Shown piece by piece: positions 1 through 58,843 of a stretch of DNA of 58,843 nucleotides. The notes below the pieces were generated by a model. That model was not told the DNA's origin and searched no databases. It worked only from the letters and a program-made list of their open reading frames with translations. Both the position numbers and the translations under genes were made by a program. Each line of letters begins with the position of its first letter. The first letter of the stretch is position 1. Source of the DNA: Longimicrobiales bacterium (GTDB lineage: Bacteria; Gemmatimonadota; Gemmatimonadetes; Longimicrobiales; Gaopeijiaceae); contig CBDDCX010000002.1 in NCBI GenBank assembly GCA_965226375.1, positions 1-58,843 of the forward strand, read 5' to 3'.

Positions 1-192
1 CGCGAGATCGACGGAGGTATGGCGCGCATCCTTGCCCACGAGCTGGGTCACTCCCTGGGCCTCGTCCACGTGCCGTGTACGGCCCAGGGCAACCTCATGG
101 CCGCTGGCTGCCTCCAGGGCTTGCGCACGTTCCTCGACCCAACCCAGGTCACGAGGGTCCGACTACAGGCGGAGTTCGGAAGGCCGTTCTAG
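1..192 (+). CDS. 3' end of metzincin (matrixin-like) zinc metalloprotease, partial
   Basis: Frame 1 reads ...RILAHELGHSLGLVH...GNLM...RPF*; HExxHxxGxxH motif plus Met-turn; TAG at 190-192; not in the ORF track because there is no start in the window. Confidence 0.8.
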   Translation, partial: REIDGGMARILAHELGHSLGLVHVPCTAQGNLMAAGCLQGLRTFLDPTQVTRVRLQAEFGRPF

Positions 193-237
193 CGTTGTCA
201 GGCGGCTCGCCGGTATGCCGGTACGTAACTACCGTCC

Positions 238-267
238 TTGACTCAGTATATCAGTATATCTGATATT
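238..267 (+). promoter_or_regulatory. Probable TA promoter with operator inverted repeat
   Basis: TTGACT at 238-243; ATATCAG-N5-CTGATAT inverted repeat at 248-266 in the spacer; GAGGAG RBS before ATG 288. Confidence 0.55.
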
Positions 268-287
268 CAGACACGAGGAGGCTGGTC

Positions 288-587
288 ATGTCAGTTTCAG
301 AATCCGGCCGGATCGGCAAGCGGGGCACCTTTGTCATTCCGGCAAAGCTCAGGCGAATCTTCGGGATTCAAGAAGGGTCCGAGGTTATCGCCCAGGAAAC
401 GCCGGAAGGGATCTTGATTCGTCCGGCCATCACAGTGCCTCTCGAGATTTACAGCCCCGAGCGGAGGGCTGAGTTCCTGCTCTCCAACGCCGTGGATGAC
501 GCGGATTATCAGGACGCATTGAAGGAAGTGCGCGAGATGGGATTGGATCCTGCCAAGATCCCGCACCATTGCCCGACCGACGACTGA
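288..587 (+). CDS. AbrB/MazE/SpoVT-family antitoxin (VapB-like)
   Basis: GKRGTFVIPAKLRRIFGIQEG AbrB-type N-terminus; directly upstream of a PIN gene. Confidence 0.85.
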   Translation: MSVSESGRIGKRGTFVIPAKLRRIFGIQEGSEVIAQETPEGILIRPAITVPLEIYSPERRAEFLLSNAVDDADYQDALKEVREMGLDPAKIPHHCPTDD

Positions 588-590
588 TCG

Positions 591-989
591 GTGGATCGCC
601 TCTTTCTCGATGCGAACGTCCTCTTTTCGGCCGCGTATAGAGCCGGCGCCGGGGTGCAGCGCCTATGGAGCGCTCCTAATTCGGAGCTCGTCACTTCGGA
701 CTATGCTATTGAGGAGGCGACGCGGAATCTTGCGGATCCCGACCAGAGGGAGCGACTGGCCGGACTCCTGAAGACGGTCGAAGTCGTCCCGGCTGGGATC
801 CTCGACCCGAATCTGCACGGGGACGTCAAGCTCCGCGCCAAGGACTGGCCGATTCTCAGTGGGGCCGTCACGGCTAAGGCCACTCACCTCATCACCGGCG
901 ATGTGCGAGATTTCGGACCCTACTTCGGCCGGGAGGTACTCGGCGTTCTGATCCTGCCCCCGTCCGAGTACCTCCGGGCACGCGCCTGA
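591..989 (+). CDS. PIN-domain toxin (VapC-like)
   Basis: FLDANVLFSA, EE, KDWPIL, LITGD PIN acidic motifs. Confidence 0.85.
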   Translation: MDRLFLDANVLFSAAYRAGAGVQRLWSAPNSELVTSDYAIEEATRNLADPDQRERLAGLLKTVEVVPAGILDPNLHGDVKLRAKDWPILSGAVTAKATHLITGDVRDFGPYFGREVLGVLILPPSEYLRARA

Positions 990-1022
990 GCAAGCGCTTC
1001 CTTAACTCGGGAGTAGGCTTGC

Positions 1023-1598
1023 CTACCGACTCCAGGGCGGTACGATCTCATTCGCACGCGCGTAAGCGATGGACTGCCCCAGGTGCTCGTGCATGTCGCC
1101 CGCCGCCGCGCTGATGACTCCGTACGTCGACATCGCCGTGCCAAACCAGGAGCCCTCGGCCCGGAGCTCCTCAACGGTCAGGTCCCGGGTCGAAGCGATC
1201 AGGTGCTCGAAGGCCTTCTCCATCTCGGCCATGACCTCGCTTTTGGACATGGCGCCCACTCGTTCCATCTCGGGTCCGAACCCGGAGGCGGCGCCTTCCG
1301 GACTCGTCGCTCCCCACATGTTGGGGAAGAGGTTGCCCTCGGCGACCATCAGGGCCATGACGTCCTTGACCGAACGCACGCCTTCCATGGGACGCCAGTC
1401 CCAGGTCTCCTCGGGGAACGCTTCGGCCAGGGCGAGGAACTTGTCGCGCATGGTCTCGAAGTCGGCCACTTGAGCGGCGTGCCAGTTCATGGAGTCGCCG
1501 TCCCCACCGCCCATGGCCTCTTGGCCGGTGGCCGCCAGGGGCATGGCTAACGCTGCGCCCACGATTACCCAACTCCAACGTCTCGTCATCATCGTCAT
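1023..1598 (-). CDS. Secreted DinB-family protein
   Basis: Signal peptide; LAEAFPEETWDWRPMEGVRSV and HEHLGQSIAYAR...PPWS DinB motifs. Confidence 0.8.
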   Translation of the reverse strand: MTMMTRRWSWVIVGAALAMPLAATGQEAMGGGDGDSMNWHAAQVADFETMRDKFLALAEAFPEETWDWRPMEGVRSVKDVMALMVAEGNLFPNMWGATSPEGAASGFGPEMERVGAMSKSEVMAEMEKAFEHLIASTRDLTVEELRAEGSWFGTAMSTYGVISAAAGDMHEHLGQSIAYARANEIVPPWSR

Positions 1599-1702
1599 CT
1601 CCTATCGAGGTGCGGTACAAAGGGTGCGGTAATCTAGCACCCGTGGGGTACGTGGATCGGGGTTGAACCTTTCTCCGATCTCGAATATCTTTTGCATCTT
1701 AT

Positions 1703-1776
<74 letters not shown>

Positions 1777-2006
1777 CTCGATTGAAATCGCCGCCTTTGG
1801 GCGGCGTTTCCATGTGATGGCTAAGCAGGATTTCAGGGGGTCGGCCGATGTTTCAGACGGATGCCAAACAGGCGCGCGGATGGACGATGGCCGATACGTG
1901 GTCTAGCCCGCGACCGTGGGCGGTCGGGGGGCGCGGCTAGAAACTTCGAGCCCGCACCTCTCGTCAGACCGTCCGCAGCCGACAGGCCTCGGGCGGTTTT
2001 TTTGTC

Positions 2007-2079
2007 GGCCAGGTAGCTCAGTTGGTAGAGCACGCGACTGAAAATCGCGGTGTCGGTGGTTCGATTCCGCCCCTGGCCA
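2007..2079 (+). tRNA. tRNA-Phe(GAA)
   Basis: GGCCAGG...CCTGGCC-A acceptor stem; CT-GAA-AA loop. Confidence 0.95.
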
Positions 2080-2118
2080 TTTGCAGGACTGACCGCGTTG
2101 GCGGCGATTTGAACACAG

Positions 2119-2191
2119 AGGTCCGTAGCTCAACTGGTAGAGCACCGGTCTCCAAAACCGGGGGTTGGGGGTTCGAGTCCCTCCGGGCCTG
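2119..2191 (+). tRNA. tRNA-Trp(CCA)
   Basis: Cloverleaf; CT-CCA-AA loop. Confidence 0.95.
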
Positions 2192-2213
2192 TTTGAAAAG
2201 TAGGTAGGGAGTC

Positions 2214-2285
2214 GCCCTCATCGTCTAACGGTTAGGACGCCAGGTTTTCAACCTGGTAATCGGGGTTCGATTCCCCGTGAGGGCA
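2214..2285 (+). tRNA. tRNA-Glu(TTC)
   Basis: Cloverleaf; TT-TTC-AA loop. Confidence 0.95.
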
Positions 2286-2319
2286 TAGCAGGAACCGGAC
2301 CCAGGATGTCCGGAGGTAA

Positions 2320-2394
2320 GGGGCTGTAGCTCAGTTTGGTTAGAGTGCCGGTCTGTCACACCGGAGGTCGCGGGTTCAAGTCCCGTCAGCCCCG
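2320..2394 (+). tRNA. tRNA-Asp(GTC)
   Basis: Cloverleaf; CT-GTC-AC loop. Confidence 0.95.
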
Positions 2395-2434
2395 TTGGAT
2401 GTGCTTTTTGAAAGATCATCGGTGAAGTGTGCTA

Positions 2435-2507
<73 letters not shown>

Positions 2508-2522
2508 CTGCAACCGGATCAA

Positions 2523-2607
2523 GCTCGGGTGGCGGAATTGGTAGACGCGCAGGGTTCAGGACCCTGTGGGGGTTAACCCCGTGAGGGTTCGAGTCCCTCC
2601 TCGAGCA
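2523..2607 (+). tRNA. tRNA-Leu(CAG)
   Basis: Long variable arm; TT-CAG-GA loop. Confidence 0.95.
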
Positions 2608-2644
2608 TTTGTTCTGTTCGACTCAGGTTTGATTCAGGCAGATT

Positions 2645-2728
2645 GCCCACGTGCTGGAATTGGTAGACAGGCTGGTTTGAGGGACCAGTGTCGGAAACGG
2701 CGTACAGGTTCGAGTCCTGTCGTGGGCA
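2645..2728 (+). tRNA. tRNA-Leu(GAG)
   Basis: Long variable arm; TT-GAG-GG loop. Confidence 0.95.
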
Positions 2729-2897
2729 CTTTTTCGCGGACGCTTTTGGCGCATGGCGGCGTCGGGACTGCGGTCGTCCCTCCCTGTGGCGTACGGTTGT
2801 ACGCCTCAGTCGGGGCGCCTTGCCCTCCTTGCTCTACACCAAAATCGCTCCGCGAAAAAGAGTGGTCTTCGAGATCACTGCATTGCGGTTTGTTTTT

Positions 2898-2971
2898 GCG
2901 CCCGTAGCTCAGCTGGATAGAGTGCCTGGCTACGGACCAGGAGGTCGGGGGTTCGAATCCCTCCGGGCGCG
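2898..2971 (+). tRNA. tRNA-Arg(ACG)
   Basis: Cloverleaf; CT-ACG-GA loop. Confidence 0.95.
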
Positions 2972-3006
2972 TTTGATGTACGAAACACGCATGGCGAGAG
3001 AGGACC

Positions 3007-3080
<74 letters not shown>

Positions 3081-3126
3081 CTATAGGCGGCCCTCAGCAA
3101 AAAGGCCGGGTGGCCGAACAAGGTCG

Positions 3127-3199
3127 GGGGCCGTAGCTCAGTTGGGAGAGCGCAGCGTTCGCAACGCTGAGGTCAGGGGTTCGATTCCCCTCGGCTCCA
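3127..3199 (+). tRNA. tRNA-Ala(CGC)
   Basis: Cloverleaf; G3:U70; TT-CGC-AA loop. Confidence 0.95.
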
Positions 3200-3207
3200 C
3201 TTGGTTT

Positions 3208-3280
3208 GCCACCTTAGCTCAGTTGGTAGAGCACGTCACTCGTAATGACGGGGTCGTCGGTTCAACTCCGACAGGTGGCT
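3208..3280 (+). tRNA. tRNA-Thr(CGT)
   Basis: Cloverleaf; CT-CGT-AA loop. Confidence 0.95.
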
Positions 3281-3286
3281 CTTGTT

Positions 3287-3359
3287 TGCCCCTTGGTGTA
3301 ACTGGAAACACGCCGGATTCTGGTTCTGGAGAGTCTAGGTTCGAGCCCTAGAGGGGCAA
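3287..3359 (+). tRNA. tRNA-Gln(CTG)
   Basis: Cloverleaf; TT-CTG-GT loop. Confidence 0.93.
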
Positions 3360-3375
3360 CTTACACGACACTGTG

Positions 3376-3459
3376 GGAGGGATGGCCGAGTGGCTTAAGG
3401 CGACGCCCTGCTAAGGCGTTGGACGCAAGTCCGCGTGGGTTCGAATCCCACTCCCTCCG
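3376..3459 (+). tRNA. tRNA-Ser(GCT)
   Basis: Long variable arm; CT-GCT-AA loop. Confidence 0.95.
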
Positions 3460-3518
3460 TTTCTTACCAAATCGCGAGGGCGACGTGGGGTCTTAGTCCC
3501 CCCGTTTGGTCTGAATTT

Positions 3519-3602
3519 GGATGGGTGGCCGAGCGGCTTAAGGCGCACGATTGGAAATCGTGTGGGTTAATACCCTCGTGGGTTCGAATCCCACCCCATC
3601 CG
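3519..3602 (+). tRNA. tRNA-Ser(GGA)
   Basis: Long variable arm; TT-GGA-AA loop. Confidence 0.95.
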
Positions 3603-3734
3603 TTGGGGTTGCCGCAAGGCAACCAAGGGTGATTTGGGACTCGTTCGAGTGCTCTCCCACTCCGTTCCGCTAGGAGTAGGATGGCCCACGCGTCCCGTAG
3701 GGACGCGGTTTCTGGGCGCTTGATGAGGGAATTT

Positions 3735-3808
3735 CGGGGCGTGGCTCAGTTCGGTAGAGCGCTGCGTTCGGGACGCAGAGGTCCCCGGTTCAAATCCGGG
3801 CGCCCCGA
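3735..3808 (+). tRNA. tRNA-Pro(CGG)
   Basis: Cloverleaf; TT-CGG-GA loop. Confidence 0.95.
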
Positions 3809-3824
3809 CTGTATTGCGACGTTT

Positions 3825-3907
3825 GGAGCCGTCGCATAATTGGTATTGCACCAGTCTCGAAAACTGGCGCCCGTGAGGGTGTGTGGGTTCGAGTCCCACC
3901 GGCTCCG
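3825..3907 (+). tRNA. tRNA-Ser(CGA), probable integration site
   Basis: Long variable arm; CT-CGA-AA loop; integrase gene ends 60 bp downstream. Confidence 0.92.
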
Positions 3908-3910
3908 CTG

Positions 3911-3942
3911 GCCCTCCAGGTTCTCACCTGGGGGGTCTTTTT
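3911..3942 (+). terminator. Intrinsic terminator after the tRNA array
   Basis: GCCCTCCAGGT-loop-ACCTGGGGGGT hairpin followed by a T-run. Confidence 0.7.
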
Positions 3943-3967
3943 CGTTCTTTGAGGGGGGGGCTGAGAG

Positions 3968-5104
3968 CTAGGCTGAAACAGGGTCTGGAGAGGGGGATGT
4001 TGTAACGAGTGTTGTAACGTTCTCACCCGCCAAGCCCATATCCGACAGGGCACGATCGTAATGCGTGCTGGCCATCGGCGGCTGGTAGACAGCGTACCGC
4101 ATCGTCATCACGATGCTGGCGTGCCCGAGGCGCTGCTGGAGTTCGCCGAGGGGCATTCCGGCCTTGGCGCAGTGCACGGCGTACGTGTGACGCAGGTCGT
4201 GGAACCTCACATCCGCGAGTCCGGCCGCAGAGCGGATTTGCTCCCAGGCCTTACGCAACGTGTGGGTCGTGACGGATCCGAAGAGCGCGTCGGCCTCTCC
4301 GAGCCCCTCCTCGGTCAACCAACTCCCCAGGGCGTCCAGGCTCTCTCCGCCGAGCGGAACGCGTCGCCTAGCTCTTGCGGACTTCCCGGCGGGTACCACG
4401 ACTGCCCCTGCCTGGAAGTCGACGTCCTTGATCTGGAGCGCGAAGATCTCGCCCCGCCGCAGGCCAGTGGCGATGGCGAATCCAATGACAATCCACCAGT
4501 CGCCGGCGCACTCCCGGAGACGCGCGATCTCGGTCCGCGTGAGCCACCGGGTCCGTCCGCGTGAGTCCGGACGTAGTTTCACCTGATCCATGATCTCGGC
4601 TGCTGCCGCCTTGCCAACTTGCTCCCTAAGCAGCAACCGGACGGCAGACATTTCGCGCCGCTCGGTTCCTCCAGACAGCCCGAGTTCACGGTAGCGCCGG
4701 ACGAGGAGTGCCACGTGGCCTGGATCGGCTAACCATGATACTCGGGCTCCGGTAGGCGCGACCTCCAGAACCCGGTCCATCGCCGTCTTGTAACGCGCGT
4801 CAGGATGGGCACCCCAGAAGTCCCGGATGGCGTCCGCAAGAGACGGGTCCGTGACCTCCCGGCTGAACTCGTGAAGCCGGCCGGTTACCTTGGCCGTGTG
4901 AAGGTCCGGAAGGCTGATCCTGCCCTCTCTGAGCGCGTCCAACGCCTCGTGTCGCCCGGTCGAGGCCAGCTCGCGGATGGCAGCCTCCATCGCTTGAGCG
5001 ATTGCCTTGCTCCTCGACCGGGTCGACAGGGGTCCTACGCGGTGTCCGTATCCCGAGGGTCGGGCATCGACGTAGTACGCTCCTCCATGGCGGCGGTAAG
5101 CCAT
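3968..5104 (-). CDS. Tyrosine integrase
   Basis: TGLRRGE, HDLRHT, LGHASIVMTMRY catalytic motifs; start moved to ATG 5104, directly after the xis stop. Confidence 0.92.
   Translation of the reverse strand: MAYRRHGGAYYVDARPSGYGHRVGPLSTRSRSKAIAQAMEAAIRELASTGRHEALDALREGRISLPDLHTAKVTGRLHEFSREVTDPSLADAIRDFWGAHPDARYKTAMDRVLEVAPTGARVSWLADPGHVALLVRRYRELGLSGGTERREMSAVRLLLREQVGKAAAAEIMDQVKLRPDSRGRTRWLTRTEIARLRECAGDWWIVIGFAIATGLRRGEIFALQIKDVDFQAGAVVVPAGKSARARRRVPLGGESLDALGSWLTEEGLGEADALFGSVTTHTLRKAWEQIRSAAGLADVRFHDLRHTYAVHCAKAGMPLGELQQRLGHASIVMTMRYAVYQPPMASTHYDRALSDMGLAGENVTTLVTTSPSPDPVSA
3998..4019. repeat. TGTTGTAACG direct repeat x2 (candidate integrase arm-binding sites)
   Basis: Exact 10-bp repeats at 3998 and 4010, about 90 bp from the tRNA-Ser 3' end. 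Confidence 0.55.
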
Positions 5105-5105
5105 G

Positions 5106-5312
5106 CTACCCGACCTGCCGCGCCAGTTCGTACTCGACCACGTCGGTCCAGCGGTAACGTCGGGTCCGCGGTCCAAGCTTCAGGTACGGAAGGAGTTCGT
5201 TCGGGATGCGGTAAACGCTGTCCCGGTGGACGCCCCAATGTTCAGCTAGATCGTTCGCAGTCACGAGTCTCTCGGGCTCCTGGCCCCGTCGGGGCATCGG
5301 TGGGATGGTCAT
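5106..5312 (-). CDS. Excisionase/AlpA-like HTH protein
   Basis: 68 aa, LVTANDLAEHWGVHRDSVYR...RRYRWTDV; directly upstream of the integrase. Confidence 0.8.
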   Translation of the reverse strand: MTIPPMPRRGQEPERLVTANDLAEHWGVHRDSVYRIPNELLPYLKLGPRTRRYRWTDVVEYELARQVG

Positions 5313-5785
5313 ACTTCACCCTCCGGGAATCGATCATCTCGATTTTGCTCGGACAATTGGTTCGTGTCCCCATCCTCCTCAGCCAGAGGTGCGTAATGCT
5401 CGTAGATGGCCTCGAGCTGGTCGCGCCAGAACCACACTCGATGATCCAACCGGTCGAGCATCCCAGCCTTCATCGCGGCTCGGTAGAAGCCCTTGCTCGG
5501 CATGCCGGAGTTCTGGTTGACCACCAGCGCCGAGATCAGAAACCCATGGCGCTTGCGGAGCGAGTCTGTAATCCCGTTAAGTACGACCGCCACGATACGA
5601 ATATCTCGCGACGACCAGTGATGGACGTCAATTTCGAACGGCTTGCCGCTCGGCGACCAGGAGGCGTCGAACTTTATTCCCCCGGCCAGTTGCGAATAGT
5701 TGATCGTCTCGCCCTTGACGGCGGCAGCCAGAAGTCGTCGGCGCATGATCGCGATCGGCTCGCCGCTACGGTGCGCGTGAGTCAT
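5309..5785 (-). CDS. Hypothetical protein (winged-helix-like)
   Basis: GGAGG RBS, ATG 5785; TINYSQLA...LISALVVNQNSGMPSKGFY; 4-bp overlap with xis. Confidence 0.65.
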   Translation of the reverse strand: MTHAHRSGEPIAIMRRRLLAAAVKGETINYSQLAGGIKFDASWSPSGKPFEIDVHHWSSRDIRIVAVVLNGITDSLRKRHGFLISALVVNQNSGMPSKGFYRAAMKAGMLDRLDHRVWFWRDQLEAIYEHYAPLAEEDGDTNQLSEQNRDDRFPEGEV

Positions 5786-5837
5786 GAGTCCTCCCCCGCA
5801 CCGAGGTACCGCTTGAAGACGTCGGTGAATTCCGTGT

Positions 5838-6904
5838 AGGGGGTATTCCCTTAAGTCCACCGACCCCAAGATATAGTGGTTACCGGGGCTCTGCGGGCCG
5901 TTTCCCACGTCCGGTGCCGAGGTAAAGGGCCGAAGCTGGCGTGGGAGCACACTGAACAGCCTGCTCAAGCAAGCGGTAGAACAACAGGCCGCGAGCCCGG
6001 GATGTGCGTCGGTTGAAGCGAAAGGTGAACTCGTCCAGATAGTAGGGGAGGTGTTCGCGGGCGATCCCTCCTTGGAGGGTTCCGAGGACCCAGCGCTTGA
6101 GGAGAGACGCCACCCGATGTACGGCCGACATGAGCACGTGAGCGGGATCGCCGGAGGTCGAGAGGTTCGTGACCGTGTGGCGAAAGCCCAGTTTGGCGAG
6201 TCCCTGATAGCTTGGCCATCCGTCGGTATGCACCGTGCTTGCCGGTGCGATGCTATCCTTGACGAAGCCTCGCAGAACCGGAGCGGAGAGGTCGGGCACC
6301 CAACGCAGCCGTATTCTCCCGATCTTGCGTCCGTCGACCTCGGCGGCGATCGCGACGATGGCCTTCTTGATCGTCTCGCGGCCCCGCACTCCAGCCTCCA
6401 CGCCCCCGACATAGCTCTCGTCCACTTGCACAACGCCGCTCAGCTGGTCGCGATCCGGTCGGACCATGGCCCGGCGGAGCTTGTGGAGCCAGACCCACGC
6501 TGTCTTGTAGCTTCCCAGTCCGAGCACGCGCTGGAGCCCGAGAGCATTGGCTCCGTATTTCTGGCTCGTGAGCTCCCAGGCAGCGAGAAACCACAGACGC
6601 AGGGGCGAGCGCGTGCGGTGGAACACGGTTCCCGCCAGCACCGAGGTCTGCCTTCGACAGTGTGGGCAGACGAGACGCCCCCGCGATGCTCGCCAGACCT
6701 CTCCCAACCCGCCACAGCCCACGCACACAAACCCTTCCGGCCAGCGCAGACCCTCCACGTACTCCAGGCATGCCGCATCGTCGGGGAAGAACTCGTCCAA
6801 CTCCAGCCGCGTACGGGGATAGTCCACGCCGCCACGGAGCTGAGAAGCCGGAACCGCCATGACCACAACATGTAGTGGGCGGTGGACTTAAGGCAATACC
6901 CCAT
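5838..6904 (-). mobile_element. Complete IS1595-family element
   Basis: 25-bp terminal IRs AGGGGGTATTCCCTTAAGTCCACCG / ATGGGGTATTGCCTTAAGTCCACCG; 8-bp TSD TTCCGTGT at 5830-5837 and 6905-6912. Confidence 0.95.
5880..6866 (-). CDS. IS1595 transposase
   Basis: Zn ribbon (CVGC...CPHC), VQVDESY, HTDGW, YLDEFTFRFNRR. Confidence 0.95.
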   Translation of the reverse strand: MVMAVPASQLRGGVDYPRTRLELDEFFPDDAACLEYVEGLRWPEGFVCVGCGGLGEVWRASRGRLVCPHCRRQTSVLAGTVFHRTRSPLRLWFLAAWELTSQKYGANALGLQRVLGLGSYKTAWVWLHKLRRAMVRPDRDQLSGVVQVDESYVGGVEAGVRGRETIKKAIVAIAAEVDGRKIGRIRLRWVPDLSAPVLRGFVKDSIAPASTVHTDGWPSYQGLAKLGFRHTVTNLSTSGDPAHVLMSAVHRVASLLKRWVLGTLQGGIAREHLPYYLDEFTFRFNRRTSRARGLLFYRLLEQAVQCAPTPASALYLGTGRGKRPAEPR

Positions 6905-9116
6905 TTCCGTGTTTTCGTAGCCGCGCGCGGACGAGGTGGCCTTAGGAAACCAGAGTACCTTCGGCGTGATGCCGAACGGCCGGAGCAAGGCAGCGAGCTG
7001 CTGCCCGTTGAGCTTGCGTCCGTGCAGGTAACTCTGCCACGGGCGGTCCTCGAGCTCCTCGAGCCGTCCGATAACCTGACGCGTCGTCAGGCGGCGTACG
7101 GTCTGTCCCGACCCGAGATCGACGTCGGAGGCCTTGTTGAAGATCTCGTGCAGGTCCTCGAGGAGAAGGATCGCAATTGCCTGGTCACGCCCTGCCGGAT
7201 CCGTACCCACGGTGAGAGCAGCCCCGACGTGCCCGTTCAGGCCAGTCACCACCGACGACCTCTGCGATCTTGAGCAAGACGCGCCAGTTGTCCTGAGCGC
7301 GGTCGTCGAGCCACTGGGGTACCTCGGGCTCCGCAGCCACGATCTGCTTCTCGTGACCGTGCGCCCACGCCCAGGCCTTCCGCAGGAGGGGAGTGAAGGA
7401 CTTCGGAGCGTGGTCATAACGGAGGCGCTCCACCTTCTCGGTGGGAAGCTTTCGGCGCATGCGGATCTCGATCGAACGGTCGTGAACCGTGGGCGGTAGG
7501 GCGCCAATGTGCGCGATGACCTTAGGCGACCAGGTCTTGAACTGCCGTGGCTCGTAGCCCTCGCCCTCACACCGGATCACGAACGCCAGAGCCTTCTTGT
7601 GACTACCGTTTAGCAGGTTCACGTACTGCACGTCGAGTCCCAGGAACGTGTCTCCTTCGTCGATCAAGAGCGTCGGTTCCCATTTCTCAACAGACCGGAA
7701 GAGCGCAGCGGGAGAAATGTTTGACGCCTGCAGTGGGCGGGGAGTCAAGTGCAGGAGCAACTCGATCAGTGTGCTTTTGCCACACCGTTTTGTCGGTGAC
7801 GTGAGGGTCAACAGCGGCGAGATTGAGAACGCATCGTGAGCATGCGCCATGACGATCCAAAGGGCGACGATGGTGTCACAACACTGGGGCAGCAGGACGT
7901 ACGTCGAGAGTATCTCGGCCAGGTCGTTGAGGAGCGCGACACCGTCCACAGCGTCCGGCCAGGGGGCAGGATCTACCAACAGATCTGCCGACGCCGGCCG
8001 TCCCTCCTCTTTCCGTCGAGTCTTGAATCCCGCGGCTAGCAACTTCTTGGCGGCTTCTGCTGTTTGGCCCTTCTCCCGCAGAAGCTGAATTGCGGCCAGC
8101 CCCGTCGTCTCCCGGTCGAGGAGGTCCGCTCCATCGACGAGCTCGACGAGATTGCGGATCCCGGCTGACACAGCGTCCATCGATGCAGCTGCATTGAGTT
8201 GGGTCAGGCCGGCCAGCCTGAGCCGGTCCTCTGGGGTGTGAGCCGGGTCGTACTGGCCGACGCTGATTGTGATCCGCTCGATCTCACTCTCGCTCAGCGG
8301 TGGACGGCATCGTCCTTCATTCTCCTTCAACAAGGCCGCCTTCATGGCCTCAGGGGTCATGCCACGACGTCGCATGCTGCCCGCGAGGCTTACGAGCGTG
8401 ACATGCCGTGTACCCTCCGGGATGGTCCCGTCTTCGGTGTCAGCCCCAACCCGTGTCTTGGGCGTAGGTTGAGTGATGAGATCGAGCAGCCAAGCAGGCA
8501 GGTCGGCCAGGGGCACGGACGCGCACTCAGGCCCTTCTGCCCAGATGTAGTCACCACCCGAGGCGTGTCTGCTTGAAGGAGCGACCACGTACCCGTTCGA
8601 GCCTCTGATATCGATCCCGGGCCGGATCCCAGCCCGGTTGCGAATCTCACCCTCCGGTAGGCGGAAGTAGTAATGCCGGCCGCCACCTCCGGTCTCTACC
8701 GTGGGCGTGACCGGTAGGGGTCCAAACTCCGCTTCCAATGCGTCGAGGGACTCTTGCCCCCCGTGCGCGGGGTCGATGTCGAGGACGACGATGTTCGACC
8801 CTGGATCGGTCGCGATACCGATGTTGCCGTTTGGGTATCGCTCCGACCACGCCTTCAACTGCTTCAGCGACGTTGTTGCGTCGAGCACGCCGTTACGTGT
8901 GACTGGATGTTTGCCAGGGCTACTACACTGAGCTTGGCCACACGTACAAGCACCGTCTGTTCGTATGCCGTGCAACCACAGGACGTGGAGACCGTCGACA
9001 ACGTAGTCGAACGCCTCCGCGAAAAGGTTCTTCAACTTCATCGTGCATCCTCCCTTTTGAGATGATTGGTTACTTTGGGAAGGAGGTACTTATGCGAACG
9101 CTCACACAGGCATAAG

Positions 9117-10268
9117 ATGAGCAAGCTTCAATTGCACGACGTGGAAGACCTCGCGAAGAAGATCTCGCAAATCTTCGAGCGTGAGAGTCCGAAGGTTCCT
9201 CGCGATTACCAACGCGTCTGGAAGTTGGTCGCCCAGATGGCACTGCGGCGAGAAGCCGACGAGAAGTCTCGCGAACGCGCCGCAGCGAGCTCGGAGGAGG
9301 TGTTGGTCCCTTCGACCTCCGTCAGTAGCCTGAAGGTCGATGAATTGTCGCGAGACCGAATGGGACTCGTCGAGGCCGATATCGAAGAGCTACGTAGGTT
9401 GATACATGGCAAGACCTGGCCACCGTTCTGTGAAACCGATGAAGATTACGATCCGGCCTTGGCAAGCGTGATCGACGAAGCTCGGACCAACACGAGGGAG
9501 TGGATCAAGCGCGATGTGGTAGAGAGCCGCGGTGGTCGTAGGCTCACTGAGGCTGAGTTCGCAGCTGAGACAGCAGAGCCGCTCAGGCGAATCGGCGCGA
9601 AATCGCTACTAGACCTTCCGAAGGGTGCCTGGGACGTGCTCCGCGAACTATCAGAGGAGACCGGATTCGGCGTTGGGCAGTTGCTGTACCACGTACTGAC
9701 AGGCGAGGAGATCACGGTTCCAGTTGCTGTCATCGAGCCCGTCCGTCGCCCCAGACCGCTGCGACCTGGGCTGCCGCGACCCGCGTCTCGCCTAGTTGTA
9801 CGAATCTATCGGCCCATTACGGATCGGAAGTTACGGCCACTTCACAGGGCGATGCGTGCTGCTTGGCGAGAGACTCCAGGCGGCAAGGCGAGAGGAGACG
9901 ACGCGTTTCTCGAGATTGTCAACGAGGCCCTGGAGGGTGAATCACACCCCTGGGGGGACAAAGCATGGAAGAAGGTCCACGACCTGTGGGTCAAACGCAA
10001 GATGCCCACTCGCAAATGGTCCTCACTACGAAGCCGATATCAGAGGCTGGTCGAGAAAGTCCTTGAGGAAGTCGAGACCGGAGTCGAATACGAACCGGGT
10101 AAGCGTTGGGGTAAGGACCGGTGGGAGGGGCCAATTCGCGCGGGGTGGAAGTCAGCGGGGATGCTTGACCTCGGTTGGCAGGATCTGTGGATCCGGATGC
10201 GGAGGCTCCTGGAGCTACAGAAGCAGGTCCCGCCAGAGGACGAAGCACAGGAGAACCCTGGTGAGTGA
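9117..10268 (+). CDS. Hypothetical protein, divergent from the primase gene
   Basis: 383-aa ORF from ATG 9117; charged and helical-looking; no family recognised. Confidence 0.6.
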   Translation: MSKLQLHDVEDLAKKISQIFERESPKVPRDYQRVWKLVAQMALRREADEKSRERAAASSEEVLVPSTSVSSLKVDELSRDRMGLVEADIEELRRLIHGKTWPPFCETDEDYDPALASVIDEARTNTREWIKRDVVESRGGRRLTEAEFAAETAEPLRRIGAKSLLDLPKGAWDVLRELSEETGFGVGQLLYHVLTGEEITVPVAVIEPVRRPRPLRPGLPRPASRLVVRIYRPITDRKLRPLHRAMRAAWRETPGGKARGDDAFLEIVNEALEGESHPWGDKAWKKVHDLWVKRKMPTRKWSSLRSRYQRLVEKVLEEVETGVEYEPGKRWGKDRWEGPIRAGWKSAGMLDLGWQDLWIRMRRLLELQKQVPPEDEAQENPGE

Positions 10269-10317
10269 GCGCCCTCGGGGAGTCGACTGCCAGAAAGAGC
10301 CGTCGGAGGGGTCGCTG

Positions 10318-10455
10318 GACCCGTAAGACCCGTAAGGACGCCCGAACGACGGGGCGTCTGGACTTTGCCAGGGTGTAAGGTACCGACGGCCGCCTTACAC
10401 CCCCCGAGAGGCCGGGAACCCGCGTCAGAGAAGGAGCCTTACACCCCTTACACCT
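10318..10455. repeat. Iteron-like CCTTACACC / GTAAG repeats (candidate replication origin)
   Basis: CCCGTAAG x2 (10320, 10329); GGGTGTAAGG 10371-10380 is a perfect IR with CCTTACACCC 10393-10402; tandem CCTTACACC at 10437 and 10446. Confidence 0.55.
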
Positions 10456-10982
10456 CGGCAACCCAGAGGGAGGTCTCGTCGGAGGGCAGGGCGTCAAGTG
10501 ACGAGGCCCTCGAGGCTCCGGAGTGTCATGAGGTTCCCAGGGTACTTTCCTGGTTGGTCCTGTAGCTCGGGTCCTATCTCCCGGGCAGCGGGTCCCATCT
10601 AGAAGGCGTCGGGGTCCCCCCCCCCCGGCCTCCCTCCACGTGTAAGTCTGAAGAGCAACCGACCCCCAGCGTAGCATCCTCATAGTATGGGTGCCCTTTG
10701 ATGGCACTTCATGCCCTAGGCGTCTTTGAGACTGGATGGGGGCCGGCTCTATACTGCCGTCCACCAACCCCCCATCCGATGCAACCAACACGTCTCCGCC
10801 GCAGCCCAAACCCGGGAGGCACAAAGGCCACAAGCGGGACGGCGCGGGGGCTGTCGGACTCCCTCCAGTCTGCCTTACGTTGCCATCCACGCGGCGGATC
10901 CGCTTCAGAAGATCAAGAGGATTCGCGGTACAGTTATTAGTTAGGCGGCGGCTATTTGTAGGACACACGACCCAGGGACTGT

Positions 10983-11708
10983 ATGCCAAGAGGGCGACTT
11001 ACCGGTTCGATCAGTTGGAAACACGGGGTTGGCGCAGTCCTGCTGATCGTCGTCGGCGTTCTCATTGCCCTCGCGGCGTCAGATTGGCAGGGCCGCCGAG
11101 CTGACCGCCAGACGGAACTTGCGATCCTCAGAGAGATCACCGCGTCACTCTCGTCCGATCTGCAGCTCCTGGTGTCCGGTCTCGAGCGGTTGGAGCGAAT
11201 CAATGACCGTGGCGCTGTTCTGCGTTCGTACTTGAGTTCCGGAGCGCCGTATGCGGACTCCCTGGACACCTACTTCGGGACTATTTTCTCAATCCCCGGG
11301 GCTCTCACTCTGAATCCGGCCGCCTACGAGTCACTCAAGTCGCAGGGGTTAGGGCTCGTCTCCAGCGAGAGCCTACGCCTGCACATTGCGCGGGTCTACG
11401 AGCAGACGTATCCGCGGGCCGCACGATCCGTGGAGGCTGAGAGACAGGCCGTCCTGGATGTCGTTCGTCCTTTCTTGCTCCTCCTGTTCCAGGACGTGTC
11501 TTTTGGCCGGAGCGCGACGCCACTCAACTACGACGCGCTGGTCGCTAATGTGCCGTTCCTAAACACGCTGGACTACCGTCTTCAAATCGTCAGACAGTCC
11601 CACATACCTGCCCTGGAGCGGTCGATCTCCGAAATAGGTGAGCTGCTCGACGCCATTGTCGCCGAGGTTGGGGTCGATGGCGCCGTGAACAGCGCACCTG
11701 ATGGTTAA
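10983..11708 (+). CDS. DUF6090-like membrane-anchored protein (cassette-like)
   Basis: LLIVVGVLIAL N-terminal helix; AAYESLKSQGLGLV; 3' end runs into the IS481 terminus. Confidence 0.7.
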   Translation: MPRGRLTGSISWKHGVGAVLLIVVGVLIALAASDWQGRRADRQTELAILREITASLSSDLQLLVSGLERLERINDRGAVLRSYLSSGAPYADSLDTYFGTIFSIPGALTLNPAAYESLKSQGLGLVSSESLRLHIARVYEQTYPRAARSVEAERQAVLDVVRPFLLLLFQDVSFGRSATPLNYDALVANVPFLNTLDYRLQIVRQSHIPALERSISEIGELLDAIVAEVGVDGAVNSAPDG

Positions 11709-12813
11709 CACAAGTGTGCCACCTGATGGTTAACAGATTGGATTTCTTCCCTTGTTGCCGTGGGTGTCAAAAATGACGAAGAGTTCTTCGTCAAACCACC
11801 CGAGGGTAGTGGGTCCGAAGTAGACTTGCCACAGCGCGGGCCCGATGGGTTCGAGCCCGATGAACTCGTTGCCCAGCGCCGAGCTGATATTGATCCAACG
11901 GGAGTGCCAGCGGATGCCTCCGTTTGTAGAGACCTTACGGACCTCGAAGTGCTCGGGGTACTCGATGGGCGGAAGGACGTCGGGGTAGGCTCTGAGAGCA
12001 GATCGGTAGACTGAATCGGGTGTCGCATCGTCGAGCGCCTCATGCGGCCGGATGTGGTTGAAGGTGCGGCGGAAGTCGTTGAAGTGACGCTGCTGCGCAC
12101 TGAGGTTGGCCTTCGGCGGGCGAGTGGCTGCGCGCTTGAGGGTTCGGTGCATTCGTTCGTGTCGGCCGTTCTGCTGCGGCTTTCCAGGCTCGATGGTCTC
12201 GGGGCGGATGCCGAGACGGATCCACCAAGCGCTCAGACGTGTGAGGCGAGCGAGGCCGATGGAAGCAAAGGGCGTACCGTTGTCGGAGCGGATCACAGCG
12301 GGGAGGCCGAACTCGCGGAAAGTCCTGATAAAGACAGGCTTGGCGAGCTCGATCGACGTGGAATACAACCCCCTACACTCGAGCAGGAAACGGCTGAAGC
12401 CGTCCTGGATGGTGAGGGGATAGCAGTAGCGGCCGTTGAGCATCTTGAACTGGCCTTTGAAGTCGACCGTCCAGACCGCATTGGACTCGTCCATGGGAGT
12501 GAGTGGCTTGCCGGGATGGCCCGGCTTGCCGGAACGCCTACGCTTCTTCGTGATCAGGTCGTGACGCTCGAAAATGCGATCGATCGTCCTGCGAGCTGGT
12601 GCCGAGCCGAACTTCTGAGCAGTGAGTTTACGGATCTTGCGTGATCCCCATCGGTAGCGCTGACGCAGATCGACGATGAGTTCGACGATCGGCTCCTCTA
12701 CGGCGTGCGGGCAGTGATGGGGTCGGTGAGATCGTCCATGGAGGCCCTCGAATCCCTCAGCCAGGAAACGATTCCACCACGTGTATCCGGCGGTCCTGCT
12801 GATGCCGTAACGC
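11684..12813 (-). mobile_element. IS481-family element, 5'-truncated
   Basis: Transposase frame 11730-~12812: RYGISRTAGYTWWNRF HTH, WTVDFKG, RSDNG, NGRHER; 16-bp subterminal repeats CACCTGATGGTTAACA at 11695 and 11720; N-terminus missing at the IS110 junction. Confidence 0.88.
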
Positions 12814-13938
12814 CTACAGGACTCGGAGAAACTGAAGCTGCGTTGCTGACACCCTAGGACGATGAACCCCCCTCAATGTTTGGGGTCGACTCAGCTGCGT
12901 CGGATCAAAGACTTCTCCGGTTTTGAGTAGACGAAGGGTGAGCGCTGCGAGCTTGCGAGCCAGCGTCACACGGGCGAGCTCCTCGCGCATCCCGCGCTCG
13001 AGCATTCGGTTATAGAAGTCCAGGAATGGGCCCGGACGTCCAATGGCTACGTTGGCGGCGCCCTTGAAGACATTCTTGAGGACTCGATTGTGGTTGCGGT
13101 TCAACCCTCGAGTGAGCGGAGGGCGCCGCCGCCGGCGAGGACGCCCATCGAACAACTCGTAGTCGGAGCTCGAGCGCGTGACCACGGCGAGTCCGGCATA
13201 GGCCCACAGGTTGCGCTTCGTGCGGAAGCGCCACGGCGTACCCATGGTTGCTAGCAACAGTGCGATACGCACGGGCCCAAAGTAGGGGATCGTCTCGAGC
13301 ACCCCGAAGGCCGGATCACGCTTCGCCTCGGCGACCATGGCCGCCTTGGTCTTCTTGCGCTGAGCCCGAAGCACATCGAGCTGAGCGTACAGGGTCTCGG
13401 CTCGTAGACGAGCTCCTCCCTCCGGTAGCTGCGCGAGCCAGGCGCCGCGCTGCTTCGGCTGGTAGACTCCGCCGCCCGTGGTTCGGATCGCCCGCGCACG
13501 GAAGAGTGCCTTGAGCCGCAGCATCACGCGCGTGCCGTCTTCGACGAGGTTGCGATAGGCTCGAGTCAGCTCCTTGAGATCAGATCGGCCGTGTGCGCCG
13601 TGGTATACCGCGCGCAGCCCGCCACACCGCAACCGCTCCGACAGCTCGTCGGCATCGACCTGGTCCCCCTTGTTGCCCGAACGCTTTTCGCCTCTGCGAT
13701 CGCATACGATCACCCGATCCACACGAGGACTCAGTAGGTCGTAGAGCCACTGCGCCTGGGTTCCCTCTTCGAACACTACGTGCACCGACCCGCGCATCGC
13801 GCTGAAGAACTCCGTGATCGATGCGTCCCCCGTCTCGATCACGCTGCGCGCGATCACTCGTCCCCCTTGGCCCCGAACCGTCGCCACCGTCATTGCCTGG
13901 TGCACGTCGAGTCCCACATACTTGGTGTTCCGCTTCAT
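12814..13938 (-). mobile_element. IS110-family DEDD recombinase/transposase
   Basis: YVGLDVH, FEEG, KGDQVDA, YAGLAVVTRSS, LARKLA; upstream element end near 14014. Confidence 0.9.
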
Positions 13939-14045
13939 GAGAGCCGCCCTCTGCTGTGGTCCATGGTCGTTTCGCAACTCCACGGTACCCACAGGGGGCG
14001 TGCTTTCAAGTTGTGTTAGGCATCCAGCAGAAGGCTTGTGGAGAC

Positions 14046-14741
14046 ATGCGAAGCGCGCGGACTCAATGGATCGTGTTTGGAGCATTCATGGCCTCATGGG
14101 TGGTGCCGTGCCAACTCCGAGCTCAGGCGGTTAGCTGCAATCTGTCGGCTAGGGACGGCGGCTTGTTCACCGGTGATTGCAGGCTCGGTAGTTCGCCCCG
14201 CCCGATCGAACTGTCTCGGCCCAAGGGTGCGAGTGATGCGCTGTGGGAGGGGAGACTCGGACCCGGAACACAGCCGATGCCGATCGAGATCTCGACCTAT
14301 CAATACTCGTCGGGTCCGGAACTCATCATCCGGACCGGCGCTTGGCACACGCTGCTCGAATTCGTGGTCTCAGACGATGGGCTACGGCTCGCCTGGGACG
14401 AAGGTGTCGAGGCACCTCCATCACAGACCGACCTCGACATCTTCCTGGCAGCGCGCAACCTACTTGGCGACGAGGAGCTGTGGGACCGCGAGGACGACCG
14501 AGATTGCGAGAACGACGGATCACTCATCAGTCTCTATTGCGCGCTCGCGCGTGCGACGGCTGCCAAGATGGGACGATATCAACACCGTCAGCCGGCTATG
14601 CAGGCGGTGCGCCGCGTGATCGCGGCCGAATGGTCAGACCGCGTAGTGGATCACCGCCTGATGAACTTCAACAATGATCCACGCACCACGCTTGCTGACG
14701 TTCATCGGCTTTTCGATCTCGCGGAGGAATCTCTAACGTAG
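14046..14741 (+). CDS. Secreted protein with DUF6197-like C-terminal domain (cassette-like)
   Basis: GGAG RBS, signal peptide; WDREDDRDC...SLYCAL...HRLMNFNNDPRTT. Confidence 0.65.
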   Translation: MRSARTQWIVFGAFMASWVVPCQLRAQAVSCNLSARDGGLFTGDCRLGSSPRPIELSRPKGASDALWEGRLGPGTQPMPIEISTYQYSSGPELIIRTGAWHTLLEFVVSDDGLRLAWDEGVEAPPSQTDLDIFLAARNLLGDEELWDREDDRDCENDGSLISLYCALARATAAKMGRYQHRQPAMQAVRRVIAAEWSDRVVDHRLMNFNNDPRTTLADVHRLFDLAEESLT

Positions 14742-14914
14742 ATCGATTCGCTAAGACGACTGGATGCCTGAGATCAAGTTTGAAGTGCAACACCGACTTT
14801 ATCGGGCAAGCCGCCAAGTGTCGCCAACAACACTCGGCCGTGCCCTCCAATAGCCGTGAGGTCACCCGAGTCCCCTCCCGTACCGACCAGTTCCCGCCAG
14901 GCAACCGGAGTTTT

Positions 14915-14936
14915 TGGGGCCCCAAGTGGGGTCCCA
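14915..14936. repeat. TGGGGYCCCA direct repeat x2 (candidate arm sites at tRNA-Lys)
   Basis: TGGGGCCCCA 14915 and TGGGGTCCCA 14927, 12-bp period, about 75 bp past the tRNA-Lys 3' end. Confidence 0.45.
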
Positions 14937-14968
14937 TAGCCCCATTCTCGCCCCTAACTCACCGACAC

Positions 14969-15007
14969 GAAAAAGCCGGAAGCCTAGATGCGTCCTAGAC
15001 TTCCGGC
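14969..15007 (-). terminator. Intrinsic terminator of tRNA-Lys
   Basis: GCCGGAAGTCTAG...CTAGGCTTCCGGC followed by TTTTT on the minus strand. Confidence 0.75.
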
Positions 15008-15010
15008 GAA

Positions 15011-15083
<73 letters not shown>

Positions 15084-15399
15084 TGCGGGTAAAACTAGCC
15101 ACTAGCCCGATGAACCTCCACGGCCGTGCGTCCTCGTCGGGATGACGAGTAGCGCCAAGCGGACGTGGTCCAGGTGTCGAACCCGGGCTCATGGGGCGTC
15201 ACGAAGGCGCGAACCTTCACGCGCCCCCGCGTATTCGGCTTGTAATCGCGCTTCCTGGGCTGACCTGCCGCCCGTGAGCCCGCTTGCGAAGCCACTCCAG
15301 TCCCTCCATTACAATGCGTACCCCGACACACTGCCTATGCCCAGCCCTCGAAAAGGGAACCCACACCCATCGGGCGTCATCACGCCCGAGGAGAGAATC

Positions 15400-16587
15400 G
15401 TGATCGAGACTGAAGACCAGAGGCAGCATCCAGGCGCTGGCACCCAAGAGACCGCGGTTCAGGACCGGTACGCCACTGCCGCGCAGGCTCAAGCCCCTGC
15501 CCTCTGTTGCCCGGTGGATTACGATCCAAAGTACCTGGAGATCATCCCGGACGAGGTGATCGAACGCGACTACGGCTGTGGCGATCCCAGCCGTTACCTG
15601 AAGGCCGGCGAGACGGTCCTGGACTTGGGAAGCGGTACCGGAAAGATCGCGTTCATCGCATCGCAGGTGGTGGGTGAGACCGGCAAGGTCATCGGCGTGG
15701 ACATGACCCCGGAGATGCTCGATGTGGCCCGCCGGAACGCCCCCGTGGTCGCTGATCGGATCGGCTACGCCAACGTGGAGTTTCGGCGTGGTCGGATCCA
15801 GGACCTGGCGCTCGATCTGGACATGCTCGAGGAGCGCCTCAGCGATCATCCCGTGTCGACCACCGAGGGATAGCTCGCACTGGAGCGCATGATGTCCGAT
15901 CTGCGGCTTCTGGAGCCATTGGTAGCCGACGAGTCGGTCGATGTCGTGGTCTCGAACTGCGTTCTGAACCTGGTGGAGACCGATCAGAAGAAGAACCTGT
16001 TCCGTGAGATCTACCGCGTTCTGGCGACGGGCGGACGGGCGGTTATTTCGGATATCGTCTCCGATGAGGCGGTTCCCGAAGAACTCCAGATGGACTCGGA
16101 GCTGTGGAGCGGGTGCGTCTCGGGGGCACTCAGCGAAGACGGTTTCCTCGAAGCCTTCGAGGAGGTCGGCTTCTACGGAGTCCGTGTCCTGGAACGCCAG
16201 GCCGAGCCCTGGCAGACCGTGAACGGCATCGAGTTCCGCTCCGTGACCGTCGAAGCATTCAAGGGCAAGATGGGCCCCTGCTGGGAGCGAGGGCAGGCGG
16301 TAATTTACCGAGGACCGTTCAAAGAGGTACTCGACGACGATGATCACCGGATGGAGCGCGGCAAGCGCTACGCGGTGTGCGACAAGACTTTTCGCATCTA
16401 CGGACGGGAGCCGTACAACGAATTCTTCGATCTCATCGAGCCCCTGCAAGAGATTCCCCTAGAGGATGCCGAGCCGTTCGACTGCGACCGAACGGCGTTG
16501 CGGCATCCAAAAGAGTCGAAGGGAATGGACTACGATGTGACCACGGACCCCCAAGGCGCATGTTGTGAGCCGGGCGACTGCTGCTGA
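15400..16587 (+). CDS. ArsM-like SAM-dependent methyltransferase with in-frame TAG at 15871-15873
   Basis: GAGGAG RBS + GTG 15400; LCCP, YGCGDP, VLDLGSGTG, SNCVLNL, WSGCVSGA, C-terminal CC..CC; the two ORF-track pieces are in the same frame. Confidence 0.8.
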
Positions 16588-16621
16588 TGCAACGTCCGGT
16601 GGCTCGGTGAACCGCGGGACT

Positions 16622-17554
16622 ATGGCGCACGCCGAGTCGGTGGCGACACAGGGGATCCCTTCGGACGCCGCGCCAGTGGTGACACACCCGCGTCGGGAAT
16701 CCCCTTCGGTGGGCCTCCGGTCCCTCGACACCCTGTGGTTCCAGGTCGGCGGAACGCTGTGCAACCTCACGTGCAGCCACTGCTTCATATCCTGCTCGCC
16801 CACGAATCACACCCACGAGTTCCTGAGTCTGGAGACCGTACGTTCGTATCTCGAGGAAGCTGTGGAGCTGGGAGTAAAGGAGTACTACTTCACCGGCGGA
16901 GAACCCTTCATCAACGGCGAGATGGAGGCGATCCTCTCCGAAACGCTCCGAGTCGGGCCCGCCACCGTGCTGACGAACGGCCTTCTCCTCGATCCGGAGC
17001 GGTGTGCCCGCTTGGCCGCGCTGGCGGAAGGATCCGACTACTCCCTCGACCTGCGCATCTCGCTCGACGGATACACGGCCGAGGCGAACGATCCTATTCG
17101 AGGCGAAGGAACGTTCGAGAGAATCCTCGAGGGCGCACTGAACGCGGCCGAGGTCGGGCTCAATCCGGTTCTAACGGTTACGGATGTCCACGAGGACAAT
17201 GCCACCGATCAGGGGCGCGCGCGCTTTCTCGAGCTGCTAGCCGCACGGGGCATCACACGTCCCAGGCTCAAGGTCCTCCCGGTCTTCCGCCTCGGGGCCG
17301 AGGCCGAGCGCTCCGGCGCCTACGAGAGCTGGCAGAGGCTGTCGGCGACGGACACACCCGAAGACGGCTGGAACCACCTGCAGTGCTCCTCGTCTCGTAT
17401 GGTCACTGACCAGGGCGTCTGGGTGTGTCCGATCCTGGTGAACGAGCCGTCGGGCCGGATGGGAGAGCGGCTTGCCGACACCCTGGGCGACTTTCCACTC
17501 GCACACCAGGCATGCTGGACGTGCCACGTCTACGAGGTGAGTTGCCGGACATGA
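16622..17554 (+). CDS. Radical SAM protein (ArsS-like neighbourhood)
   Basis: CNLTCSHC (CxxxCxxC), FTGGEP, extra C-terminal Cys (CSSSRM, VCP, CWTC). Confidence 0.88.
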   Translation: MAHAESVATQGIPSDAAPVVTHPRRESPSVGLRSLDTLWFQVGGTLCNLTCSHCFISCSPTNHTHEFLSLETVRSYLEEAVELGVKEYYFTGGEPFINGEMEAILSETLRVGPATVLTNGLLLDPERCARLAALAEGSDYSLDLRISLDGYTAEANDPIRGEGTFERILEGALNAAEVGLNPVLTVTDVHEDNATDQGRARFLELLAARGITRPRLKVLPVFRLGAEAERSGAYESWQRLSATDTPEDGWNHLQCSSSRMVTDQGVWVCPILVNEPSGRMGERLADTLGDFPLAHQACWTCHVYEVSCRT

Positions 17555-18576
17555 GCAACGCCCACAAGGGGAAGGCCACGTGGGGCGAGCGTCTCGTCCC
17601 CCTCCAGGACTTCCGCGCTGCGGCCGAGAACCACGGCCGAGCGCTCACGGATGAGGACCGCCGAGCCGCCGTAGAGCAGTACCTGGCCCCGGTCGACGAC
17701 GCCACACCCGTGGAGGGCGCGTTCGGGCGGATCGCCGTGTTCGGAGGGGTCTACAACAACCGCTTCGGCCTCGAGGCTCTCCTCGACGACGCCCGTAGCC
17801 GGGGGGCCGAGGCCGTCTATTGTCTGGGCGATCTCGGGGGCTTCGGGCCGAACCCGGAAGCCGTCTGGCCCTTGCTGGAATCAGGAGGCGTCCGGACGAT
17901 TCAAGGCAACTACGAGCAGTCCCTGGCCGCCGATCGGAGCGACTGCAACTGCGGCTACACCGACCCACGGGACAACCACTTCGCCCACCTGTCGTACAGC
18001 TACACCGAGCGGCACTGCTCACCCGAGTTCAAGGCTTATATGGACCAGCTCCCCGCCAGGCGTCGGGTCCGGGTCGGAGATCGAGAGCTGCTCCTCGTTC
18101 ATGGATCTCCCCGAACGGTCAACGAGTTCCTCTTTGCATCGACCACGTCGACGGCCTACCTGGAAGCGCTGTGCGACGAGAACCGCTGTGACGGGATTCT
18201 TTGCACGCACACTGGCCTGCGATGGTACCGGCGCCTCCCGTCGGGGCGGGACGTGGTGAACGTGGGAGTGATCGGGCGACCGGCTAACGATGGTAGCACC
18301 AACGTGTGGTACGCGATTCTCTCGGCGGACGACGGCGGTTCGGCGCAGGGCACCGGCTCAGCCGACAGTGGCGGCTCGGCCGGCAGCGGCGGTTCGGTGA
18401 ACGGCGGCGGACTCCACGTCGAGTTGGTCCCGCTCGAGTACGACCACGACTCCCTCGCGGCCGATATGCGGCGAGAGCAGCTTCCGGAGGAATTCGTCGA
18501 GACGATTCTTACAGGGTGGTGGACGACCTGCCTGGAGATCCTTCCCGCCAAAGAGCGGGCCGCTTCGAGGTTTTAG
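17551..18576 (+). CDS. Calcineurin-like metallophosphoesterase
   Basis: CLGDLGGFGP, QGNYE, LVHGSP, CTHTG, NVGVIG; ATGA overlap with the radical SAM gene; first motif is GGVYNN instead of DxH. Confidence 0.82.
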   Translation: MSNAHKGKATWGERLVPLQDFRAAAENHGRALTDEDRRAAVEQYLAPVDDATPVEGAFGRIAVFGGVYNNRFGLEALLDDARSRGAEAVYCLGDLGGFGPNPEAVWPLLESGGVRTIQGNYEQSLAADRSDCNCGYTDPRDNHFAHLSYSYTERHCSPEFKAYMDQLPARRRVRVGDRELLLVHGSPRTVNEFLFASTTSTAYLEALCDENRCDGILCTHTGLRWYRRLPSGRDVVNVGVIGRPANDGSTNVWYAILSADDGGSAQGTGSADSGGSAGSGGSVNGGGLHVELVPLEYDHDSLAADMRREQLPEEFVETILTGWWTTCLEILPAKERAASRF

Positions 18577-18587
18577 GTCGTACGTAT

Positions 18588-19871
18588 ATGTCGATATCAA
18601 GCCTACGTATGGCAATCCTGGGGAGCGGTCCCATCGGACTCGAAGCCGCCCTGGCCGCGGCCGCGGCCGAGGCCGGCTACCGGTTCAAGGTGTACGAGGC
18701 TGCTGCGCAGGCGGCGGGACACGTGCACGAATGGGGCCACGTAGAGCTCTTCACTCCCTGGGACCTCAACGTCTCAGATCGAATGCGCCGTGCGCTGGAG
18801 CAAGCAGGGCATGCGGTTCCCTCGGGTAGCGAGTGCCCCACAGGCTCGGAGTTGGTCGAGAGGGTACTCGGGCCGGTGAGCGCACTCCCTTCGATCGCAG
18901 ACCATATCGAGTACGGCGTTCGAGTGGAGCGCATCGGGCGGACCGGGCTTCTCAAGCACGAGGAGATCGGTACCGGTGAGCGGGGTAAGCACGCCTTCCG
19001 ACTGCTACTCCGGGACGACTCCGGGCGCGAGTGGACGGAAGAGGCCGACGTGGTGGTCGACTGCACGGGCAACACCGTGCCCAACGCCCTGGGCGACGGC
19101 GGGATTCCCGCCCCGGGAGAAGCACTCGTGTCAGAGACCGTCAGCCACGATATCCCGGACGTCTCGCGCTTATGCGTCCCGCCGGGGGGCGACGGCGACC
19201 CGGATGCATGGGCCGGCCGCACCGTGCTGGTAGTGGGCGCGGGACATTCCGCCACCACGGCCGTCAGCGCCTTGGTCGAGCTGGCAGAGGCGCGGCCCGA
19301 TACCCGAGTCGTGTGGGCACTGCGGGGTGACGTCCCCCGACCCGAGCCCGACGACCCTTTGGAGCAGCGCGCCGCTCTTACCGCCAGGGCGGCAGAGTTG
19401 GCAGTCGCCCCCCCGCCCTACCTCGAGGTGCGAACCGGGGTGGTCGTGGACGCCATGGCCTGGGTGGAGGACCGTGCTGGGGGGGACGGGACGGATGCAA
19501 CGACTCGCGGGAAGGCCCGTCGAGTCGGGGTTAAGCTCCGCACCGAGGACGGGCTCGTGGAGTGTGTGGACGTCGACCGTATCCTGGCCATGACCGGGAA
19601 GGTCGGAGACCACCTCCTGTACCGACAGCTCCAGGTCCACGAGTGCTGGGCAACGCAGGGTCCCATGAAGCTCGCAGCCGCCCTCATGGCACAGGGCGGC
19701 GGCACTGGGGACTGCCTGGACCAGACGAGCCTGGGAGCCAACACTCTCGTGAACCCGGAGCCCAACCTCTTCATTCTGGGCATCAAGTCCTATGGGCGTC
19801 GGAGCGATTTTCTGATGAGGGCGGGGTGGGAGCAGGTGGGCGAGGTCTTCGGGTTGCTGGCGGGAGGCTGA
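18588..19871 (+). CDS. Flavin-dependent monooxygenase (ars-associated type)
   Basis: GSGPIG, WGHVELFTPW, VVGAGHSA, LQVHECW, GIKSYGR..FL. Confidence 0.8.
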   Translation: MSISSLRMAILGSGPIGLEAALAAAAAEAGYRFKVYEAAAQAAGHVHEWGHVELFTPWDLNVSDRMRRALEQAGHAVPSGSECPTGSELVERVLGPVSALPSIADHIEYGVRVERIGRTGLLKHEEIGTGERGKHAFRLLLRDDSGREWTEEADVVVDCTGNTVPNALGDGGIPAPGEALVSETVSHDIPDVSRLCVPPGGDGDPDAWAGRTVLVVGAGHSATTAVSALVELAEARPDTRVVWALRGDVPRPEPDDPLEQRAALTARAAELAVAPPPYLEVRTGVVVDAMAWVEDRAGGDGTDATTRGKARRVGVKLRTEDGLVECVDVDRILAMTGKVGDHLLYRQLQVHECWATQGPMKLAAALMAQGGGTGDCLDQTSLGANTLVNPEPNLFILGIKSYGRRSDFLMRAGWEQVGEVFGLLAGG

Positions 19872-19960
19872 GACGGGGCAGCAGACGCCCAGCCAGCGTT
19901 CGGGATCGAGCGACGGCTGAATCGCCCGATCCTTCACCAAAGGGCGATCCGCCTAATCGC

Positions 19961-19996
19961 AAGACGGCCCGCCCCGGGGAGGAACGGGCCGTCGTT
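19961..19996. terminator. Hairpin between convergent genes
   Basis: GACGGCCCG...CGGGCCGTC inverted repeat. Confidence 0.5.
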
Positions 19997-20014
19997 GGGC
20001 GGGTCAGATGTGAA

Positions 20015-21050
20015 TCAACCGCCGGTGGTGAAGAACAGGAACGGCGCCAGGGTAGCGTCGCCCGCGGCAATCGCCCCGTCCTTCGAGACGAACACGATGC
20101 TGCCGTTCTTACCATCTACCTCGATCACCCACCCCGTACGTCCCTCCTGGAGATCCTTGGTGACATCGAAGCTCACCGTTCCCGTCATGCCGTTCACGAT
20201 CTCCACCCGATCTGCTCTCTTGCCGCGCTTCTTGGCACCCTGCCACTTGTCCTTCTTGTCGCAGTCGGCACTGTTGTTCGAGATATCCTGATCGGCGGAG
20301 CAGTACCACGTCGCCCCCACGCCGGTACCCCTGGACTGCTCCTCCTCGGGGCCAGTGTTGATGCCGTTGCCTTCCACGAAATCGGACTTCAGGTAATGGA
20401 TATCCGCACTGCCGCCTTGGCTCTTCCAGCCCGTCGATCCATGGGCCGGGTCGATGGTCAGAATCACCCGGGCGCTGGTTACGGACGAGAAGACGAGATT
20501 ACCCACGTTGAAGGCCACGAGCACGTCTTGATCCTTCTCGAGTTCCAGGCGGGGGTTGCCACCCTCGTTGGTGTGGCGATGATCTGGAGCCTTACCGCTC
20601 TTCTTGCTCTTCTTGCTCTTCTTGCTGGCCGCACTCTTCTTGCTTACCGCACTCTTCTTGCTTACCGCACTCTTCTTGTCGCTCTTCTTGCTCTTGTCCT
20701 TACGCAGGAAGGTGTCCTTCACGCCAACCTCAACCGGCGGGGGGGGGCGGCGGCGGGCCCCCGCTGGGCTCGACGAAGACGGCGAGGCCATTGACCCTCC
20801 CCTGGATGCCTGTGAAGTCGATGTCCTCGCGACGAACCTCACCGGTGGCCGGATCGATGCGGTACACCTCCGGCGGGGGGTTGACCCCGGGCGCTCCTCC
20901 ACCGCCTCGAGTGGCGTAGAAACGTCCCCCGGGCAGAATCCCCATCCCGTCGAACCCGTTTCTGAGGCCATTGCCGTTGAACAACAGCTGGGTCGGGGAC
21001 GCCGCCGCACCGGTAATCGGGTCCAAGCGATCTATGACACCAGCGGAGCG
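20015..21050 (-). pseudogene. 3' portion of a secreted protein (propeller-like end, Pro linker, DNRLRE-like domain with K/S insert); no start
   Basis: ...YRIDPATG...NGLAVF-PPPPPP, frameshift in the poly-G run near 20740, then KDTFLRK...TNEGGNPRL...VSFDVTKD; no 5' end. Confidence 0.6.
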
Positions 21051-21054
21051 TGCA

Positions 21055-21617
21055 AGCTGCCCCCTGAGCCCGAGTCGGAATCTCCGGCGGCACTCGACGT
21101 CGATGTGGACATCAAGCCGGGTAGTGATCAGAACCCCATCAGGGTCAAGCTTCCCAATGACCACGCAGACCGGAGTCGCGGGAAGAGCGCGAAGAGCAAA
21201 AACAGCAAGAAGAGCAAGCGGAGCGCCAAGAGTCAGAAGAGCCTCCGAGTTAACGGGAAGGGTCCCAGCCTCCCGGTGGCGCTGCTCGGCACAGACGATT
21301 TCGACGCGGGCGACGTGGACTTGGCTACGGTAACCCTGGGCGACGAGGTCGACCTCGACGTGGGTGTGACCATCAAGCCGCACAACAAACGCCGCCGGAG
21401 CAAGAAGGGGCACGACGAACCTCGCTTCCGCGCTTCCCTGGAAGACGTGGACGACGACGGTGATCTCGACCTGGTCATGCACTTCAGCCTGAACGCACTG
21501 GTTGCAAACGGCGACCTGACCGCCGAGACGACCCGGCTTTGCCTCAACGGGATGACATCAGACGAGATGCCATTCCGTGGGTGTGACGACGTTACCGTGC
21601 GGGTCGGGAAGCGGTAG
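21055..21617 (+). pseudogene. 3' portion of a secreted protein (DIKPGS...PVALL...DVDDDGDLDL C-terminal domain); no start
   Basis: Pro/Glu linker, then VDIKPGSDQNPI, K/S-rich insert, DxDxDG loop; TAG at 21617; no RBS or start. Confidence 0.6.
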
Positions 21618-21654
21618 GCACATACGGGGTGGTCTCTTTCGGGAGGCCGCCCCG

Positions 21655-22311
21655 TTACAGTTCCAGCCCGTACTGGAGACCCAGAAAGCTCTGCCGGTGG
21701 TGCGGTGTTGAGCCCAGCCGATCCAGCGCATCCCGATGCTCCTGGGTGCCATAACCCACGTTGTGATCCCATCCGTATCCGGGATAACGGCTGGCAAGCT
21801 TGGCCATGAGCCGATCCCGGCAGACCTTCGCTACGATGGATGCGCATGAGATGCAGCGTACCAGCCCATCCCCACCCACTATGGCCTCGTGCTTCCAGCG
21901 TAGCGACTTCATGGGAAGGCCGTCGACCACCACGTGATCGGGCGACACGGCCAACCTGCGCAGTGCCCGGTTCATGGCCCAGGCAGTCGCCACCAGGATG
22001 TTCGCTCGATCGATCTCACGAACGGAAGCCGCCCCCAAAGCCACGGCGTGCGCTCGCTCGAAGATCACCTCGGCCAACTCCTCCCTGGCCTTGGCATCGA
22101 GCTCCTTGGAGTCCGTCGCACCCTCGACCACGGTGCCTTCCGACAGGATCACAGCGGCCGCAACCACCGGTCCAGCGAGCGGGCCACGCCCAACCTCGTC
22201 CACTCCCGCCACCCCGGAAAGACCGCGGCTCCAGCACCGCCTCTCGTAGTCGAGGGGGTCCTGGAGCCGTTCGGTTCCACGATCGTCCGGCGACATGGCC
22301 GGAGGACTCAT
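21655..22311 (-). CDS. rnhB: Ribonuclease HII
   Basis: GVDEVGRGPLAGPV, DSK, ASIVAKV, GYGT. Confidence 0.97.
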   Translation of the reverse strand: MSPPAMSPDDRGTERLQDPLDYERRCWSRGLSGVAGVDEVGRGPLAGPVVAAAVILSEGTVVEGATDSKELDAKAREELAEVIFERAHAVALGAASVREIDRANILVATAWAMNRALRRLAVSPDHVVVDGLPMKSLRWKHEAIVGGDGLVRCISCASIVAKVCRDRLMAKLASRYPGYGWDHNVGYGTQEHRDALDRLGSTPHHRQSFLGLQYGLEL

Positions 22312-22325
22312 CCTGGTTGGTCCGC

Positions 22326-22676
22326 CTAGTGGGTCCGCTTCTCCCGGATCCGGGCGGCCTTACCGCGCAGACCTCTCAGGTAGTAGAGCTTGGCCCGGCG
22401 CACATGACCGCGCCGGACGACCTCGATACCCTTGACGTTCGGGGTATGTAGCGGAAATACCCGCTCGACGCCGATGCCACTGGAGATCTTTCTGACGGTG
22501 AAGGTCTCGCCGGTACCGCCGCCACGGCGGCCGATGCAGACGCCCTCGAAGGCCTGGATGCGCTCCTTGGCCCCTTCGCGGACGTTGTAGAGCACCCGAA
22601 CGGTGTCACCAGGGGCGAAGTCGGGATTGTCGTCCCGCAACTCCGCCTTTTCGAGCTCTTGTATTAGATCAGACAT
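22326..22676 (-). CDS. rplS: 50S ribosomal protein L19
   Basis: [27 protein letters not shown]. Confidence 0.98.
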
Positions 22677-22763
22677 ATCAGTCCTCCTGGGTCGGCGAAC
22701 ATCCTGTTCGTCAGAGACCTTTAAAATAATGCCGGGCCGGGCGAGGGTGAAGAGGCTAGTGTC

Positions 22764-23447
22764 CTATTCCTCTTCCCGCTCCCGTGAAAGGCGGGCTGCC
22801 TCGGCCTCTCTCCAGGCCTCGATCTTTGCGTGGTCTCCGGTGCGCAGCACTTCGGGCACCGCGTGTCCGCGATACTCCGGCGGCCGCGTATAGGACGGTG
22901 CGCTCAACAACCCTTCATCATAGAACGAATCGGTCGAGGCCGAGTCGTGATCACCTATGGCGCCCGGAAGGAGCCGCACCACGGCATCCGTCACCGCCAG
23001 GGCACCGACCTCTCCACCGGAAAGCACGAAACGTCCGAGCGAGATCTCCTCGGTGGCCAGATGGTCGGCCACACGCTGATCGACGTCCTTGTAGTGTCCG
23101 CACAGCAGCGTCAGCTCGGGCTGCACGGAGTAGCGCACCGCGTCGGAGTGCTCGAACACCTTACCCCGAGCCGAGAGTAACACCACCGGGCCTGCGGGCT
23201 CGATACTGTCCATCGCCTCGAAAAAGGGCTCGGGCTTCAGGACCATGCCGGCCCCGCCGCCGTAAGGAGTGTCGTCCACCGTACAATGCCGGTCATGGGT
23301 AAAGTCCCTGAGGTCCACGACACGATAGCGCACCAGTCCGGCCTGTTCCGCACGTCCGGGAATGCTCGTCGCCAAAGGCTCGCGGAAGAAGTCGGGAAAG
23401 ATGGTGACGATGTTGATCGTCAGTGGTGCCCGACCGGCGTCAGACAT
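22764..23447 (-). CDS. trmD: tRNA (guanine37-N1)-methyltransferase
   Basis: VDDTPYGGGAGMVLK, VLSGGE, YTRP. Confidence 0.97.
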   Translation of the reverse strand: MSDAGRAPLTINIVTIFPDFFREPLATSIPGRAEQAGLVRYRVVDLRDFTHDRHCTVDDTPYGGGAGMVLKPEPFFEAMDSIEPAGPVVLLSARGKVFEHSDAVRYSVQPELTLLCGHYKDVDQRVADHLATEEISLGRFVLSGGEVGALAVTDAVVRLLPGAIGDHDSASTDSFYDEGLLSAPSYTRPPEYRGHAVPEVLRTGDHAKIEAWREAEAARLSREREEE

Positions 23448-23982
23448 CGAGCAGCCCCTCCGGAGGATCGAGGACGATGCGATTCTCCTCCACGCTCACC
23501 GATTGGACCATCTGTGAGATGTACGGAATCAAGATGCTCTTCTCGGGCCCCTGAATCTCCAGGAGATCAGCAGGCCGCAGCTCGTAGACCTCCGTGACCT
23601 TTCCCAGGCTCTCTCCATCCACGGTCACGACCTCCATGCCCAACAGATCGTGGTAAAAAACCTCACCCTCCTCGGGCTCAGGGACGTCGGCAAAATCCCG
23701 CAAGACGTACCGGCCGCAGAGAGCCTCGGAGCCACTTCGGTCATACACACCCTCGAAGCCCACGAGGAAGCCTCGCCTGTACGGGCGACTCGTCTCGATG
23801 CGACGGGTAGGAAGCCCAGGCGACACGGACCCTTCCGAATCTCCCATGTACAGAACCACCCCGGGAGCGAACGTGCTCTCGGGGTGATCCGTGAGAGGCC
23901 AGATGAAGACCTCTCCCTTGGTACCGTGCGCCTTGTTGAGGTGCCCCACGACAAGGTGCTTGGGGGCGTCCGTCTTACCCAT
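23440..23982 (-). CDS. rimM: Ribosome maturation factor RimM
   Basis: AHGTKGEV, FYHDLLG, LIPY, PPEGLLD; position in the operon. Confidence 0.95.
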   Translation of the reverse strand: MGKTDAPKHLVVGHLNKAHGTKGEVFIWPLTDHPESTFAPGVVLYMGDSEGSVSPGLPTRRIETSRPYRRGFLVGFEGVYDRSGSEALCGRYVLRDFADVPEPEEGEVFYHDLLGMEVVTVDGESLGKVTEVYELRPADLLEIQGPEKSILIPYISQMVQSVSVEENRIVLDPPEGLLDV

Positions 23983-24000
23983 TGTCTTGGGTTCGGAGCG

Positions 24001-24804
24001 TTACTCCGACTCCTTCTCCTCGTCGGCGTCGGCCTCTTCAGCCTCGGCTTCGGAAGCAGGCTCCTCGGCGGCCTCAGCCTCCGGGGCCTCCTCTTCGGCA
24101 GCTTCAGCCTCGGGCTCGGCCTCTTCCTCTGCGGCAGGCTCCTCGGCAACCTCAGCTTCCGGGGCCTCCTCTTCGGCAGCTTCAGCCTCGGGCTCGGCCT
24201 CTTCCTCTGCGGCAGGCTCCTCGGCGGCCTCAGCCTCCGGGGCCTCCTCAGCGGCAGCTTCAGCCTCGGGCTCAGCCTCTTCCTCGGCGGCGGGCTCCTC
24301 TGCGGCTTCAGCCTCCGGAGCCTCCTCTGCGCCGGCCTCAGCCTCGGGCTCGGCCTCTTCCTCTGCCTCGACTGCTGCAGCGGCAGCGGCTTCGGCAGCC
24401 TCTACCTCGGCGGCCGCTGCGGCCGCGGTCACCTGGGCGGCTTCAGCCTCCGCCGCGGCCTCACGGGCCTTGGTCTCGGCCTTGCGGCGATCCTCCAAGG
24501 CGGCGGCCTTCAGTGCCTTCGCCTCCTCGGGATCGAGCTCACCCAGAGCCACAGTAGCGTCTCCACCCTTGCGGCCCTTGTTGAGCAGCGTGCGGACAGT
24601 GTCCGAAGGCTCGGCGCCCTTGGCGATCCATGCGTCGGCCTTCTCCACGTCCACGATGAGTCGGGCCGGAGTCGTCAGAGGCTTGTAGTACCCCAGGGTC
24701 TCGACGAAACGACCATCTCGCGGAGCGGCGGAGTCGGCTACTACGATGCGGTAGTGGGCGGCCTTCTTACGGCCCATGCGGCGAAGTCTGATTTTTACTG
24801 ACAT
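24001..24804 (-). CDS. rpsP: 30S ribosomal protein S16 with long Ala/Glu repeat tail
   Basis: VKIRLRRMG...[16 protein letters not shown]; tail of ~63-bp repeats at 24030-24365. Confidence 0.97.
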
Positions 24805-24860
24805 ATGCTCTTTTCCCGTCGGTCCATCTGGGCCGGCTTCGCCGGCGTTTTCCTCAATGA

Positions 24861-26231
24861 TCAGAAGGGCATCATGCCCTTCATCTGCCTCATGAACTTC
24901 TGCGTTTCCTTGAACTGCTTCATCAGCCGGTTCACCTCCGCAACCGACCGCCCACTTCCCTTGGCGATCCTCGCCCGCCGGGAGCCATTGAGCATCTCCG
25001 GCTTACGTCGCTCACCCGGCGTCATGGAGAGGATGATGGCCTCGACGTGCTTCATCCTCTTCGGATCGACTCCCCCTGCGGGAATCGCCCGTGCGGCTCC
25101 GGGTATCATTTTCAACACCTGCTCCAGCGGTCCCATCTTCTGGACCTGCCGCATGGCGGTCAAGAAGTCCTCGAGCGTGAAGCGGCCCCGGAGCATCTGC
25201 TCCTGGAGCTTCTCCTGGGTCTCGGTGTCGATGGCCTGCTCGGCCCTTTCCACCAAACCCACCACGTCGCCCATCTGGAGAATCCGTCCGGCCAACCGCT
25301 CCGGATCGGCCAATTCCAAATCGTCGACCGTCTCACCCACGCCCACGAACTTGATGGGCTTACCGACGACGCCACGAATGGAGAGCGCTGCTCCCCCTCG
25401 GGCATCACCGTCCATCTTGGTGAGGATCACCCCCGTCAGGCCCAACGCCTCGTCGAACCCTTCGGCAATCTTCACCGCCTCCTGACCGGTCATGGCGTCG
25501 GCCACCAGGAGAATCTCCTGGGGCTCGAGGTCCCCCTTCAACCGGCGCAACTCATCCATCATCGGCTCGTCGATCTGCAGCCTCCCGGCCGTATCGACAA
25601 TCAGGACCGACCTACTGTCCCGTCGGGCGACCTCGACGGCCGCATTTGCCACCGCTACCGGGTCGCTGCCCGGCTCACCCGCTGGGTTACCTGACGGGCT
25701 ACCCGACGGGCTACCCGACGGGCTACCCGACGGGCTACCCACTGGGTCACCCACGTGGACCGGCACGCCGATCTGTTCACCCAGCGTAACCAGCTGGTCC
25801 ACCGCAGCCGGCCGATACAGGTCACAAGCCGCCAACAACGGCTTCCGGCCCTCCTTGGCCAACCGCTTCGCGAGCTTCGCCGCAGTGGTCGTCTTACCCG
25901 ACCCCTGAAGGCCCACCATCAAAAAGACGGTGGGCACCGACGAAGCCCAGTGCAGCGTGGGCTTACCCTCACCCAGCAGATTCGCAAGCTCGCCATGGAC
26001 GATCTTGACGATCTGCTGTCCCGGAGACACGGCCTTCACCACCTGCTCCCCCAGCGCACGCTCCTGCACGCGCTGGAGGAACTCCCGCGTCACCTTGTAG
26101 TTGACGTCGGCCTTGAGCAGCACCCGCCTGACCTCACGGAGCCCATCCTTGATCATGGGCTCAGTCAGGATACCCCGCTGTCGAAACTTACCGAGAGCGC
26201 TGTCCAGCTTCTTGCCGAGTTCATCGAACAT
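24861..26231 (-). CDS. ffh: Signal recognition particle protein
   Basis: [25 protein letters not shown]-domain; (PSGS)n insertion. Confidence 0.98.
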
Positions 26232-26374
26232 CGGCGACCGATCCTCCTCTTACGCGACCCAACCCACTCACCTCACTACCAGGTACGGACGAGGTGGATG
26301 CGACAAAGCTTTGAAAGATAAGAGTTCCGCCGGGCGGCCTCAACGGGTGCACGGAACCGGAATGCCCTCGGCGA

Positions 26375-27667
26375 CTACACTCGAATGATCTGGCTACGGC
26401 GCGTGCCCACCGAGACCATCTGCACGGGCGTGCCCGTGAGTGCCTCGATGCGATCCAGATAACGGCGCGCGGCGGTAGGCAGATCTTCCAGCGAGCGAGC
26501 ATCCTCCGTGGACTCCTGCCATCCGGGAAGCGTCTCGTAGACCGGCTCCACGACGTCCAGCTGCCAGGTATCCGCTGGGAACTCTTCCACTAGCCCGTCT
26601 GGGGTCCGGTAGGCGGTCGCGACGGAAATCTCCGGGAGCGTGTCGAGGACATCGAGCTTGGTCACGGCCAACCCGGTCAGCCCATTCACCCGGGCGGCGA
26701 GCCGCGCGAGCACGGCATCGAACCAACCGCACCTCCGGGGCCGCCCCGTCGTGGCGCCGAACTCGCCGCCGAGGGCTCGGACCTTCTCGTCCATGGCTTC
26801 ATCGAACGCGGTAGGCAGCGGGCCGTTTCCGACCCTCGTCGTGTAGGCCTTCACCACCCCGATGACCGTGTCGATCGCGGTGGGCCCGATGCCCGAACCC
26901 GTGGCGGCCCCGCCGGCAGTGGTGTTGGACGAGGTGACGAACGGATAGGTACCGTGATCGAGGTCCAAGGCCGTGCCCTGAGCTCCCTCTAAGAGGACTC
27001 TCTTCCCTGCCTGAAGCGCCTGTACGATCTCCAAGCCGGTGTCGGTGGCCAGTCCCCTCAAGCGCTTACCGGCGGCGAGAGCGGCTTCAACGGCCGAATC
27101 GAGTTGATCGTCGCAGTCGCCTCCCATGGACGCGATACGCTCTCGAGCTCGCTCGACGCCTTCTTCGACAAGGGTCTGAACGCGCTCGGAGTTGGCCAGG
27201 TCGGCGACCCGCAGACCCCGCCGGCCCGCCTTCTCCTCATAGGCGGGCCCGATGCCGCGCCCCGTGGTCCCGATCTTCTGTGTCGCCTGATCTTCCAGGG
27301 CGCGATCGAGAGCTCGGTGATATGGCATGAGAAGATGAGCACGCTGGCTGACCCCGACTCTACCGTCGAGATCGATGCCCCGTTCGGCCAGATCGTCATA
27401 CTCCTCGAAAAAATCGAGCACATCGAGCACGACACCGTTGCCGAGCAGGCATCGCTTGTCGGCGTGCAGGATGCCGGAGGGAATCTGATGCAGAACGAAC
27501 TGGTCGTCGCCGACGTGAACGGTATGACCGGCATTCGCGCCACCCTGGTAGCGAGCTACCAGGTCCGCTTCCTCAGCCAGAACATCGACGATCTTGCCCT
27601 TGCCTTCGTCACCCCACTGGCAGCCGACCACCACCAGGCAGCGTCCATCTATACCACCTTCGGACAC
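26375..27667 (-). CDS. purA: Adenylosuccinate synthetase
   Basis: QWGDEGKGK, GGANAGHT, EGAQG, GATTGRPRRCGW. Confidence 0.98.
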   Translation of the reverse strand: MSEGGIDGRCLVVVGCQWGDEGKGKIVDVLAEEADLVARYQGGANAGHTVHVGDDQFVLHQIPSGILHADKRCLLGNGVVLDVLDFFEEYDDLAERGIDLDGRVGVSQRAHLLMPYHRALDRALEDQATQKIGTTGRGIGPAYEEKAGRRGLRVADLANSERVQTLVEEGVERARERIASMGGDCDDQLDSAVEAALAAGKRLRGLATDTGLEIVQALQAGKRVLLEGAQGTALDLDHGTYPFVTSSNTTAGGAATGSGIGPTAIDTVIGVVKAYTTRVGNGPLPTAFDEAMDEKVRALGGEFGATTGRPRRCGWFDAVLARLAARVNGLTGLAVTKLDVLDTLPEISVATAYRTPDGLVEEFPADTWQLDVVEPVYETLPGWQESTEDARSLEDLPTAARRYLDRIEALTGTPVQMVSVGTRRSQIIRV

Positions 27668-27715
27668 ATCAGGACTTTCTGTATTGAGTAGGCCTCGAAG
27701 AGCCTAACGGACATG

Positions 27716-27745
27716 AAAAAAAGCCCATTCTCGGGGGAATGGGCT
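27716..27745 (-). terminator. Intrinsic terminator after the patatin gene
   Basis: AGCCCATTC-loop-GAATGGGCT followed by a T-run on the minus strand. Confidence 0.75.
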
Positions 27746-27842
27746 CTGGGCGGTGCATCCTTTGGTGAAAGCTAGATCGACCGAGGGATCGGGTCAACGC
27801 GCATACAGGTCCCGGGGCACTCGAGACGCCGTATCGGACGGA

Positions 27843-30110
27843 TCAGAAGGAACGTCCGATGAAGAGATAGAAGGTGTCGGAGCCCGAAGTCGCCCTCCCA
27901 TACGCCAAGAACAGCGGGCCCAACAGCGTCTCCATCGCGACGAACACGCTCCCTCCGCCCTTCAGCTCGTCGAATCCCCCCTCGTCTGGTTCCGACCACG
28001 CGTTGCCGGTCTCGAGTGAGAACCCGATGTGTAGGTCGCCGCCGGCCGGCGTCGTATTGAGCGTGGCCATGTTCCGTCGAAAAGTGGCTCGAGCCAGAGC
28101 GTAACGGTTTCCCACGAGCTGGCGTGGTCGCAGCCCGGACAGCTGTTGGAACCCACCCAGGGCAAAATCGTGGTGCACAGGTAGGTCAGAGCTGAAAGCC
28201 GTGCCGAATCGTCCCTCCAGGACCATGGTGTTCCGACCCTTCGAGAGCGCCGTCAGCGCCGCGACTTCCAGGCGGGTGTACGTGGGATCGGCCCCCAACG
28301 CCTCAGCGGAGCGATACGCCTCGACCCTACCCCAGCTCCCGCTCGTGGGGAACGACGCGTCGTCCAGGAGATCGACGGAGAATCGAGCCAGAACCGCGCC
28401 GACATCGGCGCTGAGATCCGACTCTGGCGTCTCGTCGGCATCTCTTTCCTCCACTCGCCCACCGACGAGCTCGACCCGAAACTCACCCCAGTCCTGCCAC
28501 TGGGCTCCGAGGGCGATGGCCGCGTGGAGTTCCCGGACTCCTCGACTCACCTCACCCGCTCCGAGCACGGCGACCTCCAGGGACTCCTCCTGATAATCCA
28601 AGCGGGGAGCGATGAAGAATCGACCGCCCACGTCGATGGGCTGAAAGAGCTCGACCTGTGCCCCCTGAGCCTCGCCGAGACGAACCTCGAACAGAAGCTC
28701 GCCCCCGCGACCGTTGAGTTGGGTCTGTCGGTGGGTCGCCAGAATCGTGAAGCTACTGCGTCCACGCTCCAGGTCGTTTCCGAACGCCATGCCGAAGTAC
28801 ATCAGACCCGGACCCCACGGCTTCTCGGTCACCTCTACCAGCAGCCCGTTGGTGTCACCTTCCTGAACCAGGCTGTAGTCCACTCCCTGGTAGAGCCCCA
28901 TGGCGAAGACACGGTTGAGGGCACGCTCAAGCGTCTCGGCCATCAGGGGTTCCCCCGCCGAGAGCCCTAGTCGCCCGCGGAGCGCGTCCGAGCTCATGCG
29001 CTCCGCTCCCTCGATGCGGACAAAGTCGAGCGTCTGAGGGCGTTCCTCCACACGAGTCCGGCCGTCCTTGCACGCCTGGTAGGCTTCACGGCTCAGGCTC
29101 CACTGAGTCAGGTCCTCGCCGGCGGCCCGAGCAACCTCGACCCCCGCGGCGAATGTGGCAGTCAGAGAGCGGAAGTCGGTGATCGGCACTGCGGCCACGT
29201 CCGGGCTGAGCAGCACGTCGCGTCCAGGCACCAGAGCCTCTCGTTGTGGCACCGTGTTCTGGAGCGTAGAGATGCGGAACGTCTGCATCGAGACCTCGAT
29301 AGCGCTTTCGAGCTCGTCCGCGTCGTACAGCGGAGGTGTCAGGTCCACTGCGATCACCACGTCGGCGCCCATGGTACGCACCACGTCCACCGGCAGGTTG
29401 CGCACCAGCCCTCCGTCCACGAGCACTTGCCCCTCGACCTCGACGGGAGAGAACGCCCCGGGGATCGGCATGCTGGCTCGAATCGCAGTCGACAGGTCGC
29501 CCTGATCGAGTACGACAATTTCTCCGGTCACGAGATCCGTAGCGACGGCTACGAAGGGAGTGGGAAGCTCCTCGAAGGATCGCACGTGTGCTACGGGCAG
29601 CGTTGCCGACCGAAGCGTCAATTCTACGTTCTGTCCGGTGACGATCCCGGTGGGGAACCGGAATTCCCCTCCATTGAAGCCGACCTCGAGCCGAGAAGGA
29701 ACCCGCAGGTCGGTACTCTTGAGACGGAACGGCTGGTGACGTCTCGGCGGTCGGTCAGAAAGCAGATCCTGCCAGTCGAGCGACTCTAGAAACACCTTCA
29801 GGTCCGGCACGCCCATACCTGAGGCATAGAGCCCGCCGATGGCGGCACCGATGCTCGTACCCGCAATGAAGTCGACCGGGATCCGAAGCTCTTCGAGGAC
29901 CTCGAGAACTCCGACGTGGGCCCCTCCCTTGGCTCCGCCACCGCCGAGGACGAGGCCGATCTTCGGGCGCGACGCATCGGCCGCTACATCGGAAGACGGA
30001 CTCGGCTGCTGGGCCAGCGCGGTCGTAGCCAACATCGCCGCCGCGATCATGGTCAGGAGCGCGCAGGCTCCTGCTCTGGGGACCGAGGCCCGTGATGTGG
30101 GAAACGCCAA
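27843..30110 (-). CDS. Patatin-like phospholipase with POTRA + BamA-type barrel (PlpD / type Vd-like)
   Basis: GGGAKG, GTSIG, DGG motifs; signal peptide; C-terminal barrel ending FIGRSF. Confidence 0.9.
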   Translation of the reverse strand: MAFPTSRASVPRAGACALLTMIAAAMLATTALAQQPSPSSDVAADASRPKIGLVLGGGGAKGGAHVGVLEVLEELRIPVDFIAGTSIGAAIGGLYASGMGVPDLKVFLESLDWQDLLSDRPPRRHQPFRLKSTDLRVPSRLEVGFNGGEFRFPTGIVTGQNVELTLRSATLPVAHVRSFEELPTPFVAVATDLVTGEIVVLDQGDLSTAIRASMPIPGAFSPVEVEGQVLVDGGLVRNLPVDVVRTMGADVVIAVDLTPPLYDADELESAIEVSMQTFRISTLQNTVPQREALVPGRDVLLSPDVAAVPITDFRSLTATFAAGVEVARAAGEDLTQWSLSREAYQACKDGRTRVEERPQTLDFVRIEGAERMSSDALRGRLGLSAGEPLMAETLERALNRVFAMGLYQGVDYSLVQEGDTNGLLVEVTEKPWGPGLMYFGMAFGNDLERGRSSFTILATHRQTQLNGRGGELLFEVRLGEAQGAQVELFQPIDVGGRFFIAPRLDYQEESLEVAVLGAGEVSRGVRELHAAIALGAQWQDWGEFRVELVGGRVEERDADETPESDLSADVGAVLARFSVDLLDDASFPTSGSWGRVEAYRSAEALGADPTYTRLEVAALTALSKGRNTMVLEGRFGTAFSSDLPVHHDFALGGFQQLSGLRPRQLVGNRYALARATFRRNMATLNTTPAGGDLHIGFSLETGNAWSEPDEGGFDELKGGGSVFVAMETLLGPLFLAYGRATSGSDTFYLFIGRSF

Positions 30111-30120
30111 ACCGGGTGAC

Positions 30121-31038
30121 CTACGTAGAGGAGCCCGTCGTTACGGTCAGTCCGGCGCGATCCAACACCTTGACGACATTGTCTTGCCGATGGTCCGGGA
30201 GCGGCTGGAGAGGCGAGCGCGGATCGCCGCCTCGCATGCCGAGGAGATCCATGGCCACCTTCAGGCCCGGCACGCCCATGCCACCCACGATCTCCTTGTG
30301 GACCGGACCCACCACCTCCTGGAGGCGTCCGGCTTCGGCGGAATCGCCGGCCACATAAGCCGCGTGAATGGCCGCGGAACGCCCGGGCGCCACGCAGGCC
30401 ACGGCCAAGATGCCACCCACCGCACCCAACTCGAGTCCACCGTAGAAGGCCGCTCCACTGCCCACGAGGACCTGGAAGTCGTCCTGCGCCCGCGACACCA
30501 CCTCGCCTACCAACTCGAGGCTGCCGCGCGAGTCCTTCATTCCGATGATGTTGTCCACCTTGGACAGATCGGCCAAGAGGTTCGTAGAGAACTCGAGGGT
30601 GCTCAAATGGAGCGGCACCTGATACACGATGACCGGAATCTGAGAAGCCCTGGCGACCGCTCGGTAGTGATCCAGGAGGGCGGAGTCGGTCATCGCGCCG
30701 CGGTAGAACGCCGGAGGCTGGACGAGTACCGCATCGGCCCCCGCTTCTGCGGCGACATCACAGCGCCGGATGGTGGCCCGCGTGGACTCGGCCCCTGTGC
30801 CGGCCAGCAGCAACCGGTCGTCCGGGATCACGTCCCGGGCGCCCTCCAGGCAGGCCAAGCGCTCGTCTTCCTCGAGCAAGAGGGCCTCCCCCGTGGAGCC
30901 ACCGACCAGGATGCCTCGAATGGGGTGGGTCAGCCAACTCCTGAAGTTCGCTCGGAGGCCTACGAGATCGACCTCGCCGGTTACGGGATCGAACGGTGTT
31001 GTGCAGGGGATGAGTACTCCTGACAGGTCCACGCTCAT
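30121..31038 (-). CDS. DHDPS-family aldolase (non-DapA paralog)
   Basis: GSTGE, IVYQVP, GMKDS. Confidence 0.88.
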   Translation of the reverse strand: MSVDLSGVLIPCTTPFDPVTGEVDLVGLRANFRSWLTHPIRGILVGGSTGEALLLEEDERLACLEGARDVIPDDRLLLAGTGAESTRATIRRCDVAAEAGADAVLVQPPAFYRGAMTDSALLDHYRAVARASQIPVIVYQVPLHLSTLEFSTNLLADLSKVDNIIGMKDSRGSLELVGEVVSRAQDDFQVLVGSGAAFYGGLELGAVGGILAVACVAPGRSAAIHAAYVAGDSAEAGRLQEVVGPVHKEIVGGMGVPGLKVAMDLLGMRGGDPRSPLQPLPDHRQDNVVKVLDRAGLTVTTGSST

Positions 31039-32172
31039 GAGCTGAACATCCCCGCGCCGCTCGGATCGCCGCCTCCTGGCACGCCACCGGCGTGACCGCT
31101 GCCCGGCCCGCCGAGAATGTTCATCTTGAGGTCGAAGTCGCTGGGGCTGTTGGCCGCCGCCTTTCCGACCTCGAACGTGATCTGCCCGCTGCTCACGAGC
31201 TCCATGAGGTGCTGATCGAATGTCTGCGAGCCGTACTGCTCCCTACCATCGGCGATCAGGTCGTGGATCTCGTCCATGCGTTCCGTATCCAAGATGCAGT
31301 CACGGATGGTCCCGGTAACGCGCATGACCTCGGCAGCCACGACCCGTCCCTCTCCGTCCACCGTAGGCACCAGACGCTGGCTGACCACGGCCTGAATCGA
31401 GTCCGCCATACGAACCCGGATCATGTCCTGCTCCTCGGGCGCGAACACGGCGATCATCCGAGAAAGCGTCTGGACCGCGTTCTTCGTGTGAACCGTCGAA
31501 ATGACCAGGTGTCCGGTCTCGGCCGCCTTGAGGCCCGTATCGATGGTCTCCTTGTCGCGCATCTCACCGATAAGCAGCACATCGGGATCCTGGCGTAGGG
31601 CAGCCCGCAGCCCGGTCGAAAACGATTCCGTATCGGAGCCGACGTCGCGCTGTGTGACGGAAGAGTTGAGGTCTCGGTGAAGAAACTCGATGGGGTTCTC
31701 GAGCGTGACGATGTGGCTTCTTCATGTTGCGGTTGATGTAGCCGATCATGGCCGCCATGGTGGAGCTCTTACCGCTCCCCGTCACGCCGGTCACGAGGAC
31801 CAACCCACGCTCGGTCTTGGAGATCGTCTCGAGAACCTCGGGCAGCCGTAGATCCGCGAAGGTCGGGATCTCGATGGGGATGATCCGCATCACGATGCCG
31901 AAGACACCCCGCTGCCTCAAGATGTTCACGCGGAAGCGGCCCAACCCGGGAAGGCCCCAGGAGCAATCGTAGTCCATGATCTCGTCGATTCGGTCCCGAT
32001 CACGCTCGTGGGGGATCAGCTTCAGGGCGAACTCCTGAACCTGGGCATGGGAGCTCTTCTGATCCGTAAGTGGTGTCAGTTCTCCGTGTAGGCGGGCCCG
32101 GACGAAGTCACCAGCCTTGATGTGGATGTCGCTGGCCCCATCCTCGATCGCCTTCTTGAACATCTCATTCAT
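31035..32172 (-). CDS. pilT: PilT/PilU retraction ATPase, one frameshift near 31715
   Basis: ASDIHI, GVTGSGKS, TLENPIEF, LRQDPD..LIGEMRD, AAETGH; one extra C splits the ORF. Confidence 0.9.
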
Positions 32173-32275
32173 CGACGCATCACCTTGGACAAATCCTGTT
32201 GCAGGGTTCTATCGCAAAGTAGGGGCGTTCCGTCACCGGCGAAATCGCCTTGTCACCCCCCGGCGGTCATCGGGC

Positions 32276-33289
32276 TCAAAGAGCCGACGGCCAATCGATC
32301 CCCATGCTGTGGCGAGCGTGGGACAGCGTTTCGCTCGCGAGCGATCGCGCGTGTGCGGCTCCGGCCACGAGAACGTCCCGCACCTCGTCTCTGTGCTCCT
32401 GGTAGTAGAGGGACCTCTCGCGAATGGGTGCGAAGGCTTTCGCGATGCTGTCGGCGAGGATGCGTTTGCAGTCCACGCAGCCTCGTTGCGCGGTCCGGCA
32501 CTGCTCATCGATGTCGGGGATCATGTCGGCATCCGTGAGCATCTTGTGTAGTGAGAACACGTTGCAGACCTCGGGACGGCCCGGATCGTCGCGCCGGATG
32601 CGCTGGGGGTCCGTCACCGCCGTTCTGACCCTAGCCCAGATCTCTTCTTCATCGGCCAGAATCGGCACCGTGTTGTCCAGCGACTTGCTCATCTTGGCCA
32701 CGCCGTCCAGGCCGATGACCTTCCCCACCTCGGGGATGATCGCCTCGGGCTCGGGAAAGTAGTCGCCATAACGCGCGTTCCACTTCCGGGCGATGTCGCG
32801 GGTCAGCTCCAGATGCTGTCGCTGATCTTCACCCACGGGCACGGCGTCGGCCCGATAGATGAGAATGTCGGCCGCCTGCAGCACGGGATAGTTGAGCAGC
32901 CCGGCAGGGATCGACTCGAACTTGGCCGACTTGTCCTTGTACTGAGTCATCCGCTCCAGGTCGCCCACGGGCGCCACCGTGTTGAAGAGCCATTGCAGCT
33001 CCAGGTGCTCGGGCACGTCGGACTGGACGAAGATCGTGCAGCGCTCGGGATCGAGGCCTACGGCGAGCAGGTTGATGGCCGCGTCGACCGTACGAGCCGG
33101 CAGGTCGGCGGGATCCCCGTCCCCGAGGATGGCGTGTTGGTCCACGATGGCGTAGAAGCACTCGTACTCGTCCTGCATGTGTACCCACTGCCGGAGGGCC
33201 CCGAGATAGTTCCCCAGGTGAACCCCGCCGGTGGGCTGAATACCGCTGAGTACCCGCTTACGTCGGGTGGCCGTGTTGAGATCGTTCAT
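32276..33289 (-). CDS. trpS: Tryptophan--tRNA ligase
   Basis: SGIQPTG..HLGNY, YPVLQAADIL, KMSKS. Confidence 0.98.
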   Translation of the reverse strand: MNDLNTATRRKRVLSGIQPTGGVHLGNYLGALRQWVHMQDEYECFYAIVDQHAILGDGDPADLPARTVDAAINLLAVGLDPERCTIFVQSDVPEHLELQWLFNTVAPVGDLERMTQYKDKSAKFESIPAGLLNYPVLQAADILIYRADAVPVGEDQRQHLELTRDIARKWNARYGDYFPEPEAIIPEVGKVIGLDGVAKMSKSLDNTVPILADEEEIWARVRTAVTDPQRIRRDDPGRPEVCNVFSLHKMLTDADMIPDIDEQCRTAQRGCVDCKRILADSIAKAFAPIRERSLYYQEHRDEVRDVLVAGAAHARSLASETLSHARHSMGIDWPSAL

Positions 33290-33362
33290 CGCGTAACTTA
33301 CGTACGCCCCGAGATAATGTGAATCTTACCACACCGCCTGCGGCCACACCGACCCGACGCCG

Positions 33363-34163
33363 ATGACCGATCTTCTCGAAACCGCTCTGGAGACCGCACG
33401 TCTGGCTGCCGACGCCGCCGCCGAAGTCCACCTGGCTCACGGCACCTCCGTCACGGTGGCCGACGCCACCGAGAAGGGCCGCGCCGACTACGTGTCCGCC
33501 ACCGATCTCGCGGCGCAGGAGGCGTGTCTCTCGATCATCCGGGATCGTCATCCCGAGCACGCGATCATGGCCGAAGAGGATGCGGGGGACCGCCCTGCGG
33601 TCGCTCGGTCCGACCACCCGGTGTGGGTCGTGGACCCTCTGGACGGCACGGCGAACTTCCTCCACAACCATCCCATGTACGCCGCCTCGGTGGCCCTCGC
33701 CGTCGACGGAGCTCCGGTCGTGGGGGCGGTATCATGTGCGCCCTCGGGCGAACGTTGGTGGGCCGCTCGCGGGCGTGGAGCTTGGAAGGACGGACTCGCC
33801 ATCGGGGTCTCGCCGGTCACCGACCTCCGCCATGCACTGGTCGGTACCGGCTTTCCGTTCAAGAGCGAGTCTCTGCTCGAGGAGTACGCCGGCCAACTCG
33901 TCCGAGTGCTCGCGTCCACGGGTGGGGTGCGTCGGGGCGGGGCGGCCACGCTGGACCTCTGCTACGTGGCCGAGGGAAGGTTCGACGCGTTCTGGGAGCT
34001 CTTCCTGAATCCGTGGGACTTCGCGGCGGGGTGGGTGATTATCGAAGAGGCCGGCGGGGTCACGAGCCGTGTGGCGGGAGAGCCGCTTTCCGTGTCACCG
34101 GGAAGCCTCATGAGCGCCAACTCACCGGCCATGCTCGAGGCGATCTCGGGGCTCCTGGAATAG
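33363..34163 (+). CDS. suhB: Inositol monophosphatase family
   Basis: AEE, DPLDGTANF, WDFAAG. Confidence 0.9.
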   Translation: MTDLLETALETARLAADAAAEVHLAHGTSVTVADATEKGRADYVSATDLAAQEACLSIIRDRHPEHAIMAEEDAGDRPAVARSDHPVWVVDPLDGTANFLHNHPMYAASVALAVDGAPVVGAVSCAPSGERWWAARGRGAWKDGLAIGVSPVTDLRHALVGTGFPFKSESLLEEYAGQLVRVLASTGGVRRGGAATLDLCYVAEGRFDAFWELFLNPWDFAAGWVIIEEAGGVTSRVAGEPLSVSPGSLMSANSPAMLEAISGLLE

Positions 34164-34227
34164 GAAAGCGGGCCCGGATGTCTCCGGACCCGCCACATCT
34201 GCTCGAGACTTCGAGTGGAACGATGTC

Positions 34228-34734
34228 CTACTTACCGCCCTTGATCGCGATGGTGCGGCTCTTGGCCTCCGCGGCCTTGGGCATCCGCACGGTCAGGATG
34301 CCGTTGGCGAAGTCGGCCTTGATGTCGTCCGTAACGACCGACTTGGGAAGCGTGAAGGCCCTTTGGAAACTTCCGTAACGACGCTCCCAAACGTGGAAGC
34401 TGGACCTGTCGTCCCCCTCCTCGCGCTCCTCGCTGACCTCCTCGCTGAGCTCCTCGCTGAGCTCCTCCCGCTTCTCGCCGCGGATGGTTAGAATATTGTT
34501 CTCGATTTCGAGACGGACATCCTCTTCGGCCATGCCCGGCAGCTCGGCAGTGAGGATGAGTTCCTCCACTCCCTCCTCGACGTTCACTGCGGGAAACCAC
34601 GATCCAGTCGGTTTCGGGGTATCCCAAGGCCCGTCGAAAAGCCGCGGAAGGCGATTCGTAAAGCCCGTGAACTCGGGCCAGGACGAGAGGGCTCGCCGGG
34701 GGCTGCGCCGGTGGGTGTATCTCATGATTGCCAT
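34228..34734 (-). CDS. Hsp20/alpha-crystallin small heat-shock protein
   Basis: AELPGM, LTIRGEK, ERRYGSFQRAF, NGILTV. Confidence 0.95.
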   Translation of the reverse strand: MAIMRYTHRRSPRRALSSWPEFTGFTNRLPRLFDGPWDTPKPTGSWFPAVNVEEGVEELILTAELPGMAEEDVRLEIENNILTIRGEKREELSEELSEEVSEEREEGDDRSSFHVWERRYGSFQRAFTLPKSVVTDDIKADFANGILTVRMPKAAEAKSRTIAIKGGK

Positions 34735-34849
34735 CGGAGTACTCCTTTAGATCGGAATGGTGCGACATGGTGGTGCGCTATCGGCGGGGTGGCGGTCCTC
34801 AGCCTCTCCAAGGGAGTGCGACGGACCTCCGATTACCACGGATCACGGT

Positions 34850-34865
34850 TGCATGATGCGTGCCA
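34850..34865 (-). promoter_or_regulatory. Sigma-54 promoter of hsp20
   Basis: TGGCAC-GCATC-ATGCA on the minus strand (consensus TGGCAC-N5-TTGCA, 1 mismatch). Confidence 0.65.
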
Positions 34866-35086
34866 ACGCCAGCAGGTGAAAAGCTGCCAAATGTACATGC
34901 ACCAATGACTTACAGAAACGGAAAGACGCCGTTTTGGCGCCTTTTCACGGTCTGTGGCTGCCAATTTGGCAGTGGTGGAGACCCGTGATGCGGGGTCCGG
35001 CCCGCTCCTTGCACTTGAGAGGGGCGGCGGGGCGGCCCCAGAGGCGGTGGGCAGCGCAAATCTGACGAACGAATGGAGACCAGAAG

Positions 35087-36127
35087 GTGGATGATCGGAT
35101 CACGGTAGGAGTCCTGGGCGCGACGGGTACGGTCGGCCAGAGCCTCATTCGGCTCCTGGACGGGCACCCGTGGTTCCGTCTGGCCGAGGTGAGCGCCTCT
35201 GCTTCGTCGGCGGGCCAGACTCTGGGCGAGCGGGTACCGGGCGCGGCGCTGCCTCCCGAGGCCGCCACTCTGCCCCTGGGCGAGCCGGACTCGAAGTGGG
35301 AGTCGCCCATCCTGCTGTCCGCCCTTCCATCGGGGGCAGCCCACGAGACGGAACAGCGCTTGGCCGAGGCCGGGCACGTGGTCGTGAGCAACGCTTCGGC
35401 ACATCGGATGCGTGCCGACGTGCCGCTCCTGATCCCCGAGGTCAACGCCGATCACCTCGATATGGTGGATGGCCAGCCTTGGGACGGCGCGCTGGTCACC
35501 AACCCCAACTGCGCGGTTGCGGGCCTCGCGCTGGCTCTGGCTCCCTTGCACGAGACGTTCGGCGTCCAACGCGTCGTCACCACGTCATTCCAAGCCATCT
35601 CGGGAGCGGGTACGCCGGGCCCCCCGGCCGGAAGCCTTCTGGACAACGTCCTGCCCTTCATCAAGGGCGAAGAAGAGAAGTTGGCCGAGGAGCCTCAGAA
35701 GATCCTCGGGAGCGTACGCGAGGGCGTGTTGTCCGAGGCCGAGTTCGCGGTGAGCGCATCGTGCACCCGAGTGTCCGTGTCGGACGGGCACCTCCTGTCG
35801 GTCTCGGTGTCCCTCACCGGCGGACCCTCGCCCGAACAGGTCACGGCAGCCTTGCGGGGGTTTCAGGCTCCCGAGGTCGCAAGGAATCTTCCCACCTCAC
35901 CCGAACAGGTCATCCAGGTCATGTCCCAGGAGGATCGGCCACAGCCGAGACTCGATCGGGATCTAGGCCGCGGGATGACCGTGACCGTGGGTCGGGTGCG
36001 GCGGTGTGAGGTGCTGGACGTGAAGTTCTTCGTCCTGGCTCACAACCTGGTACGCGGTGCAGCGGGTGCGGCGCTCCTGAACGCCGAGTTGTGCAGGGCC
36101 GCAGGTGTGACGGAGGGTGTGCGATGA
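35087..36127 (+). CDS. asd: Aspartate-semialdehyde dehydrogenase
   Basis: GATGTVGQ, NPNC, QAISGAG, HNLVRGAAG. Confidence 0.96.
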   Translation: MDDRITVGVLGATGTVGQSLIRLLDGHPWFRLAEVSASASSAGQTLGERVPGAALPPEAATLPLGEPDSKWESPILLSALPSGAAHETEQRLAEAGHVVVSNASAHRMRADVPLLIPEVNADHLDMVDGQPWDGALVTNPNCAVAGLALALAPLHETFGVQRVVTTSFQAISGAGTPGPPAGSLLDNVLPFIKGEEEKLAEEPQKILGSVREGVLSEAEFAVSASCTRVSVSDGHLLSVSVSLTGGPSPEQVTAALRGFQAPEVARNLPTSPEQVIQVMSQEDRPQPRLDRDLGRGMTVTVGRVRRCEVLDVKFFVLAHNLVRGAAGAALLNAELCRAAGVTEGVR

Positions 36128-37611
36128 CCGACCGACCGGCGCTCACCGATACGGACCTCTGCGCAGATCCGTCGGCACGGGTAGGTGCCGAGCCTTCGGT
36201 GGGTTCTGCCACAGGGCTGCCCACCGGGTCCGCGACCGGGGCTCTCCGTGTCCACAAGTTCGGAGGGACTTCGGTGGACGGAGCCGAGCGGCTCCGGGCT
36301 CTGGCGGAGATCATTCGGCTACAGGACGATGCCGCCGTTGTGGTCGTGTCCACCATGGCCGGCGTCAGCAACGAGTTGAGTGGGCTGGCTGCAGGGTCGG
36401 ACGACGTTCACGACAGGCCAGGTCCCGCCGAGGTCGTGGAACGTCTGCGCCGCCGGCACCAGAGTGTCTTGCTCGAGTTGACCGCCCAAGGCCCCGAGCG
36501 CACCGCGACGGCCACCCGCATCGATCACATCCTGGACCGGGTGGCGACGCTTCTCCCCGCGGCGCCCGGTGCGGATCGGCTGCAGTTGAGGGACCAGCTC
36601 ATGGCTGCCGGAGAGGACCTCACGGTCGAGTTGACGGTGGCGGCGCTCGAGGCCGGCGGCGTACGGGCCGTCGCCATGGATGCGCGCAGCGTCGTGTGGA
36701 CCGACCCCGGGTTCGGCGCTGCCATCCCCGACGTCGACGCCATCGGGCGGTTGGCTCCCGAGCGGATGCGACCCCTGCTCGACGCGGGCACGGTGCCGGT
36801 AGTCCAGGGCTTCATCGGGAGCGAGGCCGGTGGAAGCACCACGACCCTCGGCCGGGGAGGATCGGACTTTACGGCGGCGCTTCTCGGAGCGGCCCTGAAC
36901 GCATCGGAGGTGGTGATCTGGACCGATGTGGACGGGATGTACTCCGGAGATCCCAAGCTGGTGCGCTCGGCGGAGGCGCTGCCCGAGGTCGGTTTCGGAG
37001 AGGCGGTCGAGCTGGCCTATTTCGGGGCCCCCGTCATCCACCCGGCGGCGGTCAAACATGCGATCGCCCGAGGCGTGCTTCTGCGGATCAAGAACACCTT
37101 CAAGCCGGACGGCCAAGGCACCCTGATCCACTTCGATCGACGGGACACGGCGGCATTCGCGGCCGTGGCCCACAAGACCGACGTGGCACTGATCGAGGTG
37201 CGGGCGTTCCCCACGGCCATGGCCTACGGATTCCTGGCGCGGGTGTTCGCCGTGCTGGCGAGCCACCGCGTGCCGGTGGATCTGGTGGCCACGTCCCACA
37301 GCAGCACGGCCTTCACGGTGGATCGGGACCAGGAGCTGAGCGAGGTTCGGCGAGCTCTGTCGGTGTTCTCCGAGGTCGAGGTGACCGAAGACGTGTCCAC
37401 CGTCACCGTGGTGGGCCGGGGGCTCCTTCGCGAACCCGGACTCGACGCCCTGGTGTTCTGGGCCATCGAGAAGACACCGGTCTACCTGATCTCGCAGGCA
37501 TCCGACGTGAGCATCAGCTTCGTGGTCGATGAAGTCGATGCGCCCGAACTGGTCCGCAAGCTCCATCTGTCGCTCATCGAGCTCCGTAGGTTTGGGGACC
37601 CCGCGCCATGA
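36124..37611 (+). CDS. lysC: Aspartate kinase
   Basis: KFGGTSV, TTLGRGGSD, ACT domains; ATGA overlap with asd. Confidence 0.94.
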   Translation: MTDRPALTDTDLCADPSARVGAEPSVGSATGLPTGSATGALRVHKFGGTSVDGAERLRALAEIIRLQDDAAVVVVSTMAGVSNELSGLAAGSDDVHDRPGPAEVVERLRRRHQSVLLELTAQGPERTATATRIDHILDRVATLLPAAPGADRLQLRDQLMAAGEDLTVELTVAALEAGGVRAVAMDARSVVWTDPGFGAAIPDVDAIGRLAPERMRPLLDAGTVPVVQGFIGSEAGGSTTTLGRGGSDFTAALLGAALNASEVVIWTDVDGMYSGDPKLVRSAEALPEVGFGEAVELAYFGAPVIHPAAVKHAIARGVLLRIKNTFKPDGQGTLIHFDRRDTAAFAAVAHKTDVALIEVRAFPTAMAYGFLARVFAVLASHRVPVDLVATSHSSTAFTVDRDQELSEVRRALSVFSEVEVTEDVSTVTVVGRGLLREPGLDALVFWAIEKTPVYLISQASDVSISFVVDEVDAPELVRKLHLSLIELRRFGDPAP

Positions 37612-37694
37612 GCGTGACCCTTTGAACAGAAGGACGATGACAGAGATTACGGACGAATAGAAAACCAGAAGAAGACGTAGAGGAGGAGAGCAAG

Positions 37695-38600
37695 ATGGAC
37701 GCCAATCACCTGGGGGGTGTCGGTGTGGCACTGGTCACACCCTTCCAAAAGGACGGATCCGTGGACACGGAGGCCCTACATCGCCACGTGGACTTCCAGA
37801 TCGACAACGGTGTGGGGGTCATGGTGCCGTGCGGTACCACGGGAGAGAGTGCCACGCTCGATGCGGACGAGCAGGCCCTCGTCGTGCGTACGACCGCGGG
37901 CGCCGCCCGTGGTCGGGTACCGGTGCTGGCAGGAGCGGGCGGCAGCGACACGGCCGACGTGATCCGCCGGGCCCGGGCGGCACGAGACGCGGGTGCGGAC
38001 GGCATCCTCTCCGTGAGTCCGGCCTACAACAAGCCCAGCCAACGGGGGCTCGTCGAGCATTTCCGTGCCGTGGCTGCTGCGGTGGACTGCCCGGTCGTCG
38101 TGTACAATGTGCCCGGCCGTACGTGCTCCAACATTCTCCCCGAGACGGTCCTGGCTCTCACGAAGGTGGACAATATCGTGGGGGTCAAAGAGGCCTCCGG
38201 CGACGTGAACCAGATCATGACGATCATCAGGGAGCGGCCCGAGAATTTCCTGGTTCTGGCGGGGGACGACAGCCTGGCTCTGCCCCTCATCGCGGCGGGC
38301 GCCGACGGGGTGATCTCGGTGGTTGCCAACGAGGCACCGGCCCTGATGTCCCGCCTGGTGGACGCGGCCCTCCGCGGCGACTACGACGAGGCGCGCACGC
38401 TCCACTACGACCTGCTTCCCCTCATGCAGGCCAACTTCGTCGAGACGAGTCCCGTACCGGTGAAGGCGGCCCTCGAGATGATGGGGCGGCTCGAGGCGAG
38501 GTACCGCCTTCCTCTCGTGCCCCTCGACCCCGCGAACGAGGCGTGCATCCGCCACGCCTTGGCAGAGGCCGGCGTCCTGGAAACGGAGTTGGTCAGTTGA
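37695..38600 (+). CDS. dapA: 4-hydroxy-tetrahydrodipicolinate synthase
   Basis: GTTGES, YNKP, YNVPGRT, KEASG. Confidence 0.96.
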   Translation: MDANHLGGVGVALVTPFQKDGSVDTEALHRHVDFQIDNGVGVMVPCGTTGESATLDADEQALVVRTTAGAARGRVPVLAGAGGSDTADVIRRARAARDAGADGILSVSPAYNKPSQRGLVEHFRAVAAAVDCPVVVYNVPGRTCSNILPETVLALTKVDNIVGVKEASGDVNQIMTIIRERPENFLVLAGDDSLALPLIAAGADGVISVVANEAPALMSRLVDAALRGDYDEARTLHYDLLPLMQANFVETSPVPVKAALEMMGRLEARYRLPLVPLDPANEACIRHALAEAGVLETELVS

Positions 38601-39442
38601 GCGTGGATATTGCGACGCTCGAGGCCACGATCGAGCGCCTGGCCGGATCGGATCCGGGATACGACATCGAGGAGGCCCGGGCGGCCGCCAAGCAGCTTCT
38701 AGAAGCTCTGACCCGGGGCGAGGTGCGCTCGGCCCGCAAGATCGACGGTGAGTGGCGGGCCGTGGAGTGGGTAAAGAGGGGAATTCTGCTGGCGTTTCGT
38801 GTCGGCAAGACCCGGGAGTTCCCCGCTGGCCCGTCCCCATTCTACGACAAGGACACCCTTCCGCTCCGGGATACGCGGGGGGTCGAGGAGAACATCCGGA
38901 TCGTGCCGGGGGGGAGCTCGGTGCGCTCGGGTGCATACCTGGGAGAGAACGTGATCATCATGCCACCGGCGTTCGTAAACATCGGAGCCTATGTGGGCCG
39001 TGACACCATGATCGACTCCCACGCCCTGGTGGGTTCGTGTGCCCAGGTGGGTGAGCGGGTCCATCTGAGCGCCGGAGCGCAGTTGGGCGGCGTGCTGGAG
39101 CCGGTGGGACTGAGGCCGGTCGTCGTGGAGGACGACGCCATGATCGGCGGCAACGTCGGCGTTTTCGAGGGGACTCTCGTGGAAGAGCGGGCTGTGCTGG
39201 CTCCCGGCGTTCAGCTCACCTCTTCAACCACGGTATACGACCTGGTGCAGGGCGAGACCTACCGAGGTGCTCGGGACCGGCCTCTCACCATCCCCGCCGG
39301 TGCCGTGGTCGTGCCGGGCTCGCGAGCCGTATCAGGTGACTTCGGCCGGGAGCACGGGATTCACCTGTACGCAGCAGTAATCGTGAAGTACCGAGACGCG
39401 TCCACCGACGCAGCCACGGCCCTCGAAGACGCGCTTCGATGA
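38597..39442 (+). CDS. dapD: Tetrahydrodipicolinate N-succinyltransferase
   Basis: WVKRGILL.F, RIVPGG, VNIGAYV, VGSCAQVG, GGVLEP. Confidence 0.95.
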   Translation: MSVDIATLEATIERLAGSDPGYDIEEARAAAKQLLEALTRGEVRSARKIDGEWRAVEWVKRGILLAFRVGKTREFPAGPSPFYDKDTLPLRDTRGVEENIRIVPGGSSVRSGAYLGENVIIMPPAFVNIGAYVGRDTMIDSHALVGSCAQVGERVHLSAGAQLGGVLEPVGLRPVVVEDDAMIGGNVGVFEGTLVEERAVLAPGVQLTSSTTVYDLVQGETYRGARDRPLTIPAGAVVVPGSRAVSGDFGREHGIHLYAAVIVKYRDASTDAATALEDALR

Positions 39443-39443
39443 G

Positions 39444-39609
39444 CTAGTGTCCTGTCCCAGAAATACGCTGACATTCGTGGACCGCTGCATCCACCCTGGC
39501 CGCGTTGTTCCTCCTCGAAATAGCTGTGCTATTCCTCGTCGTCTCGCCTTGCCAGGGCGGCGCTTCGGTCCCCTCGGTGTGACACCGTATTTCTGGGACA
39601 GGACACTAG
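39444..39609. mobile_element. MITE with perfect terminal inverted repeats and CTAG ends
   Basis: CTAGTGTCCTGTCCCAGAAATACG ... CGTATTTCTGGGACAGGACACTAG; no ORF; nested internal hairpin. Confidence 0.85.
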
Positions 39610-39623
39610 CACACTAGCGCGGG

Positions 39624-40544
39624 TCAGTTTCCCGACTCGCCCTCCACGGACTGACGGGCCAAGTCGGCGGCCCCCCGGGCGGCGTCCACCACACGGTCGC
39701 GAGCCTGACAGAGGAGACCTCCGATGGCCACCGAAACCCGCTGCCGGAGCGGTCCGCCCTCATCGATGAGCCCACCGGTGAGTGCCACGGCGGGACGGCC
39801 CGGCCAGGGGCCTAGACGCTTCACCACGGTGAGGACGTGGGCCGCCAGGTCTTCAACGGCGTTCTCGACAATCGCCCCAGCCACCTCGTCACCTGATTCG
39901 GCCTGGCCACAAATGATGGGAACCAGAGCCGCCACCTCCGCTTTGTTGGCGGTGGCGATCCAGGCGATCAGGCCCTCGGGACGGTCCACCCCGAGTACGT
40001 CCAGAATCGGATCTCGGAGTCGCGTCTCCATGCTGCGGCCGTCCTCCCCCCGCACCAGCGCCCGCAGGGCCGCCATGCCCATCGCGTATCCACTCCCTTC
40101 ATCTCCGAGCAGATCGCCCCAACCCCCGACGCTCAGCGAGGAGCCATCCACCCCTCGACCGAGCGCGCTGGAGCCCGTCCCCGAGATGAGCAGGATTCCG
40201 GCCTCGGTCCCGAACGCGTCGTGGAAGGCCGCCCGGGCATCCGAATCGATGTGGACAGCCCGAGCGATCCCGGCCTCCTGAAGCGCCTCCCGGACCACGC
40301 TCTGGGTCGGATCGTTCCCCGCACCCGCGATCCCGGCCCACAGGACATCGGCCGGAGGGACCGCCCCCGCGTTCCCCATCGCCTGGCGGCAGACATGGGT
40401 GATCACTCCGATGGTGGCTCGCGGATTCGCCTGGTCGATCAGCGTGGCCGGTCCCTCGGCGCGCGACAGCTCCTGGCCTCGTGCGTCCACGAGTAGAGCA
40501 CGGGTCCGGGTGCCCCCTCCATCTACCCCGAGAAAGACCTTCAC
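39624..40544 (-). CDS. BadF/BadG-type GlcNAc/MurNAc kinase
   Basis: GVDGGGTRT, ISGTGS, GGWG.LLGDEGSGY. Confidence 0.9.
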   Translation of the reverse strand: MKVFLGVDGGGTRTRALLVDARGQELSRAEGPATLIDQANPRATIGVITHVCRQAMGNAGAVPPADVLWAGIAGAGNDPTQSVVREALQEAGIARAVHIDSDARAAFHDAFGTEAGILLISGTGSSALGRGVDGSSLSVGGWGDLLGDEGSGYAMGMAALRALVRGEDGRSMETRLRDPILDVLGVDRPEGLIAWIATANKAEVAALVPIICGQAESGDEVAGAIVENAVEDLAAHVLTVVKRLGPWPGRPAVALTGGLIDEGGPLRQRVSVAIGGLLCQARDRVVDAARGAADLARQSVEGESGN

Positions 40545-42004
40545 TCAGCCTCCACGACTGGGGTGTCTGCGGCAGCACGGCCCCCACCCAAGGTCCAGCC
40601 CACCACCACCGTGATCGCCGTACCGATGGGCACGAACCAGGGCCAGGCCACCGAGGAGCGAGCGAAAAGCCAGATGGAGGTGACCACGGCGATGCCGGCG
40701 ATCATTCCAAGGATGACACTGCGCTCGTCTGCGCGGCTGGACCGAACCGCCAAGACGAACGCTCCGAGCAAGCCTCCGTACACCATGGACGCGATGGCAA
40801 GAGCGACCTCCACCGCCGTGGTCCCCTCACTGAGGGGAATGAAGAGCACGGCGCCACCGATCAGCAGCCCAGCCCACACGAGAGTGAAGAGTTTTCCGGC
40901 TCGGAGCACACGGGCCTCGTCTTCGTCTGCGCCCACCAGTGGCGCCCAGAAATCGTAGGCCGTGGCCGAAGCCAGCGAATTGATGGAGGATGACAGCGAC
41001 GACATGGCGGCGGCGAACACTCCGGCGATGAGTAGTCCCGTGATACCGGGCGGAAGCACATTCACCACGAAGCTAGCGAAGATCTCGTCTCCCCGGCTGA
41101 AGTCCCGACCGCCGTAATAGGCCCACAAGCCCAGTCCCACCAAAAGGAAAAGAGCGAATTGGGCCATGACGACCACCCCACTCCCCACGAGCGCCTTCCG
41201 GCTGGAGTCCAGGTCGCGGCAGGTGAGAAGGCGCTGGACGATGAGCTGATCCGTGCCGTGAGAGGCCATGGTCAGGAACCCTCCTCCGAGGACGCCCGCC
41301 CAGAGCGTGTACGGGATGGAGAAATCCAGGGACAGGTCGAAGACCGACATCTTCCCCGCCTCACTTGCGCTGGCAACGATCCCCGCCCACCCGCCGGGGA
41401 CGAGCGTCTGGAGGGCCACGATGGCTACCACCGCTCCGACCAGGTAGAGACCCATCTGCACCGCGTCGACCCAGATGACCGCCTTGATCCCCCCAAAGTA
41501 CGTGTAGACCACCGTCATGAGACCGATGACGGCGATGGACACGGGATAGTCCCAGCCGGTGACCAGGGCCAGCGGAATCGCCGTGGCGAACAGTCTCACG
41601 GAGTCGGCCAGGAGGCGGGTCACCATGAAGACGGCGGAGGCGAAGCGGCGGGCTCGCCGGCCGAAGCGGCCCTCGAGCAGCGCGTACGCGGTGCTCAGCT
41701 CCCCCCGGTAGTAGGACGGCAGGAGAAACGCCGATACCACGACTCTGCCCACCAGATAACCGAAGGTCAGCTGCAGAAATCCCAGGGTTCCCATGTAGGA
41801 CACCCCGGGAACGCTGAGAAAAGTGAGGGTGCTGGTCTCCGTGGCGACCACGGAGAGCATGACGGCGATCCAGGGCAGCTCCCTGTTGCCCAGAAAGTAG
41901 TCGCGGCCGCTGGTCTGTCCCCGTCCCAGCCAGGCACCCCAAGCCGTGATCCCGAGGAGATACAGCAGGAGCACGGAAAGGTCGAGAGACGTGAACGCGC
42001 TCAC
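40541..42004 (-). CDS. Sodium:solute symporter (amino-sugar/muropeptide uptake candidate)
   Basis: SVVATETSTLTF, DQLIVQR, AAAMSSLSSSINS; probable GTG start at 42004. Confidence 0.9.
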   Translation of the reverse strand: MSAFTSLDLSVLLLYLLGITAWGAWLGRGQTSGRDYFLGNRELPWIAVMLSVVATETSTLTFLSVPGVSYMGTLGFLQLTFGYLVGRVVVSAFLLPSYYRGELSTAYALLEGRFGRRARRFASAVFMVTRLLADSVRLFATAIPLALVTGWDYPVSIAVIGLMTVVYTYFGGIKAVIWVDAVQMGLYLVGAVVAIVALQTLVPGGWAGIVASASEAGKMSVFDLSLDFSIPYTLWAGVLGGGFLTMASHGTDQLIVQRLLTCRDLDSSRKALVGSGVVVMAQFALFLLVGLGLWAYYGGRDFSRGDEIFASFVVNVLPPGITGLLIAGVFAAAMSSLSSSINSLASATAYDFWAPLVGADEDEARVLRAGKLFTLVWAGLLIGGAVLFIPLSEGTTAVEVALAIASMVYGGLLGAFVLAVRSSRADERSVILGMIAGIAVVTSIWLFARSSVAWPWFVPIGTAITVVVGWTLGGGRAAADTPVVEAE

Positions 42005-42070
42005 CGGGCAGCGTTCCCGGCGCGGCACCTGGATTCACTCGGCACGGCACCACGTTCCCGGAACAGGACG

Positions 42071-45000
42071 CTAGGGTTCACGCCGTCTCACATCCCGGTC
42101 GGTGATCGCCAGAGCCACCGCATCGTGCACGGCCCGTCGCAGAGCAGCGTGCTTCGAGTTCTCCCGCGTCGGGTTGACCCTGTTGGTCAGCAACACGACG
42201 AACAGATCGAGCTCCGCGTCGATCCAGATGGACGTGCCCGTATACCCGGTGTGCCCAAAGGCCCCGGAGGTGAAGTAGTCACCCGCCGAGGACCGTCCAC
42301 TGGGGGTGTCCCAGCCCAGCGCGCGGCTGGCCGAGTCATCCTGAAGCATGGTGAAGAGTCGCACGGTCGCCTCGGAGACGAGCCGAACGTCCCCGGAAGC
42401 TCCTCCGGCGCAGATGGTCCCGTCAGGCGAGGTCGGGCCATTCTCGTCGGCAGCGCCCGGAGCGTCCGATGGCCCACCGGCCCCCACACATCCACCGATC
42501 CGGCCCCCGTTCAGCAACATCTGAGCCACGACCGACAGGTCGGACGCCGTCGAAAAGAGCCCCGCATGGCCGGCCACTCCGCCGATGGCATACGCGTTCT
42601 CGTCGTGAACCACACCGTGCACATGCACGTTCCGGAAGGACGTGTCCACCTCGGTGGGCGCGATTCGCATCAGAAGCTCGGAGGCCGGACGGAAGCCCGT
42701 GTCGGCCATACCCAGGGGACCCCATACGCGACCCTCGAGGAGGGCGTCGAGACTCCGGCCGGTCACCTCTTCGATGATGAACGCGACTGTCATGACCCCG
42801 ATGTCCGAATACACGGTGCGAGTGCCCGGCGCGTAGTCGAGCGCAAGATCGCCAATCGCGGTCTCGTAGGCGCTCCGGCCCTCCATCTCCAGATAGAAGC
42901 GTCGGAAGGGCGGTAGACCGGCACGGTGCAGAAGTAGGTGCCGGACGGTGACGTCGGCCTTGGCCGAATCCCCCCTGCCCCACCACGGCAGATAGTCGAC
43001 CACTGAAGCGTCCAGATCGAGTCGGCCTTCGTCGACCAGCATCATGGCCGCGGTCGTCGTTCCGACGACCTTGGTCAGAGACGCCAGATCATAGATCGAG
43101 TTGCCGTCGGCGAGTCCCGAAGCCGAATCCCAATCCAGGCGCCCGTAGCCCCGGAGCCACACCAGTTTACCGCCGCGGGCCACAGCCACGACCGCCCCGG
43201 GGGTCGCCCCGTCGGCGATGGCTTCGGTCACCAGATAGTCCAGCGCCTGAAGTCGGCGCGAACTCATGCCGACCGAGGCGGCGTCTGCCTCCAGCTCGGA
43301 GACCGACACTTGGACTCCTGAGGCCTGGGGGGACCCACCCCCGGTCTCCTCACCCACCGCTCTGGTGAGCCCGTCCCCAATCGCATGGAAGGGGGGGATC
43401 GAAATGGGCAGGCGTCCGCCGATGGCCGTCTCGCCGAACAGAGCCCGGACCGCCGCCGCCTGCGACACCTCACGGTCCCCCCAGGCGATCAGGTAGGACG
43501 GCGCGTCGGGCAGGGCACCCAACAGGTACGGATTTCCGAACGAAGTGACGACCAGGGGACGTTCGCTCCCGATGTCGCGGACAAAGTCGGCCAGCGCGTC
43601 CGGGGCGGCGACCTCACCCGCTCCGGCCCGCGGCGGCACATAGGCGCCGACCAGCACCAGGTCGACGCCTCGGGCCGTGATCCGGAGGGAGTCGTACGTC
43701 TCTTCCGGAGTATCGGGATCGACACGTACCCGCCGAACGGATGCGACCCTCTCGGACAGAGCCGGATCGAACGCCGTGCCCGCCACCAGATTGTCTGCTC
43801 GCGCGTACGTAATGCTCAGGACGCTACGGGTCACGACGGAGTCCACCGGCACGGCACCCCCACGATCCCTGAGGAGGGTCATCGAACGTGCCGCCGCCGT
43901 GTCGGCGAACGCCAGGTGAGCGGCGCTTCCCACCACGTCATCGACGGCGTCCAGGTCCACCATCCGCCCCCGATGGAGTCCGGCTCGTGCCTTGGTCTCG
44001 AGCACGCGACGAGCGGAGGCACGGACACGATCGGAATCCACCCGTCCGGAGTTCACGGCGGCCACGACTGCGTCGATCGCCTCGGTCACATCGGTCGGCA
44101 TGAGCAGCACATCGCTTCCGGCCTCCAGGGCCAGCACGGCCAACTCGGCAGTACCGTATCGGTCGGCCAGGGCCCCCATGACCAGGGCATCGGTAAGAAG
44201 GAGGCCCTGGAAGCCCATCTCTTCACGAAGGAGCTCGGTCATGAAGCGCGGGTCGAGGGTGGCGGGTGGCCCTGATGTGCCCTGGACGCCGGACACCATC
44301 ACGTGAGCCGTCATGACCGCGTCTACGCCGAAGTCCACGGCTTCACGGAAGGGCACCAACTCCACGGCGTTGAGCCGGTCCCAGTCCGCCGGAACCACGG
44401 GAAGATCCAGATGCGAGTCGGTCCGCGTGTCTCCGTGGCCCGGGAAGTGCTTGGCCGTGGCGAGCACACCCCCCTGGTGCGCCCCCTCGATGTACGCGGC
44501 ACCCAAGCGCGCCACCGTGGCCGGGTCCTCGCCGAAGGAGCGGGTGTTGATGATCGGGTTGTCCGGGTTCGAGTTGACATCCAACACCGGAGCGAAGTTC
44601 AGATGGACGCCGACGGCCGTCGCCTCCACCGCCGTGATGCGTCCATACTCCCGGACAAAACGCTCGTCACCGATCGCTCCAAAGGCCATGGTGGGCGGGA
44701 AGCTGGTCCCACCTCCCTGCGGTAACATGGATGGGAGAGCGTAGGAGTGGTTGATCCGCATCCCCGGCCCACCGTTCTCGAAGTCCGAGGTGACGAGAAG
44801 GGGGACGCCGGCCCGGGATTGCAATTCGTTGATCTTGGCCGCATAAGAGTGCGGCAGACCGATCGACAGATAGATACCACCGATCTCGTCGTTCTCGACC
44901 CACCCGGCCCACTCGAGGAACTCCGGGCTACTGGTGGAGGCATACGATCCCGGCAGCCACTGGATGACGAGCTGGCCCACCTGCTGGCGCAACGTGAGGG

Positions 45001-45184
45001 ATGCCAGCGTCTCGTCCACCCACGCCTGTGCCTCGCCACTGAGTTCCCTGTGTCCGGGGGTGAACACGCCGGAGCGGACGCTGCCCGCGGTCCCCACGAC
45101 GCGCTCGCCCGGAGCTACAGAGGTGCAGCCACAAGCACACAGAAGGGCCACGACCGCCGAAAGACGAATCGGCCTACCTCCCAC
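42071..45184 (-). CDS. nagZ: GH3 beta-N-acetylglucosaminidase fused to a beta-lactamase-family (AmiE-like) domain
   Basis: KHFPGHGDTRTDSH; SLTK (SxxK), YSD, GHTGYTG; lipoprotein-like leader. Confidence 0.9.
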   Translation of the reverse strand: MGGRPIRLSAVVALLCACGCTSVAPGERVVGTAGSVRSGVFTPGHRELSGEAQAWVDETLASLTLRQQVGQLVIQWLPGSYASTSSPEFLEWAGWVENDEIGGIYLSIGLPHSYAAKINELQSRAGVPLLVTSDFENGGPGMRINHSYALPSMLPQGGGTSFPPTMAFGAIGDERFVREYGRITAVEATAVGVHLNFAPVLDVNSNPDNPIINTRSFGEDPATVARLGAAYIEGAHQGGVLATAKHFPGHGDTRTDSHLDLPVVPADWDRLNAVELVPFREAVDFGVDAVMTAHVMVSGVQGTSGPPATLDPRFMTELLREEMGFQGLLLTDALVMGALADRYGTAELAVLALEAGSDVLLMPTDVTEAIDAVVAAVNSGRVDSDRVRASARRVLETKARAGLHRGRMVDLDAVDDVVGSAAHLAFADTAAARSMTLLRDRGGAVPVDSVVTRSVLSITYARADNLVAGTAFDPALSERVASVRRVRVDPDTPEETYDSLRITARGVDLVLVGAYVPPRAGAGEVAAPDALADFVRDIGSERPLVVTSFGNPYLLGALPDAPSYLIAWGDREVSQAAAVRALFGETAIGGRLPISIPPFHAIGDGLTRAVGEETGGGSPQASGVQVSVSELEADAASVGMSSRRLQALDYLVTEAIADGATPGAVVAVARGGKLVWLRGYGRLDWDSASGLADGNSIYDLASLTKVVGTTTAAMMLVDEGRLDLDASVVDYLPWWGRGDSAKADVTVRHLLLHRAGLPPFRRFYLEMEGRSAYETAIGDLALDYAPGTRTVYSDIGVMTVAFIIEEVTGRSLDALLEGRVWGPLGMADTGFRPASELLMRIAPTEVDTSFRNVHVHGVVHDENAYAIGGVAGHAGLFSTASDLSVVAQMLLNGGRIGGCVGAGGPSDAPGAADENGPTSPDGTICAGGASGDVRLVSEATVRLFTMLQDDSASRALGWDTPSGRSSAGDYFTSGAFGHTGYTGTSIWIDAELDLFVVLLTNRVNPTRENSKHAALRRAVHDAVALAITDRDVRRREP

Positions 45185-47079
45185 GGGCAGGGACCTTCAG
45201 CGGAATGTGAATCCCGTCACCCAGCTCGAAGTAGGGGGGCATGCCCGTGGGGGCCCTGCCGGCGACCTCGATGCTACCGAAGAGAGCCGAAGCCGCGGCA
45301 CGCTGGCTCACCGGGGCCGAGCTCCACGCCACCAAATACGCTTGGGCATCGGGGAATTCCGAGATCAGGTAAGGGTTCCCGAAGCTGATCACGACGTGCG
45401 TGATCCTCTCTCTCGCCAGCATGTTTACGAACTCCACCGTCGCATCGGGCAGCTCCACCCGACCGGCAAAGTTCGAGTAGACCGAGACCACCACCAGATT
45501 CGAGCGATGCGACCGTCGCTCGAGGTCCTCGTAGACGGCGTCGTTGCTGCGATCGTCCACCCGCGTCGTGACCAGGCGTGGGTACGTCTCGCGGAGACGG
45601 GCGCCGAAGTAGCGGCTCGCCAAGACGTCGGTGCGAGACCGGAACGTCACAGACATGACACGCGCCGTCCTGGTGCCCAGAAGGGGCAGTAGGTCCCGCT
45701 CGTTTCGGAGAAGCGTGATGGAGCGCTCGGCAACCTCTTGTGCAATGCGTGTGTGCTCCGGGATTCCCACCACCTGGGGGACCCCCTCGAGCGGCACCTC
45801 GCGCTCTTCGTGGAGACCCATCTCTTCTTTCAGCCGGAGCAACTTGGTGACCGACCGTTCGATCCGGGATTCAGGGATCCGTCCCTCACGCACGGCGCGG
45901 AGGATCGCGTCGATGGCCTGCTTGACGTCGGGGGGCATGAGGATCAACATCGGCCCCCGCCAACACGGCCATCACCGATGCCTCGCCGCGCGGATAGAGC
46001 CGGTTCACGGCGCTCATGTCCATGGCGTCGGTAAAGACGATCCCGTCGAAGCCCATGTCCGAGCGGAGCAACTCATCGAGCACCTGTCCGGACAGGGTGG
46101 ACGGTAGGAACCCGCCGCCGAGGCCCGGGACGGCGATATGGGCAGACATTATACCCCTTATTCCCGCATCGATCGCTGCCCGGAAGGGCACGAGCTCCAC
46201 CGAGTCCATGCGCGCCCGCTCGACTCGGATGATGGGCAACGCCAGGTGGGAGTCAACCTCCGTGTCCCCGTGTCCCGGGAAGTGCTTGCCCGTGGCGACC
46301 ACTCCGTTGTCCTGGAGCCCTCTAACGAACGAGACCCCCATGGCCGCCACCGCATCGGGATCCTCCCCGAACGAGCGGATGTTGATGATGGGATTGTCGG
46401 GGTTGTTGTTGACGTCCAGCACGGGCGCGAACGGAAGGTGGACGCCCATCGCACGGGCCTCCAGCGCGGTGACGCGCCCCATCTGGTACGTGTAACTCGG
46501 ATCACCCGTCGCCCCGAAAGCCATCGCGGAGGGGAACATCGTCGCCCCGCCGAGAGCGATGTTGGTGGGCACGTGCACCGCCCCCCAGAACCGGAAGCCG
46601 GCCCCCGTTTCTAGGTCGACCCCGACAAGGAGCGGATACTTGGAGTGCCCTTGCAGATCGTTGAGCTTTACCGCCACATCGGTGGGAACGCCCACCGACA
46701 TGATCACCCCACCCACACCCTCCTGTTCGATGACGTCCACGATGCGATCGTGGCTCTCCGTGCCTTCGGGAGCGAAGTTGCCCAGGACGAACGGCATGAT
46801 CATCTGGGCGATCTTCTCCCGGAGAGTCATCTCGTCGAGAAGCCGCTCGGGCCAGGAGAGAGCCGGTCGCACGGTGGCCGTCTGCCCGCGGGCCGGTCTT
46901 GGAGAGGCCTCTGACGTCGTCTCCCGCTCTGCCGAGGCGGCAGGCCGATCCTGGAGAGGCGTCAAGTTCTCAGCGGGGCCGGCGCTCGCCCCTGAGCAGG
47001 CCGACACGAGAATCACCAGGATCCAGAGGCTTCCCGCCGGGTTACTCAGGGTGGATCGGGGCGTGCTCCGGATGTGCAT
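45174..47079 (-). CDS. nagZ: GH3 beta-N-acetylglucosaminidase lipoprotein, one frameshift near 45946
   Basis: VSAC lipobox, KHFPGHGDTEVDSH, TDAMDM; one extra T splits the ORF. Confidence 0.88.
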
Positions 47080-47146
47080 CTAGTGAGCTCAGCGACCTCG
47101 ATGTTGGGCAGAAAGAGCAGCCGAAGTGCGGATCGGAGAGCAAGTT

Positions 47147-48433
47147 ATGGAGATGTCGAGGGTGCCACAATCCTGGCTCATAACAGCCTTCCTCATGTGC
47201 GTGGCCTGTGGTTCGGATGCCGACGCCGGCAGCCTCGATACACCCGGGACCGCCGATTCCTTATACCGGAGTACCCCCGGCGAGTTCGGTCCCGTGCGCC
47301 CCGGCATTGAGGTGCTTCTCGAGGACTCGCTCCATCTGGTGGCCGGAAGGCGGGTGGGACTCATCACCAACCAGACCGGTGTGGACGCGTCGGGACGTAC
47401 TTCGATTGATCGACTCTTCGAGCATCCCGGCGTGGAGTTAGTGGCCCTCTTCACGCCGGAGCACGGGATTCGCGGAGACGCCGATCCCGGTGAAGTGGTG
47501 GATGACGAAGTCGATCTGGCGACGGGACTGCCGATTTACTCGCTCTACGGAACCGTCCGGAAACCGACCCCTGAAATGCTCGAAGGGATCGAGGTGCTCC
47601 TGACCGATTATCAGGACATCGGAGCCCGATACTGGACCTACGTTTCCACCATGACTCTGGCCATGGAGGCGGCTGCCGAGCGGGGCCTTCCCTTCATTGT
47701 CCTGGACCGCCCCAACCCGATCGGTGGAGCGACACAGGGCAACATCCTCGATCCCCCCTTTGCAACCTTCGTGGGACGCTACCCGGTCCCCATGCGCCAC
47801 GGCATGACCCCCGCCGAGCTGGCCCGCTACGCCAGAGGCGAGCATGACATCGATGTAGAGCTGCACGTGGCACCCGCCGACGGCTGGCATCGTAACATGC
47901 CCTTTGAGGAGACCGGCCTACCGTGGATCCAGCCGTCCCCGAACATGCCCAACATCGAGAGCGCAACGCACTACGCGGGAACCTGCCTGTTCGAGGGGAC
48001 CAACCTCTCGGTGGGCCGCGGCACGAGCATCGCGTTCCAGCACGTGGGAGCGCCCTGGCTGGACGGCGAGGCCCTGGCCCGGACCATGAACGGATACGGC
48101 TTGGAAGGCGTCCGCTTCGAAGCCACCCGCTTCACGCCGGAGTCGCCCAGCGACGGCAAGTTCGACGGAGTCGAGGTGTCCGGCGTGCGCCTGATCGCTA
48201 CCTCCGGCGACTACGATCCCACCGAAGCCGCGATCGCCCTCCTGGTGGAGGCACGCAAGATGTCGGGTACCGAGTGGCGATGGCTCACGTCCCACTTCGA
48301 TCGACTCGCCGGAACAGATGAAGTCCGAGAAGCCATCGAAGCCGGCGTCGGGGTGGAAGCAGTCCGCGCAGGATGGGACGAAGCGCTCGCCGAGTTCGTG
48401 CGCATTCGAGAGCCGTATCTGATCTACCCGTAG
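47147..48433 (+). CDS. namZ: Exo-beta-N-acetylmuramidase (DUF1343)
   Basis: GLITNQTG, PEHG, QDIGARYWTY, DRPNP, PSPNMP, EGTNLSVGRGT. Confidence 0.92.
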   Translation: MEMSRVPQSWLITAFLMCVACGSDADAGSLDTPGTADSLYRSTPGEFGPVRPGIEVLLEDSLHLVAGRRVGLITNQTGVDASGRTSIDRLFEHPGVELVALFTPEHGIRGDADPGEVVDDEVDLATGLPIYSLYGTVRKPTPEMLEGIEVLLTDYQDIGARYWTYVSTMTLAMEAAAERGLPFIVLDRPNPIGGATQGNILDPPFATFVGRYPVPMRHGMTPAELARYARGEHDIDVELHVAPADGWHRNMPFEETGLPWIQPSPNMPNIESATHYAGTCLFEGTNLSVGRGTSIAFQHVGAPWLDGEALARTMNGYGLEGVRFEATRFTPESPSDGKFDGVEVSGVRLIATSGDYDPTEAAIALLVEARKMSGTEWRWLTSHFDRLAGTDEVREAIEAGVGVEAVRAGWDEALAEFVRIREPYLIYP

Positions 48434-48552
48434 GCTTCACCTACCCGCCTAAGCCGCCAACGGACGAACGGGAGGTGTGTGACGACTCTCCTCCGCACGA
48501 CACCAGCGAATCCCTTCGCAGGAGAAGGAGGAGAGTCGTCGCGCGCCTCCCG

Positions 48553-48767
48553 CTATTCCCCCGCCACCTCTTCCACCGCCCCCGCCTTGAACGCCTCATA
48601 GAGCGCCTTAGCCACCGGCCCCACCGTTCCGCCCCCGACTGGCCGCCCATCCAACTCCACCGTCGGCCGCACCTCTGTAGTCGTGCCCGTGAAGAAGATC
48701 TCGTCCGCCTCCCGCATCTCCTCCAAGGGAATCGCCCGCTCGACCACGGTCATGCCCATCCCCCGGG
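48553..48767 (-). pseudogene. 3' fragment of a class IV aminotransferase (IlvE/DAT-like)
   Basis: VVERAI..EEMREADEIFFTGTTTEVRP.VELDG..VG.G..GP; upstream part replaced by the integrase element end. Confidence 0.85.
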
Positions 48768-50126
48768 CAGGAATTGGCATACTATCTGGACCGATGTGCA
48801 GCATCGTCCAGTACCGTCCATAAGTGATTGCTATAACAATAGTTTATGGCCATACACTAGCAGTGTACTCCGCTCGCGCCATCCATTGATATCCACTCCC
48901 ATCCCCTATATTATGTGGGGATGGTTACTGTAACGAACAAGGCCACTCCGCCGCGGAAAACCAAGCCTAAGGGCCGTCATCCCGACAAGGCCTTGTCGGC
49001 CGCCTTCGTACGCACCGCCCCGCCTGGAAGACACGCGGACGGCAACGGGTTGTACCTCTTCGTCCAGCCGAGCGGAACCCGGAGCTGGATTCAACGCCTG
49101 GTCATCCGCGGCCGGCGCCGCGAGCTCGGGCTCGGCAGCGTCGCGCTGGTCTCCCTCGCCGAGGCCCGGGAGAAGGCGCTGGCCAACCGCAAGCTGGCCC
49201 GCGAGGGCGGCGACCCGCTTGCCGAGAAGCGTCGTGCGCAGGGCGTGCCGAGCTTCGCTGAAGCCACCGCGCGTGTGGTGGAACAGAAGCGCGCCGGCTG
49301 GCGAAGTCGGGCGCACGGCCGCGAGTGGATCTTGACCTTCGAGCGGTACGCCTTCCCGCGTATCGGGAAGATGCCGGTGTCGGAGGTCACGAGCGCCGAC
49401 CTGCTGGAGATCCTCGCCCCCATCTGGCACACGAAGGCGGAGACCGCCCGGCGGTTGCGCCAACGCCTCCGTGCGGTGTTGGAGTGGGCGGTGGCGATGG
49501 AGTTCCGGATCGACAACCCGTGCGACCGGATCGACCCGGTCCTGGGTCCACAGCATGACGTCGTGCAGCACATGCGGGCCTTGCCGCATCGCGAGGTGGC
49601 CGCGGCGATTCGGACGGCGCGGGAATCGACGGTGCTGTTGGCCGTCCGGCTGGCATTCGAGTTCCTAGTGCTGACGGCGGCGCGATGGGGCGAGGTACGC
49701 TGGGCCGAGTGGACCGAGATCGCTCGGGACGAGGGCGTGTGGACCGTCCCGGCTAGGCGGACGAAGGCGAATCGGGAGCACCGGGTGCCGCTTTGTGGTC
49801 GGGCATTAGAGATTCTGGACGAGGCACGGACGCTCGTGAAGGGAACCAGTCCATATCTGTTTCCCAATCGGGTTGGCAAGCAGCTCGAGGAGAAGCAACT
49901 GCGCCGGATGTTCCAGAAGCACGGGATCGCCGCTGTGCCCCACGGGTTTCGCTCAAGCTTCCGGGACTGGGCGGCCGAGGAGACGGACCATCCGCGCGAA
50001 GTCGTCGAAGCGGCCCTCGCACATGTGGTCCAGAACAGGGTCGAGGCAGCCTATCGGCGCACGGACCTATTCGACCGCCGACGTCGGCTCATGGACGACT
50101 GGGCCGGCTACTTGGCTGGCGAGTGA
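48768..50126 (+). mobile_element. P4-like integrase element, copy 1 (left end + integrase CDS 48921-50126)
   Basis: ADGNGLYL arm-binding domain, LTAARWGE, PHGFRSSFRDW, LAH...AY; ~150-bp left end homologous to copy 2. Confidence 0.92.
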
Positions 50127-50474
50127 GACCCGGAGGCCAGAGCGATCGGTTGATCCGCCGCGCCCTCAGCGGCGCTCGACTGCGGGGTCGCTCCAACCAT
50201 GCACCCCAATGGGTGCAACAGGACGCCCTTCCACCCCGACTCGTCACGTGGTTACCCGCACCGCAGGTTGGCGAGCCGATGCACTATGCCGCGATGGTCC
50301 GGCAGACCTGCCCAGCATATTAGGAACCTCACGCTGCCAACCCACGAGTCTTGATAGAGAGTTCGCGTGGTCCCCTCCATCCGGAGAGTTTGTCTGCTAT
50401 GCGATGGTATTCACCTGACAGTGTGGTGTGAACGCCCCTGGCAACGTGGCTGCTCCTCATACTATATTGCCGGT

Positions 50475-50609
50475 GGACCCAGCGGCAGACTTTGTGCCAT
50501 GTTTCGTGGCACTTGAAACAAACGGCAGGTCCGTTTGCTCATCTCATCGCGGCAGCGATGTCCTAGTCTCACAGGCATTGAGTCTTCGCCAAGGAGTGCC
50601 GCTGGGTCC
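50475..50609 (+). ncRNA. Retron msr-msd RNA
   Basis: Perfect 13-bp a1/a2 IR GGACCCAGCGGCA (50475-50487) / TGCCGCTGGGTCC (50597-50609); G at 50488 in the branching position; stem-loops 50494-50512 and 50519-50537; 22 nt upstream of the RT start. Confidence 0.85.
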
Positions 50610-50631
50610 TCCTATTCCCTCGTAGTGATAC

Positions 50632-52053
50632 ATGTCACAGCTGCGCACGCTACAATCTGCCTCGAGTTTGCGGGACGTCGCTAACCTACTGCACATAAGA
50701 CCCGCCAACCTCTCCTACATACTGTACCACCTGCGACCAGAGACCAAGTACTCTACGTTTACAATTCCGAAGCGGAACGGTGGCACACGTATCATTATGG
50801 CACCCGCAGAACCGCTGAAAATTGTACAGAAACGACTGTCCGTCCTTCTACAGGATTGTCTAGATGAGAACCAGACCCGGAAGGACAATGACAGGATCGC
50901 ACACGGCTTCAAACGCAGAAGATCCATCATAACCAACGCAAAGCAGCACCGGCACCGCCGGTATGTCTTCAACGTTGATCTATCAGATTTCTTCCCGTCT
51001 ATCAATTTCGGTCGGGTCCGAGGATACTTTATCCATGACAGCCACTTCAGCCTACAGAACCGTAATAGCGACTGTATCCCCGTACGCGGCTGGAGCTGGA
51101 CGAGTTCTTCCCCGACCGTCCTTCTACAGGATTGTCTAGATGAGAACCAGACCCGGAAGGACAATGACAGGATCGCACACGGCTTCAAACGCAGAAGATC
51201 CATCACAAGACAGCGTAACCAACGCAAAGCAGCACCGGCACCGCCGGTATGTCTTCAACGTTGATCTATCAGATTTCTTCCCGTCTATCAATTTCGGTCG
51301 GGTCCGAGGATACTTTATCCATGACAGCCACCCGGGCTCGCGGCCTGTTGTTCAGCCTACACGCAAAGGTTGCGACCGTAATAGCACAAATTGCGTGCCA
51401 CGAAAATGCTTTGCCACAAGGCAGCCCTTCCTCACCGGTCATCTCTAACTTGATTACCCACCTCATGGATGTACATCTGGTCCGACTCTCGCTTCGCGTC
51501 GGCTGCATGTACTCTCGTTACGCTGATGATCTAACCTTTTCGACAAACAAGAGGATCTTTCCCTCGGAGATCGCCACAAGTGCCGATGGTGACCCACACA
51601 ATTGGAATCCAGGTAACGAACTTCTAAACGTAGTCGTGCGCTCTGGTTTTGCTCTTAACGACTCCAAGATCCACATGCAATACCAGACTTCTCGTCAAGT
51701 AGTAACCGGCCTCGTCGTGAATCGTCGAATCAATGTCCGACGTGAATATCGCCATCTCGTACGGGCCATGGTTCATAATTTGTTCACGAATGGTGCGTTC
51801 GAAATATCCCGCCACACCAAGTCTAATGGCGTAGATACCATTGAGAAGAGACCAGGTACGATGAATGAACTTCAAGGTATGCTCGGGTTCATCCGCGGCG
51901 TGGATCTCTACAATCTCCGAGCCTCTTATCCAGACCTCGCGATCAACGAACTACCCGAAGAAGTTCAGAACAAAATCCAGAATAGGGAGGCGATGTACCG
52001 TAGTTTTCTTTTTTGTCGGAACTTCTTTGTACCTGAAAAGCCCGTCATTGTCT
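50632..52053 (+). pseudogene. Retron reverse transcriptase, Ec67-like (RT-TOPRIM), with scrambled internal duplication and IS3-truncated C-terminus
   Basis: IPKRNGG.R, HGF, NAKQH (NAxxH), DLSDFFPSI, LPQGSPSSP, RYADDLTFS, VTGLVVN; ends PVIV at the IS3 IR, where TOPRIM would begin. Confidence 0.88.
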
Positions 52054-53326
52054 TGACCTGCCCCCAAGAGTGGTACCACATCCTATGTTAGTCCCAGCAC
52101 CTGTGGAGGGCCGTGAAGGACGGGCATCCTCAGGAACCAGGGCGACGGCTTAATCGCCTCAGGGGCCGGGGGAAAGCCGCCGCAGGCGCTGTGGGGTCGG
52201 ACGGTATTGTACTCGCGCCTCCATTGCTCGACCAGCACGGACGCCTGCGCCAACGAGTAGAAGATCTCCCCGTTCAACAGCTCGTCCCTGAGCTTGCCGT
52301 TGAAGCTCTCGTTGTAGCCGTTCTCCCACGGGCTGCCCGGCTCGATAAAGAGCGTCTCGACGCCCACGCGCCCCAACCACCGCCGCACGAGCTTCGCGGT
52401 GAACTCCGGTCCGTTGTCCGACCTCAGATACTCGGGAGGCCCGTGTCGGACGAACAGATCGGCCAGCACCTCGAGCACGTCGTGCGAGCGGATCTTGCGA
52501 GCCACCACGATCGCCAGGCACTCCCTCGTGTGCTCGTCCAGCACTGTCAGCAGCTTCAGCGCACGCCCGTCGTGCGTCCTCGAGGCCACGAAGTCGTACG
52601 ACCAGACGTGGCCCCGATACAGCGGCCTCAGCCGGATGCACGATCCGTCGTTGAGCCACAGCCGACCTCGCTTCGGCTGCCGCTCCGGCACCTTCAGCCC
52701 CTCCTGCCTCCAGATCCGCTCCACCCGCTTGTGGTTCACCCCCCAGCCCTCGATGCGGAGCATGTCCGTGACGCGTCGGTAGCCGTAGCGGCCGAATCGA
52801 CTCGCTAACCGCACCACGTCGGAGCGAAGCGCCGCCTCGTCGGCCCGCACCTTCCGCCGACGATGCTGCGTCGACCGTGACTGGCCCGAGCACCCGGCAC
52901 GCTCTCCTCTCCGACGCTCCGAGCTGCTGACGTACACGCACCACACAACGTCGTCGGCGCTCGGGGCTCAGAAGTTTCCCTTGGCCGCTTCCTCCAGGAT
53001 CAGCTTGTCCAGTGTCAAGTCCGCCACTGCTCGCTTCAGGCGCCCGTTCTCGCGCTCGAGCTCCTTCAGGCGCCGTGCCCCTGGCTCACCTTCATCCCGC
53101 CGTACTCCCGCCTCCACCGGTAGTACGTCTGCTCGGTGATGCCGAGCTCCCGGCTGATCAGCTTCACGGATTTGCCGCGGGCCAGACCGACCTCTGCCTC
53201 CCGCAGTGTAGTGATGATCTGCTCCGGAGTGTGTCGCTTCCTTCCCATCCTGACCTCCTCGCTGAAAAGCTTCAGACCAGGTCGATCCTAACATTGCACC
53301 TGGTCTCGTTTCAGGGGGTCAGGTCA
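52054..53326 (-). mobile_element. IS3-family element (orfA/orfB, degenerate)
   Basis: IRR TGACCTGCCCCC at 52054; IRL TGACCTGACCCCC at 53326; orfA MGRKRHTPEQII; GGGAAAC slippery site; orf[19 protein letters not shown]. Confidence 0.92.
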
Positions 53327-53343
53327 CTCTTGGGGGCAGGTCA

Positions 53344-53648
53344 GGTGACCTTGCCCGCCTCATGCCGGAAATGGATGCCGGTGTGCGTCTTGTAGGGGGT
53401 CTTATCCTTCGAGAAGCGCGTGTCCCGATAGGTGCGGAACGAGGAGCCACCATTCGCTCGCGGGTCCGCCCGGAAGCGGGGGCTGATCTGCCTCAGATGG
53501 GGCGCGAAATCGACGATGAAACGCAACGCCGGATCCTTGACATCGTCCTCGTACCGTGGCTTGTGCGCCTGAAACCACTCGCGGTTGTTGTTGTTGGCCA
53601 GTTCGCGAAGAAAGCCAGGGTGGCAGGGGTGAAGTAGTGGGTGGTCAT
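53344..53648 (-). pseudogene. DUF2461-family 5' fragment
   Basis: FTPATLAF-LRELANNNNREWF...YRDTRFSKDKTPYK; frameshift near 53610; cut by an IS end at 53343. Confidence 0.8.
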
Positions 53649-53789
53649 CAGAGGTGGCCCGCGGGTTGGAGGAACGGTGTGATGATCGGCGCTATTCCTT
53701 ACCTTGCGAGACGCCTCCCCGCGCAAGCCGCTCGGAGCGGGTGGGGATCACCGATCCCCAATTCACGATTTCAAGGACGACCAGCGCCA

Positions 53790-54269
53790 ATGGCCATGAC
53801 CAAGCTGAGCCGAACGATAGACGCCGACACCGATGTGGTGTTTGAGACCGTGTCCGACATCTCCAATTTTTCCAAGGCCGTGCCCCATATCGTGCGGGTG
53901 GAGTTCCTCTCCGATGTGAAGGTCGGAGTCGGGGCCAGGTTCCGCGAAACGCGCCTGATGCGGGGGAGGGAAGCCACCACCGAGCTCGAGGTCACCGAAT
54001 TCGTGAAAAACGAGCGGGTCCGGATGGTTTCGGACGCCGGCCGGACGATTTGGGACACAGTCTTCACGGTGACGCCGGATGAGAACGGCCGCGGCACGCG
54101 CCTCGACATGGTGATGGAAGCGCGGCCGTACAGGTTCATGGCAAAGCTGGTGGGTCCCCTGATGAAGGGCATGATCGCCAGGGCGATCGGCGAGGACCTC
54201 GACGCCATCAGGGCGTATTGCGAGGGCGGCGATTCGACCGAGGCGCGGATTTCCGCCACGGGCTCCTAG
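53790..54269 (+). CDS. SRPBCC/polyketide-cyclase family protein
   Basis: SRTIDA...VFETVSD...GVGARFRETR...EDLDAIRAYCE. Confidence 0.8.
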   Translation: MAMTKLSRTIDADTDVVFETVSDISNFSKAVPHIVRVEFLSDVKVGVGARFRETRLMRGREATTELEVTEFVKNERVRMVSDAGRTIWDTVFTVTPDENGRGTRLDMVMEARPYRFMAKLVGPLMKGMIARAIGEDLDAIRAYCEGGDSTEARISATGS

Positions 54270-54404
54270 CGGTTCTGCGTGCCGCTGGTGAAGGACGACC
54301 TCCACAGGTGTGCGCGACGAGTTGGTCTGGTGCCGGATGTGCCCGCGCCTGGTCGCGTGGCGGGAAAAGGTGTCGGCTGAGAAGCGCGCTTCGTACCGCG
54401 ACGA

Positions 54405-54880
54405 CCACTACGGGGGCAGGCCCGTCCCCGGGTTCGGGTCCTTCCCGATCCCAAGACCGGCCTGATCCAGATCGAGTGGCGGGAAGGCGGATGCAGGCTC
54501 AGCAGGTCGCTCAAGCACTGCGAGTGGGCTCGGGCGAAGAAGCAGGCGGACGAGTTCGCCGCAGGCTACCTCGGGCCGGAAGCCCGAAGGTAGAGCGGAA
54601 GCCGAACCTGAGCCGCTCACCCTGGGGACGCTTTTTGACATCTACGGTGATGAGGTCACCCCCACCAAGAGCAAGCGATCCCTGAGGTACGACAGGGTCG
54701 CGATGAAGATGTTCCTCAAGTGCTTCGGCAGGAACCGGAGGCCCCCGACGCTCTCCCAGCGGGACTGGGATCGATTCATCCGGGAGCGGCGATCGGGCAA
54801 GGTCGGCCCGAGCGGCAAGCCGGTGCCCGACCGAACGATCGAACGGGACCTGAGGTTCATGCTCGCCGTCCTCAACTGGG
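54405..54880 (+). pseudogene. N-terminal remnant of a tyrosine integrase
   Basis: [17 protein letters not shown]...LTLGTLFDIY...WDRFI.ERR...RTIERDLRFMLAVLNW (SAM-like core-binding region); frameshifted, cut by IS3. Confidence 0.6.
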
Positions 54881-55337
54881 TGACCTGACCCCCTGAAACG
54901 AGACCAGGTGCAATGTTAGGATGGACCTGGTCTGAAGCTTTTCAGCGAGGAGGTCAGGATGGGAAGGAAGCGACACACTCCGGAGCAGATCATCACTGCA
55001 CTGCGGGAGGCAGAGGTCGGTCTGGCCCGCGGCAAATCCGTGAAGCTGATCAGCCGGGAGCTGGGCATCACCGAGCAGACGTACTACCGGTGGAGGCGGG
55101 AGTACGGCGGGATGAAGGTGAGCCAGGGGCACGGCGCCTGAAGGAGCTCGAGCGCGAGAACGGGCGCCTGAAGCGAGCAGTGGCGGACTTGACACTGGAC
55201 AAGCCGATCCTGGAGGAAGCGGCCAAGGGAAACTTCTGAGCCCCGAGCGCCGACGACGTTGTGTGGTGCGTGTACGTCAGCAGCTCGGAGCGTCGGAGAG
55301 GAGAGCGTGCCGGGTGCTCGGGCAGCCACACACGACC
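54881..55337 (+). mobile_element. IS3-family partial copy (IRL, orfA, start of orfB)
   Basis: Near-identical to 52890-53326 reversed; cut by integrase element copy 2. Confidence 0.9.
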
Positions 55338-56747
55338 CAGGAATGGGCAGACTATCTGGACCGGTGTGCAGTATCGTCCAGTTAAGTCCATAAATGACTG
55401 TGATAACAGTAAGTTACGAGCATAGACTAGCAACGCACTCAGCTCACAACATCCATTGATATCCACTGCCATCCCCTATATTATGCGGGGATGGTTACTG
55501 TAACGAACAAGGCCACTCCGCCGCGGAAAACCAAGCCCAAGGGCCGCCATCCCTATCAGGCCCTGTCGGCCGCCTTCGTGCGCACGGCCCCGCCTGGAAG
55601 ACACGCGGACGGCAACGGTTTGTACCTCTTCGTCCAGCCGAGCGGAACCCGAAGCTGGATTCAGCGCCTGGTCATCCGGGGTCGGCGCCGCGAGCTCGGG
55701 CTCGGCAGCGTTGCGCTGGTCTCCCTCGCCGAGGCCCGGGAAAAGGCGCTGGCCAACCGTAAGCTGGCCCGCGAGGGCGGCGACCCGCTTGCCGAGAAGC
55801 GTCGTAGGCAGGGCGTACCGAGCTTCGCCGAAGCCACCGCGCGTGTGGTAGAACAGAAGCAAGCCGGATGGCGAAATCGGGCGCACGGCCGCGAGTGGAT
55901 CTTGACCTTCGAGCGGTACGCCTTCCCGCGCATCGGGAAGATGCCGGTCTCGGAGGTCACTAGCGCCGACGTGCTGGAGATCCTCGCTCCCATCTGGCAC
56001 ACGAAGGCGGACACCGCCCGGCGGTTGCGGCAGCGCATCCGCGCGGTGTTGGAGTGGGCGGTGGCGATGGAGTTCCGGATCGACAACCCCTGTGACCGGA
56101 TCGACCCGGTCCTGGGTCCACAGCGTGACGTCGTGCAGCACATGCGGGCGCTGCCGCATCGAGAGGTGGCCGCGGCCATCCAGACCGCGCGGGCATCAAC
56201 GGTGCCGCTGGCCGTCCGGCTGGCGTTCGAGTTCCTGGTGCTGACGGCGGCACGATGGGGTGAGGTGCGGTGGGCCGAGTGGACTGAGATTGATCGGGAC
56301 GAGGGTGTGTGGACTGTCCCGGCCAGGCGGACGAAGGCGAACCGCGAGCACCGGGTCCCGCTGTGTGGTCGTGCACTGGAGATTCTGGACGGGGCACGGA
56401 CGCTGGTGAAGGGAACCAGTCCGTATCTGTTTCCCAATCGGCTCGGCAAGCAGCTCGAGGAGAAGCAACTGCGCCGGATGCTCGGGAAGCACAAGATCGC
56501 GGCCGTGCCCCACGGGTTTCGCTCCAGCTTCCGTGATTGGGCGGCCGAGGAAACGGATCATCCCCGCGAGGTCATCGAGGCAGCCTTGGCGCACGTCGTC
56601 CAGAACAGGGTTGAGGCGGCCTATCGGCGCACGGACCTGTTCGAGCGCCGACGCCGGCTCATGGGTGACTGGGCTGCCTATCTAGCCGGAGCGCCGCGAG
56701 AACCAGAGGCCACGACTCCCCGAGGGAATGCCGCCGAGCTCCGATGA
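55338..56747 (+). mobile_element. P4-like integrase element, copy 2 (left end + integrase CDS 55491-56747)
   Basis: Highly similar to copy 1; homology starts at the same CAGGAAT junction. Confidence 0.92.
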
Positions 56748-56961
56748 GAAGCTTGGCCGGTCATCGGGGGCGCTAGTGATGGCCAACCGGATTCGGAAGT
56801 CTCGGAAGTGGAGCCGGTGACCAAGTCCACGGACACGTGCGAGTTTCACCAATACCGCGGCAGTTAATTGCGTCCGGGACCTGAGAGCCATCGATCTGCC
56901 AAACATTCGGGAGTCAGAATCCGAATAGCCAGCACGGAAGCCCTGCTGAACTCACCGCTTC

Positions 56962-57675
56962 CTAAGGACCTTCACTCCCAAGCCCAACAGACACGCCAAC
57001 CCGGAAGCTCCATAGGTTCGCCTCGGTCCTACGTGGGTAGATGACGATGCTGCCGTCCGGCTGGTCGACGATGTCTCCCTCTCTCAGGTAACTGGCCATG
57101 CCGTTGTGATGATAGTCGGCACCGAGATCCAACCAGACCGGACTTCGTCCGTTCGACAACCGAAGCCCCAATCCCGCGCCCAGCCGCTTTTGAAAGACGA
57201 GGTCGTCGAAGTTGTTCGTATTGGCGTATGAGTGGCCGGCCCAGTCGTCGCTCCCGCTGAGTCCGGAGGTCGTCACGAAATAGCCGATACCAAGGGAGCC
57301 CCTGGCATAGGGTCGTACGGGGCCCATTTGTTTAGCCAGCTCGGGGCCGACACCGAAGAAAAAGATGTCGTTCCGAGTGTCGAGATCCATGCCTACCCGA
57401 CAACTGTAGACGCTGCAAAACCGGAGCGCCTCACTCCCGTAGTTGATGAAGCCCAGGCTGCCCCGAACGCTGAGCAGTCCGGTCGAATCCAACTCATAAC
57501 GTCCGCCCAGCTCCACGCCCCACCCCTCATCGACAATCAGCCCGAAGTCTCCCGTGGGCTGTGCCCCGACAAACGCAACATCCAAGGATCCACGAGGCGC
57601 GCGGGACGTTTGGGCTTCTACGGCTGCCACGGGTGCGAGAATCATGACAAAGCCGGCCATCAACGCAAAACGCAT
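56962..57675 (-). CDS. Outer-membrane beta-barrel protein
   Basis: GGAGG RBS; signal peptide AVEAQ; amphipathic strands, VRPYARG; C-terminal FRVGVSVGL. Confidence 0.75.
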   Translation of the reverse strand: MRFALMAGFVMILAPVAAVEAQTSRAPRGSLDVAFVGAQPTGDFGLIVDEGWGVELGGRYELDSTGLLSVRGSLGFINYGSEALRFCSVYSCRVGMDLDTRNDIFFFGVGPELAKQMGPVRPYARGSLGIGYFVTTSGLSGSDDWAGHSYANTNNFDDLVFQKRLGAGLGLRLSNGRSPVWLDLGADYHHNGMASYLREGDIVDQPDGSIVIYPRRTEANLWSFRVGVSVGLGSEGP

Positions 57676-57744
57676 CTCTACCTCCTCTGTCACCTGTTTG
57701 TCGATTCCTTGCGGAACTCTCCACCGCGCCTGGAATTCAGAGGG

Positions 57745-57759
57745 GCAAAACCGGTGCCA
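57745..57759 (-). promoter_or_regulatory. Sigma-54 promoter of the OM barrel gene
   Basis: Perfect TGGCAC-CGGTT-TTGC on the minus strand, 70 bp upstream of the ATG. Confidence 0.75.
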
Positions 57760-58287
57760 GGAAAAGAGGATGACTTTCCCCCGGGTCCGAATCCCCCCAA
57801 GAGCCGCCCAACGAAAGGGATTCTCACCCACCGCTGGGGGGCATAACCACGAATTCCGGAAACGGCGGCTGCCGCCGGAAACGGAGGAACGTCCTCTCCG
57901 TAGGACAGTCTTGCTAGAAGTGGGGCACAGCGGGCGATGTCGGCCCCTAGGTTGTCGGAACCAGTGGATTCTCGCCGTTGAGCGGAGCGCAATAGGACCA
58001 AAGTCCAATTACGGATTGAAAGGAGAACCCATAGAATGAAGACGATCATCCATCATATGCCCCTCCGAACGCTGCGCAGCAGCGGAGCATTAACGCAGAG
58101 TCCTAGCCTTCAGACCAAGGTTGCATGCACCAGTGAAAAAAGCTTAGTGAAAAAAGGGCTTGACTCCGCACCCCTATCTGTTAGGTGATGGGGGCGCTGA
58201 GAAAATTGTGCTGCGCCGGAGGTATTCGTAGGAATGTCAGAAATAGATGAGGGCACATCTTCCACTTTCGTGATCAAAGGATCTGAG

Positions 58288-58843
58288 ATGAACCAACACA
58301 AATTCGTTTTCTCGTTGGCGGGGATCGCGGCGCTGCTGGTGGCGGCCCCGGCCATGGGGCAGTTGCTCAACCACCCCGTCCATTCATTGGGGATGGGCCC
58401 GGCCGACGGAGCCACTTTCTTTGCGTTTCAAACCTCTCGTGGATTCAATGACGACTCGGGTAAGCAAATGTCGTGGGCCGCGGCGGTCGGAAGAGGCATG
58501 GAGCGCGTTTCCTTCGCGGGAATGGTGGGCTATGTGGGGAGCGACACCGACGAGCTAACGCTCGCTGCTGCGGTGGCCGTGCACCTCCTCCCTGACCCGG
58601 ACGCCGTTCAGGTGAGCCTTCAGGGTGGCTACGGGTGGGCGTCGATCGATGGCACTCCCGACAACACATCGTTGAGCAACTTTCCGATCGGCATAGCCCT
58701 CTCAACCGCGCCCAGCGACGCGGACACGGAGGTCAGACCTTAGGTGATGCCCCGCCTCAACATTGCCCGACAATCTACCGGCGGTACCAGCAGCACCGAT
58801 ACGGACTTCGGCGTGTCGGGGGGCGTGGTGTGGACGGTAGTAT
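58288..58843 (+). CDS. Outer-membrane barrel-like protein, partial, with in-frame TAG at 58741
   Basis: Signal peptide AMGQ; frame stays open past the TAG: EVRP*VMPRLNI...DFGVSGGVVW. Confidence 0.6.

Follow-up and report, generated by a model that had tools for sequence, protein, structure and literature searches.

The window, meaning the whole 58,843-nucleotide stretch that was analysed, comes from a sponge-associated Gemmatimonadota genome, and its contig ends at 58843. It carries two P4-like integrase units, copy 1 at 48768-50139 and copy 2 at 55338-56712, with 89.6% DNA identity in an alignment of 1375 columns. Their integrases, c2a and c2b, are identical at 378 of 400 residues. Both units are ordinary integrase modules that belong to decayed islands, and the region is rich in IS elements. 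The features around them are as follows.

48553-48767, reverse strand: class IV aminotransferase gene, 3' part only, truncated at the copy 1 junction (Pfam Aminotran_4 positions 188-220).
48768-48794, forward strand: identity block of copy 1, an att core-like 27-mer, CAGGAATTGGCATACTATCTGGACCGA, 24/27 to the copy 2 block.
48768-48827, forward strand: replacement tail of copy 1, QELAYYLDRCAASSSTVHK and a stop, homologous to the in-frame C-terminus of the upstream integrases at the related loci L147 and L150.
48803-48823, forward strand: two GTCCA(G/T) repeats, candidate arm-type integrase sites, copy 1.
48886-48924, forward strand: promoter-like TTGATA-N17-TATTAT and a hairpin with an 8-bp stem over the start codon, copy 1 (pattern coordinates).
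48921-50126, forward strand: P4-like integrase c2a, 401 aa (Pfam Arm-DNA-bind_3, Phage_int_M, Phage_integrase).
50100-50115, forward strand: W-A-G-Y-L codons of c2a itself; homology to locus L001 stops close by.
50632-52091, forward strand: cargo of copy 1, a broken retron-type reverse transcriptase, RT-Toprim type I-C (PADLOC E-values 1e-66 and 5e-86).
52054-53327, reverse strand: full-length IS3-family element with mapped ends (Pfam HTH_21, rve and rve_3 in orfB).
54880-55340, forward strand: bases 1-462 of IS3, ending inside orfB where copy 2 begins, 97.8% identical over 462 bases to the full copy.
55338-55364, forward strand: identity block of copy 2, CAGGAATGGGCAGACTATCTGGACCGG, 24/27 to the int-B tail at C7:687253.
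55338-55385, forward strand: replacement tail of copy 2, QEWADYLDRCAVSSS and a stop; the same peptide terminates a B-type integrase at L151.
55373-55393, forward strand: two GTCCA(G/T) repeats, candidate arm-type sites, copy 2.
55456-55494, forward strand: promoter-like hexamers and start-codon hairpin, copy 2 (pattern coordinates).
55491-56747, forward strand: P4-like integrase c2b, 418 aa (Pfam).
56670-56685, forward strand: W-A-A-Y-L codons of c2b itself; the tail and ~140 bp downstream recur elsewhere.

Both integrases scored above the Pfam cut-offs for the N-terminal Arm-DNA-bind_3, the central Phage_int_M and the C-terminal Phage_integrase domains, as did int-B and the upstream integrase at L147. 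HGFRSSFR and EAAYRR, visible in the alignment of c2a and c2b, are taken by us to hold the catalytic residues (HxxR box and tyrosine). Seven full-length integrase paralogs were present in the 4.2-Mb genome. The promoter-like hexamers and the start-codon hairpin were conserved in all paralogs, and may be functional. Integrase c2b was 94% identical to L001, and the DNA was 89% identical to L115. Its tail, together with ~140 bp on the 3' side, had an orphan copy at C7:618258-618397 and was also found behind a different integrase body at L002.

Homology between the two copies began at CAGGAAT in both, after unrelated upstream DNA, as had been noticed originally. The left 27-mer of copy 2 (55338-55364) was searched on both strands of the genome, allowing up to 6 mismatches. 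It matched only copy 1 and the integrase tail at C7:687253, each with 3 mismatches; the best matches of ten shuffled 27-mers had 6-7 mismatches. The likeness of the left end to an integrase tail exceeds chance. In 10 related genomes, the copy 2 block matched int-B tails at 89-95%. The original prediction had taken the left end for a copy of the element's own C-terminus, and our recount agreed with its 15/19 nt match to 56667-56685. Tail-like it is, but the first 27 bases matched the int-B tail at 24/27 positions and the element's own tail at only 17/27. What the left end carries is therefore not its own integrase terminus but that of another integrase gene, one lying upstream. The GTCCA(G/T) repeats behind the block kept their position among the paralogs of this genome and the related loci, and may serve as arm-type binding sites. 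A tRNA or structured-RNA target was rejected: in line with the prediction, no tRNA or Rfam family was found at or near either junction.

At copy 1, the left end abuts the C-terminal third of the aminotransferase gene. An intact ortholog of 286 aa, representing the empty site, was found in the relative G001. In two further relatives (G337 and G318), the match of the orthologous locus reached the junction only. The missing 5' part of the gene was absent from the assembly, which is 90% complete. Behind the integrase, the cargo reverse transcriptase covered its PADLOC profile to about position 355 of 552-568. A stretch of 276-286 bp is duplicated in tandem within it, and the IS3 insertion has removed its Toprim part. 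The GC content of the cargo was 51-53%, compared with 63.6% for the genome.

At copy 2, the left end abuts IS3 position 462, and this junction was resolved only to 3 nt, because the bases CAG are common to IS3 and the element. Both interrupted targets, the aminotransferase gene and IS3, read ..CCAG/C, with the break at the slash. The identical IS3 junction was present in 7 genomes. These many identical junctions would be best explained if an invaded IS3 was copied or if a single IS3 site was used repeatedly; if a single old event was copied, the number of independent junctions falls, which counts against the interpretation that we favour below. The second IS3 half was not found within ~15 kb searched behind the element in G001. 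Downstream of the element, G224 carries a full IS3 copy, and G176 has only a piece with bases 807-1274. Another IS3 piece, found again in G083 and G176, starts at base 446 (C6:423910) and has a 17-bp overlap with the 1-462 piece; in no case does it lie beside a c2-type element. The search suggested originally for the missing aminotransferase and IS3 halves thus found neither of them adjoining any c2-type element, and therefore simple integration at both window sites is not established.

The left-end pattern was searched in 314 family genomes and gave six matches (L147-L152), in which the homologies, junctions and tandem arrangements were observed directly. At L147 and L150, the left end follows in frame an intact A-type integrase, the one at L147 with all three Pfam domains. 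At L152, it follows an A-type integrase fragment in frame. It continues in frame a B-type integrase cut by the contig start at L151, and a B-type pseudogene at L148. At L149, there is a stop codon and then just the codons L-M-Q-D before the W of the left end. The A-type bodies were ~67-69% identical to the element's own integrase and the B-type bodies ~30%, and the two types are mutually unrelated (~30% identity). The c2-type integrase behind them stayed constant, at 87-91% identity to c2b in L147 and L150-L152. Since unrelated upstream bodies precede a constant integrase, the joins arose separately, at a single site.

The left boundary lies at the same base in the two window copies and in the relatives. 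Non-integrase partners were joined within ~3 nt of each other: the aminotransferase gene at copy 1, IS3 position 462 in the 7 genomes, and the end of another IS at L101. In the wider family, 113 of 187 locus pairs have their left boundary in the peak interval, -170 to -160. Orphan tails beginning at the W codon were found at C6:405148 and C7:618397 in this genome and at L119 in a relative, as expected for the other junction of island insertions in integrase tails. A comparison of empty and filled sites was tried for the upstream integrase at L147. Its orthologs (98-99% identity) bear other tails than the one behind the c2-type unit, and a clean 1.35-kb insertion is therefore not demonstrable there.

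We consider it probable that the c2-type units are integrase modules at the attL of P4-like islands that target the 3' ends of other integrase genes. The attP would comprise the 27-bp identity block, the replacement tail (YLDRCAVSSS and a stop), the candidate arm sites, the promoter and the integrase gene. The usual target would lie at the 3' end of a further P4-like integrase gene, in the conserved W-A-x-Y-L segment that comes ~15 codons past the catalytic tyrosine. On integration, the target integrase would have its tail swapped, and two integrase genes would come to stand in tandem. The window copies would then be secondary-site integrations, or later site-specific rearrangements, with the crossover after ..CAG, and the block and replacement tail at their left ends would be the element's own freight. 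We infer that the integrase made these junctions; the overlap bases and the right-hand limits of the islands are likewise inferred. The low-GC retron cargo behind copy 1 supports this interpretation. Integrase genes as targets, together with off-target sites, had been offered as the alternative in the original prediction, and the joins of A-type, B-type and non-integrase partners at one base support it. The predicted placement of a recombination core in integrase 3' ends would still hold, but with the core as attB in other integrase genes. An attP that carries a replacement sequence for its target gene has been described for other islands (PMC10111431), as has the use of off-target sites (PMC5704250), both according to the available excerpts.

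A sister element gives a more complete picture. The upstream integrase at L147 belongs to int1-type islands, which measure 14.4 and 18 kb, are flanked by 21-bp direct repeats (perfect or 20/21), and have the integrase adjoining attL. In G348 and G341, they occupy the 3' end of a conserved gene that immediately precedes int-B. At L147, the int1-type copy shows just the 21-mer behind unrelated DNA, the off-target signature also borne by the window copies. A direct repeat of the core at the far end was found for the int1-type islands only. No c2-type attR, i.e., the block followed by the original tail of the target, was found within ~18 kb downstream in G357, G341 and G236, and for this reason no complete c2-type island could be delimited.

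The absence of attR over this distance would also follow from the main reading of the original prediction, which placed the attP core in the element's own 3' end and proposed a ~1.3-kb circle with a swapped C-terminus. In this Mx8-like arrangement, the 1.35-kb unit bounded by the left block and the W codon of its own integrase would excise as an integrase-only circle, and the integrase would end in YLDRCAVSSS and a stop. Mx8 and SSV show that an attP within an integrase gene exists (PMC6070905 and PMC4383910, from the excerpts available). Homology between copies is often confined to the unit: it stops at +1192 between c2b and L001, and c6c and c7a are 92% identical over 1350 bp. In the wider family, homology stops between +1190 and +1215, within the tail of the integrase itself, for 48 of 187 locus pairs, and 15 near-identical c2-type bodies carry 13 different tails. 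Both observations tell against our preferred interpretation and also fit a unit ending at its own W codon, which is where the orphan tails start.

We nevertheless regard the Mx8-like circle as rather improbable. Its left end should be the element's own tail, but the left block is nearer to the int-B tails. In relatives (L147, L150 and L151), moreover, the reading frame of the left end extends beyond CAGGAAT into an integrase gene upstream; the original prediction had named this very finding as its refutation, and its main reading is left unsupported. The integrase body should be fused to host DNA at its right, but the window sequences right of the W codon are family-type tails and not the missing aminotransferase or IS3 halves; the flanks of either window copy rebuild no single target. 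In the sister element, the integrase adjoins attL and perfect repeats enclose 14-18 kb of cargo; copy 1 has cargo behind it, and some pairs with the same left boundary share cargo far past the tail, e.g., from -170 to +2677. Circle junctions were searched in public sequencing runs, as Logan contigs of 100-600 bases. Among the records listed, from 4 of 17 runs, no joint of ~56680 to ~55350 was seen, and such short contigs are weak for rare circles, about which this result says nothing. The junction of IS3 with the left end was bridged in three of the four runs (records 55311-55485 or 55311-55446).

We give still less credence to a passive origin, by which an ancestral integrase pair lost its upstream gene through deletion or IS activity and the tail is a leftover of no site-specific event. 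Tandem integrase pairs do occur in relatives, the region is littered with IS3 copies and gene fragments, the left end at L149 retains 12 extra bases of the upstream gene, and the IS3 junction could be one old copied event. But three different partners (the aminotransferase gene, the internal IS3 position 462 and the other IS end) were joined within the same ~3 nt, and integrases of both the A and the B type read in frame into the left end, with the join at the same codons each time. In three genomes, orthologs of the upstream integrase with 98-99% identity lose homology at most 8 nt from the W codon. Such clustering is not expected from random deletions. Homologous recombination or gene conversion among integrase paralogs, with breaks where conservation ends and mosaic tails without att function, would suit the 7 full-length paralogs and the position of CTCATGGACGACTGGGC, the last strongly conserved stretch of the integrase gene in the family, but it is very improbable, as it cannot produce joins to non-homologous DNA such as the aminotransferase gene and IS3 and explains neither the sharp left boundary nor a 24/27 block shared with a ~30%-identical integrase type.

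As for the proposed islands that land in integrase tails, their closest likeness is to P4-like, tRNA-targeting islands (PMC10111431; Islander, PMC4383910). As far as the available excerpts describe them, these too have an Arm-DNA-bind_3 tyrosine integrase beside attL, an identity block followed by an element-borne replacement 3' end, and off-target joins at the block edge. However, they hit tRNA or housekeeping genes, whereas the c2-type target is the last ~15 codons of the integrase gene of another island. The c2-type replacement tail is also shorter than the native tail, which it does not resemble, and no c2-type attR was found within the searched distance. Recombination in the 3' part of an integrase gene that alters its C-terminus is shared with Mx8 of Myxococcus xanthus and with SSV-type elements, in the accessible text of PMC6070905. 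There, the attP of Mx8 lies inside its own int, the partner is a host attB, and integration gives int a new 3' end. In the c2-type, the gene of the resident element is altered and the incoming gene stays whole.

A mobile-element gene serving as attB is also known from IMEs in conserved ICE genes (PMC5704250) and from helper-embedded PICIs in prophage late genes (PMC10111431). Like the c2-type, these elements form composites, accrete in tandem and occasionally insert off target. Their targets are traG, Maff2, SNF2, oriT and phage late genes; the 3' end of an integrase gene is absent from the targets reported in the portions of these two papers that were available. Unlike the c2-type, the IMEs mostly have serine recombinases and often disrupt their target. 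A narrow search of the full-text literature, which missed most subscription journals, returned papers on Mx8/SSV, IMEs and helper-embedded PICIs, but no report of integrase 3' ends as attB.

More tentatively, the W-A-x-Y-L codons might be a recombination site shared across this whole integrase clade and used by several island types, which would stack, swap downstream tails and cargo, shed orphan tails and, when the own tail is the partner, release 1.35-kb integrase-only circles. We think this unlikely as a whole. If true, it would explain the variety of tails behind near-identical bodies, as well as a multi-copy family in Gemmatimonadota and Acidobacteriota.

If islands do land in integrase 3' ends, island-mapping software would gain a target class that is perhaps now filtered out, and tandem integrase genes and orphan integrase tails would have a simple reading. 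The C-terminus of the resident integrase would be replaced, possibly changing the activity of the enzyme, an effect reported for Mx8. Resident mobile elements would be platforms for further acquisitions.

The window is complete contig C2 of an assembly of 8 contigs (4.23 Mb, 63.6% GC), and the contig ends 2 kb beyond copy 2. The P4-like integrase units at 48768-50139 (copy 1) and 55338-56712 (copy 2) were one unit in two copies, with 89.6% identity across 1375 columns. Their integrases, c2a and c2b (401 aa and 418 aa, 378 of 400 residues identical), had the P4-like Pfam architecture Arm-DNA-bind_3, Phage_int_M and Phage_integrase. In both copies, the ~150 bases ahead of the start codon held a 27-base block, then a short open frame closed by a stop codon, a pair of GTCCA(G/T) repeats, promoter-like hexamers and lastly a start-codon hairpin. 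Neither tRNA genes nor Rfam families were found at the two junctions, and the left neighbours were cut genes:

Left of copy 1, opposite strand: C-terminal third of a class IV aminotransferase gene.
Left of copy 2: bases 1-462 of an IS3-family element (full-length IS3 copy at 52054-53327).

Copy 1 was followed by low-GC cargo (51-53% GC). A retron-type RT at 50632-52091 (best PADLOC match RT-Toprim type I-C) was disrupted by a tandem duplication of 276-286 bp (50840-51045 and 51116-51331), and its Toprim part was absent because IS3 cuts the RT at 52054. Two IS3 left ends that face each other enclose the stretch 53341-54465, which contained a DUF2461 fragment and an intact SRPBCC (Polyketide_cyc2) gene (both Pfam), and an apparent uracil-DNA-glycosylase fragment (judged by eye); the whole stretch was found again, inverted, beside copies of this element group (c2-type) in genomes G001 and G176. 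Within 2.2 kb on one strand (1703-3908), the window also carried 17 tRNA genes (Met, Phe, Trp, Glu, Asp, Ala, Leu x2, Arg, Val, Ala, Thr, Gln, Ser x3, Pro), with 44 in the whole assembly.

The two left ends translate to QELAYYLDRCAASSSTVHK and QEWADYLDRCAVSSS, each followed by a stop. The original prediction, whose description of both copies was correct, took this for the tail of the element's own integrase, based on 15 of 19 matching bases in a sub-window; across the whole block only 17 of 27 matched. The tail of a second P4-like integrase type of this genome (int-B, C7 ~686104-687384 by Pfam, terminus ...MMQAWADYLDRLRAGEE) was identical at 24 of 27 positions. Searching the whole genome with the block at up to 6 mismatches returned copy 1 and the int-B tail only; for ten shuffled control blocks, the best matches had 6-7 mismatches. 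In 10 related genomes, int-B-type tails carried these 27 bases at 89-95% identity. Given 24/27 against 17/27, the left end therefore encodes the tail of another integrase type: an integrase tail it is, but not the element's own.

A DNA search covering 301 genomes of the order recovered the c2-specific left end in 17, this one included. A pattern search, requiring an ATG codon two codons ahead of the W of the W-A-x-Y-L codons conserved near the integrase 3' end, gave 6 matches in 314 family genomes, with the following upstream of the left end:

L147 (same place as L115), genome G236: in frame, intact A-type integrase with three Pfam domains, ending ...RRRRLMEEWACYLDRCAVSSSTVHK and stop.
L150, G341: in frame, intact A-type integrase, tail as in L147.
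L152, G457: in frame, A-type fragment.
L151, G357: in frame, B-type integrase, truncated at the contig start, with terminus ...PERRVMMQEWADYLDRCAVSSSEVHKRLQ and stop.
L148, G200: in frame, B-type pseudogene.
L149, G254: between a stop codon and the W, just the codons L-M-Q-D.

Directly downstream at L147, L150, L151 and L152 came a c2-type integrase with 87-91% identity to c2b; it was missing at L148 and reduced to a short N-terminal fragment at L149. The upstream bodies fall into two types with only ~30% identity to each other, so a single inherited tandem does not account for the joins. The same left end has been joined, separately each time, to W-A-x-Y-L codons in different integrase genes.

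Where the left end meets non-integrase DNA, the junctions also appear to be site-specific. G001 has the aminotransferase gene intact (286 aa), and its homology to the window ends within CC(C)AG at 48766-48770. The IS3 break follows ...ACGACCCAG, where intact IS3 variants continue with CGCC. At L101 the left end had yet another partner, the terminus of a different IS, joined 2-3 bases off. Short contigs bridged the IS3 junction in 3 of 4 public runs, and the identical junction occurred in 7 genomes (G000, G001, G176, G236, G083, G224 and G337; G249, apparently the same assembly as G001, was counted once with it). Most of these had at least 2 copies, among them left-end variants that differ by ~20%. 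The repeated junction may come from one IS3 site used several times or from the copying of an already invaded IS3. Neither missing half, of the aminotransferase gene or of IS3, lay beside a c2 element. IS3 pieces cut at the window's spot (bases 446 and 461/462) were also seen at C6:423910-424740 and C6:431054-432835, and the piece from base 446 with its AT-rich neighbour again in G083 (2 copies) and G176.

A sister element showed full island architecture. Orthologs of the upstream integrase of L147 (98-99% identical) in G341 and G348 adjoin a 21-base block, GCCGTTCTGGCAGCAAGCCTA, at which a conserved gene without Pfam family, directly upstream of int-B, is interrupted in its 3' end. A second copy of the 21-mer follows 14.4 kb downstream in G341 and 18 kb in G348, then the remainder of the gene and, in G348, an int-B gene:

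L145 (G348:C12) and L146 (G341:C4): sister islands, 14-18 kb between 21-bp direct repeats (compare C7:685480-687384 in G000).

By its layout, this is a textbook island of attL, integrase, cargo and attR, and its position directly upstream of int-B means that a second island kind also lands on the int-B element. At L147 the 21-mer is preceded by unrelated DNA, an off-target signature as in both window copies. The c2-type island itself was not delimited, with no second block within ~18 kb downstream of c2 in three genomes.

Homology between copies often ended inside the integrase's own tail, as at +1192 for c2b and L001; two other paralogs of this genome, c6c and c7a, shared 92% across 1350 bases. 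In the wider family, homology ended at +1190 to +1215 in 48 of 187 non-independent locus pairs, with further peaks at +1340-1350 (22 pairs) and +1600-1610 (17 pairs); some pairs had several kb of cargo in common. The 15 c2-type bodies carried 13 different tails, and orphan tails beginning at the W codon were found at C6:405148, C7:618397 (kept at 96% in G001) and L119. The W-A-x-Y-L codons are therefore a recurrent recombination junction. These same observations leave the ~1.3-kb integrase-only circle originally proposed as a minority reading. In relatives the left end continues in frame into an upstream integrase, an outcome that the original prediction had named as refuting it, and no back-joint was listed among short contigs of the 4 public runs. 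Beside the orphan tail on C7, a ~100-bp repeat (618523-618621; L083 2524-2622), which occurs at least 11 times in G001 (72-81% identity), may be a small non-autonomous element.

The integrase family is multi-copy (proteins 67-95% identical) and occurred in MAGs labelled Gemmatimonadota, Acidobacteriota, 'Versatilivorator' and Gammaproteobacteria (L001-L080), a single chromosome supplying 9 of the 80 loci. Subfamily left flanks bore an Ig-like domain end (VTVTVTVA and stop), an HNH-endonuclease-like motif on the opposite strand, or a G-rich tract after a hairpin. Other nestings (L015, L017, L059, L064) had integrase genes cut by a family member at RDWAAEETDHP or HG(H/F)RS, and this group included head-to-head pairs with one element within the N-terminal part of another integrase gene. 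L017, a distant member, adjoins a tmRNA-like 3' end.

The observation behind the original prediction was thus confirmed and its circle interpretation was not supported; its alternative, that integrase genes are targeted and off-target sites used, was. Nested integrative elements in conserved ICE genes, tandem accretion and secondary sites are covered in a review (PMC5704250). For Mx8, an attP within the integrase gene and a C-terminus altered by integration are known (PMC6070905), and SSV is named alongside it for this attP location (PMC4383910). A full-text literature search of limited reach returned no account of other islands using integrase 3' ends as attB. The element is of a known kind, a P4-like island with replacement sequence in attP, and is unusual in what it targets, the integrase tail of another island.
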